Virus record (IMG/VR): IMGVR_UViG_2579778952_000011 | Coordinates: 1-21,093 of that record | From: a virus | Lineage: Duplodnaviria; Heunggongvirae; Uroviricota; Caudoviricetes | Reading direction: 5' to 3' (one strand) | Length of the DNA: 21,093 nucleotides | Shown: positions 1-21,093 of the stretch, in pieces | Position numbering within the stretch: the first letter of the stretch is position 1 | Layout: each line of letters begins with the position of its first letter | The notes under the pieces: generated by a model | Told to the model about the DNA's origin: nothing | What the model saw: only the letters and a program-made list of their open reading frames with translations | The model's database searches: none | Program-made: the position numbers and the translations under genes

Positions 1-1005
1 TTAATCCCCCGTGGACACTGCGTGGACACTCACGCCACCTTTCAGCGGATTAAGGGCCACCGCATCCTGCAGGTAATCCGGTGCAAAATGTGCATATGCC
101 ATTGTTTGCTGAATGGTTGCGTGGCCAAGAATCTTCTGAAGCGCAATAATGTTTCCTCCGTTCATCACAAAATGGCTGGCGAACGTATGCCGCAGCACAT
201 GCGCAGCCTGGCCTTTTGGCAAATCGGGCTTAACCCTTTTCAGCGCCAGGCAGAATTCCCGGTACTTCACCTCAAACAAGTTGCCTGTTTCTCTGGTTCT
301 GATCGCCTCACAAACCGCCTGTGAAATTGGCACCGTTCTCTTCCGGCCATTTTTGGTTTCAAGAAACGTTACACGGTTATGAACTATCTGTTCACCACGA
401 AGCTTACAAGCTTCACTCCAGCGCGCCCCTGTGCTTAAACACAAAAGCGCAACACGCCAGTAGTCGCCCTCCAGTGTATCGAGCAATAGCGCCACTTCCT
501 TCTGTGACAGGAACGCCATTTCTCGTGGAGATACATAAAGAATAGAAATTCCCCTTACTGGATGTTCTGCATCCCAAAGACCTATTTTTTTCAGCACGGT
601 AAACATTCCGGATAACCGATTCATGTACCTGTTAGCAGATGACGGTTTCAATCCAGCAGCTATCTTTTGAGAACGCCACGCGATAATTTTCAGCTTATCA
701 AGATCCACAGCCTGCATATCAGCGCCAAGCTCATTGATTATGTTGCACAGTTGTTTTCGGTCTTCTTCCGCCTTACGCCTGTGTTGACCGTGATACATCC
801 ACCACAACTCAAGCAAATCATTTAGCGTTCGGCGATCACGGTAGCCCTGTATATATTCCCGCTTTTCAGCGTTCGCCATGATGTAGCGTTCAGTGGCCAC
901 CGCTACCGATTTTTTGTCAAATACCTTACGCACGCGCTTTCCCTTGCGTCCGTTCGGCCTGATGTCCAGCAAATAACGACCATCTTCGAGCTTCTTAATT
1001 GACAT
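1..1005 (-). CDS. int: Tyrosine-type phage integrase (P2 Int-like)
   Basis: The open frame runs 1..1020 with a TTG at 1018..1020. I place the start at the ATG at 1003..1005 (MSIKKLEDGRY...), which has a GGAGGG Shine-Dalgarno 7 nt upstream; that gives 334 aa. The C-terminal catalytic region has R...HxxRH...Y-like spacing (VLRHTFASH...TMAYAH). Stop TAA is at 3..1 on the minus strand. Confidence 0.9.
   Translation of the reverse strand: MSIKKLEDGRYLLDIRPNGRKGKRVRKVFDKKSVAVATERYIMANAEKREYIQGYRDRRTLNDLLELWWMYHGQHRRKAEEDRKQLCNIINELGADMQAVDLDKLKIIAWRSQKIAAGLKPSSANRYMNRLSGMFTVLKKIGLWDAEHPVRGISILYVSPREMAFLSQKEVALLLDTLEGDYWRVALLCLSTGARWSEACKLRGEQIVHNRVTFLETKNGRKRTVPISQAVCEAIRTRETGNLFEVKYREFCLALKRVKPDLPKGQAAHVLRHTFASHFVMNGGNIIALQKILGHATIQQTMAYAHFAPDYLQDAVALNPLKGGVSVHAVSTGD
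11..28 (+). repeat. Putative attL core (gtggacactgcgtggaca), lying inside the last codons of int
   Basis: Matches 19913..19930 (gtggtcactgcgtggaca) at 17 of 18 positions, in direct orientation, exactly at the two expected prophage ends. Confidence 0.6.
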
Positions 1006-1101
1006 TGCGAAGCCCTCCAATGAACCGCCCTACAATTTCTCCAGCCTCTTTCCAGCAATAATCAGACCAGACAAAGAGCAGGTCTAACCAGTTTTCTGGC
1101 C

Positions 1102-1440
1102 TTAGCGGGGTGATTTTTGGTTTGTTTCGGTTGAAACCTGATCGCCCTCCGAATCGAAGAAGCCATCAAGAGAGAGAGGCGGAGCAATCTGCCCCGTCGC
1201 AGCATTAGTTTGATTAAACATCACCCAATCCGAATACTTCCGAAAACGAGGATGATTCAAAATCAGGAGTAACGTTTCTCCAGGTATCATTCTTCCCAAT
1301 ATTTCATAATTTTTGAGATTGTATTGAGATACCCCTGTCACCTCCTCCATCTCTCTACGTGACAATCCCTCTGCCTCTCGAATCAGGCGAAGTTTTTCTC
1401 CAAGGCTTGATTTATGGATCATATGTGATCTAAACTCCAT
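1102..1440 (-). CDS. C: C-type immunity repressor (P2 C-like)
   Basis: A 106-112 aa ORF immediately upstream of int on the same strand, with a helix-turn-helix-like segment (LSRREMEEVTGVSQYNLKNYE) and a GQIAP motif that I recall from P2 C. The start may instead be the internal ATG at 1422. Confidence 0.7.
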   Translation of the reverse strand: MEFRSHMIHKSSLGEKLRLIREAEGLSRREMEEVTGVSQYNLKNYEILGRMIPGETLLLILNHPRFRKYSDWVMFNQTNAATGQIAPPLSLDGFFDSEGDQVSTETNQKSPR

Positions 1441-1470
1441 GCTATTGGGTTACATGTGATACAAAACATT

Positions 1471-1537
1471 CAAATAGCCAAAATAAGCCTATATAAGCCA
1501 TTTTGGGCCATTTGGACGAATTAAGGAGATTACCACA
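1471..1537. promoter_or_regulatory. Divergent early promoter/operator region between the repressor and the cox-like gene
   Basis: Intergenic and AT-rich, with 10-bp-phased direct repeats (ataagcc at 1483 and 1493; gccatttt/gccatttgg at 1497 and 1507) and an AAGGAG Shine-Dalgarno at 1523..1528 ahead of the ATG at 1538. Confidence 0.4.
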
Positions 1538-1735
1538 ATGAGCGAATCAGAGCTTGAGGGGTTCATTCAGGTAGCACCATATCCACTTGAAGCGGTGCCA
1601 TATCAACTATTTGCCAAGATGATTGGTCGCAAAGAATCAACCGTCAGAACCATGATTGACGCTGCAAAGTTACCAACGATTGACTTTGTAAAACCAGGTT
1701 CAGTGAAGACGCGAGCATCAGAAAACTGGGTATAA
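1538..1735 (+). CDS. cox: Cox-like excisionase/transcriptional regulator, probably C-terminally truncated
   Basis: A 65-aa ORF divergent from C with a good Shine-Dalgarno. The segment PYQLFAKMIGRKESTVRTMIDAAKLPTIDF resembles the Cox DNA-binding region as I recall it. P2 Cox is about 91 aa, and this ORF is followed directly by late gene L instead of B/A. Confidence 0.5.
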   Translation: MSESELEGFIQVAPYPLEAVPYQLFAKMIGRKESTVRTMIDAAKLPTIDFVKPGSVKTRASENWV

Positions 1736-1752
1736 CGACTGACCCCGTCAGC

Positions 1753-1823
1753 GGGCGGCGTGCGCGGTGTTCCGGTTTGACTCCGTGACCGTTTACACCG
1801 CGCACCCACCGCCCGATTTTTTT
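1753..1823 (+). terminator. GC-rich imperfect hairpin followed by a T7 run (intrinsic terminator-like)
   Basis: gtgcgcggtgt (1760..1770) pairs with acaccgcgcac (1795..1805), extended by gggcgg/ccgccc, then ttttttt at 1817..1823. The loop is long (about 24 nt), so strength is uncertain. Confidence 0.45.
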
Positions 1824-1838
1824 CAGGAGTGAACCCCC

Positions 1839-2333
1839 ATGAGTATGGTTGCCAGAACTGAACCAAGACCCGCAGAGGACGACATCACCGATACCGATGA
1901 TGGTGATACCCGTATTTCAGCGGGTGCATTCTGGCCGGATATTGTGCTGCGTGAGCTGCGTCTGGCGATACGACTGCCGGGCCGTGTGACCACCTCCCGC
2001 CTGCTGCATACCGCCACCGGGGCAGTGGCACACGTTACCCGCGAGCTGGAAGCGTGGCAGCAGGAACAGCAGGCGGCTGGCCATCTGACGCTGGCCGATG
2101 TTCCGGCACCCGTAATTAACGGAGAAAGCGTCAATCTCTGGCACTGGCGCAATGCTGTTTATACCGCCACACGCGCCCTGATTCTGGAGCGTTACCGCGA
2201 TGCGGACACAACGGACAAGGGCGACCGCAGGGCGGACGCACTGGATATACAGACATCGGATTTGTGGCGTGATGTGAGCTGGGCCATCTCTGACATTCTG
2301 TGCCGCCCGCGAATCTTTGCGGAGTTGTGCTGA
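1839..2333 (+). CDS. L: Head completion/stabilisation protein (P2 gpL-like)
   Basis: A 164-aa ORF immediately upstream of X whose stop overlaps the X start. Position and size match P2 L; identity is inferred from synteny more than from motif recall. Confidence 0.6.
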   Translation: MSMVARTEPRPAEDDITDTDDGDTRISAGAFWPDIVLRELRLAIRLPGRVTTSRLLHTATGAVAHVTRELEAWQQEQQAAGHLTLADVPAPVINGESVNLWHWRNAVYTATRALILERYRDADTTDKGDRRADALDIQTSDLWRDVSWAISDILCRPRIFAELC

Positions 2334-2533
2334 TGAAAGTAAAGGCACTGGAAGGCGACACCGTGGATTCGCTCTGTTTCCGGTACTACGGCACGACGCA
2401 GGGCGTCACCGAAAAGGTGCTGGATGCCAACCCCGGACTCTGCCAGCAGGTATTTCTGGACGCCGGGCAGGACGTGGAGATGCCAGAGCCGGAGAAGAAG
2501 AAACGAGAAATGATTCAGTTGTGGGGGGAGTAG
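2333..2533 (+). CDS. X: Tail protein X (small LysM-like tail component)
   Basis: A 66-aa ORF (MKVKALEGDTVDSLCFRYYG...) with a LysM-like fold signature, ATGA overlap with L, and the expected position before the holin. Confidence 0.8.
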   Translation: MKVKALEGDTVDSLCFRYYGTTQGVTEKVLDANPGLCQQVFLDAGQDVEMPEPEKKKREMIQLWGE

Positions 2534-2535
2534 CA

Positions 2536-2859
2536 GTGAGCACCATTCAAACAGGGATCACAGAGCAGGTTATTGCGTGGCTCTTTGACCACCTGCCAAC
2601 GGTGTATGCAGTAGGCGCGGCGGTCAGCATTTCCGCGCTGATGAGTCTTTATGACGGACGAACACTGGTTCAGACCGTAACGGGATCGCTGGCGTGCGGC
2701 GTTCTTGCCATGGCCGTGGCCGGGTCGTTGCGCTTCTTCGGGTTTCCTGAAGATGCCGTGACGTTTATCGGCGCATCAATCGGTTTTATGGGGGCAGAGA
2801 AAGCACGCGACAAGGTTATTGCGGCCTTTAATCGCAGGGTGAAGGAGAAGGACGAATGA
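2536..2859 (+). CDS. Y: Holin
   Basis: GTG start 6 nt after a GGGGGGAG Shine-Dalgarno; 107 aa with 2-3 hydrophobic helices and a charged C-terminus (KARDKVIAAFNRRVKEKDE). ATGA overlap with the endolysin start. Confidence 0.75.
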   Translation: MSTIQTGITEQVIAWLFDHLPTVYAVGAAVSISALMSLYDGRTLVQTVTGSLACGVLAMAVAGSLRFFGFPEDAVTFIGASIGFMGAEKARDKVIAAFNRRVKEKDE

Positions 2860-3248
2860 GCAACACATTTAAATTCAGCAGCCGGAGCGAAAAGAATTTG
2901 CAGGGCGTAAACCCTGATCTGGTGAAAGTGACCCGACGGGCACTGGAAATTTCGGAAGTGGATTTTGGTATCACCGAAGGGTTGCGCAGCCGTTACCGCC
3001 AGAAGCAACTGGTGGCCACAGATAAGAGCCAGACCATGAACAGCCGCCACCTTACGGGACATGCTGTGGATGTTGTGGCTTATATCGGCAGCCAGGTGTC
3101 ATGGGAATGGCCGCTGTACGAAAAAATCGCAGCAGCATTCAGACAGGCCAGCCGGGAACTGAATATTCCGGTGGAATGGGGCGGCGACTGGAAGACCCTG
3201 AAAGACGGACCGCATTTTCAGTTACCACACGGAGTCTATCCGGCATGA
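2856..3248 (+). CDS. Endolysin, peptidase M15-type (L-alanyl-D-glutamate peptidase-like)
   Basis: A 130-aa protein with the SRHLTGHAVDV and WGGDW...HFQ zinc-peptidase motif pattern. It sits between holin and spanins. It is not the P2 K lysozyme type. Confidence 0.8.
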   Translation: MSNTFKFSSRSEKNLQGVNPDLVKVTRRALEISEVDFGITEGLRSRYRQKQLVATDKSQTMNSRHLTGHAVDVVAYIGSQVSWEWPLYEKIAAAFRQASRELNIPVEWGGDWKTLKDGPHFQLPHGVYPA

Positions 3249-3652
3249 AGCTCTGGCCCACGCTGGGTGTTGCTTTCCTTCTGATTGCCGCATGGGGAAC
3301 ATCCATGCGTCTGTCGTGGTCGCTGGGCCGGGAGAACGCCAGAAACGAAGCGCAGGCCAGCGCCCTGAAAAGTACCGCCGACACCCTGAATATCATCAGC
3401 GCCGGGGTACAGGATATGCAGCAGGTGCTGGCGCAACTCCGCGTGGAAAATCAGCAACGCAATCAGGACGGAGAGGCCAGACGTGAACAGCTACGCAACG
3501 ATATTGCAAAAGATGAATGCGCCCACGCTTTGCCTGACGCTCGTTTTACTGACAGGCTGCGCAGGCACGCAGAACGCGCCACTGCCAGCGCCGTCAGTCC
3601 GGCTTATACCGCAGACGCTGACCATACCGGTAACGCCTCCCCCCTTCCCTGA
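3245..3652 (+). CDS. lysB: i-spanin (Rz/LysB-like)
   Basis: ATG at 3245 overlaps the endolysin stop. N-terminal TM helix (LWPTLGVAFLLIAAW) followed by a coiled-coil-like, charged periplasmic domain. Confidence 0.7.
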   Translation: MKLWPTLGVAFLLIAAWGTSMRLSWSLGRENARNEAQASALKSTADTLNIISAGVQDMQQVLAQLRVENQQRNQDGEARREQLRNDIAKDECAHALPDARFTDRLRRHAERATASAVSPAYTADADHTGNASPLP

Positions 3653-3803
3653 CACTCCCACATGGGGAAATCTCGGTATATGGGGCGACCGCCTTCTGGA
3701 TGCACTGGAAACCTGTAACGCGGATAAACGGGCCATTGAATTACTGGAACAGCGCAGGCTGCAACGACTGAACAACGAGGACAACAACCATGCTGAAAAC
3801 TGA
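3483..3803 (+). CDS. lysC: o-spanin lipoprotein (Rz1/LysC-like), overlapping lysB in another frame
   Basis: Signal peptide with lipobox LLTGC and a proline-rich mature region (PLPAPSVRLIPQTLTIPVTPPPFP). It starts inside lysB and extends beyond it. The start may be the ATG at 3513. Confidence 0.7.
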   Translation: MNSYATILQKMNAPTLCLTLVLLTGCAGTQNAPLPAPSVRLIPQTLTIPVTPPPFPDTPTWGNLGIWGDRLLDALETCNADKRAIELLEQRRLQRLNNEDNNHAEN

Positions 3804-4257
3804 TTCCCTGCGTGAAGCCATGACCCGTTCATGCCGATGGTGTCAGGCTAACCCGGAAAAATTCACCATTTTCGTGGAGAGCGGCAACATTGAAACGACC
3901 GGAGAAACGCCCTCGTTTGTTTACCGCTATCAGATGGTGATGTTTGTCATGGATTACGCCGGGGAGCTGGACGACCTCACGCTGCCGCTACTGGCGTGGT
4001 TATCCGAAAATCAGCCACAGTTGTTGCTCAATCCGGAGCGTAATCAGGACATCAAATTTTCCGCCGTTATCAATGACGATGACAGCGCCGATCTCCTGTT
4101 TACGCTCCCCTTGCGGGAACGCGTTCGCATCACGCGCAGCAGTCAGGGCACACCGCAGGCAGAACACCTGCCGGAGCCAAAACCCCGCCTGCCATCTTCC
4201 GCAGGCGACTGGTCGCATGTATTCCAGGATGTGACGTGGGGTGAAAGCGATGGATAA
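3790..4257 (+). CDS. R: Tail completion protein R
   Basis: A 155-aa ORF, the same size as P2 gpR, in the expected position with translational coupling to lysC and S. Confidence 0.75.
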   Translation: MLKTDSLREAMTRSCRWCQANPEKFTIFVESGNIETTGETPSFVYRYQMVMFVMDYAGELDDLTLPLLAWLSENQPQLLLNPERNQDIKFSAVINDDDSADLLFTLPLRERVRITRSSQGTPQAEHLPEPKPRLPSSAGDWSHVFQDVTWGESDG

Positions 4258-4885
4258 GGCATTCACCCGCGTGGATGAAACCTTTGAGGCCATTCGCGAC
4301 AGCCTGAATCAGCAGGCCATCAATAACATCGCCAGAAAGCTGGCACAGGATTTACGTCGCGCCCAGCAGGCGCGTATCCGGTCACAGAAAGCGCCGGACG
4401 GGACCGCGTGGACACCACGCAGACGCCGCGTAACCCGGATACAGGAGCGCATTCGTTTTATCTGGAATAACGAAGCACGCACGCTGAAAAACTGGCATCA
4501 CGACACGGGGAAATACGGGCGAACCATCACCGGGTGGGATGAGGATAAAAACAGCATCCGCACGTTTTACCGGGATGACATCGACCGCTTTCTGGAAATA
4601 CGCACCCGGCGCATCGACCAGGACAGCACCAGGCGCGTCCCCATGTTCGTAAAACTGCGCACCGCCCGCTACCTGAAAGCCCGTGCAGATGCTTCCGGTG
4701 TGACGGTGGGTTACAGCGGCGTGGCCGCACGTATTGCACGCGTTCATCAGTTCGGTGAGCGCGATCAGGTTGCGCCGGGCATTTTCACCGATTACCCGGT
4801 ACGTGAGCTGCTGGGTATCAGCCAGGCAGATGAGCGCCTGATTTATAACACGGTGCTGGGCCGGATTGCGGAGGCTGTACAGTGA
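4250..4885 (+). CDS. S: Tail completion / virion morphogenesis protein S
   Basis: ATG at 4250 overlaps the R stop (ATGGATAA). At 211 aa it is longer than P2 S as I recall it, suggesting an insertion or extension. Confidence 0.65.
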   Translation: MDKAFTRVDETFEAIRDSLNQQAINNIARKLAQDLRRAQQARIRSQKAPDGTAWTPRRRRVTRIQERIRFIWNNEARTLKNWHHDTGKYGRTITGWDEDKNSIRTFYRDDIDRFLEIRTRRIDQDSTRRVPMFVKLRTARYLKARADASGVTVGYSGVAARIARVHQFGERDQVAPGIFTDYPVRELLGISQADERLIYNTVLGRIAEAVQ

Positions 4886-5463
4886 GCGCAGAACTCATGC
4901 GACTGCTGAGCAACATCATCCGCACCGGGATCATCTCTGAAGTTGATGAGAAGTCCTGGTGCGTGCGCGTTCGCAGCGGCGAACTGGAAACAGGCTGGTT
5001 ACGCTGGAACACCACGCGCGCAGGAGCCTTCAACGTGTGGCTGCCGCCATCACCCGGCGAACAGGTGGTAATTGCCTGCATTGGCGGCAACCCGGAAACC
5101 GCCATGATAATTGGCAGCCTGTGGAGTGATGCCAATCCGGCACCCGGCAAAAGCCTGAAAGAAATCGTGATCAGCGCGCCGGACGGCGCGGTGTTCCGCT
5201 ACGACGCGGACGCAGGCGCACTGAGCGCCAGCGGCATGAAAACGGCCACTTTACAGGCATCCGTCAGCGTGAAACTGGATACGCCCGTCGTGGAATGCAC
5301 AAACCTTCTGAGAACAGCGACGCTTGACGTCACAAAAGGGGGAAAGATGAGCGGCAATATCACGCACAGCGGCGGCGATTTCACCTCAAACGGCATCACA
5401 GTGCATACGCATAAACACGGTGGCGTGAAAGGCGGCAGCGATTCGACAGGAGGCCCGCAGTGA
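4882..5463 (+). CDS. V: Baseplate central spike protein V
   Basis: GTG start overlapping the S stop; 193 aa. N-terminal OB-fold-like region and a Gly-rich C-terminus (HSGGDFTSNGITVHTHKHGG), typical of gpV/gp5-like spikes. Confidence 0.8.
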   Translation: MSAELMRLLSNIIRTGIISEVDEKSWCVRVRSGELETGWLRWNTTRAGAFNVWLPPSPGEQVVIACIGGNPETAMIIGSLWSDANPAPGKSLKEIVISAPDGAVFRYDADAGALSASGMKTATLQASVSVKLDTPVVECTNLLRTATLDVTKGGKMSGNITHSGGDFTSNGITVHTHKHGGVKGGSDSTGGPQ

Positions 5464-5810
5464 CAACCCGCTACACAGGAATGAATCCGGACGGGACGGG
5501 AAACCTGAACGATATGGAGCACCTGAAACAGTCAGTCAGGGACATCCTGACCACCCCGCTGGCAAGCCGGGTTATGCGACGGGAATATGGCAGCCTTGTG
5601 CCTGATTTGATTGACGAACCCATGAATAACACCACGCGTCTGCAATGCATGAGTGCTGCCGTGATTGCGCTGACACGATGGGAACCCCGCATTGCCCTGG
5701 ATGCCATCGACGTTGTCTGGAAAGCGGGAGGCCGCGCAGGGGTGATGCTGTCGGGCACTGTCATGCAGACCATGCAGAATGTTGAGTTAACCATCACGCT
5801 GAGGGAGTAA
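5460..5810 (+). CDS. W: Baseplate wedge protein W (gp25-like)
   Basis: A 116-aa ORF with start overlapping the V stop; its size and position match gpW. Confidence 0.8.
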   Translation: MTTRYTGMNPDGTGNLNDMEHLKQSVRDILTTPLASRVMRREYGSLVPDLIDEPMNNTTRLQCMSAAVIALTRWEPRIALDAIDVVWKAGGRAGVMLSGTVMQTMQNVELTITLRE

Positions 5811-5813
5811 ATC

Positions 5814-6710
5814 ATGCCTGCTGTTGACCTTTCCCAGTTACCGGAACCCGCCATCATCGCGGAGCCTGATTTTGAGGCAATTCTGGCTGACACAAAGGCC
5901 ATGATGATTGCGGCTTATCCCGCCGAACAGCGTGAAGCCGTTTCCGCCGCGCTGGAGCTGGAATCGGAACCCCTTAACGTTATCGCTCAAACCATGTCGT
6001 TTCGTGAAATGCTGTTACGCCAGCGGGTCAATGAGGGGGCTCGCGCCTGCATGTTAAGCCACAGCGCCGGGACAGACCTGGACAACCTCGCGGGCAATAT
6101 GAACACAAAGCGCCTGACCATCACTCCGGCAACGGATACCACCGACGCGGTGATGGAGAGTGACACCTCACTGAGACTGCGGGCGCAGCGGGCGTACGAC
6201 GGCCTGAGTGTTGCTGGCCCGTCAGGTGCATACGAGTATTTTGCCCGCAGCGCCAGCGGTCTGGTGCGTGATGCGCGGGCCATCAGCCCGTCTCCGGCAA
6301 ATGTGACGGTTTCCATCCTGTCCACTGAAGGCGACCGCACAGCAACGGAGGCGTTGCTTAATACCGTTCGCGCCGTTCTGAATGCAGAGGATACCCGTCC
6401 GGTGGCCGACCGCCTGACCGTACAGAGTGCCAGAATCGTGACATGGCGGCTGAATGCAAAACTGTACTTTTACCCCGGCCCGGAATCCGAACCTATTCTG
6501 GCTGCGGCGGAATCGTCGTTCAGGAAGTGGCTGGCTGAGCAGGGGCTTATCGGTCAGGACGTGGCGTTGTCCGCCATTGCTGCCGCACTGCATGTGCACG
6601 GTGTGCAACGCGTGGAGATAATCGAACCCACACAGAATATGGCCATCAGCGACATACAGGCGGCGCGCTGTGAGTCGTTCACCATCAGCGAAGGTGGGCG
6701 TAATGAGTAA
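5814..6710 (+). CDS. J: Baseplate assembly protein J
   Basis: A 298-aa ORF between W and I; its size matches P2 gpJ. Confidence 0.8.
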   Translation: MPAVDLSQLPEPAIIAEPDFEAILADTKAMMIAAYPAEQREAVSAALELESEPLNVIAQTMSFREMLLRQRVNEGARACMLSHSAGTDLDNLAGNMNTKRLTITPATDTTDAVMESDTSLRLRAQRAYDGLSVAGPSGAYEYFARSASGLVRDARAISPSPANVTVSILSTEGDRTATEALLNTVRAVLNAEDTRPVADRLTVQSARIVTWRLNAKLYFYPGPESEPILAAAESSFRKWLAEQGLIGQDVALSAIAAALHVHGVQRVEIIEPTQNMAISDIQAARCESFTISEGGRNE

Positions 6711-7233
6711 TTCGTTGTTACCCCCATCAGCCAGCAATTTCATGCGTTGTGCAGAAGCCGTCGGAACACGCATTACAGACATCCCGGTAGACCTCAACAC
6801 ACTGTGGTCCCCGGACACCTGCCCGGTGCACCTGCTGCCTTATCTCGCCTGGGCATTTTCCGTTGACCGCTGGGATCGCAACTGGCCGGAAGAGACAAAG
6901 CGACAGGTTATTCGTGATGCATGGCTGATACACCGACACAAAGGGACCATCAGCGCACTGCGCCGGGCCATTGAGCCGCTGGGATACCTCATTCGCGTGT
7001 CTGAGTGGTGGGAATTCGGCGGAGAACCGGGAACATTTACCGTTGAAGTCGGCACGCTGGACAGTGGCGTGACGGAGGAAATGTATCTGGAAATGGAGCG
7101 GTTGATTGCTGATGCCCGCCCGGTCAGCCGCCACATGACAGGGCTGAATATCATTCAGGAAATTCCGGGGGATATTTTCGCAGCGGCGGCAACTTATGAC
7201 GGTGAAGTTATCACCATTTATCCAGGCGATTAA
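6703..7233 (+). CDS. I: Baseplate protein I
   Basis: ATG at 6703 overlaps the J stop; 176 aa, the same as P2 gpI. Confidence 0.8.
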
Positions 7234-7235
7234 GC

Positions 7236-9632
7236 ATGAGTACCACAACACGAAAATTTAAAACCGTTATCACCGATACGGGTGCAAAAAAATTAGCTCA
7301 GGCAGCCGCGCCAGATGGTAAGCCTGTCCGCCTGACTCATATGGCCGTGGGCGACGGTGGCGGCACGTTGCCCACACCAGACAGTAAGCAGACCCGTCTG
7401 GTGCATGAGGTGTGGCGACATACTGTTAATCGCGTCATCCTGGACGCAACACATCAGAATCGCATTATTGCGGAGCTGGTTATTCCTCCAGAAACGGGCG
7501 GATTCTGGATCCGGGAAATTGGTGTGTTTGATGAGCACGGCGATTTAATCGCGGTGGGCAATACTGCCGAAAGTTACAAGCCAGCCGTTGCCGAAGGGTC
7601 CGGTCGTGCACAAACATTTCGCACCATTCTGACCGTATCCAGCACTGCCACTGTGGCGCTTACCGTGGATAACACCATGGTGATGGCCACAGTGGATTAC
7701 GTGGATAACAAACTGAAAGAGCATGAACAGTCACGACGTCACCCGGATGCCTCGCTGACCGCAAAAGGCTTTGTTCAACTCAGTAGCGCCACTAACAGCG
7801 TGTCTGAAACACAAGCTGCAACGCCGAAAGCAGTAAAGGCCGCGTATGACCTTGCTAACGGGAAATATACTGCGCAGGATGCCAGCACAACGCGAAAAGG
7901 CCTTGTCCAGCTCAGTAGCGCCACCAACAGCGATTCTGAAACGCTGGCGGCAACACCAAAGGCGGTAAAGGCAGCATATGACCTTGCTAACGGGAAATAT
8001 ACCGCACAGGACGCTACCACAGCGCGAAAAGGTCTTATCCAGCTCAGCAGTGCGACTAACAGCACTTCCGAGTCACTGGCGGCAACGCCAAAAGCCGTTA
8101 AGGCCGCGTATGAGCTGGCTAACGGGAAATACACCGCACAGGATGCAACGACAGCACAGAAAGGGATAGTTCAGCTTAGCAACGCGACCAACAGCACATC
8201 TGAAACGCTGGCGGCAACGCCAAAGGCGGTAAAGGCAGCATATGACCTTGCTAACGGGAAATATACCGCACAGGACGCTACCACAGCGCGAAAAGGTCTT
8301 ATCCAGCTCAGCAGTGCGACTAACAGCACTTCCGAGTCACTGGCGGCAACGCCAAAAGCCGTTAAGGCCGCGTATGAGCTGGCTAACGGGAAATACACCG
8401 CACAGGATGCAACGACAGCACAGAAAGGGATAGTTCAGCTTAGCAACGCGACCAACAGCACATCTGAAACGCTGGCGGCAACGCCAAAGGCGGTAAAGGC
8501 AGCATATGACCTTGCTAACGGGAAATATACCGCACAGGACGCTACCACAGCGCGAAAAGGTCTTGTCCAGCTCAGTAGTGCAACCAACAGCACGTCTGAA
8601 ACGCTTGCCGCGACCCCGAAAGCGGTTAAAGCTGCTAATGACAATGCAAACGGGCGTGTGCCCTCTGGACGTAAGGTTAATGGCAAACCACTGACCAATG
8701 ATGTCAATGTTACATCACAGGATATTTTTAACGGTCAGAGTATTAATATTGGTGCAAACCAGAATCTGGATAATTACAAAACGCCGGGGCTGTACCATCA
8801 ACCCCTGAATGCCTATACAAGTGCAGCGCTGAAATACCCAGAGAATCTTGCCGGTACACTGGTTGTGCTTAAAAATGCCGGGATAACACAGATTTACTAT
8901 GTGTATAACACATCCAGAAGCTATACCCGCAGCCAGTACTCAACGGGTGACTGGACAGCATGGACGCCGCAGGATTCATTTCCTGTAGGTGCGGCGATTC
9001 CGTGGCCTTCTGATTCAGTGCCTACAGGCTATGCCGTTATGCAGGGGCAGACTTTTGATAAAACAACCTATCCCCTGCTTGCAGCAGCTTATCCCTCTGG
9101 TGTACTCCCCGATATGCGTGGCTGGACAATCAAGGGCAAACCCGCCAGTGGTCGGGACGTATTGTCTCTGGAACAGGATGGCATTAAATCGCACACCCAC
9201 AGCGCCAGCGCATCCAATACGGATTTGGGTACGAAAACCACATCTTCGTTTGATTACGGTACTAAATCAACGAATAACACAGGTGCACATACCCACAATG
9301 TATCTGGTACTGCAAATAGTGCTGGCGCACATACTCATACCGTGCCATTAAGGAGACCAAACAGTGGCGGTATGAATTTCGACTGGCTGGATGGTGCATC
9401 AAGTGGCACGGTGGTAGGGAATGGAACTGTGCCTTCTTCTGGCGCACATACCCACTCAGTATCAGGCACCGCTACAAGTGCTGGGGCACATGCACACACT
9501 GTTGGTATTGGCGCTCATACGCACTCTGTTGCGATTGGTTCACATGGACATACCATCACCGTTAACGCTGCTGGTAACGCGGAAAACACCGTTAAAAACA
9601 TCGCATTTAATTATATTGTGAGGCTTGCATAA
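7236..9632 (+). CDS. H: Tail fibre protein H with expanded fibre repeats and a His-rich distal tip
   Basis: 798 aa. Conserved P2 H-like N-terminus, seven tandem 44-aa repeats (KG[FLI][26 protein letters not shown]), a tail-collar-like segment ([28 protein letters not shown]) and repeated GAHTH motifs. Confidence 0.9.
7764..8687 (+). repeat. Seven tandem 132-bp coding repeats inside H, including an exact 264-bp tandem duplication
   Basis: Sequence 7957..8300 is identical to 8221..8564 (344 bp at a 264-bp offset). Successive repeat units begin at 7764, 7896, 8028, 8160, 8292, 8424 and 8556. Confidence 0.9.
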
Positions 9633-10249
9633 TGGCATTCAGAATGAGTGAACAATCACGCACTGTAAAAATTTATAACCTGCTGGCCGGAACTAATGAG
9701 TTTATTGGTGAAGGTGACGCATATATTCCACCTCATACAGGGCTGCCAGCTAATTCTACAGATATCGCCCCACCGGAAATTCCTGCTGGCTTTGTGGCAG
9801 TTTTTAACAGTGAAAATGAATCGTGGAATATTGTTGAAGACCATCGTGGTAAAACGGTCTATGACGTGGCATCGGGGGACGCGTTGTTTATTTCTGAACC
9901 CGGACCGCTACCAGAGAATGTCACCTGGTTGTCGCCAGCAGGGGAATATCAGAAGTGGGACGGCGTATCCTGGGTGAAGGATGAGGAAGCAGAAAAACTG
10001 TTTCGGATACGGGAAGCGGAAGAGAAAAAGGCAAGGTTGATCCAGGAGGCAACAGATAACATCGCAATCCTGCAGGATGCAGTTAATCTTGAAATAGCAA
10101 CAAACGAGGAAAATTCACAACTGGATTCCTGGAGAAAATACAGAGTATTAGTGAGTAGAATTGACACCAGTACAGCTCCGGATATCGTATGGCCAGAGCT
10201 GATGAATCAGGGTTATGTGCGGGAGGACGAGCAGATAACTTCAGACTGA
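9632..10249 (+). CDS. G: Tail fibre assembly chaperone (Tfa/gpG-like)
   Basis: TAATG overlap with the H stop; 205 aa; position and size typical of Tfa. AT-rich relative to the tail core genes. Confidence 0.8.
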
Positions 10250-10776
10250 AATTTAGTGATGAATGTTGAATCATCAGGAATATCATGCAATACCAATGCA
10301 TGAGCACCTATTGTGACATTGTTTCCTATACGCACTTTGCCACCAAGAATGGTGGCATTACAACCAATGGTCACATTATGTCCTATAACAATATCCATAT
10401 CATTAAAATCACCACGTAGCCCAATAGTTACCCCCGGTTTTATTGAACAATTTTCACCGATTGTTACTTTGTGACCGATAACAACACTGTTGAGATAAGA
10501 AATATCAAAACCTTTCCCTATATTTACAGTTAAAGGGACTGTTACATTATATTTATCAAGAATGAAACGTTCTATTTTCCCCGCAATCTTCCGACAGTAT
10601 CCGCCTTTATCAAAAAGGTATTTGGCTATGCGCCACCAAAATAAATAACGAAGTCTTCTATGTTTTATTGCGCGAACAATTGCCTTTCGCCAGGAGAAAG
10701 GACGCTCGCTACCGATTACTTCATAGTGAATACAGTCTTTAAGTTCATTAATATTCATATCTCTATTATTCAGCAT
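10213..10776 (-). CDS. Hexapeptide-repeat (left-handed beta-helix) acyl/acetyltransferase, CysE/WcaB-like; moron
   Basis: Clear [LIV]-G-x4 hexapeptide repeats ([20 protein letters not shown]...[35 protein letters not shown]) after an N-terminal helical region. Sits in an AT-rich island. Its 3' end overlaps the G stop convergently by 37 bp. Confidence 0.8.
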
Positions 10777-10899
10777 AAGATAATCATGTGACCAATTATT
10801 GTAATAATTTTAATGGTATGTTTCTACTGGCTATCCAGCGTGTCTGATACCCAGTAACAAATCGTTAACACAGGTGCAATCAAATGGTGAGTGTTAAGA

Positions 10900-10939
10900 C
10901 TGGCCACTTATTACCAGGTATGAGGGTATGAGTGGCCAG
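10900..10939 (-). other. 9-bp inverted repeat (ctggccact / agtggccag) enclosing a tandem ggtatgag ggtatgag, immediately 3' of U
   Basis: Seen directly in the sequence. Could be a weak terminator or protein-binding site at the left edge of the minus-strand tail block. Confidence 0.3.
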
Positions 10940-10946
10940 CATTAAA

Positions 10947-11441
10947 TCAGAACAGCCCTTTAACTGAACTGGCCGCGCTGTTAAGGGATGATGTCACTTT
11001 ATCTTTGAAGCCGGACAGAATATCGCTGAACGATGAGGATTGCAGGCGCTCCCGCAAATCCTCATCACAGCGTTCAAGGGTCAGTGAAAATTCTATCTTT
11101 TTCGCCTTACCGTAGCGATCAAACTCGGAACGGGTCGTATTCGTTTCGGTCAGGACATACATGCCGTAAATCTGCCCGACGCCATCAATAAGAGGCCAGG
11201 GGCGTCCTGTATACGCCTGCGTGGTCAGCAGCGACAGCGACACTTCGCCACCTGTAATTTCAGGATAAAGCACACCAGAAAGAACGATGCGATCATCACC
11301 TGCACCGATATACTGCCAGCTTGCTGAACGGTTAACGCGTTCATTTTTCACATGCCGCCAGCTTTTGTTTTGCTGTAACTGCTGATGCGGCAGCGTGCGC
11401 AGCTCAAAAACAAACATGCCGTAGATCATCATCATGGCCAT
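10947..11441 (-). CDS. U: Tail protein U
   Basis: A roughly 162-aa ORF directly downstream of T on the minus strand. GAGGAG Shine-Dalgarno; the start is probably the second ATG at 11435. Confidence 0.75.
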   Translation of the reverse strand: MAMMMIYGMFVFELRTLPHQQLQQNKSWRHVKNERVNRSASWQYIGAGDDRIVLSGVLYPEITGGEVSLSLLTTQAYTGRPWPLIDGVGQIYGMYVLTETNTTRSEFDRYGKAKKIEFSLTLERCDEDLRERLQSSSFSDILSGFKDKVTSSLNSAASSVKGLF

Positions 11442-11447
11442 GACTCC

Positions 11448-14291
11448 TCAATCTTTATCGTAAAAACTGCCACGCCCGGCATGGGCACGCCGTTCCATTT
11501 CTGCCCTGACCATTTCACCGACCAGTTTCGCCAGTTCGCGGGGATTCTGCGTAACAACGTTATGCAGATGAACATGAATTTCACCACCAAATCCGGAGGC
11601 AACAGGCTCCCGGTTACGGGAAGTTGCAGGAACTGATGCCACTGGCGATCGTATGGCCTCCGCCACCGGGTGAGAGCTGGCCGCAACAACAGGGACCAGC
11701 GCCGGAGGCAGCGGAGCCGGAACCACGGGGGTGATATTAATTGCGGGGGCAGGCTTACTGACCTGTGTAATCTTCCGCTCCTGCCACTCCCCACGAACAG
11801 CAAGTGCGCGGGGCAGGTTCTTAAAGACAATATCGCCGGGGCCAATGCGTTTTTTCGTCTCATCAACCAGCTTACCTGTGTTATCAGCAATTTTGCTGAG
11901 TCTGCGTAGCGTCCCGGTATTGCTGTCTGTGAGCGGTTTGTTGTCTTTGGGTTTATCACCTCCGGTGCCATTGCCATTTTCCACAGGCTTCGGCGGATTG
12001 ATTTTCGCCAGGTCCCCCTGAAGTAAGGCTACCTTGTCCTGAAGAATGGCCGCACGCTGTGCGTCTTCGATTTTCTTGCGCGCCCTTTCCGCTTCATCCG
12101 GAAGGACGCCAAGTTTTTCAAGTATCCACGCCAGCGTATCCAGTAGCATTTTTGCAGGTGTCAGAACAAGTTGTAACGCACCGCCAAGAACGTTACCGAA
12201 TATCTCGCCAGCACTGGTACATTTATCCAGCGTTTCCTTGCTGGACTCCATCGGTGACAGTAGCGATTTAAACCAGTTAAACACCTGGCTGATCCCGCTT
12301 CCGATTGCGTCAAAAACAGGACCAAACCGTTCAAAAGTTTCGCGCAACGGGGTCAGCCTTTCCATAATCCCGCTGAACACCCCGGCAAAAAATGCCCTGA
12401 TGGGATCCCAGTATTTCCAGATAAGAACGGCAGCTCCGGCAAGCGCAGCCACGATAAGACCAACCGGACTGAACAGCGCCCCGATAGCACCTCCCAGCAA
12501 AGAAACGGAACCCGTCACCATTCCCCATAGTGCTGGCAGGAGCCTGACAGCATTCATTGATCCGGTCAGGAGGGAAAAACCAAGACGCAGTTTTGCCAGC
12601 GGGCCAGCAAGCACACCAAGAGCAAGCGACAACGAGCCTACGGTTGCAGTCACTGCCAGCAGCGCACCGCCTGCAATCAGTAGCTGGCGCGTCAGTACAG
12701 GATGGGCCTGCGCCAGTACCGTCACCTTTGAGACCACCCGTGTTAGCCACTGCGTGACAGAACGCAGCGGACCGTCAACCAGATCACTGATGCGAATACG
12801 AAGACCTTCCCATGCGCTGTCGAGATTTTTCAGGTCGCCATCAAGGTTGTCGGCCATAACCTTTGCCGTGCGTTCAGCCTCACCGCGTGCGCCCTCAAGT
12901 TCTTTTCTCAGTTTGGGTAAGGAACCGTCACCCGCCGCATCAACGAGTGCCATAAACGATGTGAAAGCCTCTTCCCCGGCGATATCCTTAAAGAAGGATA
13001 CCCGGTCAACTTCCCCGTATTTGCGGGTAGCTTTATAAAGGTCAGCCAGCAGATCTTCCATCGGGCGCATTTTGCCCCCGGCATCCGAAACGGACACGCC
13101 CAGCTCTTTCAGAGCTTCTGCCGCCGCCTTTGGCGGTGATGCCAGACGAGCCAGGCTGGCACGCATTGCCGTCCCGGCATCACTCCCTCTGATGCCCATA
13201 TTCGCCAGCACGCCCGCCATCGCTGCGGTCTGCTCCAGCGATATTCCCAGCTTACCCGCCACCGGACCTGCATATTTCATGGTTTCGCCCAGTGCGCGAA
13301 GGTCAGTGTTGGTACGGGTAAACGCTGCGGTGAGTGTGTCACCGACCCGGTCCATCTGGTCAGCAGAAAGGCCGAACTGCGTCAGGATATTTGAGCCAAT
13401 ATCTGCCGTCTCGCCGAGATCCATACCGCCAGCCGTTGCCATGCTCAGCACGCCGGGAAGCGCAGCCTGAATGGCCTGCGGAGTGAAGCCAGCCATTGCA
13501 AGAAATGCCTGTCCACTGGCGGCATCGCCTGCGGTGAACTGCGTTTCAGAGCCAAGTTTTAACGCCTGCTCACGCAGCGCCTTAAACTGCGGGCTGTTCT
13601 GGTCGATTCGCGTCAGTGCCTGAACGCGGGACATCTCTTTGCCGAACCCGATCGCAGGCTGCAAAAAACGCCCGGCAGCATAGCCGCCCGCCGCTGCCGC
13701 ACCAATTGCCAGTGCACCACCTGTTTTCAGTTTTCCCGCTGTTTCCTGCGCGCGCGAATACCGCTCACGCGCCCGCGTTACACGCGCAAGCGCCTGCCGT
13801 TCGCGTTCAAGCTGATTGTTGTACTGTTCGGTGCGTCTGATGGCCTGCTGGATGGTGTTATCGCTGCCTGTCAGGGAAATGCCGTGGCGTTTCAGCTCTC
13901 CGCCAAGCTCCCGCATTTTCTGAATTTCCCGCGTGCGCGATTCATTCAGGCGTTCAAGCCGGGTGCTTAACTGCTGCATCAGCTTTTGTTGTTTTTCGCT
14001 GAGCACTGTACCCGTGCGTTGTAACTGATTAAGGGCGTTAAGCTGGCGTCGTGCTTTCACGATACCCGCATCCGCTTTACTGACAGCGTCGCGGGCGCGC
14101 TCAAATGAACGCGCCTGACGCTCGAGATTTTTGATCGCCCCCTGCGTTCGCTGGATGGAGTCACCAAACTGCCCCATCAGGCGGCGGGCGTTTTCGGCAG
14201 GCTGGGTCAGCCTGTCAACGGCGCTGAAAGCGACCCGGATATCAAGAGTCTTCATTGTCTGCATTCCCGCTGCGAAGTGCCGCCCGCTCAC
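11448..14291 (-). CDS. T: Tail tape measure protein T
   Basis: 947 aa, with an N-terminal coiled-coil-rich region, central hydrophobic/Gly-Ala-rich segments and a long helical region; lies downstream of E/E'. Confidence 0.9.
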   Translation of the reverse strand: MSGRHFAAGMQTMKTLDIRVAFSAVDRLTQPAENARRLMGQFGDSIQRTQGAIKNLERQARSFERARDAVSKADAGIVKARRQLNALNQLQRTGTVLSEKQQKLMQQLSTRLERLNESRTREIQKMRELGGELKRHGISLTGSDNTIQQAIRRTEQYNNQLERERQALARVTRARERYSRAQETAGKLKTGGALAIGAAAAGGYAAGRFLQPAIGFGKEMSRVQALTRIDQNSPQFKALREQALKLGSETQFTAGDAASGQAFLAMAGFTPQAIQAALPGVLSMATAGGMDLGETADIGSNILTQFGLSADQMDRVGDTLTAAFTRTNTDLRALGETMKYAGPVAGKLGISLEQTAAMAGVLANMGIRGSDAGTAMRASLARLASPPKAAAEALKELGVSVSDAGGKMRPMEDLLADLYKATRKYGEVDRVSFFKDIAGEEAFTSFMALVDAAGDGSLPKLRKELEGARGEAERTAKVMADNLDGDLKNLDSAWEGLRIRISDLVDGPLRSVTQWLTRVVSKVTVLAQAHPVLTRQLLIAGGALLAVTATVGSLSLALGVLAGPLAKLRLGFSLLTGSMNAVRLLPALWGMVTGSVSLLGGAIGALFSPVGLIVAALAGAAVLIWKYWDPIRAFFAGVFSGIMERLTPLRETFERFGPVFDAIGSGISQVFNWFKSLLSPMESSKETLDKCTSAGEIFGNVLGGALQLVLTPAKMLLDTLAWILEKLGVLPDEAERARKKIEDAQRAAILQDKVALLQGDLAKINPPKPVENGNGTGGDKPKDNKPLTDSNTGTLRRLSKIADNTGKLVDETKKRIGPGDIVFKNLPRALAVRGEWQERKITQVSKPAPAINITPVVPAPLPPALVPVVAASSHPVAEAIRSPVASVPATSRNREPVASGFGGEIHVHLHNVVTQNPRELAKLVGEMVRAEMERRAHAGRGSFYDKD

Positions 14292-14771
14292 GCCAGCTAA
14301 CCACTTCGCCGGGCGTCATCATGAAGATTTCGGCGGGCGACCAGTTAAAAATAACGGCAATATCTGCCACAAAGTCTTCTATGTGCTCAAAGCACACAAC
14401 CGTGATCAGGCTTCCGTCGCCTGTTCGTTCTTCCCGCCAGAGTCCGCACCGCTCAAAAAATTTACGGCAACCACACATAACTGAATAAAGTCACGGGATG
14501 CCATTTTTTTGATCGTCACTTCATCCAGTCGCGGTGATGTCACTCGTGACAGCAGCGTAAACATGGATTCCGCTTTCAGATTCAGCACATCAGACAGCGA
14601 CAAATCTCGCAGAGATCCAGCCTGCTCAATAGCCCCGGTGATCTCCACATACGTGATTTTTTCGCCGCCTCGCTCAATTGGTTGGGTAAGTTTTACGCCA
14701 CGCTCACTGGTTTCTTTCACAGTGTCAGCAACTACCGTGTTTTCGGTATCGATGTTTTTCGTCTCTTTCAT
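14242..14771 (-). CDS. E': E+E' tail chaperone produced by a programmed -1 frameshift
   Basis: The -1 frame is open from the slippery site T.TTT.TTG (minus strand; plus-strand coordinates 14454..14460) to 14242, overlapping the T start. This is the same arrangement as P2 E/E' and lambda G/GT. Confidence 0.55.
14406..14771 (-). CDS. E: Tail assembly chaperone E
   Basis: A 121-aa ORF between FII and T that ends just after a TTTTTTG slippery heptamer. Confidence 0.75.
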   Translation of the reverse strand: MKETKNIDTENTVVADTVKETSERGVKLTQPIERGGEKITYVEITGAIEQAGSLRDLSLSDVLNLKAESMFTLLSRVTSPRLDEVTIKKMASRDFIQLCVVAVNFLSGADSGGKNEQATEA

Positions 14772-14825
14772 CAGGAAACTCCTTTCAGTCAGAGGCGACG
14801 CACTGCGCCGCCTGCATATTACTTA

Positions 14826-15338
14826 TCAGCCAAGCCCAAGCGCGGAACGGATGCGATCGGGCACAATGTCCTTGCCGTCCTTCCGGTAAATGAAGTTCAG
14901 CAGGTCAATCTCCCACAACGGACGATCGTTAACACTCAGCTTGTAGTAGGTGTTTTTAATGGCGTAAGTGTGTGATGTGGCTTCGCCCTGTTTGGCTTCC
15001 CCCATATCAATTTCCGTCACGCGTCCGCGCATTTCGACTTCATACAGGTCGCTTTCTGCATCGGTGTAGTATTCACCCGCAAAACGCAGTAGCGTGCCGT
15101 CAATCGTGCCGCCATACTTAAGGAACAGCTCACGAACTGCGCCCCCCATGACAAAGCTCGCATCAAGCGCGGAGTCGTCCAGACCGAGATCAATACTTAC
15201 CGCACCCATCATGCCACCACCCCGGTAGCTGTCGGTTTTGCGCGTCAGTTTAGGCAGGGTGACGGACGTCACCTTACCCACTTCGTTTTCACCATCCACA
15301 AACAGCGTAAAAAAGCGAAGATGTTTTGGTACAGCCAT
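14826..15338 (-). CDS. FII: Tail tube protein FII
   Basis: A 170-aa ORF directly after the sheath gene with an overlapping stop/start; its size matches P2 FII. Confidence 0.85.
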   Translation of the reverse strand: MAVPKHLRFFTLFVDGENEVGKVTSVTLPKLTRKTDSYRGGGMMGAVSIDLGLDDSALDASFVMGGAVRELFLKYGGTIDGTLLRFAGEYYTDAESDLYEVEMRGRVTEIDMGEAKQGEATSHTYAIKNTYYKLSVNDRPLWEIDLLNFIYRKDGKDIVPDRIRSALGLG

Positions 15339-16522
15339 CAGGCACCTCCCAGCACCGCAAATGCGGGACCAAAGAATTCATCAGTAAACGACTGGTAAAG
15401 CTCCATGTCTTCCAGCGGAGGAACGGGCGTATATTTGTAGCGAATACGCACACGCCCCTGACGTAAATCCGTGGTGCTGTTATCCACCACGTCATACCAG
15501 CACGACGCCCCAATCAGTTTCCCGGCAGTAACCAGTGAATCCAGTTTTGCCCTGATGGCACTGATAACATCCTTCACGTTCGCAGGCGTCAGTGGACTAT
15601 CGATGGTTTCAAACTGCGCTTCCGCAATTGAATCAGCCAGCACCTGTGCGGTTCGGGTATACACCTCAAAGATGTAGGCGTTCGTTTCCGGTGTGCGGTT
15701 GCCCCAGAAGCGGAACCCGTTGCGACGAATAATGGTCGTGATTTCTTTGTTGTTGAGGCTGTTGGCATCACTGTCTTCGGCCTGCAACGACCAGAACACA
15801 TGCCTGGACATCCCCAGCACATTTTTAACCGGAACGTTGGACAGCGATTTGTGCCAGCCCTGCTCATGGTCAATGTACGCACGAAGGCCGCACGCATAGG
15901 CAGGCGCGGGGAACGTTTCGTTTTTGCCACTTTTCGGGTTGTAGGCGATGAAGTCCGGCCATAAGAGCATCACCTCACGTTCGTTGAATTTCTGGCGGTA
16001 GGTAATCGCCTCAGCCATCGTGTTACAGCCGTGACATGAGGCATACACAAACGCGCGCAGTTTACCCGCAATCACGCACAGGGATTTTGTTACCGCCTCC
16101 GTGTCCAGCTCCGGCGCGGCCAGAATACGCGGACGGTATCCGATGCTTTCATCCTGCTCTGCAACAAGCAGCGCATACATCCCCGTATAGCTGCCGTCAG
16201 ATTCAGAACCACCGATAACCAGTTGATCCTGCGTTTTTCCGTCTTCTTCTTTGTGTTCAGCCACGCGAACGACGATCACCTTTGTACTCACCTGGTCTGC
16301 GATGGCCTTAAGCGCACGATAAAGCGTCCCCGTTGTCCCGCATTTTCCCAGCACGTCATTGACGCGGGTCAGCAGTGTGGGCTTGTTCAGCGGGAACAGC
16401 TTCGCGTCCGCATCATCCGCCGTTGCCACGATACCGATAACGCTGGAATCAACATCGTTAATCGCTGTTACCAGGTCGGTATTTTCCGTAACACGGGCAC
16501 CATGAAAACGAGTTTCACTCAT
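15338..16522 (-). CDS. FI: Contractile tail sheath protein FI
   Basis: 394 aa (P2 FI is about 396), with AAGGGG Shine-Dalgarno 8 nt before the ATG; first gene of the minus-strand tail block. Confidence 0.9.
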   Translation of the reverse strand: MSETRFHGARVTENTDLVTAINDVDSSVIGIVATADDADAKLFPLNKPTLLTRVNDVLGKCGTTGTLYRALKAIADQVSTKVIVVRVAEHKEEDGKTQDQLVIGGSESDGSYTGMYALLVAEQDESIGYRPRILAAPELDTEAVTKSLCVIAGKLRAFVYASCHGCNTMAEAITYRQKFNEREVMLLWPDFIAYNPKSGKNETFPAPAYACGLRAYIDHEQGWHKSLSNVPVKNVLGMSRHVFWSLQAEDSDANSLNNKEITTIIRRNGFRFWGNRTPETNAYIFEVYTRTAQVLADSIAEAQFETIDSPLTPANVKDVISAIRAKLDSLVTAGKLIGASCWYDVVDNSTTDLRQGRVRIRYKYTPVPPLEDMELYQSFTDEFFGPAFAVLGGA

Positions 16523-16679
16523 AGCTTCAGCCCCTTGTATCCGTTAAATGATTCGGCAACAATCATCACCCACCACGCGCGTAATCTCACCCCTGCGCCG
16601 TTCTCTCGCCACGGCGACAACAAAAAGCAGTAACCCCCTCCGCACGCACATGCGACCATGCCGCACAGGGAGGGAGCAG

Positions 16680-21093: not shown

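Follow-up and report, generated by a model that had tools for sequence, protein, structure and literature searches.

Very probably, a single deletion of 15.45 kb in a prophage of the phiSM/P88 type produced the headless, grounded remnant carried by the window, as we call the whole stretch of 21,093 nucleotides analysed here, and the breakpoint of this deletion within cox is a recurrent one. The junction of the window on its own is ordinary prophage decay; it is the recurrence of its breakpoint in cox that is the part worth following up. Judged by similarity and gene order, the window is a P2-family prophage of the phiSM/P88 type (Xuanwuvirus, Peduoviridae) at the pdxB site of E. coli. An E. 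coli assembly, GCA_000687125.1, is 100% identical to it over 11.7 kb, the int-C-cox region of Shae_phiSM matches window positions 1-1734 at 99.1% identity, and P88 matches positions 1729-8104 and 10942-18464 at about 97% nucleotide identity, with Xuanwuvirus phages (P88, P884B11, PhiR44_2 and others) at 97-98% over 1729-5000. Gene order, including the inverted FI-U block, is common to the window, Citrobacter phage Shae_phiSM (OR565851) and Escherichia phage P88 (NC_026014), but the window is without the 15.45 kb that runs from the 3' end of cox through M. The features of the window are, from left to right:

1-1020, minus strand: integrase (tyrosine recombinase), from its open reading frame and from Pfam Int_N and Phage_integrase on the identical gene of locus L006; its stop codon forms the first bases of the window
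1102-1440, minus strand: C-type immunity repressor (HTH), with HTH_19, HTH_31 and HTH_3 below curated cut-offs and annotated as C protein in phiSM; its start codon is uncertain, public assemblies calling 106 aa
1441-1537, no strand: C-cox intergenic region with putative Pe and Pc, from synteny with the annotated P2 record
1538-1735, plus strand: truncated cox (Cox', 65 of 95 aa), the winged-HTH part, ending in beta3, from Pfam Phage_Cox, phiSM and alignment to P2 Cox
1732-1735, no strand: deletion junction, also the recurrent left breakpoint GGGTATA^, from the three-way comparison and ten junction classes
1736-1838, plus strand: native M-L intergenic spacer, kept whole (103 nt), collinear with the M-L spacer of P88, phiSM and 14 more intact phage records
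1753-1823, plus strand: spacer hairpin and T7 run of terminator-like form, from folding and from conservation in P2, 186 and PSP3
1839-2333, plus strand: L, head-completion protein, full length (PF05926 Phage_GPL, E 8e-45; 98.2% aa identity to P88 L over 164/164 residues)
2333-10249, plus strand: X, holin, M15 endolysin, LysB/LysC, R, S, V, W, J, I, H and G, with lysis, tail-completion, baseplate and fibre roles, from comparison with P88 and the Pfam content of the identical L006 locus
10947-16522, minus strand: U, T, E', E, FII and FI (tail tube, sheath, tape measure), full length, from comparison with P88
16600-16621, plus strand: retained late-promoter-type motif GTTCT-N12-ACAACAAAAG in the FI/D intergenic region, from a motif search; its function is putative
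16680-17789, plus strand: D, from comparison with P88
17832-18092, plus strand: ogr late activator (PF04606 Ogr_Delta, E 5e-14)
19977-19996, no strand: attR core TTTTCATCAACAAGGATTTT (20 bp), matching an attL core about 200 nt to the left of the window start
20098-21093, plus strand: host gene flk, outside the prophage and to the right of attR, from Pfam Flk_N on the identical L008 product

The attP of phiSM is 17 bp long and its site is the 5' end of pdxB (PMC6456863). The 20-bp core that is duplicated at attL and attR of the present element includes this published sequence, and public contigs with an identical Cox' have pdxB on the left flank and flk on the right. Repeats of GTGGACA flank the core, at 11-17 and 22-28 in the 3' end of int and at 19924-19930, approximately 50 nt to the left of attR; by comparison with the organisation of P2 attP, these are probably integrase arm-type binding sites. 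The window also differs from its relatives in some of its accessory content. P88 and phiSM carry a DNA invertase with an invertible alternative fibre segment, whereas the window has in that place, between G and U, a gene for a hexapeptide-repeat acyltransferase (10213-10776, minus strand; PF00132, E 1e-12), and its endolysin is of the M15 type of P88 rather than the GH108 type of phiSM. Between ogr and attR there is a small cargo region (18283-19848) with a hok-like toxin gene (18283-18420), a gene for a zinc-ribbon membrane protein (18556-18933) and a VasI-like gene that is frameshifted near 19190, its intact copy in L008 encoding 297 aa. A search of the whole window against Rfam gave no family matches.

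A three-way comparison of the window, phiSM cox and the end of M maps the join to 1734/1735. Intact cox reads GGGTATA^TCTG and the end of M reads GCGGTTA^ACGA, while the window reads GGGTATA^ACGA, with 2 nt (TA) of microhomology at the join. The first-pass annotation had described a deletion junction that joined cox directly to L. Its positions for the 65-codon reading frame, for the hairpin with its run of seven T and for L all hold, and the deletion itself is confirmed, the left arm being phiSM cox and the right arm the M-L spacer of intact phages; the partner of cox at the join is, however, the stop codon of M, and the native M-L spacer is wholly kept. The TAA at 1733-1735 is at once the stop codon of Cox' and the original stop codon of M, and Cox' therefore ends without foreign residues. 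The right-side match starts at 1729-1733 in 16 intact phage records, between M and L, and in Xuanwuvirus phages the match to the window from 1729 onward begins six bases before the end of M. The alignment to intact relatives that the annotation had asked for has thus fixed both breakpoints to the nucleotide.

Relative to phiSM the loss amounts to 15,451 bp. By the annotation of phiSM and P88, this removes cox codons 66-95, all of the early genes, A, parMR, Q, P, O, N and M, with the Q-M block annotated as portal, large terminase, scaffold, capsid and small terminase M, and A as the replication endonuclease. Comparison with the P88 proteins found no match for A, Q, P, O, N, M or the invertase anywhere in the window, and together with the missing 15,451 bp this identifies the element as a defective derivative and not a phage. 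Junction-spanning sequence was found in none of 50,697 phage records (all 16 matching ones begin at window position 1733) and in none of 5,426 complete E. coli genomes, and a 21-mer across the junction has no match in GTDB representative genomes or IMG/VR. Two observations would speak against a deletion, namely a full-length Cox of 65 aa in intact relatives or an intact phage with cox adjacent to L. The intact Cox of phiSM has 95 aa, cox runs uninterrupted across the breakpoint in every one of the 290 complete E. coli genomes with this cox (truncated in 0/290), and the phage and genome collections just named gave no example of the adjacency, so that the deletion reading is supported. The same junction is present in the independent assemblies L006, L010 and L005, all carriers being short-read or draft assemblies. 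In L005, a metagenome copy, there is a second, private deletion that runs from codon 23 of L through lysB, corresponding to 1908-3631 of the window, which indicates that the remnant is still decaying.

These data are consistent with one illegitimate deletion, at 2 nt of microhomology, in which a phiSM/P88-like prophage would have lost the 15.45 kb between cox codon 66 and the M stop. Such an event would have left behind attL, int, C, Pe/Pc and cox', followed by the M-L spacer, L, X, the lysis genes, all tail genes, ogr, the small cargo and attR. It would have taken the oligomerisation half of Cox, the early genes, the nickase A with the replication origin, parMR, cos, the portal, both terminase subunits, the scaffold, the capsid and the divergent late promoter between P and O. 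The resulting element would be unable to self-excise, to replicate or to build heads, and would be likely to keep its immunity. It would as such be a 'grounded' prophage, a concept that has been set out previously (PMC6379469).

The part of Cox that remains is well defined. Cox' matches the Phage_Cox profile (PF10743) with E 2.4e-10, residues 12-65 corresponding to positions 4-57 only of the 87 in the profile. In an alignment to P2 Cox (4LHF), residue n of the phiSM protein corresponds to P2 residue n-8, and the terminus of Cox' is the equivalent of V57 in strand beta3; helices alpha3 and alpha4 and the equivalents of W81 and W84 are absent. It has been shown in the P2 Cox structure that alpha3 and alpha4 mediate oligomerisation, and that the W81A, W84A and R73A/R78A variants fail to complement a cox-defective prophage (PMC3936717). 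Ending where it does, Cox' is thus without the oligomerisation helices, and self-excision by Cox' should be lost, in agreement with the earlier suggestion that truncation of Cox impairs excision. As int and the att core are intact, a co-resident phage of the same type could in principle provide Cox in trans, and Cox supplied in this way might still allow excision.

The late genes to the right of the junction, from L through D and with ogr, are full length. L, X, holin, M15 endolysin, LysB, R, S, V, W, J and I show 97-100% aa identity to P88, as do U, T, E, E', FII, FI and D, while the C-termini of H and G diverge from P88. The tail-fibre gene H (7236-9632, 798 aa) has an internal duplication, with a second, 79%-identical copy of the segment that matches P88 H 171-300. 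In P88, intergenic copies of the motif GTTCT-N12-ACAACAAAAG are found only in the P/O and FI/D spacers (14214, 33253). The P/O copy is deleted in the window together with the replication and packaging genes, in agreement with the earlier claim that a single junction removed replication, packaging and the promoter of the head operon. A crude motif search found no copy in 2333-10249 and none before V, which overlaps S. Because the P/O motif is gone and none precedes V, L through G (1839-10249) have probably all lost their late promoter. The loss of a native late promoter had been proposed for L, X, the lysis genes, R and S; the motif data agree with that proposal for these genes, and the loss probably extends further, through G. 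The absence of a motif before V suggests that in the P88-type genus one long late operon runs from O to G, whereas P2 has a separate V promoter of a kind not detected in P88-type phages. Transcription of L-G in the remnant would be possible only as read-through from a repressed Pe across the spacer hairpin. The positions of Pe and Pc within 1441-1537 are putative, because they derive from synteny and a simple consensus scan of this interval returned no sigma-70 sites.

The hairpin in the M-L spacer is a long G+C-rich stem-loop at 1753-1814, followed 2 nt past the stem by a T7 run at 1817-1823, then by the Shine-Dalgarno sequence AGGAGT at 1825-1830 and the ATG of L at 1839. It has the form of an intrinsic terminator, a G+C-rich stem-loop and then a U run, and was missed by a simple terminator scanner because the loop limit of the scanner is 8. 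The spacer RNA has a minimum free energy of -49.1 kcal/mol (z -5.6), and none of 200 shuffles was equally stable. The hairpin was not made by the deletion, being native to the M-L spacer of every intact relative and also of P2, 186 and PSP3. Its outer stem, GGGCGG/CCGCCC, is invariant across the P88 type, P2, 186 and PSP3, and four inner pairs of the stem differ in both partners between phages of the P88 type and those of the P2/186 type, although this covariation is thin evidence because it comes from two lineages. The T run counts seven T in the P88 type and four in P2, and 186 and PSP3 have none. In the annotated P2 record, O N M L X Y K lysA lysB R S make up a single operon that is transcribed from one start site, and no terminator is given between M and L; this confirms the P2 operon structure on which the first-pass annotation relied. 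Late transcription must therefore cross the hairpin in intact phages, where it would act as an attenuator at most rather than as a strong terminator. Efficient termination at the M-L hairpin thus appears unlikely, given its position inside the O-to-S operon and the lack of a U run in 186 and PSP3.

The left end of the deletion, GGGTATA^ (cox codons W-V-Y), is shared by ten or more distinct deletions, which fall on two alleles of cox; the tally is drawn from draft or metagenome assemblies and is a count, not a frequency. An identical 65-aa Cox' is encoded on 21 public contigs, in each case at pdxB and joined to one of five right-hand partners, and a second 65-aa Cox' allele adds one further partner. 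A search with the intact 95-aa Cox, in which fusions of any length were accepted, returned four fusion proteins that break after Y66, which is four of the seven deletion-type fusions recovered in this way. The only other deletion-type left breakpoints in this cox are at 1672, 1678 and +23 nt, in addition to one inversion junction. The loci with the breakpoint are L005-L022, L028 and L029 (phiSM type), with L034 and L035 also listed, and the ten classes are given here with the left arm and the start of the partner, the location of the partner and the loci in which they are found:

Class a, GGGTATA^ACGACTG: M stop codon; the window, L005, L006 and L010
Class b, GGGTATA^ATCGAACC: inside J; L007 and L029
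Class c, GGGTATA^AGGTCGATAAGG: after ogr, the whole phage gone; L008, L011 and L013
Class d, GGGTATA^ACAGGATAA: 1.8 kb downstream; L009
Class e, GGGTATA^AAGAATGG: inside A; L012
Class f, GGGTATA^TGGCAACGCGG: end of H, on 23 contigs; L015-L017
Class g, GGGTATA^CGCAGCCCC: inside T; L018 and L019
Class h, GGGTATA^CAGCCTGAG: early region; L020
Class i, GGGTATA^CTGGTGCTTTATGG: fibre-like sequence; L021 and L022
Class j, GGGTATA^ACCCTGCC: upstream of O; L028

The left arms represent two cox alleles that are approximately 11% apart, with class b on both, and the same left arm is joined to different partners in classes a and e and likewise in classes g and j. Homology at the phiSM-type joins is 0-3 nt, and on their deleted side the partners resemble GG.TA(A) only loosely. 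Complete E. coli genomes contain none of the classes a, b, c and f. Five Logan contigs (L014, L030-L033) stop at the window equivalent of 1732-1734; a contig end of this kind is a branch in the assembly graph, and two continuations after GGGTATA must therefore coexist, in mixed strains or in subpopulations. Four fusion proteins of P2-type cox have their break after V57 or Y58, within the homologous sequence GGGTATACC, and P2-type cox has further clumps of breakpoints at A52, N63 and E70. Two of the P2-type fusions were checked in DNA at yegR/yegS and are a cox-D join with 3 nt and a cox-J join with 4 nt of homology. Locus L034 (GCA_900449075.1) is a P2-type remnant, int-C-cox'::D'-ogr, between yegR and yegQ, in which the deletion starts at GGGTATA, and we take it to resemble an intermediate towards the yegZ-ogrK remnant of K-12. 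A 14-nt inverted repeat, CAGAAAACTGGKTA, at 1085-1099 (minus strand) and 1719-1732 (plus strand), encloses C, Pe/Pc and the 5' portion of cox and is conserved across the two allele groups, with a chance occurrence roughly estimated at 0.06. One 592-nt metagenome contig, L023, has an inversion junction exactly at CAGAAAACTGGKTA, which would put int downstream of Pe-cox'.

From this distribution we infer that the left breakpoint is non-random and that GGGTATA^ in cox is a recurrent deletion start point. We also raise the possibility, to which we give slightly less than even weight, that GGGTATA^ is a genuinely site-specific point of fragility, for example a nick or a site of replication arrest, and that deletions set out from it again and again in one direction, from cox towards the early and late genes. 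If so, each event would kill excision and the lytic functions while immunity was kept, a built-in route to grounding and to erosion from one end, and the cox-M junction of the window would be one product (class a) of this process. Deletions anchored at nicks or at arrested forks are similar to the ten classes in having one fixed end, one-sided variable ends and 0-4 nt of homology, and have reportedly been described at the origin nicks of M13 and pC194 (Michel and Ehrlich 1986) and at Ter-arrested forks (Bierne et al. 1997). In contrast to those systems, comparison of sites identified no nickase or arrest site at cox.

Several known sources of a fixed end were considered and set aside. A pseudo-origin for the A protein does not fit, as the nick site of P2 (GCGCCTCG^GAGTCC, annotated at 29892) and its counterpart in P88 and phiSM are unlike the cox site. 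The sites of the phage DNA invertase, TTCCTGTAAACCGAGGTATTCGATAA, have a partial likeness to CAGAAAACTGGGTAT, and crossover there would fall 5-6 nt to the left of the observed joins. Action of the integrase at a secondary att site is likewise rejected, the att core being unrelated to the cox site and the cores of the P2 and phiSM types being different while the cox breakpoint is common to both. As to a DNA hairpin or cruciform at this position, folding of both strands of phiSM and P2 cox gave z of about 0. All junction classes lack IS elements, the right-hand partners being the phage's own DNA. Inspection by eye found no Chi sites or common motif to the right of the joins, phiSM has no second copy of the cox-site 17-mer within 3 mismatches, and a degenerate pattern of the hot spot returned only chance matches in unrelated organisms from metagenome and genome collections. 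Literature searches for the cox breakpoint or for P2-like remnants at pdxB gave nothing relevant beyond the description of phiSM.

The clustering at GGGTATA^ could instead reflect sampling or selection rather than a mutational hot spot, with deletions that keep C and destroy Cox and the lytic functions being favoured and with searches that were centred on this codon. We regard this as unlikely. Six of the ten classes derive from an exact 65-aa look-up that demands a stop at codon 66; however, the length-free search still places the majority of deletion-type fusions at this codon. Selection for grounded prophages has been proposed (PMC6379469), and among the 290 complete genomes there is no truncation at this point, but selection at a single codon of the Cox' protein is hard to argue because cox is repressed in the lysogen. 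The additional clumps in P2-type cox also speak for sampling or selection, yet GGGTATACC, at another chromosomal site, is also used repeatedly, breakpoints on the two diverged alleles agree within 4 nt, and the class b junction pair occurs on both.

The remaining alternatives concern the window junction itself and are less probable. That it is an assembly chimera or a minority molecule, in a strain that holds an intact prophage, is suggested by the restriction of all carriers to short-read assemblies and by the Logan contigs that stop exactly at 1732-1734 where two continuations coexist, and is very improbable: the join shares only 2 nt, too few for a de Bruijn graph to produce a false join, independent data sets have this junction in the interior of contigs of 27 kb and 295 kb whose host flanks agree, and one carrier has a further private deletion. 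Still harder to credit is that a 65-aa Cox adjacent to L belongs to the original gene order of a small, separate element, for instance a satellite, which would account for an open reading frame with a clean end at a stop codon and draws no other support, whereas that stop codon is the stop of M, the sequence to its right is the M-L spacer of intact phages, Cox' covers only part of the Pfam model and intact relatives have the longer Cox. A domesticated R-type tailocin, in which selection has kept the deletion and tail and lysis proteins are made on derepression to kill competitors, is improbable to a lesser degree. Full-length genes for tail, baseplate, fibre and lysis functions are present along with a full-length ogr, the head, packaging and replication genes are absent, and Pe could after the deletion drive L-G on derepression. 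However, the head-completion gene L, int, C and cox' are kept, which would be expected after an accident and not in a module that has been trimmed, L-G have probably lost their late promoter, the junction is rare (0/5,426 complete genomes) and the carrier L005 is already without L through lysB. Sister deletions from the same breakpoint take part or all of the tail genes, and there is therefore no sign of selection for the tail module.

A single deletion in a phiSM/P88-like prophage thus remains our preferred explanation, and it illustrates how one such event can suffice to reduce a live P2-like phage to a remnant that is immune, non-excising and headless but has its tail and lysis genes intact. 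If one motif in cox does start many deletions, grounding in the P2 family would be partly a directed mutational process and not random decay, and the cox site would be a handle on how illegitimate deletions start in E. coli chromosomes. MG1655(phiSM) lysogens exist (PMC6456863), making the hot-spot idea directly testable. The remnant is similar to R-type pyocins and other contractile tailocins in combining a P2-type tail set and a lysis cassette without genes for capsid, packaging or replication. Unlike tailocins, it has no dedicated regulator or promoter, its native late promoter being deleted, and it retains L, int, C and cox'; it is also a rare element that is decaying in one carrier, and is known from its genes alone. 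It also resembles the grounded or cryptic P2-family prophages of E. coli, which are alike in a non-excising, non-replicating state that results from internal deletion, and of which we take ogrK-yegZ of K-12, next to yegR/yegS, to be an example. In contrast to other cryptic P2-family remnants, the one in the window is young, with remaining late genes that are intact and 97-100% identical to those of a living phage.

Follow-up and report, generated by a model that had tools for sequence, protein, structure and literature searches.

The tail fiber gene H of a P2-like prophage in Escherichia coli 2-011-08_S1_C1 is, judging by its sequence, the common five-repeat allele of this gene with a clean tandem copy of units 3 and 4 added. 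The gene lies within a 21,093-nucleotide stretch of DNA that was analyzed in full and is called the window here. This arrangement probably, although by no means certainly, arose through a recent in-frame 264-bp tandem duplication, presumably generated by recombination or slippage at an 81-bp direct repeat (called R) in a five-repeat progenitor. Such an allele is an ordinary variant in the repeat number of a known tail fiber gene, carried by a decaying prophage. Because shaft repeat-number polymorphism in phage tail fibers is already well known, the biological weight of the variant is very small.

The gene and its surroundings can be described by three features.

Positions 7236..9632, plus strand: tail fiber gene H of a P2-like (peduovirus-type) prophage, an intact reading frame of 798 aa (ORF list and Pfam).
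Positions 8970..9629, plus strand: C-terminal receptor-binding tip of H, T4 gp37 needle-like by its match to PDB 2XGF.
Positions 9632..10249, plus strand: tail fiber assembly (chaperone) gene G (Pfam Caudo_TAP, E 1.6e-39), which is also annotated in relatives.

The H protein carries an N-terminal Phage_tail_fib domain at aa 6–153 (PF12571, E 6.5e-54), a tail-collar fiber domain that attaches the fiber to the baseplate. Its shaft contains seven Phage_fiber_2 stretches (PF03406, E 1.4e-136), in agreement with an earlier note on this DNA that had described seven 44-aa fiber repeats. A Collar domain is found at aa 585–632, and a Phage_fiber match is also present but weak. Near the C terminus, aa 579–798 align with residues 26–242 of the 2XGF chain at E values of 4e-81 to 4e-82, and the His-x-His repeats of the gp37 needle domain are visible in this alignment. 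The last repeat region of H aligns to the Mu tail fiber protein S structures 5YVQ and 8JU3.

Pfam matches among the ORFs around H include baseplate J (Baseplate_J), tail protein I (Tail_P2_I), Caudo_TAP, gpU, the tape measure, the sheath, and gpD. The gene order I-H-G is the same as that annotated in relatives, and H occupies its usual position in a late operon ordered V-W-J-I-H-G. Together, the PF12571 domain, the operon position, and the Phage_fiber_2 repeats identify 7236..9632 as a predicted P2-type H gene. Like P2 gpH and the peduovirus fibers, its product combines a Phage_tail_fib N terminus with Phage_fiber_2 repeats, and the gene is followed in the I-H-G order by a Tfa-type chaperone gene. 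However, the gene aligns to P2 H over only part of its length, at about 80% identity in DNA, the tip resembles that of T4 gp37, and seven repeats is the maximum among the P2-type H genes examined (the others have three to six). Mosaic fiber C termini common to unrelated phages were reportedly described by Haggard-Ljungquist et al. in 1992.

The repeat array within H has the following parts, where B stands for the sequence between successive copies of R.

Positions 7764..8687, plus strand: seven shaft repeats of 132 bp (44 aa) each, arranged as u1 u2 u3 u4 u3 u4 u5 relative to the five-repeat allele.
Positions 7956..8219, plus strand: first copy of the 264-bp block, comprising the 3′ part of unit 2, unit 3, and the 5′ part of unit 4, and identical to 8220–8483.
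Positions 8220..8483, plus strand: second copy of the 264-bp block, whose removal yields the common five-repeat allele with 0 mismatches.
Positions 7956..8036, plus strand: R1, an 81-bp exact direct repeat that is also present in the progenitor allele and is the presumed crossover substrate.
Positions 8220..8300, plus strand: R2, the middle 81-bp copy, forming a novel B-R-B junction, with flanking bases 8219 and 8301, by which the duplication can be diagnosed.
Positions 8484..8564, plus strand: R3, the third 81-bp copy, where the exact identity ends.

When cut every 132 bp, the 44-aa units run in register from 7764 to 8687, each starting with KG(L/I) and ending with (R/Q). Tandem Repeats Finder reports a period of 264 with 2.9 copies (93% matches, score 1335) and, as a second call, a period of 132 with 6.6 copies over 7763–8631. 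The sequence at 7956–8300 is exactly that at 8220–8564, and this identity of 345 bp at an offset of 264 bp is one base longer than the earlier note had given. Units 3 and 5, and likewise units 4 and 6, are 100% identical in DNA, whereas the remaining pairs are 76–91% identical. Thus, the exact identity is far beyond chance. The C-terminal half of unit 7 is divergent, with 61–64% DNA identity to the other units. Units 1–4 differ from one another by 148 nucleotide differences, 113 of which fall at third codon positions, and their codon changes are predominantly synonymous (90, against 34 nonsynonymous). The perfect identity appears as an exception in what these comparisons indicate is an old, diverged array under purifying selection.

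The origin of the window allele is evident from its relatives. When H was compared with 5,426 complete E. coli genomes, its best matches covered the full query while spanning only 2133 or 2001 bp in the matched record. When 8220–8483 is removed, H is identical at 2133 of 2133 bp to the H gene of E. coli 67-1. Similarly, window positions 1729–21093, after the same collapse, match the complete genome of E. coli E400634 (Kenya) with 99.99% identity over 19.1 kb, and the sole differences are one SNP at 6336 and an indel at 1732 that is part of a deletion junction. Because the collapsed window is nearly identical to these relatives and H has changed in length alone, the duplication, if real, would be very recent, as the earlier note had proposed for the event.

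The five-repeat protein (WP_042064115.1, 710 aa) is found on 308 contigs, including those of 67-1 and E400634. Its gene shares with the window the 2133 bp that remain after collapse, the prophage, the pdxB-flk site, the G chaperone, and the gp37-like tip. In contrast, it carries units 3 and 4 only once (710 rather than 798 aa), and the window allele is known from one contig. A four-repeat protein (WP_266161023.1, 666 aa, E200086) is represented on 38 contigs and occurs in complete genomes. Its gene is the five-repeat allele minus exactly 132 bp with 0 other mismatches, and the crossover lies within a 14-bp identity at 8118–8132. This exact deletion in complete genomes demonstrates that real changes in repeat number occur in H. 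The four-repeat allele resembles the window allele in having the same background and in differing by one exact unit change, which indicates that length shifts through recombination between units. However, it is a 132-bp contraction through 14 bp of identity, whereas the window carries a 264-bp expansion through 81 bp.

A comparison of orthologous H genes, as the earlier note had suggested, confirms that repeat number varies. Translated orthologs have five repeats in 67-1, four in E200086, RM8352, and 22AR0750, and three in UTAK-6 and phage Chuche. Among the full-length proteins in the best 120 homologs and in the query's own cluster, three, four, or five repeats are present, and seven are found only in the query. 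The series of four, five, and seven repeats on one background offers a clean natural case of recombination between short direct repeats, and could be used for rate measurement.

These comparisons also bear on the proposal in the earlier note that ongoing homogenization might explain the perfect identity. Gene conversion or homogenization was rejected as an explanation, since a length change of exactly +264 bp is the only difference between H in the window and H in its nearest relatives. Homogenization among repeats with no change in repeat number is therefore a most improbable source of the identity. Units 1–4 are 9–24% apart in DNA, mostly at third codon positions, which is incompatible with homogenization across the array; the older units differ mostly at synonymous positions, and thus the array has not been generally homogenized. 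On the other side, units 2 and 4 of the progenitor share 81 identical bp, which could be left over from an earlier conversion or duplication, and identical adjacent units are also present in some other P2-type H alleles.

A tandem duplication accommodates the anatomy of the array in a simple manner. In the collapsed allele, the 81-bp R, with a spacing of 264 bp, is the sole exact internal repeat longer than 26 bp. The duplicated block extends exactly from R to R, such that the repeat spacing equals the duplicated length. Moreover, the duplication junction is clean, oriented head to tail, and located inside R; it contains no filler, and nothing else has changed (0 mismatches over the 2133 bp left by the collapse). 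From this anatomy, we infer a recombination event in the common five-repeat allele, wherein the R sequence in the 3′ portion of unit 2 has an exact second copy 264 bp downstream in unit 4. Mispairing of the two R copies would duplicate the R-to-R interval and produce the order u1 u2 u3 u4 u3 u4 u5. Unequal crossover involving sister chromosomes and slipped-strand misalignment at a replication fork are two ways in which such pairing might come about.

The P2-type tail fiber is a trimer. The duplication would add 88 residues to each chain, placed after the N-terminal domain that attaches the fiber to the baseplate and ahead of the collar and gp37-like tip. We predict that the shaft would be lengthened, while the tip and its receptor specificity would be unchanged. 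The extra copy would also be prone to loss through the new 345-bp repeats.

An assembly artifact must be weighed seriously against this event. If the true allele has the structure A-R-B-R-C, then one extra pass through the R-B loop, for example by joining super-reads via the 81-bp R, would give A-R-B-R-B-R-C. This error would yield exactly the perfect 264-bp duplication that is observed, with endpoints in R, and the collapsed H is indeed identical to the common allele. We consider an artifact of this kind a real possibility, though short of a probable one. The 798-aa protein (KDA57397.1 / WP_032303459.1) is on record from one contig, JMGQ01000093.1 of GCA_000687125.1 (E. coli 2-011-08_S1_C1), where the window corresponds to approximately 95014–116106. 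This strain comes from a study that examined E. coli of children in Tanzania, and its draft genome was built with MaSuRCA 2.3.2 from 100-bp HiSeq 2000 reads, which are shorter than the 345-bp exact repeat; the authors list the genome as one of three phylogenetic “outliers” (PMC6222053). A 181-bp probe over the novel B-R-B junction gave no exact match in the same 5,426 genomes, where no full-length hit exceeded 95.6%, and the exact 117-nt junction pattern was not found in JGI metagenome or IMG/VR contigs. Likewise, none of the 10 places with an identical tape-measure protein (935 aa) carries a 798-aa H, the proteins there being 710 aa (eight), 666 aa (one), or a truncated 563 aa (one).

The behavior of R in other assemblies is also informative. 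At 81 bp, R is longer than the k-mers usually chosen, and the C-terminal fragments of H that appear in public assemblies start at R boundaries, at aa 242/243, 269, 325/331, and 350–362 of the 710-aa protein. Thus, R commonly defeats short-read assemblers. For example, a Logan k=31 contig from run SRR1186710, probably the run that produced this strain's reads, is 100% identical to window positions 1–7985 and ends 30 nt into R1. The earlier note had named assembly collapse as the risk at this site, but the hazard here is instead false expansion or contig breakage, and many public assemblies do break at the 81-bp repeat. The 81-bp and 345-bp repeats routinely break and may mislead short-read assemblies; therefore, H repeat counts from draft genomes cannot be trusted without reads.

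Several considerations nevertheless count against an artifact. R together with both diagnostic flanking bases amounts to 83 nt, which fits within a 100-bp read, and therefore the true path is resolvable. False expansion would presumably require that an 81-bp overlap be preferred over a 345-bp overlap in the MaSuRCA super-reads or overlap layout. In addition, assemblers faced with repeats collapse or break more often than they expand, and repeat-number changes of the same kind are genuine in complete genomes.

If the duplication is real, its consequences depend on the state of the prophage, which is inserted between pdxB and flk. Window positions 1–1734, containing the integrase gene, a C-type repressor gene, and the 5′ part of cox, are 100% identical to E400634, and the match then resumes at the end of gpM. 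Relative to the intact prophage of E400634, 15,886 bp are missing, including the rest of the early region, replication gene A, and the portal, terminase, scaffold, and capsid genes. In P2, the replication genes are required for late gene expression. With its replication and head genes lost, the prophage is defective. Because no virions can be produced from this prophage, the H duplication is most likely neutral, as well as unstable.

One alternative is that the duplication is both real and selected, with a longer shaft matching the reach of the fiber, or of a particle that this prophage would build from a tail alone, to a thicker layer of capsule or O-antigen. We find this quite unlikely. In its favor, the window retains intact tail and lysis modules and an intact ogr, but the prophage lacks the replication genes and all head genes, and the seven-repeat allele is a singleton. 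Furthermore, sister lineages carry additional deletions that extend into the tail genes, which argues for decay over domestication. Similarly improbable is the proposal that the H array acts as a contingency locus, in which R is maintained as a substrate, populations generate four-, five-, and seven-repeat fibers, and selection picks the length best matched to the surface layer of the host. If this were true, the series of four, five, and seven repeats on otherwise identical sequence would be its footprint.

Precedents for selected fiber duplications do exist. Duplications within gp37 of T4 are said to have expanded host range, in work attributed to Tetart et al. in 1996. [quoted passage not shown] 1996 for the wider host range that accompanies the T4 gp37 duplications. 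As in H, both cases involve an in-frame internal tandem duplication that precedes the receptor-binding domain and varies in copy number. However, those duplications were selected during infection and were established by PCR or long reads, whereas H resides in a defective prophage and its copy number is that of a draft assembly.

Larger arrays of this repeat family are found in other Phage_fiber_2 fibers, which have six to eight units, some arranged as perfect 100-aa super-units. These fibers include proteins on contigs of about 93–100 kb, one phage tail protein, and lambdoid side tail fibers as named by their sources. The P1/Mu S-type and lambdoid side tail fibers share the repeat family with H, and arrays of six to eight units are common among them. 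They differ from H in that they alternate 44-aa and 56-aa units and belong to different fiber proteins.

The left end of the large deletion in the window lies in cox, which is a deletion hotspot in related prophages. At least eight prophage deletions, ranging in size from 1.8 to about 32 kb, begin at exactly the same bond in cox, ...AAAACTGGGTATA^TCTGCC. A literature search on this hotspot returned nothing relevant. No second copy of the hotspot sequence is present within the prophage, and it shows no likeness to the att core TTTTCATCAACAAGGATTTT or to the P2-type ori nick site of gpA. A stable hairpin at the hotspot is not significant (z-score −1.07). The lineages with cox deletions are 97.7–100% identical over the int-C-cox segment (window positions 1–1738). 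The truncated Cox product of the window, 65 aa in length, is found on 21 contigs, which fall into five kinds by their downstream junction, and Cox fusion proteins that diverge directly after ...ASENWVY add at least three further junctions. All of these deletions proceed rightward, and their ends lie in the early region, in gene A, in parM, at the end of gpM, at the end of gpJ, at the end of H, in the tape-measure gene, and beyond hok. Of the eight right ends that were mapped, five or six directly follow a TA or ATA, which points to putative microhomology of 2–3 nt with a defined ...TATA-3′ end.

Judged from its sequence, the window prophage, a P2-like element of E. coli 2-011-08_S1_C1, is defective. 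At its left end, two genes are found ahead of the remnant of cox:

1-1020, minus strand: integrase
1102-1440, minus strand: C-type repressor

These genes and a truncated cox directly adjoin the end of gpM and gpL (window 1-2333). Compared with the intact, 99.99%-identical prophage in the complete genome of E. coli E400634, the window prophage lacks 15,886 bp that encompass the early genes, replication gene A, parM, and the portal, terminase, scaffold, and capsid genes. The lysis module, the tail module, and ogr are still present. Once one 264-bp copy (8220-8483) is removed from the tail fibre gene H to give a collapsed window, the only base substitution relative to E400634 over positions 1729-21093 is found at 6336, a site within the baseplate J gene that carries C in the window and G in E400634.

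The cox gene (window 1538-1735) is a deletion hotspot in the window and in the related prophage loci L020-L035, with its breakpoint at 1729-1735. One exact left breakpoint, ...CTGGGTATA^TCTGCC, is common to at least eight different prophage deletions, which range in size from 1.8 to about 32 kb. The prophages that carry them are 97.7-100% identical over the int-C-cox segment (window 1-1738). The right ends of these deletions differ, and most exhibit 2-3 nt of TA/ATA microhomology. The cox breakpoint itself showed neither an IS element nor an att-like or ori-like site, and no hairpin of significant stability.

The opposite end of the island includes the following features:

18283-20000: right end of the island, carrying hok/gef
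18556-18933: zinc-ribbon gene
18938-19219 and 19594-19848: VasI/TagO-like gene, split

The VasI/TagO-like gene is unbroken in the related prophage locus L023, where it encodes 297 aa, but lies in two pieces in the window. A 20-bp direct repeat, TTTTCATCAACAAGGATTTT, is located at 19977-19996; pdxB, which lies upstream of the window, carries the other copy within its 5′ end. This repeat is likely to be the att core, and the whole element is thus located between pdxB and flk.

Public E. coli draft assemblies contain many H orthologues (P0123-P0135) in the form of “partial” tail fibre proteins that begin exactly at the borders of R, an 81-bp exact direct repeat within H. Breaks within H are routine in contigs assembled from short reads, and the number of repeats given by a draft genome is unreliable. 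The C-terminal 220 aa of the fibre (window 8970-9629) closely match the T4 gp37 needle tip structure 2XGF (E 4e-82), with conservation of its His-x-His repeats. The fibre is a clear example of tip mosaicism between a temperate P2-like phage and T-even phages.

One further gene is located between the chaperone gene G and gpU:

10213-10776, minus strand: hexapeptide-repeat sugar or serine O-acetyltransferase-like gene

It is convergent with G and overlaps the 3′ end of G by 37 bp. Its product missed the cut-offs of all NCBIfam acetyltransferase families, the best being EpsC (81 bits versus a cut-off of 150). The gene is probably cargo, and possibly a lysogenic-conversion gene; it occupies the position at which Z/fun is found in P2.

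What the first reader, a model, noticed from the sequence alone, without database searches (positions are those of the whole stretch)
8690..10249. Mosaic receptor-binding cassette: fibre distal domain with a GAHTH-rich tip plus Tfa, more AT-rich than the shaft
After the repeats, H switches to a lower-GC C-terminal domain with a tail-collar-like segment and five or more G(A/S)H(T/A)H motifs, resembling the metal-binding distal tips of T4 gp37 and lambda Stf-type fibres. The adjacent chaperone G is similarly AT-rich. This suggests horizontal replacement of the host-range module, which would define the target range of the particle.
Basis: partly seen in the sequence, partly recalled or inferred. 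Interest (0 to 1): 0.35.

Follow-up and report, generated by a model that had tools for sequence, protein, structure and literature searches.

The report
Swapped tail-fibre tip on P2-like prophage
The far end of this E. coli prophage's tail fibre gene, with its helper gene, is a well-known exchangeable host-recognition module of the phage T4 / phage lambda type grafted onto a P2-type fibre, which is a real but ordinary, textbook case of phage mosaicism.

Summary
After the 44-aa shaft repeats, H (7236-9632) runs into a knob-like domain, a Pfam Collar domain and a His-rich needle. There are 7 HxH motifs, and 5 fit G[AS]H[TA]H. GC falls from 57.6% (backbone) and 53.9% (shaft) to 47.6% across 8690-10249, at synonymous sites too.

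H residues 579-798 are a true homologue of the T4 gp37 receptor-binding tip (PDB 2XGF, E=4.7e-82, about 64% identity) and of lambda Stf (about 66%). All seven iron-binding HxH pairs are conserved. Only the 36-residue distal head (nt 9339-9446) differs (12% identity to T4). G is 81% identical to lambda Tfa.

The N-terminal part of H matches only P2-like phages. Phage P88 (97% backbone identity) loses similarity at about 8640 and regains it at 10942.

The cassette is itself nested. Knob and collar are shared with P2-like phage Chuche. From about 9100 to 10940, the needle, head, Tfa and a convergent hexapeptide acetyltransferase are 90-100% identical to the unrelated phage 613R2, and also occur on lambdoid prophages.

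Identical sequence is already present and annotated in E. coli genomes. This kind of mosaic has been described since 1989-1992, so interest is low.

The parts
7236..9632 (+). Gene H, the tail fibre (798 aa). Its N-terminal attachment domain and shaft come from the P2/P88 lineage and its distal end from the gp37/Stf lineage.
   Evidence: ORF and translation. Pfam Phage_tail_fib aa 6-153 at E=6.5e-54, 7 Phage_fiber_2 repeats, Collar and Phage_fiber. PHROG 295 tail fiber protein.
7763..8631 (+). Shaft: 6.6 tandem copies of a 132-nt (44-aa) repeat. This lies outside the finding and marks its left border.
   Evidence: TRF. The closest E. coli prophages have 264 nt (two units) fewer.
8640..8978 (+). 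Post-repeat globular segment (aa 469-581), probably a pyocin-knob-like domain. It is shared with P2-like phages Chuche and STYP1 but not with P88, 613R2 or lambdoid phages.
   Evidence: Chuche is 90-97% identical at nt level and 94% at aa level. There is a weak match to the R1 pyocin fibre 6CL5 (E=0.006). NCBI names two homologues at 64-73% identity 'pyocin knob domain-containing protein'. No Pfam hit. The AF2 model failed.
8973..9125 (+). Collar domain (aa 580-630), equivalent to T4 gp37 residues 811-861.
   Evidence: Pfam Collar E=1.4e-11. 73% identical to T4, 75% to lambda, 71% to 613R2. At nt level it is closer to Chuche (88-95%) than to 613R2 (67-73%).
9126..9338 (+). Descending strands of the needle (aa 631-701) carrying HxH motifs 1-3. 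This stretch is also the conserved junction zone (about 9100-9280) where similarity switches from Chuche-like to 613R2-like.
   Evidence: 96% identical to 613R2, 91% to mEp332, 84% to lambda, 73% to T4. Sliding identity. HxH at aa 653, 685 and 699.
9339..9446 (+). Distal head domain (aa 702-737), equivalent to T4 gp37 residues 932-965. This is the presumed receptor-contact surface and the specificity-determining hypervariable segment.
   Evidence: 12% identical to T4, 29% to lambda, 27% to mEp332, but 97% to 613R2 and 100% to E. coli RIVM_C039227. Only 2 of the 11 T4 residues shown by mutagenesis to bind LPS or OmpC are retained (residues from PMC6957217).
9447..9629 (+). Ascending strands of the needle (aa 738-798) carrying HxH motifs 4-7 and the invariant C-terminus [11 protein letters not shown].
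   Evidence: 98% identical to 613R2, 97% to mEp332, 90% to lambda, 77% to T4. A 62-nt direct repeat at 9282-9343 and 9441-9502 brackets the head.
9632..10249 (+). Gene G, the tail fibre assembly chaperone (Tfa, 205 aa), translationally coupled to H.
   Evidence: Pfam Caudo_TAP E=1.6e-39. PHROG 105. 99% identical to 613R2, 81% to lambda Tfa, 28% to T4 gp38. The C-terminal part matches Mu Tfa 5YVQ_B at E=3.5e-10. Similarity to lambdoid phages fades after about nt 10000.
10213..10776 (-). Convergent left-handed beta-helix (hexapeptide) acetyltransferase gene, 37% GC. It travels with the tip and Tfa, so it is part of the exchanged unit although it lies outside the finding's coordinates.
   Evidence: Pfam Hexapep. 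NCBIfam EpsC, CysE and WcaB all match below their cut-offs. 98% identical in 613R2, where it is contiguous with Tfa. The same trio sits on a lambdoid prophage and, in more diverged form, on a P1-like phage and phiNP.
10777..10941 (.). AT-rich spacer and right junction. P88-type backbone similarity resumes at 10942, at the 3' end of gene U.
   Evidence: P88 is 98.1% identical from 10942 onward. 613R2 similarity ends at 11037, where that record ends. Promoter-like hexamers for the acetyltransferase lie at 10826-10765 on the minus strand, as consensus matches only.

Best explanation
Region 8690-10249 encodes the host-recognition end of a P2-family (P88/Xuanwuvirus-type) prophage tail fibre together with its dedicated chaperone. 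This end belongs to the T4 gp37 / lambda Stf tip family, not to the lineage of the rest of the tail.

Shown:
- H is a chimera. Its parts, in order, are a P2-type baseplate-attachment domain, a 44-aa repeat shaft, a knob-like domain, a collar, and a needle with seven conserved HxH pairs and a 36-residue head at the far end.
- G is a lambda-Tfa/gp38-type chaperone gene overlapping the H stop codon.
- Different segments have different nearest relatives, and the module keeps its own base composition (about 48-50% GC) whether it sits on a 58% GC or a 38% GC backbone.

Inferred from the homologues:
- Three H chains form an intertwined beta-needle stabilised by seven metal ions (Fe2+ in T4), each held by six histidines.
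- G promotes trimerisation and folding of this needle.
- The head domain contacts a surface receptor (an LPS sugar or an outer-membrane porin in relatives) and sets adsorption specificity. Because the head is unrelated to those of T4 and lambda, the receptor cannot be read off from them.
- The module was acquired, and is reshuffled, by homologous recombination within the conserved collar and needle stretches and the Tfa gene. These stretches are shared at 83-97% with lambdoid prophages present in most E. coli genomes.
For: - Tip homology: PDB 2XGF (T4 gp37 tip) matches H aa 579-798 at E=4.7e-82. tblastn gives 63.8% identity to T4 and 65-67% to lambda Stf. All 14 histidines of the 7 HxH motifs are invariant across the window, 613R2, lambda, T4 and mEp332.
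- Divergence is concentrated in the head: 12-29% identity there against 73-98% in the flanks. This is the pattern reported for the family in PMC9659904.
- Chaperone: Caudo_TAP E=1.6e-39, 81% identical to lambda Tfa and 28% to gp38.
- The N-terminal part matches only P2-like phages.
- Junctions: P88 is 96.9% identical up to the end of the repeats and 98.1% from 10942, with nothing in between. Chuche is 90-97% identical to about 9100. 613R2 is 90-100% identical from 9100 to 10900.
- Population counts: the J-I-H(N) backbone is in 725 complete E. coli genomes, the needle+Tfa+acetyltransferase unit in 199, and the full H-G-acetyltransferase combination in 42.
- Composition. In 613R2 the backbone is 38% GC and the tip 50%.
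- Mechanism precedent: lambda acquires stf-tfa sequence from the Rac and Qin prophages by homologous recombination in 88-95% identical stretches (PMC3945230).
Against: - Nothing here tests function. Trimerisation, metal binding, chaperone dependence and receptor binding are all inferred from homologues.
- The receptor is unknown.
- The direction and timing of transfer cannot be established. The same chimera is already fixed in a group of E. coli prophages, so no exchange happened in this particular strain.
- The GC drop is shared by the non-homologous distal fibre and chaperone genes of other P2-like phages. Composition on its own therefore does not discriminate between alleles.
- The prophage in this window has lost its head and replication genes, so the cassette may currently not be expressed in any infectious particle.
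Confidence: 0.9

Rival explanations
1. There was no horizontal replacement. The distal fibre and G were inherited vertically in the P88 lineage and only look foreign because host-range genes evolve fast and have an unusual amino-acid composition (Gly/Ser/Thr/His/Asn-rich), which lowers GC.
For: Distal fibre and chaperone genes are low in GC in every P2-like phage examined, for example P88 at 47.6% and 43.6%, as well as Chuche, phiNP and yong2. The hypervariable head could be a product of diversifying selection.
Against: The tip and G are 82-97% identical at nucleotide level to lambdoid stf-tfa, and 90-100% identical to phage 613R2, whose backbone is unrelated and 38% GC. P88, which is 97-98% identical on both sides, has no detectable nucleotide similarity in between. 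GC3 drops as well. Only 42 of 725 genomes with this backbone carry this cassette.
Confidence: 0.04
2. The region is one orientation of an invertible, shufflon-like tail-fibre segment, as in Mu G, P1 C and phage P88 itself, so host range would switch by site-specific inversion rather than being fixed.
For: The closest named phage, P88, carries a DNA invertase, a second inverted fibre-tip gene with its own chaperone, and a 65-nt inverted repeat in exactly this slot. PMC3945230 suggests that invertases drove the ancient stf exchanges.
Against: The window has no invertase gene, no second tip or chaperone copy, and no inverted repeats of 16 nt or more in 8500-11000. The slot is filled instead by the acetyltransferase gene.
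Confidence: 0.02
3. The functional unit is a trio: tip, chaperone and acetyltransferase. The acetyltransferase would O-acetylate a surface polysaccharide (O-antigen, LPS or exopolysaccharide) in the lysogen and so mask the receptor recognised by the co-inherited tip. That would give superinfection exclusion and would protect released particles from adsorbing to debris.
For: - The acetyltransferase is contiguous with Tfa at 98% identity on the unrelated 613R2 backbone and at 90% aa identity on a lambdoid prophage after stf-tfa.
- Diverged homologues (37-39% identity) sit convergently next to lambda-type Tfa and gp37-type tips in P1-like JL22 and in phiNP.
- 199 E. coli genomes carry the needle+Tfa+acetyltransferase unit.
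- The best family matches are polysaccharide acetyltransferases (EpsC, WcaB) and CysE, all below their cut-offs.
- From my own knowledge, the precedents are NeuO of prophage CUS-3 and the O-antigen acetyltransferases of Sf6 and phiV10.
Against: - Lambda, T4, mEp332 and Chuche have the same type of tip without the gene.
- A related acetyltransferase in ESSI2_ev015 sits next to the integrase instead.
- In yong2 it is next to a different kind of fibre.
- The position after the last late gene is a known permissive site for accessory genes in P2-like phages (Z/fun region, from my own knowledge), so the linkage may be hitch-hiking.
- No substrate is known, and the held literature says nothing on the association.
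Confidence: 0.2

Closest known systems
T4 gp37 long-tail-fibre receptor-binding tip (PDB 2XGF; Bartual et al. 2010) with chaperone gp38
   Same: The collar, six-stranded needle and head layout is shared. There is 64% identity over 218 aa (E=4.7e-82). All seven HxH iron-site pairs and the C-terminal [11 protein letters not shown] are conserved. A chaperone gene lies immediately downstream.
   Different: The head, equivalent to gp37 932-965, is only 12% identical, and 9 of the 11 mapped LPS/OmpC contact residues are changed. It sits on a 798-aa P2-type fibre rather than the 1026-aa distal half-fibre of a virulent T-even phage. The chaperone is lambda-Tfa-like, with only 28% identity to gp38.
Lambda (Ur-lambda) side tail fibre Stf and Tfa, and the stfR/tfaR and tfaQ genes of E. 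coli cryptic prophages
   Same: The tip is 65-67% identical at aa level and the needle stems 83-95% at nt level. Tfa is 81% identical. Both have the same 1-nt stop/start overlap.
   Different: The lambda needle has extra inserted repeats and a different head (29% identity). The last third of Tfa diverges to 60-70% nt identity. In lambda the fibre attaches to a siphovirus tail through a different N-terminal domain.
The 'T4- and lambda-based RBP family' defined from Citrobacter phage phiNP ORF6/ORF5 (Magaziner & Salmond 2022, PMC9659904)
   Same: The family is defined by a conserved distal ~215 aa, with divergence confined to the gp37 932-965 equivalent, and a gp38/Tfa-type gene directly downstream. 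This H-G pair fits all three features. The tip is 66% and Tfa 53% identical to phiNP. phiNP also has a convergent hexapeptide acetyltransferase next to Tfa.
   Different: The phiNP fibre is only 282 aa and its receptor is known (LPS Glc-II). Here the fibre is long and has a different head allele.
P2 gpH/gpG and the horizontal transfer of tail-fibre genes among unrelated phages (Haggard-Ljungquist et al. 1992; Montag et al. 1989; Sandmeier et al. 1992; cited in PMC3945230 and PMC9594776)
   Same: The gene order is I-H-G. The N-terminal domain is P2-type (63-67% identity to P2-like phages). The fibre C-terminus and chaperone are related to those of unrelated phages, which is exactly the phenomenon those papers describe.
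   Different: The particular allele combination differs: P88-type N-terminus and repeats, Chuche-type knob and collar, and 613R2-type needle, head, Tfa and acetyltransferase. The FI-U tail gene block is inverted relative to P2, as in P88.
Escherichia phage P88 (Xuanwuvirus) tail-fibre region
   Same: There is 96.9% nt identity through J, I and H up to the end of the repeats, and 98.1% from gene U onward.
   Different: P88 has an invertible two-tip system with a DNA invertase (4.2 kb) where the window has a fixed tip+Tfa+acetyltransferase (2.3 kb).

Membership tests
T4 gp37 / lambda Stf-type receptor-binding tip | The C-terminal ~215 aa is homologous to gp37 residues 811-1026 (collar + needle + head) | tested here: met
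   phmmer against PDB 2XGF gives E=4.7e-82 for H aa 579-798. tblastn gives 63.8% identity to T4 and 65-67% to lambda over 100% of the query.
T4 gp37 / lambda Stf-type receptor-binding tip | Seven HxH motifs in register with the iron-coordinating histidines of gp37 | tested here: met
   All 14 histidines are invariant columns in the 5-sequence alignment that includes T4. Seven HxH motifs are observed against a shuffle mean of 0.58 and maximum of 5.
T4 gp37 / lambda Stf-type receptor-binding tip | Phage tail collar domain preceding the needle | tested here: met
   Pfam PF07484 E=4.7e-11 / 1.4e-11, above the gathering score.
T4 gp37 / lambda Stf-type receptor-binding tip | Sequence divergence confined to the distal head (gp37 932-965 equivalent) | tested here: met
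   The head is 12-29% identical to T4, lambda and mEp332, against 73-97% in the flanking needle.
T4 gp37 / lambda Stf-type receptor-binding tip | Trimeric needle that actually binds metal ions and a cell-surface receptor | not testable with these tools
   This needs protein expression with G, metal analysis, a structure and adsorption assays. Only monomer prediction was available.
Caudo_TAP tail fibre assembly chaperone (lambda Tfa / T4 gp38 / P2 G / Mu U) | Pfam PF02413 domain, with the gene immediately downstream of the fibre gene | tested here: met
   E=1.6e-39. 81% identical to lambda Tfa and 28% to gp38. Mu Tfa 5YVQ_B matches at E=3.5e-10. There is a 1-nt overlap with the H stop codon.
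P2-family (Peduoviridae) tail fibre gpH | N-terminal Phage_tail_fib domain, with the gene located after baseplate genes J and I | tested here: met
   PF12571 E=6.5e-54 for aa 6-153. Baseplate_J and Tail_P2_I are encoded upstream. The N-terminal part matches only P2-like phages.
Invertible tail-fibre segment (Mu G / P1 C / P88 type) | Site-specific invertase gene, an inverted second tip and chaperone, and flanking inverted repeats | tested here: not met
   There is no invertase ORF and no inverted repeats in 8500-11000. P88 does have them.
Pyocin-knob domain (R-type pyocin fibre) | Knob fold in the segment aa 469-581 | tested here: inconclusive
   There is only a weak sequence match to 6CL5 (E=0.006), 6CT8 and 6CL6, plus NCBI's name for related fragments. 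No Pfam hit. The AF2 model was unusable at pLDDT 35.6.
Serine O-acetyltransferase CysE (the name in public annotation for 10213-10776) | Score above the NCBIfam equivalog cut-off for cysE | tested here: not met
   TIGR01172 scores 70.6 bits against a cut-off of 210.65. EpsC scores 81 against 150 and WcaB 61.9 against 196. The gene can only be called a hexapeptide-repeat acetyltransferase of unknown substrate.

The most novel reading that the evidence does not exclude
The gp37/Stf-type tip, its Tfa chaperone and the convergent hexapeptide acetyltransferase form a co-inherited 'recognise and mask' unit. On this reading, the acetyltransferase modifies the lysogen's surface polysaccharide so that the receptor seen by the co-transferred tip is hidden, and the trio moves together between P2-like, lambdoid, P1-like and other phage backbones.

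A second, less likely reading is that the head-less, replication-less prophage in this window makes tail-only, tailocin-like particles whose killing range is set by this cassette.
Probability: 0.15. Interest if true: 0.45.

Novelty: already known. Interest (0 to 1): 0.14.

Why it matters
This region shows which part of the prophage decides what its particles can attach to. The 36-residue head at nt 9339-9446 is the segment to swap or mutate if host range is to be changed or predicted. Beyond that, it is one more instance of the long-known trade in tail-fibre tips and chaperones among P2-like, lambdoid and T-even phages, and the exact sequence is already present and annotated in public E. coli genomes. 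The only lead that goes beyond the textbook is the repeated linkage of this tip and chaperone type with a hexapeptide acetyltransferase on several unrelated phage backbones. That linkage could be a receptor-masking function, and it is cheap to test.

Tried and rejected
- AlphaFold2 on the post-repeat segment (aa 469-581) with a 5-row alignment gave pLDDT 35.6, which is unusable. No fold search was run.
- The search for homologous proteins on that segment returned only 4 proteins, too few for a useful alignment.
- NCBIfam has no model matching H or G. Pfam has none for the knob segment, even at E=10.
- I looked for an invertible-segment architecture. There are no inverted repeats in the window. 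The inverted repeat in P88 (L003 7695-7759 and 10735-10799) does not coincide with the point where P88 and the window diverge (L003 about 7310), so the left junction is not at the P88 crossover site.
- Promoter and terminator scans around G and the acetyltransferase gave only consensus-level matches, not clearly above the shuffled expectation (8 against 4.4±2.1, and 3 against 1.4±1.2). They were not used as evidence.
- Literature searches for the acetyltransferase-Tfa linkage found nothing relevant. The SfIV 'moron' in PMC3851460 is a different locus, and PMC9603915 only lists the gene in P1-like plasmids.
- A search for receptor data on phage 613R2 found only genome listings.
- An assembly chimera was rejected, because the arrangement is 100% identical over 8500-11080 in a complete E. 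coli chromosome.
Full report
**Context.** The window is a P2-family prophage of E. coli inserted next to flk/yfcJ/fabB. Its gene order is int, C, cox', L, X, lysis genes, R, S, V, W, J, I, H, G, then an acetyltransferase gene on the other strand, then U, T, E, FII and FI (also on the other strand), and finally D and ogr. This order and the sequence match the P88 (Xuanwuvirus) type. Phage P88 is 96.9% identical across 5002-8104 and 98.1% identical from 10942 onward.

**Observation.**
- H is 7236-9632 (798 aa). G is 9632-10249 and overlaps the H stop codon by one base.
- Pfam finds the P2-type N-terminal fibre domain (aa 6-153, E=6.5e-54) and seven Phage_fiber_2 repeats. It also finds a Collar domain (aa 585-632, E=4.7e-11) and the short Phage_fiber repeat. 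G is Caudo_TAP (E=1.6e-39).
- The 132-nt repeat array ends at 8631.
- The C-terminal 146 residues hold 14 of the protein's 22 histidines, arranged as seven HxH motifs. Shuffles of H give a mean of 0.58 HxH and never reach 7.
- GC is 57.6% in the structural backbone, 53.9% in the H shaft, 48.6% in the distal part of H and 46.3% in G. It is 47.6% over the finding as a whole. No other 1,560-nt window in the structural region is below 51.7%.
- GC3 falls in parallel, so the shift is not just an effect of amino-acid composition.
The drop is gradual, however, and the sharpest outlier is the neighbouring acetyltransferase gene (37.1% GC).

**What the distal end is.**
- H aa 579-798 matches the crystal-structure construct of the T4 gp37 receptor-binding tip (2XGF) at E=4.7e-82. 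It is 63.8% identical to T4 gp37 and 65-67% identical to lambda Stf over its whole length.
- I aligned the tip with T4, Ur-type lambda, lambdoid mEp332 and phage 613R2. All 14 histidines of the seven HxH motifs are invariant, as are the collar core and the last 30 residues. In T4 these paired histidines coordinate seven iron ions along the needle axis (Bartual et al. 2010, as summarised in PMC11705849).
- Using T4 numbering, the window's collar is aa 580-630, the descending needle 631-701, the head 702-737 and the ascending needle 738-798. Identity to T4 is 73%, 73%, 12% and 77% in those four parts. Identity to lambda is 75%, 84%, 29% and 90%.
- The head corresponds to gp37 932-965. Mutagenesis mapped the LPS and OmpC contact residues there (PMC6957217), and only 2 of the 11 are retained here.
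- This matches the pattern reported for the 'T4- and lambda-based RBP family' built around Citrobacter phage phiNP. That family has conserved flanks, a divergent specificity segment, and a gp38/Tfa-type gene directly downstream (PMC9659904).
- G is 81% identical to lambda Tfa, 99% to 613R2 Tfa and 28% to T4 gp38. Its C-terminal part matches the Mu chaperone in 5YVQ.

**Mosaic structure.**
- The N-terminal 175 aa of H match only P2-like and related temperate contractile-tail phages, whereas the tip and G match lambdoid, T-even and other lineages.
- I computed nucleotide identity in 60-nt steps against reference loci, which gives a nested picture.
- P88 similarity stops at the end of the repeats (about 8640) and resumes at 10942. 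In between, P88 has a different tip, two chaperone genes, a second inverted tip and a DNA invertase.
- P2-like phage Chuche stays 90-97% identical through the knob-like segment and the collar. It fades to 80% by 9220-9279 and shows no aligned similarity in 9280-9519.
- Phage 613R2 has different baseplate genes and a 38% GC backbone. It is only 67-73% identical in the collar but 90-100% identical from about 9100 to 10900. That span covers the needle, head, Tfa, the acetyltransferase and the spacer.
- Lambdoid phages are 85-95% identical in the needle stems and undetectable in the head. They are 82-92% identical in Tfa up to about 10000, and diverged after that.
- The junction zones fall in the most conserved coding stretches, which fits homologous recombination. 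That mechanism has been shown experimentally for lambda acquiring stf-tfa DNA from Rac and Qin (PMC3945230).
- A 62-nt direct repeat (9282-9343 and 9441-9502, 76% identical) brackets the head.

**Population view.** Counts are out of 5,426 complete E. coli genomes, at 80% or more query coverage in each case.
- 725 carry the J-I-H(N) backbone.
- 199 carry the needle+Tfa+acetyltransferase unit.
- 42 carry the full H-G-acetyltransferase combination.
- E. coli 67-1 is 100% identical over 8500-11080, and these genes are annotated there as tail fiber protein, tail fiber assembly protein and serine acetyltransferase.

The chimera is thus an established allele of a common prophage family. It is not an event specific to this window and not an assembly artefact.

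**Composition in context.** The tip and Tfa have about the same GC wherever they sit.
- Window: 48.6% and 46.3%.
- 613R2: 49.8% and 45.6%.
- Lambda: 50.7% and 49.1%.

This holds although the backbones range from 38% to 58% GC. That supports a shared exchangeable gene pool. Non-homologous distal fibre and chaperone genes of P88, phiNP and yong2 show the same dip, so the dip is a class property rather than a signature of this allele.

**Mechanism (inferred).**
- Three H chains attach to the baseplate through the P2-type N-terminal domain and extend through the repeat shaft and the knob.
- G assists trimerisation of the metal-stapled needle.
- The head contacts the receptor.
- The receptor is unknown, because the head allele is shared only with uncharacterised prophages and 613R2.

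**Rivals.**
- Vertical descent with fast evolution is excluded by the high nucleotide identity to unrelated backbones and by the total loss of similarity to P88.
- An invertible segment is excluded, because there is no invertase and there are no inverted repeats.
- A broader functional unit that includes the acetyltransferase remains open. The evidence follows.

**Acetyltransferase linkage.**
- The gene at 10213-10776 (minus strand) encodes a hexapeptide-repeat acetyltransferase. Its matches to EpsC, CysE and WcaB all fall below their cut-offs, so the public label 'serine acetyltransferase' is not supported.
- It follows Tfa convergently in the window, in 613R2 (98% aa identity), in another P88-like prophage with a different shaft (99.5%), and in a lambdoid prophage after J-lom-stf-tfa (90%).
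- More diverged copies do the same in P1-like JL22 (37%) and in phiNP (39%).
- All of these carry gp37-type tips (66-94% identical) and lambda-type Tfa (53-99.5% identical).
- Counter-examples exist. Lambda, T4, mEp332 and Chuche lack the gene. In ESSI2_ev015 it sits beside the integrase. In yong2 it follows a different kind of fibre.
- Receptor masking by surface acetylation is a reasonable hypothesis, but hitch-hiking at a permissive end-of-operon site is at least as likely.

**Verdict.** The feature is a member of a well-described family in a well-described evolutionary pattern (Montag 1989, Haggard-Ljungquist 1992 and Sandmeier 1992, cited, and PMC9659904). Identical sequence is already public, so interest is low.

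Noticed in passing
window 1-1840 (junction at 1733/1734): The prophage in this window is head-less and replication-less. The integrase (1-1020, minus strand), a CI-type repressor (1102-1440, minus strand) and a truncated cox (1538-1735) are joined directly to the spacer upstream of the head-completion gene L (1839-2333). Compared with an otherwise 100% identical intact prophage in E. coli RIVM_C037134, 15,886 bp are missing, with a 2-nt (TA) overlap at the junction. The missing stretch holds the early genes, the replication endonuclease, parM, portal, both terminase subunits, scaffold and capsid. None of 5,426 complete E. coli genomes has this junction. All tail and lysis genes and ogr remain. 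This is most likely a recent decay event, and a tailocin-like role is untested.
   Followed up: partly
window 10213-10776 (minus strand), plus loci L002, L009, L012, L013, L015: A 37% GC hexapeptide acetyltransferase gene lies convergent to Tfa and overlaps the end of G by 37 nt. It recurs next to gp37/Stf-type tips and lambda-type Tfa on P2-like, lambdoid, P1-like, phiNP and 613R2 backbones at 37-99.5% aa identity. The public annotation 'serine acetyltransferase' is below the NCBIfam cut-offs. It may be a surface-polysaccharide modifying (receptor-masking) accessory gene.
   Followed up: partly
window 7763-8631: The H shaft repeat array varies in copy number. The window has one more 264-nt double unit (88 aa) than the closest E. 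coli prophages (67-1, RIVM strains), and other relatives have fewer still (O121 RM8352: H is 2001 nt). This is a fibre-length polymorphism produced by repeat slippage or recombination.
   Followed up: partly
L004 (phage Chuche) 7263-8132: In P2-like phage Chuche an extra 289-aa ORF of unknown function sits between a gp37-type fibre gene (tip 66% identical to the window's) and the Tfa gene. The window and lambda have nothing in that position. It could be an additional adhesin or chaperone.
   Followed up: no
L002 (phage vB_EcoM-613R2) 1-3735: The baseplate region of 613R2 is only 38% GC, unusually low for an E. coli phage. Its fibre tip is 50% GC, so in that genome the same cassette is GC-rich relative to its backbone.
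   Followed up: no
window 18500-19900: A low-GC island (35-38% GC) lies between ogr and the chromosomal flk gene. It holds a zinc-ribbon ORF (18556-18933) and two short ORFs with weak matches to the T6SS-associated VasI/TagO family (18938-19219 and 19594-19848). In E. coli 67-1 this region is annotated with hok/gef and a 188-aa TagO, so the TagO-like gene may be disrupted here.
   Followed up: no

What the first reader, a model, noticed from the sequence alone, without database searches (positions are those of the whole stretch)
10213..10946. AT-rich moron between tail fibre chaperone G and the tail block encodes a hexapeptide-repeat acetyltransferase
The G/FI junction is a known cargo site in P2-like phages (P2 carries Z/fun there). 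The cargo here is a CysE/WcaB-like left-handed beta-helix acetyltransferase on the opposite strand, in sequence much more AT-rich than the tail genes. Its C-terminus runs antisense into the end of G, suggesting a junction-truncated insertion. Phage-borne enzymes of this fold can O-acetylate surface polysaccharide (NeuO of the CUS-3 prophage is a precedent). It could therefore mediate receptor modification or superinfection exclusion, or act as a single-gene defence or immunity factor against the element's own tail. This is my leading candidate for a previously undescribed function in the window.
Basis: partly seen in the sequence, partly recalled or inferred. Interest (0 to 1): 0.65.

Follow-up and report, generated by a model that had tools for sequence, protein, structure and literature searches.

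The report
Tail-fibre-linked phage acetyltransferase-like cargo gene
This is a real, conserved prophage cargo gene that travels with a tail-fibre tip and its chaperone, is related to genes inside lipopolysaccharide-core operons, and so probably alters the host's phage receptor, although this copy lacks the usual catalytic residues.

Summary
A 187-aa ORF (10213-10776, minus strand; likely true start 10758, 181 aa) encodes a hexapeptide-repeat protein with a serine-acetyltransferase (CysE) fold. Its DNA is 35-39% GC against about 50% in the flanks.

The context needs correcting. The window is an E. coli P88-like (Xuanwuvirus) prophage, and the junction is G|U, not P2's G|FI.

The gene is not truncated. 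The 37-bp overlap exists because G lost its stop codon and gained 16 residues.

It is the last gene of a 1.87-kb cassette of fibre tip, chaperone (Tfa) and acetyltransferase (about 8979-10846). P2-like and P1-like phages share this cassette at 93-97% identity. Relatives sit convergent with fibre genes in many other backbones.

Chromosomal relatives lie inside LPS-core operons: waaY-waaZ-AT-waaL in Leminorella and a second enterobacterium, and the Pseudomonas core cluster.

It is not CysE. The serine-binding residues are absent, and the Asp-His catalytic dyad, kept in nearly every relative, is Thr-Tyr here. Yet dN/dS is 0.06-0.13.

Best reading: a lysogenic-conversion gene that modifies LPS core, the fibre's likely receptor. 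The chemistry of this allele is uncertain, and no published test of the family was found.

The parts
10213..10776 (-). Acetyltransferase-family ORF (187 aa from the ATG at 10776; more likely 181 aa from the ATG at 10758). It has four N-terminal helices followed by a left-handed beta-helix.
   Evidence: phrog_2154, E=7e-79, full length. PGAP start. AF2 model with pLDDT 89.7. All top Foldseek PDB hits are serine acetyltransferases. dN/dS is 0.06-0.13.
10495..10497 (-). Codon for Tyr94, at the position of the CysE general-base His158.
   Evidence: HMMER alignments to CysE structures. In the 139-sequence alignment, His is kept in every relative outside this subclade.
10540..10542 (-). Codon for Thr79, at the position of CysE Asp143, the acid partner of the dyad.
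   Evidence: This position is D or E in nearly all relatives and T, K or V in the Tyr subclade.
10777..10846 (-). Upstream leader and promoter region that moves with the cassette. It contains a sigma-70-like site, TAGAAA-17-TACAAT, at 10826-10798.
   Evidence: Promoter scan, 9 of 12 matches, weak evidence. Cassette homology to the P1-like contigs ends at 10846, and to the roughly 82%-identical variants (L119, L120) at 10827.
9632..10249 (+). Tail-fibre assembly protein G (Tfa). Its last 16 residues (about 10202-10246) are a lineage-specific extension read antisense through the 3' end of the acetyltransferase gene.
   Evidence: Caudo_TAP match, E=1.6e-39. In variants L119, L124 and L127 the Tfa ends at ...IVWPEL with no overlap. 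Rac/Qin TfaR and TfaQ homology stops at 10029.
8979..9632 (+). C-terminal receptor-binding tip of tail fibre H (lambda-Stf-like, ending ...[11 protein letters not shown]). This is the left part of the mobile cassette.
   Evidence: The cassette boundary lies at 8979 or 8997.
10847..10946 (.). Junction spacer between the cassette and the P88 backbone. It contains an 18-nt inverted repeat (10894-10911 / 10928-10945) just after the gpU stop codon.
   Evidence: P88 homology resumes at 10942. Inverted repeat I2.
10947..11441 (-). gpU tail protein, the first backbone gene on the far side. It is a neighbour, not part of the cassette.
   Evidence: Phage_P2_GpU match, E=5.5e-39. 98% identity to P88.

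Best explanation
The ORF is an intact, selected lysogenic-conversion gene. It is the distal member of a mobile cassette of fibre tip, Tfa and acetyltransferase, which recombination moves between unrelated temperate phages (P2-like, P1-like and others). It is transcribed from its own promoter, convergently to the fibre genes.

The protein is a soluble, presumably trimeric, CysE-fold left-handed beta-helix acyltransferase-family protein. Its closest non-phage relatives are encoded inside LPS core-oligosaccharide operons. [quoted passage not shown] That would change the structure seen by LPS-core-binding fibres. Consequences could include exclusion of the phage's own kind and of related phages or tailocins, and altered surface antigenicity.

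Shown here: the gene, its fold, purifying selection, cassette mobility, fibre linkage, and the waa-operon relatives.

Inferred: the substrate (LPS core), the acetyl transfer, and the exclusion phenotype. In this allele the canonical Asp-His dyad is Thr-Tyr, so catalysis may proceed differently, for example through a Tyr base or an amine acceptor, or may be replaced by binding.
For: Gene and fold:
- Hexapeptide repeats and a serine-acetyltransferase fold.
- Strong purifying selection, dN/dS 0.06-0.13 across alleles that are 89-98% identical at the protein level.

Cassette mobility:
- Window 8979/8997-10846 is 93.5-97% identical in contigs whose flanks are 97-99% identical to P1-like phage JL22.
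- The cassette is found at >=80% coverage in 199 of 5426 complete E. coli genomes.

Linkage to fibre genes:
- After dereplication at 90%, 15 of 37 clusters have a convergent Tfa or fibre within 150 bp and 3 more within 1.5 kb.
- Named examples are phiNP, yong2, JL22, and Salmonella Mu-like, Leclercia P2-like and Proteus prophages.
- Within one backbone, different acetyltransferase alleles go with different tip and Tfa alleles.

LPS-core operon relatives:
- Leminorella: waaG-P-B-I-Y-Z-AT-<waaL.
- A second enterobacterium: waaQ-G-P-GT8-waaY-waaZ-AT-<waaL<waaC<waaF<hldD.
- Pseudomonas core cluster: kinases, carbamoyltransferase, GT2, AT ... msbA.
- These are interleaved with phage copies in an NJ tree.

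Background:
- Core-OS O-acetylation is known in Pseudomonas, but the enzymes are unidentified (PMC8005017).
- From established knowledge, P1, P2 and Mu fibres bind LPS core, and exclusion genes are often linked to receptor-binding-protein genes (T5 llp, phi80/N15 cor).
Against: - There are no biochemical or phenotypic data.
- In this allele the general-base His and its Asp partner are Tyr and Thr. His is kept in every other relative examined, so acetyl transfer is not assured.
- The position just past the fibre genes is a general cargo hot spot. hicAB, hok and DUF4760 genes lie nearby in relatives, so adjacency alone could be coincidental.
- About half of the dereplicated clusters are not next to a fibre gene. 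They lie next to an integrase or in chromosomal islands.
- Lambda-Stf-type tips are known to use OmpC (own knowledge), not only LPS.
- Only three waa-type contexts were found.
- The promoter call is weak.
Confidence: 0.42

Rival explanations
1. It is a catalytically inactive or re-purposed pseudoenzyme. The Thr-Tyr allele keeps the trimeric beta-helix scaffold and ligand binding but no longer transfers acetyl groups. It would act by binding, for example by sequestering or blocking an LPS-core intermediate or a partner enzyme, or it would use different chemistry.
For: Tyr replaces the otherwise invariant His, and Thr, Lys or Val replaces Asp/Glu, only in this subclade. The position of the acid partner varies within the subclade, as expected once it is released from constraint. 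No compensating His is conserved across the subclade. The protein is nonetheless under strong purifying selection and sits at the same fibre-linked position as the His-type alleles.
Against: Some left-handed beta-helix N-acyltransferases work without a catalytic His (WlbB, QdtC; own knowledge), so loss of His does not prove inactivity. The coils that bind CoA in CysE (own knowledge) look the same as in the His-type relatives. No binding partner is known.
Confidence: 0.17
2. It is an O-acetyltransferase for another envelope polysaccharide (O-antigen unit, capsule, colanic acid or ECA) rather than LPS core. That would be classical seroconversion of the NeuO or WbbJ kind.
For: The best family-level similarities are to the polysaccharide acetyltransferases EpsC and WcaB and to the NeuD family. 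Phage-borne acetyltransferases that modify capsule are documented (NeuO, PMC13001214 listed; Acinetobacter Atr; Klebsiella prophages).
Against: All scores are far below the family cut-offs. Within the gammaproteobacterial clade, the only polysaccharide loci found to hold relatives are LPS-core operons. The same cassette occurs in E. coli strains of different O types, O6:H16 and O166:H15. That argues against an acceptor specific to one O-unit.
Confidence: 0.15
3. It is generic cargo with an unrelated small-molecule substrate (xenobiotic or antibiotic acetylation, or a metabolic role), and its position next to fibre genes reflects only a permissive insertion site.
For: There are weak hits to Vat, CatB, LacA and Maa families. 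The junction after the fibre genes carries other unrelated cargo in relatives. Published notes call it a 'fitness' gene without evidence.
Against: Hits to xenobiotic acetyltransferases cover only the repeat region, with E-values of 1e-5 to 1e-7 and scores of 22-32 bits against cut-offs of 300 bits or more. The waa-operon relatives and the co-inheritance with tip and Tfa alleles would then be unexplained.
Confidence: 0.12
4. It is an intracellular anti-phage defence or immunity factor, or a toxin-like single-gene system.
For: It sits in a prophage accessory position. TA genes (hicAB, hok) are neighbours in some relatives.
Against: PADLOC gave no hit even at E<=1. No partner gene is conserved. 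Close relatives are embedded in biosynthetic LPS-core operons.
Confidence: 0.06
5. It is a housekeeping-type serine O-acetyltransferase (CysE), as the database annotation says, and boosts cysteine synthesis.
For: The PGAP product name is 'serine acetyltransferase'. The top PDB sequence and fold hits are CysE.
Against: It scores 70.6 bits against the TIGR01172 cut-off of 210.65, and 44.4 against 397 for PRK11132. Asp143, Asp157, His158, Arg192 and His193 are Thr, Ser, Tyr, Met and Asp. It is 181-187 aa against about 273 aa for CysE. Pfam reported no match outside the hexapeptide-repeat families. It lacks the C-terminal tail with which CysE binds CysK (own knowledge).
Confidence: 0.02

Closest known systems
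LPS-core-operon hexapeptide acetyltransferase genes (uncharacterised), e.g. Leminorella grimontii waaZ-AT-waaL and the Pseudomonas core-cluster gene
   Same: They belong to the same protein family: 40% identity to the window protein and 57% to phage phiNP's copy. They share the same size and domain layout and fall in the same gammaproteobacterial clade in the NJ tree.
   Different: They are chromosomal and co-oriented within the waa operon. They keep the Asp/Glu-His dyad that the window allele lacks. They are untested themselves.
CysE serine O-acetyltransferase
   Same: It has the same fold, an alpha-helical N-terminal part plus a left-handed beta-helix. CysE gives the best PDB sequence and structure matches, with TM-scores of 0.6-0.74.
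   Different: The window protein is about 90 residues shorter. The catalytic dyad and all serine-binding residues are replaced. It scores far below the family cut-offs, and its genomic context is different.
NeuO, the K1-capsule O-acetyltransferase of prophage CUS-3
   Same: Both are soluble hexapeptide-repeat acetyltransferases carried by a prophage that change a surface glycan and phage sensitivity (own knowledge; PMC13001214 abstract).
   Different: NeuO has a phase-variable 5' heptanucleotide repeat array (own knowledge), and none is present here. NeuO lies in a P22-like phage and acts on polysialic acid. No direct sequence comparison was made.
Membrane seroconversion acetyltransferases (Oac of Sf6, D3 O-acetylase, OafA/GtrC)
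   Same: They share the genomic logic: a conversion gene placed just beyond the tail spike or fibre gene, near att/int (own knowledge). Here, several relatives lie beside an integrase.
   Different: Those are integral-membrane acyltransferase-3 proteins that act on the periplasmic side. This protein is a soluble, cytoplasmic-type beta-helix protein.
Exclusion genes linked to receptor-binding-protein genes (T5 llp next to pb5; cor of phi80/N15/HK022)
   Same: The proposed logic is the same: a receptor-masking gene is physically linked to the gene for the protein that recognises that receptor, and the two are exchanged together (own knowledge; cassette evidence).
   Different: Llp and Cor are small lipoproteins or outer-membrane proteins that block FhuA directly. 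They are not enzymes and are not related in sequence.
P2 Z/fun cargo locus and the P88 invertible fibre segment
   Same: The gene occupies the variable slot immediately after the fibre chaperone gene G. A Leclercia P2-like prophage carries a family member exactly between G and FI.
   Different: In the window the neighbour is gpU, because the tail block is inverted. P88 itself carries an alternative fibre, an alternative Tfa and a DNA invertase in this slot.

Membership tests
Left-handed beta-helix (hexapeptide-repeat) acyltransferase superfamily | Hexapeptide repeats scoring above the Pfam gathering threshold | tested here: met
   PF00132 scores 47.5 bits against a cut-off of 27.
Left-handed beta-helix (hexapeptide-repeat) acyltransferase superfamily | Predicted left-handed beta-helix fold | tested here: met
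   AF2 model with pLDDT 89.7 and pTM 0.84. It shows short strands in a regular repeating pattern after four helices. 79 PDB matches with E<=0.001, and the top 50 are all serine acetyltransferases.
Left-handed beta-helix (hexapeptide-repeat) acyltransferase superfamily | Acyl-CoA-dependent acyl transfer | not testable with these tools
   This needs an enzyme assay.
CysE serine O-acetyltransferase | Score above the curated equivalog cut-offs | tested here: not met
   TIGR01172 scores 70.6 against 210.65. PRK11132 scores 44.4 against 397.
CysE serine O-acetyltransferase | Asp143-His158 catalytic dyad | tested here: not met
   These positions are Thr79 and Tyr94.
CysE serine O-acetyltransferase | Serine-binding Asp157, Arg192 and His193 | tested here: not met
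   These positions are Ser, Met and Asp, giving the signature 'TSYMD'.
CysE serine O-acetyltransferase | Full-length architecture (about 273 aa with a complete N-terminal helical domain) | tested here: not met
   The protein is 181-187 aa. Pfam matched only the hexapeptide-repeat families (Hexapep, Hexapep_2, LbH_EIF2B) at E<=0.01. The alignment to CysE starts at CysE residue 108-128.
WcaB / EpsC polysaccharide O-acetyltransferases | Score above the curated equivalog cut-offs | tested here: not met
   EpsC scores 81 against 150. WcaB scores 61.9 against 196 and 59.8 against 194.65.
NeuO-type phage capsule O-acetyltransferase | Phase-variable heptanucleotide repeat array at the 5' end | tested here: not met
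   Only one trivial repeat, two copies of 8 nt, was found in 10000-11100, and it lies outside the ORF.
NeuO-type phage capsule O-acetyltransferase | Sequence relationship to NeuO | not tested
PHROG phrog_2154 (phage protein family of unknown function) | Full-length profile match | tested here: met
   E=7.2e-79. Residues 5-186 match profile positions 2-184 of 185.
Gammaproteobacterial phage / waa-operon acetyltransferase clade (defined in this report) | Groups with the clade to the exclusion of Bacteroidota-type and true-SAT-like outgroups | tested here: met
   In the NJ tree the window groups with the L004, P0015 and P0016 clade at 100% bootstrap, inside the gammaproteobacterial family.
Gammaproteobacterial phage / waa-operon acetyltransferase clade (defined in this report) | Conserved Asp/Glu ... 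His pair | tested here: not met
   The window subclade has Thr ... Tyr. Members outside this subclade keep His.
P2 Z/fun cargo locus | Lies between G and FI | tested here: not met
   In the window it lies between G and gpU. This feature is met in the Leclercia relative L176.
Known anti-phage defence systems (PADLOC-DB 2.0) | Match to any defence-protein model | tested here: not met
   0 families at E<=1.
Membrane acyltransferase-3 seroconversion enzymes (Oac/OafA) | Acyl_transf_3 membrane domain | tested here: not met
   There is no such Pfam hit, and the model is a soluble helix plus beta-helix fold.

The most novel reading that the evidence does not exclude
The Thr-Tyr subclade may be a CysE-fold protein that lost the universal Asp-His dyad yet is kept under strong purifying selection inside a mobile tail-fibre cassette. 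On this reading it works by chemistry or binding not described for this fold. Examples would be base-independent N-acylation of an amine on LPS, or stoichiometric blocking of an LPS-core assembly step. That would be a new way for a prophage to mask the receptor of its own fibre. By extension, the His-type relatives in waa operons would be the long-sought LPS-core O-acetyltransferases.
Probability: 0.2. Interest if true: 0.7.

Novelty: new variant of a known kind. Interest (0 to 1): 0.5.

Why it matters
Prophage genes that re-decorate surface glycans change phage sensitivity, tailocin sensitivity, serotype and immune recognition. The known examples act on O-antigen or capsule. A soluble enzyme family shared between LPS-core operons and tail-fibre cassettes would extend seroconversion to the LPS core.

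It would also explain a gene that is mis-annotated as 'serine acetyltransferase' in about 4% of complete E. coli genomes and in P1-like phage-plasmids. It would give candidate genes for core-OS O-acetylation, whose enzymes are still unidentified in Pseudomonas (PMC8005017).

The cassette structure matters for engineering host range. Swapping a fibre tip in nature brings a linked host-modifying gene with it. The dyad-less allele is a clean test case for how much of the catalytic machinery this fold needs.

Tried and rejected
- **Defence system:** PADLOC gave no hit at E<=1.
- **CysE orthology:** rejected on score, residues and length.
- **Xenobiotic acetyltransferase:** only repeat-region hits, far below cut-offs.
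- **NeuO-like phase variation:** no repeat array.
- **Junction-truncated insertion:** rejected. The gene is full length against phrog_2154 and its relatives, and the overlap comes from an extension of G.
- **Decaying remnant:** rejected by dN/dS of 0.06-0.13.
- **Remnant of the P88 invertible segment:** no inverted repeats bracket the cassette and no invertase is present.
- **Literature:** searches for the accession, for 'serine acetyltransferase' with prophage and tail fibre, for P2 hot spots with acetyltransferase, and for phage-encoded LPS-core acetylation found only two passing mentions as unexplained cargo. No functional study turned up.
- **Structure prediction:** It was repeated with alignment A3.
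- **Trimer or ligand model:** none could be made, so the position of Tyr94 in the inter-subunit site rests on sequence alignment only.
Full report
**1. Observation**

The ORF is real. It spans 10213-10776 on the minus strand and encodes 187 aa. It matches Pfam Hexapep above threshold. The closest curated families are EpsC, CysE and WcaB, all far below their cut-offs. GC falls to 0.35-0.39 across 10200-10950, against about 0.5 in G and gpU.

The ORF converges on the tail-fibre chaperone G (9632-10249, Caudo_TAP) and overlaps it by 37 bp. The gene on the other side is gpU (10947-11441), followed by the tape measure. PGAP calls the identical gene 'serine acetyltransferase' and starts it at the second ATG (10758, 181 aa). 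Relatives begin at the same position.

**2. Where the window comes from, and the junction**

The region is 100% identical to prophages in E. coli O6:H16, O166:H15 and other strains. The backbone is that of phage P88 (Peduoviridae, Xuanwuvirus).

In this phage type the FI-FII-E-T-U block is inverted relative to P2. The slot after G therefore abuts gpU, not FI. In P88 the slot holds an alternative fibre, an alternative Tfa and a DNA invertase. P88 homology resumes at 10942. A Leclercia P2-like prophage does carry a family member exactly between G and FI.

**3. The gene is not truncated and not decaying**

- It matches phrog_2154, a phage family of unknown function, over positions 2-184 of 185.
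- It ends within a few residues of its relatives.
- In a variant about 90% identical (L119, L124, L127), the Tfa ends at ...IVWPEL just beyond the acetyltransferase stop codon, with no overlap. In the window lineage the Tfa has 16 extra residues ([15 protein letters not shown]) read antisense through the 3' end of the acetyltransferase gene. The overlap is therefore an extension of G.
- Pairwise dN/dS between alleles that are 89-98% identical at the protein level is 0.06-0.13.

**4. A mobile cassette**

Window 8979/8997-10846 covers the last ~217 residues of fibre H, all of G, the acetyltransferase gene and 70 bp upstream of it. This stretch is 93.5-97% identical in IMG/VR contigs of 45-95 kb. 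The flanks checked (L112, L115 and L118) are 97-99% identical to the P1-like phage JL22. The same stretch is about 82% identical in further variants.

A weak sigma-70-like site (10826-10798) lies inside the shared upstream stretch. The cassette is present at >=80% coverage in 199 of 5426 complete E. coli genomes. The common Rac/Qin StfR/TfaR/TfaQ relatives match only up to window 10029, in mid-Tfa, and lack the acetyltransferase gene.

Within the P88 backbone, other loci (L134, L135) carry a different acetyltransferase allele (52% identity) together with different Tfa and tip alleles. JL22 carries yet another allele, 'sacF', between cin-S-U and the tfa-stf pair.

**5. Linkage to fibre genes across phages**

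Family members lie directly beyond, and convergent with, the fibre or Tfa gene in:
- Hafnia phage yong2, Citrobacter phage phiNP and P1-like JL22;
- a Salmonella Mu-like prophage, a Leclercia P2-like prophage and a Proteus prophage;
- many IMG/VR contigs.

After dereplication at 90%, 15 of 37 clusters have a convergent Tfa or fibre within 150 bp, and 3 more within 1.5 kb. The remainder lie next to integrases at prophage ends or in chromosomal islands.

One caveat applies. This junction also carries unrelated cargo such as hicAB, hok and DUF4760, so it is a general hot spot.

**6. Relatives in LPS-core operons**

- In Leminorella grimontii the family member follows waaG-waaP-waaB-waaI-waaY-waaZ and precedes the convergent waaL.
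- In a second enterobacterial assembly the order is waaQ-waaG-waaP-GT8-waaY-waaZ-AT-<waaL<waaC<waaF<hldD.
- In Pseudomonas mendocina-group contigs it sits between the core kinases, carbamoyltransferase and GT2 genes on one side and msbA on the other.
- In an NJ tree these chromosomal genes are interleaved with the phage copies. The enterobacterial waa genes are sister to the phiNP, Salmonella and Leclercia phage group.

Core-OS O-acetylation is documented in Pseudomonas, and its enzymes remain unidentified (PMC8005017). This is guilt by association, but it recurs in three lineages.

**7. What the protein is not, and its odd active site**

The AF2 model (pLDDT 89.7) shows four helices plus a beta-helix. 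Its best PDB matches are all CysE.

Alignment to CysE structures places Thr at Asp143, Ser at Asp157, Tyr at His158, Met at Arg192 and Asp at His193. In a 139-sequence alignment of relatives, His158 is kept everywhere except in the window subclade (window type plus yong2 type), which has Tyr. Asp143 is Asp or Glu almost everywhere else, and Thr, Lys or Val in this subclade. Only distant, true-SAT-like sequences keep the serine-binding set.

The protein is therefore not a serine acetyltransferase. This allele has also lost the canonical dyad while remaining under strong constraint. No compensating His is conserved across the subclade. Some beta-helix N-acyltransferases manage without a catalytic His (own knowledge), so inactivity is not proven.

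**8. Interpretation**

The best-supported reading is a lysogenic-conversion gene derived from LPS-core acetyltransferase-family genes and carried together with the fibre tip and chaperone. [quoted passage not shown]

The proposed logic parallels exclusion genes that sit next to receptor-binding-protein genes, such as T5 llp and phi80 cor. It also parallels seroconversion genes placed after tailspike genes (own knowledge).

The gene, fold, selection, mobility, linkage and waa-operon relatives are shown. The substrate, the chemistry and the phenotype are inferred. The rivals, in order, are:
1. a non-catalytic or re-purposed protein;
2. another envelope glycan as target;
3. an unrelated small-molecule substrate;
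4. an intracellular defence factor (no PADLOC hit);
5. CysE (rejected).

**9. Prior knowledge and novelty**

The gene has been noticed twice as unexplained cargo. The JL22 paper says the reason for its presence 'is still unknown'. The Citrobacter rodentium prophage paper lists it as a 'fitness' gene. No functional study was found.

Phage-borne acetyltransferases that modify capsule or O-antigen are a known kind. What is new is a soluble family shared between LPS-core operons and fibre cassettes, together with a dyad-less allele. I therefore rate it a new variant of a known kind, of moderate interest.

Noticed in passing
window 7763-8650 (within H, 7236-9632): The tail-fibre gene has seven Phage_fiber_2 repeats, encoded by near-perfect repeats with a period of about 132 bp. 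These also generate a series of repeated spurious antisense ORFs. The number of repeats differs between related prophages.
   Followed up: partly
window 10202-10249: In this lineage the Tfa protein G carries a 16-residue C-terminal extension ([15 protein letters not shown]). It arose by loss of the stop codon found after ...IVWPEL in variants about 90% identical. Whether the extension affects chaperone function is unknown.
   Followed up: yes
window 10357-10409 and 10783-10820: Two adjacent inverted-repeat pairs (23 nt at 83% and 14 nt at 93% complementarity) could pair the acetyltransferase 5' leader and promoter region with an internal coding stretch about 400 nt away. This may be chance in AT-rich DNA, or a regulatory long-range stem.
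   Followed up: no
window 10894-10945: An 18-nt inverted repeat lies immediately after the gpU stop codon and straddles the point (10942) where homology to phage P88 resumes. It could be a terminator for the tail operon or a recombination scar.
   Followed up: no
L008 8001-9697 (Enterobacteriaceae bacterium BIT-l23): Three hexapeptide-repeat genes lie in tandem (181, 193 and 195 aa) in a non-phage chromosomal island. Two of them belong to this family (P0015 and P0127).
   Followed up: no
L014 1773-9140 (P1-like phage JL22): The family member 'sacF' lies between cin-S-U and the convergent tfa-stf pair. It may therefore sit inside the cin-invertible fibre segment, in which case inversion would flip it. 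Other P1-like contigs (L112-L118) lack cin-S-U and carry the window-type allele instead.
   Followed up: partly
L001 10232-12033 and L130 6001-6558: Some copies of this prophage are degraded. Strain M9682-C1 has a deletion running from baseplate gene V into the fibre gene. IMG/VR locus L130 has a deletion from baseplate gene J to within the acetyltransferase gene, which replaces the protein's C-terminus.
   Followed up: partly
L001 20684-22249 (right end of the same prophage in strain M9682-C1): After ogr the prophage carries a hok/gef toxin gene, a zinc-ribbon gene and a gene annotated as the T6SS-associated protein TagO, before the host flk gene. These are further cargo and were not examined.
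   Followed up: no
L004-L007 8764-9432 and L179-L181 4662-4803: In HP1-like E. coli prophages the family member sits at the prophage end beside a DUF4760 gene or a hok/gef gene. The slot beyond the fibre genes is therefore a multi-cargo hot spot.
   Followed up: no

Follow-up and report, generated by a model that had tools for sequence, protein, structure and literature searches.

Reversed FI–U tail gene block in a P88-like prophage: a probable ancient inversion and a candidate bidirectional late promoter between FI and D

The stretch of viral DNA analyzed here (IMG/VR record IMGVR_UViG_2579778952_000011, positions 1–21,093; hereafter the window) carries a P2-like tail and late gene module that is divided between the two strands. 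Based on the open reading frame listing and Pfam matches, V-W-J-I-H-G, D, and ogr lie on the plus strand, and U, T, E/E', FII, and FI occupy the minus strand at 10947–16522. An earlier note on this DNA, made from the sequence alone, had placed FI through U on the minus strand and G, D, and ogr on the plus strand, and this assignment is borne out. The V–G run includes H (7236–9632, plus; open reading frame listing) and ends with a G-type tail fibre assembly gene (9632–10249, plus; Pfam Caudo_TAP, E = 1.6e-39), whose product resembles G of P2, 186, and P88 by tblastn in its C-terminal part only.

Five tail genes make up the minus-strand block. The leftmost encodes the tail protein gpU (10947–11441, minus; Pfam Phage_P2_GpU, E = 5.5e-39), with 98.8% amino acid identity to P88 and 46% to P2 U. 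It is followed by the gene for the tape measure protein gpT (11448–14291, minus; Pfam PhageMin_Tail), 97% identical to P88 and 33% to P2 T by tblastn; translation of T probably begins at 14255, the PGAP-type start in the annotation of a homologous prophage. An E' frame of the GpE family (14242–14397, minus; open reading frame listing) matches a 156-nt coding sequence annotated as ‘GpE family phage tail protein’ in both the homologous prophage and P88. By analogy with P2, for which E+E' is annotated, E' would be reached from E through a -1 frameshift. The tail assembly chaperone gpE itself (14406–14771, minus) is 97.5% identical to P88 and 32% to P2 E (tblastn). The tail tube protein gpFII (14826–15338, minus; Pfam Phage_tube, E = 7.5e-47) shows 100% identity to P88 and 42% to P2, and the tail sheath protein gpFI (15338–16522, minus; Pfam sheath domains), which leads the leftward operon, shows 98.5% and 45%, respectively.

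To the right of FI lies D, encoding the baseplate hub or late control D protein (16680–17789, plus; Pfam Phage_GPD; 98.8% identity to P88 and 49–50% to D of P2 and 186). The longest open reading frame for D begins at 16548, and the ATG at 16680 was taken as the real start: it is preceded by the ribosome-binding site GGGAGGGAG and yields a product of 369 amino acids, as PGAP annotates, that aligns with the D proteins of P2 and 186. Because D starts at 16680 rather than 16548, the FI/D spacer is correctly delimited as 16523–16679. Directly downstream of D is a gene for an Ogr/Delta-type zinc-finger late activator (17832–18092, plus; Pfam Ogr_Delta, E = 5e-14), with cysteines at positions 4, 7, 32, and 37 of the translation.

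At its other end, the block adjoins a variable slot between G and U. Here, the slot contains a hexapeptide (LbH) O-acetyltransferase cargo gene (10213–10776, minus; Pfam Hexapep) that overlaps the 3' end of G, has a low GC content (0.39–0.44), and matches the NCBIfam families EpsC, CysE, and WcaB, in each case under the cut-off. This gene is outside the inverted tail block proper. P88 lacks it and has an invertible fibre segment and a DNA invertase at the same position, and to the right of the slot homology to P88 restarts only at 10942. Given the acetyltransferase gene in the G–U interval and the late return of P88 homology, positions 10777–10946 form part of the variable cargo slot. Of the two intergenic intervals in which the earlier note had located inversion breakpoints, 16523–16679 is right, and 10777–10946 is not simply intergenic. 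An imperfect hairpin directly 3' of the U stop codon (10894–10945, minus; inverted repeat with 18-nt arms, 83% complementary, and no T-run) is a possible, weak candidate for the end of the FI–U transcript; the search for an intrinsic terminator after U returned weak candidates only, and this hairpin was not called by the terminator scan.

Gene-by-gene tblastn against P2 (NC_001895) and 186 (NC_001317) gave matches to both phages for L, R, S, V, W, J, I, H, G, FI, FII, T, U, D, and ogr, and to P2 only for E, with protein identities of 32–72%. Taken with the Pfam domains, these matches show the late and tail module of P2-like phages, with homologues of L, X, the lysis genes, R, S, V, W, J, I, H, G, FI, FII, E/E', T, U, D, and ogr in the expected local order. 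The tail gene set, the E/E' frameshift layout, and an Ogr/B-type activator are common to the window and these two phages. Gene order inside each block is that of P2; it is the orientation of FI–U alone that differs, being opposite to that of the V–G run, D, and ogr. FI-FII-E-T-U-D in P2 and 186 is a single rightward operon co-oriented with V–G, in which D overlaps or abuts U and has no promoter of its own, and the window does not follow this canonical layout. Such a flip is nevertheless compatible with membership of the Peduoviridae, since three ICTV genera of that family also lack the canonical layout. The outgroup phiCTX carries the P2 order; since FI–U in the window runs the other way from P2 and 186, an inversion did occur in evolution. 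To this extent the earlier note was correct in proposing one.

The same order is present in P88 (Xuanwuvirus P88, NC_026014), for which V–G are annotated on the plus strand, U–FI on the minus strand, and D on the plus strand. Positions 10942–18496 of the window are collinear in one piece with P88, PhiR44_2, Shae_phiSM, and P884B11 at 95–97% DNA identity, and P88 is 97% identical across U–FI, D, and ogr. All four phages share the order and strands of the window (L–S and V-W-J-I-H-G plus; U-T-E'-E-FII-FI minus; D and ogr plus), and over L–I and U–ogr their proteins are 95–100% identical to those of the window. They differ from it in the C-terminal two thirds of H and in G. Its int and C belong to a different type and share 44% and 33% amino acid identity, respectively, with those of P88. 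The window prophage is otherwise rearranged by a deletion from cox to M, so that the 3' part of cox through M, present in P88, is missing, and its left end carries an unusual deletion junction that was absent from every complete E. coli genome searched. The ICTV criterion for a genus is approximately 70% nucleotide similarity over the full length. The 95–97% identity between the window and P88 extends over 10942–18496 and 1733–~8100; the int/C type and the fibre end differ and early and head regions are deleted, so this figure covers part of the genome. P88 is inducible and plaque-forming (PMC5285337), and PhiSM of Citrobacter rodentium is also plaque-forming (PMC6456863).

The inverted FI–U block and the divergent FI/D junction extend to phages of other genera, namely Salmonella phage SEN5 (Senquatrovirus) and Klebsiella phage Kp4871-3 (Reginaelenavirus). 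These are divergent from the window in sequence and cargo (D identities of 63% and 70%, respectively), and SEN5 differs further in having no cargo gene between G and U. We surveyed 80 prophage loci of GTDB species representatives, found by alignment of the D protein. Inverted order was observed in all 51 loci with a D protein at least 61% identical to that of the window, spanning approximately 25 genera of Enterobacterales, and each of these has a divergent FI/D spacer of 122–198 bp. P2 order was found in all surveyed loci with 47–54% identical D proteins that retain FI. Xenorhabdus loci are present in both arrangement classes, and the xnp1 tailocin locus is accordingly not claimed to be inverted. 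With U-T-E-FII-FI opposite to V–G and D-ogr and a divergent FI/D spacer in the range of ~120–200 bp, the window has the marks of the P88-like lineage. In neighbor-joining trees rooted on phiCTX, inverted loci formed one clade for D (53/53), FI (53/53), FII (54/54), and U (47/47).

These observations bear on the possibility that the inversion is recent and specific to this element or strain, leaving D stranded from its promoter. Such a reading would account for the reversal relative to P2 and 186, and the cox-to-M deletion adds that this prophage has been rearranged elsewhere too. However, P88, other isolated phages, 1380 E. coli genomes, and all 51 related prophages (about 25 genera) have an identical arrangement and junction sequence; the inverted loci are monophyletic; and the FI/D spacer has a conserved promoter-like anatomy. 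We regard a strain-specific recent inversion as refuted by the P88-type phages, the E. coli genomes, and the prophage survey, and give it a negligible chance. The earlier note had itself recognized that reference P2-like phages with the same strands would make the order a lineage feature; since P88, PhiSM, SEN5, a Reginaelenavirus phage, and all 51 prophages have this arrangement, it is not a rearrangement of this element. Misassembly of the source sequence is likewise extremely improbable. The deletion junction at the left end, found in no complete E. coli genome searched, might raise that suspicion, but both the FI|D and the U-side junction are seen again in phage genomes and in hundreds of complete assemblies made independently, which refutes an artefact as the source of the inversion.

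The earlier note also suggested a search for isolates of opposite orientation. Among 5426 complete E. coli genomes, 1380 carried the FI|D junction, which in 1301 was intact at a single place. By comparison, none of the 1415 genomes holding either half of a synthetic P2-type U-to-D junction contained the junction itself, and no isolate of the opposite orientation was thus detected in this set.

This result weighs against a programmed invertible segment switched by a serine invertase of the Gin/Cin/Hin type. Invertase-mediated fibre switching is common in the P2-like family, the P88 DNA invertase gene (26977–27564) and alternative fibre segments adjoin the U end of the block, and 186 has an annotated Mu-like crossover site. 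The systems of Mu (G/Gin), P1 (C/Cin), e14 (P/Pin), and the P88 fibre switch likewise involve DNA inversion in the tail region of a myovirus beside fibre genes. These switches are reversible, span approximately 1–4 kb, and have short inverted crossover sites, an adjacent serine invertase, and coexisting orientations. The FI–U block, in contrast, has no such repeats, no invertase, and a single orientation in every genome examined. An inverted-repeat search recovered neither inverted repeats nor recombinase sites pairing 10777–10946 with 16523–16679, as the earlier note had contemplated. The window encodes no invertase, the acetyltransferase being the sole gene between G and U, and the invertase of P88 serves the fibre segment. 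Besides the lack of the opposite U-to-D junction in 1415 E. coli genomes, one orientation was seen in 51 of 51 species representatives, and a flip would also disrupt the conserved geometry of the predicted bidirectional promoter. A programmed switch is therefore most improbable.

Taken together, we propose, with a probability of roughly 0.85, that the window contains the tail module of a P2-family prophage, P88-like and of Xuanwuvirus type, in which one ancient, fixed inversion placed FI-FII-E/E'-T-U on the opposite strand and left a site in the FI/D spacer shared by two late promoters. The inversion would have occurred once, in the branch of the P2 family that comprises Xuanwuvirus, Senquatrovirus, Reginaelenavirus, and many Enterobacterales prophages, and the order would have been fixed since, in a form compatible with fully infectious phage. 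This proposal builds on direct observations: the arrangement and its distribution, its monophyly, the failure to find the opposite orientation, and a spacer geometry that is conserved. The nucleotide breakpoints of an event of this age are beyond recovery, and inversion in situ is not strictly distinguishable from replacement of the block in reverse orientation. Deposited genome annotations mean that the inverted order is already known; we found no paper explicitly concerned with it. The FI–U inversion is unmentioned in the P88, PhiSM, xenorhabdicin, and carotovoricin papers and in the literature on Xuanwuvirus and Peduoviridae inversions that we searched, where the inversions discussed are those of tail-fibre loci.

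The 157-bp FI/D spacer contains one Ogr-type dyad. P2 late promoters contain TGT-N12-ACA and are Ogr-dependent (PMC3931495). The predicted activator site in the spacer (16600–16621) is an exact match to GTTCT-N12-ACAAC, with a TCT-N12-ACA core at 16602–16619 centred on 16610.5. A predicted -10 hexamer lies on each side, starting 44 nt from the dyad centre: GATGAT (16562–16567, minus) for a leftward FI promoter and GACCAT (16654–16659, plus), preceded by a conserved CGCGCGC-like block, for a rightward D promoter. Ogr-type promoters lack a good -35 and are characterized by a hyphenated TGT-N12-ACA dyad, its centre some 55 nt before the start, and by a -10-like hexamer that begins 44–45 nt from that centre; with the starts as predicted, both features are present, the hexamer on both sides, with TCT rather than TGT as the left half-site. 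In P88, PhiR44_2, Shae_phiSM, and P884B11, the spacer differs from that of the window at 2 of 157 positions, and the motif and both hexamers are unchanged. Scanning for sigma-70 consensus promoters revealed none directed toward FI or D within 16523–16679.

Within the spacer, conserved positions cluster in a small number of short blocks of the alignment, which include the dyad and its flanking blocks. The dyad is retained as T(G/C)T-N12-ACA in 33 of 34 relatives, many of which have the canonical TGT. The -10 positions emerge from a count of hexamer register and not from the block alignment: on the FI side, an nAnnAT hexamer lies exactly 44 nt from the dyad centre in all 33 divergent relatives, which share ancestry and hence do not amount to 33 independent observations, and on the D side it occurs at +44 in 23 of 33 and at +45 in three more, and is missing at register in seven. 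At other offsets, nAnnAT formed a scattered background of few sequences per position. Counted over the whole window with up to one mismatch, the activator motif occurred six times against 2.1 expected, and 10 of 100 shuffled sequences reached six, which is not above chance; one exact copy falls inside the T gene. As these counts do not exceed chance, the case for a promoter rests on position and conservation. A strict scan for TGT-N12-ACA in the window and P88 returned matches at coding or irrelevant positions only, and misses the FI/D site because this lineage has TCT in the left half-site here. P88 has three exact copies of GTTCT-N12-ACAAC, of which two are in the divergent late spacers P/O and FI/D, and the P side of its P/O spacer has a similar CGCGCGC-N-TAATCT arrangement.

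The geometry resembles that of mapped late promoters. In late promoters of P2 and 186, a dyad precedes the start by about 55 nt, as proposed for the window. At the annotated PP/PO activator site of P2, transcription starts 55.5 nt from the centre in both directions and the hexamers are at +44; the hexamer is at +45 in P2 PF and 186 pJ. The divergent late promoters P2 PP/PO and 186 p12/pV each have one common activator site, which is the model we propose for the FI/D spacer. From this anatomy, we infer that Ogr binds the spacer site and that transcription would start near 16555 on the minus strand and near 16666 on the plus strand. The inversion would have brought the PF promoter, with its dyad-symmetric Ogr-binding site, next to D. 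The PF activator site being a dyad, it seems reasonably probable that this move made a second bidirectional Ogr-dependent late promoter: the single site centred on 16610.5 would serve two divergent promoters about 55 bp to either side, in the way that one activator site serves PP and PO of P2, with the leftward promoter driving FI-FII-E/E'-T-U and the rightward one D and probably ogr. We found no papers describing such a bidirectional FI/D late promoter. The earlier expectation that D had been cut off from its promoter is probably unfounded, as the sequence of the spacer is organized like a bidirectional promoter dependent on Ogr.

It is also conceivable, but unlikely, that the order is ancient and lineage-wide and that D has a constitutive promoter or one under different regulation, or a start located farther upstream in the spacer, instead of being driven by the shared Ogr site. 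The D-side hexamer GACCAT is weak and absent at register in 7 of 33 relatives, and the predicted D leader is only about 14 nt. The lack of a D-directed sigma-70 promoter in the spacer is expected if the promoter is activator-dependent but would also fit the absence of any promoter. Against this reading, the geometry is mirror-symmetric, with +44 hexamers on both sides in most relatives as in the mapped P2 PP/PO pair; ahead of the D-side hexamer there is a conserved CGCGCGC block, which has a counterpart on the P side of the P/O spacer in P88; and the P2 annotation gives D as an essential late tail gene. A shared Ogr site is the reading we prefer for D.

Among P88-like phages the flipped block is standard; it is present in about one quarter of complete E. 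coli genomes and is no sign of a recent rearrangement, a switch, or misassembly. For annotation, V–G followed by reversed U–FI and then D-ogr is a quick marker that separates the P88-like clade from the P2/186 type. If the promoter model is true, the classical F operon is split in two and a whole clade of Peduoviridae would have a five-promoter late programme. The data suggest that an essential operon may be split by inversion without regulatory loss, through a palindromic activator site that works both ways.

Gene identities were taken from an open reading frame listing and a Pfam scan of the window, supplemented by tblastn for the genes L, X, holin, endolysin, LysB-like, R, S, V, W, J, and I (1839-7233), all on the plus strand. 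These are followed on the same strand by the tail fibre gene H (7236-9632) and the fibre assembly gene G (9632-10249). The minus strand then encodes gpU (10947-11441), the tape measure T (11448-14291), the E' frame (14242-14397) and E (14406-14771), both from the listing, the tube FII (14826-15338), and the sheath FI (15338-16522), before gpD (from Pfam) and an Ogr/Delta zinc-finger protein (17832-18092) return to plus. The longest D reading frame begins at 16548; we place its start at ATG 16680, preceded by GGGAGGGAG, giving the 369-residue protein annotated in a homologous prophage, which aligns with P2 and 186 D. GC skew changes sign across the minus-strand block, as expected from the change of coding strand.

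We compared orientation gene by gene using tblastn against P2 and 186, read against both annotations. L, R, S, V, W, J, I, H, G, D, and ogr are co-oriented with their homologues, whereas FI, FII, T, and U have the opposite relative orientation in both phages; E is likewise opposed in P2 and has no tblastn match in 186. The listing and tblastn thus bear out the earlier note's observation of a minus-strand block between plus-strand neighbours, and the segment inverted relative to P2 and 186 is exactly FI to U. Of the breakpoint intervals proposed there (10777-10946 and 16523-16679), the second is indeed the FI/D spacer, but the first is part of a variable cargo slot, an acetyltransferase gene between G and U having been missed. 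At this slot P2 is annotated with Z/fun, and P88, a P2-like Xuanwuvirus phage, with a DNA invertase beside an invertible fibre segment. A repeat search found no inverted repeats pairing the two junctions.

The hexapeptide acetyltransferase gene (10213-10776, minus; listing and Pfam) has a GC content of 0.39-0.44 and is convergent with G, overlapping it by 37 nt. Its product has relatives among EpsC, CysE, and WcaB-type sugar or serine acetyltransferases, scoring below every NCBIfam cut-off, and may act in surface-polysaccharide modification; sigma-70-like promoter candidates of its own lie at 10826-10798 and 10794-10765. The adjacent H-G region (7236-10249) is a mosaic host-range module: H, with seven Phage_fiber_2 repeats and a collar domain, matches P88 over its first ~300 residues only and P2 over its first ~254 only, and its C-terminal part together with G resembles the lambdoid-phage genes for side tail fibres and their assembly (83-87% DNA identity).

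The idea that this particular element was rearranged was not upheld, since reference P2-like phages share its strand arrangement. By megablast, positions 10942-18496, covering U to FI, the divergent junction, D, and ogr, form a single collinear alignment of 95-97% identity with P88, PhiR44_2, Shae_phiSM, P884B11, and other Xuanwuvirus members. In the RefSeq annotation of P88, U-T-E'-E-FII-FI likewise lies on minus, flanked by V to G and by D on plus. SEN5 (Senquatrovirus) and Kp4871-3 (Reginaelenavirus) also have the inverted order, unlike Pseudomonas phage phiCTX, which has that of P2. P88 can be induced and lyses new hosts (PMC5285337), and PhiSM shows spontaneous release and plaque formation and establishes lysogeny in K-12 (PMC6456863); the inverted order is thus compatible with a working virus. 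Neither of these papers comments on the inversion. As an observation the order is already known and ordinary: the reference genomes deposited for three ICTV genera show it.

The arrangement is equally uniform in bacterial genomes. A 1.4-kb query spanning the FI|D junction (the interval 16523-16679 and its surroundings) was found in 1380 of 5426 complete E. coli genomes, intact at one place in 1301; the non-intact cases among sampled rows were IS30 insertions or truncations. A synthetic query fusing the U 3' end straight to the D 5' end, as in P2, represented the opposite orientation that the earlier note had suggested seeking, and it occurred as one place in none of the 1415 E. coli genomes holding either half. 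More widely, D-protein alignment yielded 80 loci in GTDB species representatives, which were classified by tblastn. Where D shares 61% identity or more with that of the window, all 51 loci have V, J, and I on plus, U, T, FII, and FI on minus, and D and ogr on plus; their hosts are Salmonella, Trabulsiella, Edwardsiella, Serratia, Erwinia, Pantoea, Kosakonia, Enterobacter, Citrobacter, Klebsiella, Pectobacterium, Brenneria, Symbiopectobacterium, Xenorhabdus, Photorhabdus, Providencia, Morganella, Hafnia, Yersinia, and others. The remaining 29 loci (D 47-54% identical) show P2 order in 20/20 that keep FI, the other nine being without it.

A strain-level inversion is excluded by the phage matches, the 5426-genome survey, the 51/51 loci, and the 0/1415 opposite junctions. 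An invertase-driven switch is excluded by the single orientation throughout, the lack of joining repeats, and the absence of an invertase from the window, and an assembly artefact by recurrence across phages, E. coli genomes, and GTDB loci. When D, FI, FII, and U were each used to build a neighbour-joining tree with phiCTX as the root, all inverted loci formed one clade each time; as phiCTX has P2 order, that order is ancestral, and one ancient event is the simplest account. Proteins of the two arrangement classes share 32-50% identity, so the nucleotide breakpoints are beyond recovery.

Gene content makes the element a P2-family member with a tail module of the P88-like lineage; its int and C differ in type from those of P88, and it lacks the early and head regions, being a deletion derivative. 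A P2-type int (1-1020, minus; 50% amino acid identity to P2 Int), a C-type repressor (1102-1440, minus), and a truncated cox reading frame (1538-1735) beside the Pe/Pc region precede a fusion of cox to the M-L spacer at 1733/1734 (P88 position 17061), indicating deletion of the replication and head genes: the rest of cox, the replication genes, and Q, P, O, N, and M have been lost. What is kept intact (lysis cassette, complete tail module, D, and ogr) amounts to a tailocin-like set of genes. The 1733/1734 junction was found in none of the complete E. coli RefSeq genomes, the best matches beginning at 1729. Just upstream of gpL, a long G+C-rich hairpin followed by seven T (GGGCGGCGTGCGCGGTG...CACCGCGCACCCACCGCCCGATTTTTTT, 1745-1828) looks like a strong intrinsic terminator; it lies between truncated cox and L, a place that in P2 corresponds to the inside of the O operon.

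To the right of ogr, within 18280-21093, is an AT-rich stretch (GC 0.35-0.38). A Hok/Gef-type toxin gene (~18283-18423, placed by comparison with annotated genomes), a zinc-ribbon protein (18556-18933), and a small reading frame with a faint TagO/VasI-like match (18938-19219) precede host flk (20098-21093), which places the attachment region between ogr/hok and flk. The prophage site is between pdxB and flk, with pdxB on the far side in an E. coli genome carrying a homologous prophage. Decay of this prophage family is common: in the homologous prophage of E. coli, IS30 splits the FI/D region in several O157:H7 and cattle strains, and in other strains there are insertions of IS1 or IS100 or deletions from V to H. 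A 226-kb contig also holds a P88-like prophage whose D is 98% identical to that of the window; the contig is labelled 'Vagococcus sp. WN89Y' (NZ_JBQPOM010000071.1), a Firmicute record that is probably contaminated or mislabelled.

The FI/D spacer is 122-198 bp long in 51/51 inverted loci. An alignment of 34 non-redundant spacers diverges strongly outside a few short conserved blocks, including G+C-rich ones on the FI side (CACG) and on the D side (CGCGCGC), and a hyphenated dyad, TCT-N12-ACA at 16602-16619 in the window (extended, GTTCT-N12-ACAAC, 16600-16621). The canonical form, GTTGT-N12-ACAAC, occurs in many relatives, and TGT-N12-ACA defines the Ogr-dependent late promoters of P2 (PMC3931495). 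P88 contains exact GTTCT-N12-ACAAC three times: in its P/O and FI/D spacers, its sole two divergent late spacers, and inside T. The copy in T (12170-12191, minus, the coding strand; P88 28823-28844) could be fortuitous or could mark an internal late promoter. Counting -10-like nAnnAT hexamers at offsets 16-70 from the dyad centre in relatives that are not independent observations, we found one starting exactly at +44 on the FI side in 33/33, and on the D side at +44 in 23/33 and +45 in three more; other offsets gave only scattered background, with a few sequences per position. The window has GATGAT (16562-16567, minus) and GACCAT (16654-16659, plus) in the +44 register. This geometry is that of the divergent P2 PP/PO pair, with its annotated activator site, mapped starts 55.5 nt from the centre on both sides, and hexamers at +44; in P2 PF and 186 pJ the hexamer is at +45.

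From the conserved dyad, the hexamer register, and the likeness to PP/PO, we propose one Ogr-bound site serving both FI-U and D, which the earlier note had thought cut off from its promoter. The left half-site in the window is imperfect (TCT), the D-side hexamer is absent from the expected register in 7/33 relatives, and Ogr motifs over the whole window are not above chance in number; the sole live alternative, that D uses some other promoter within the spacer, we consider improbable. We found no paper stating the FI-U inversion or discussing an FI/D promoter, and a bidirectional promoter would thus be a small, testable addition rather than a discovery. The single Ogr-bound site would drive FI-U leftward and D rightward from starts predicted near 16555 and 16666, respectively, and transcription of D would probably continue into ogr, which lies 42 bp further on.
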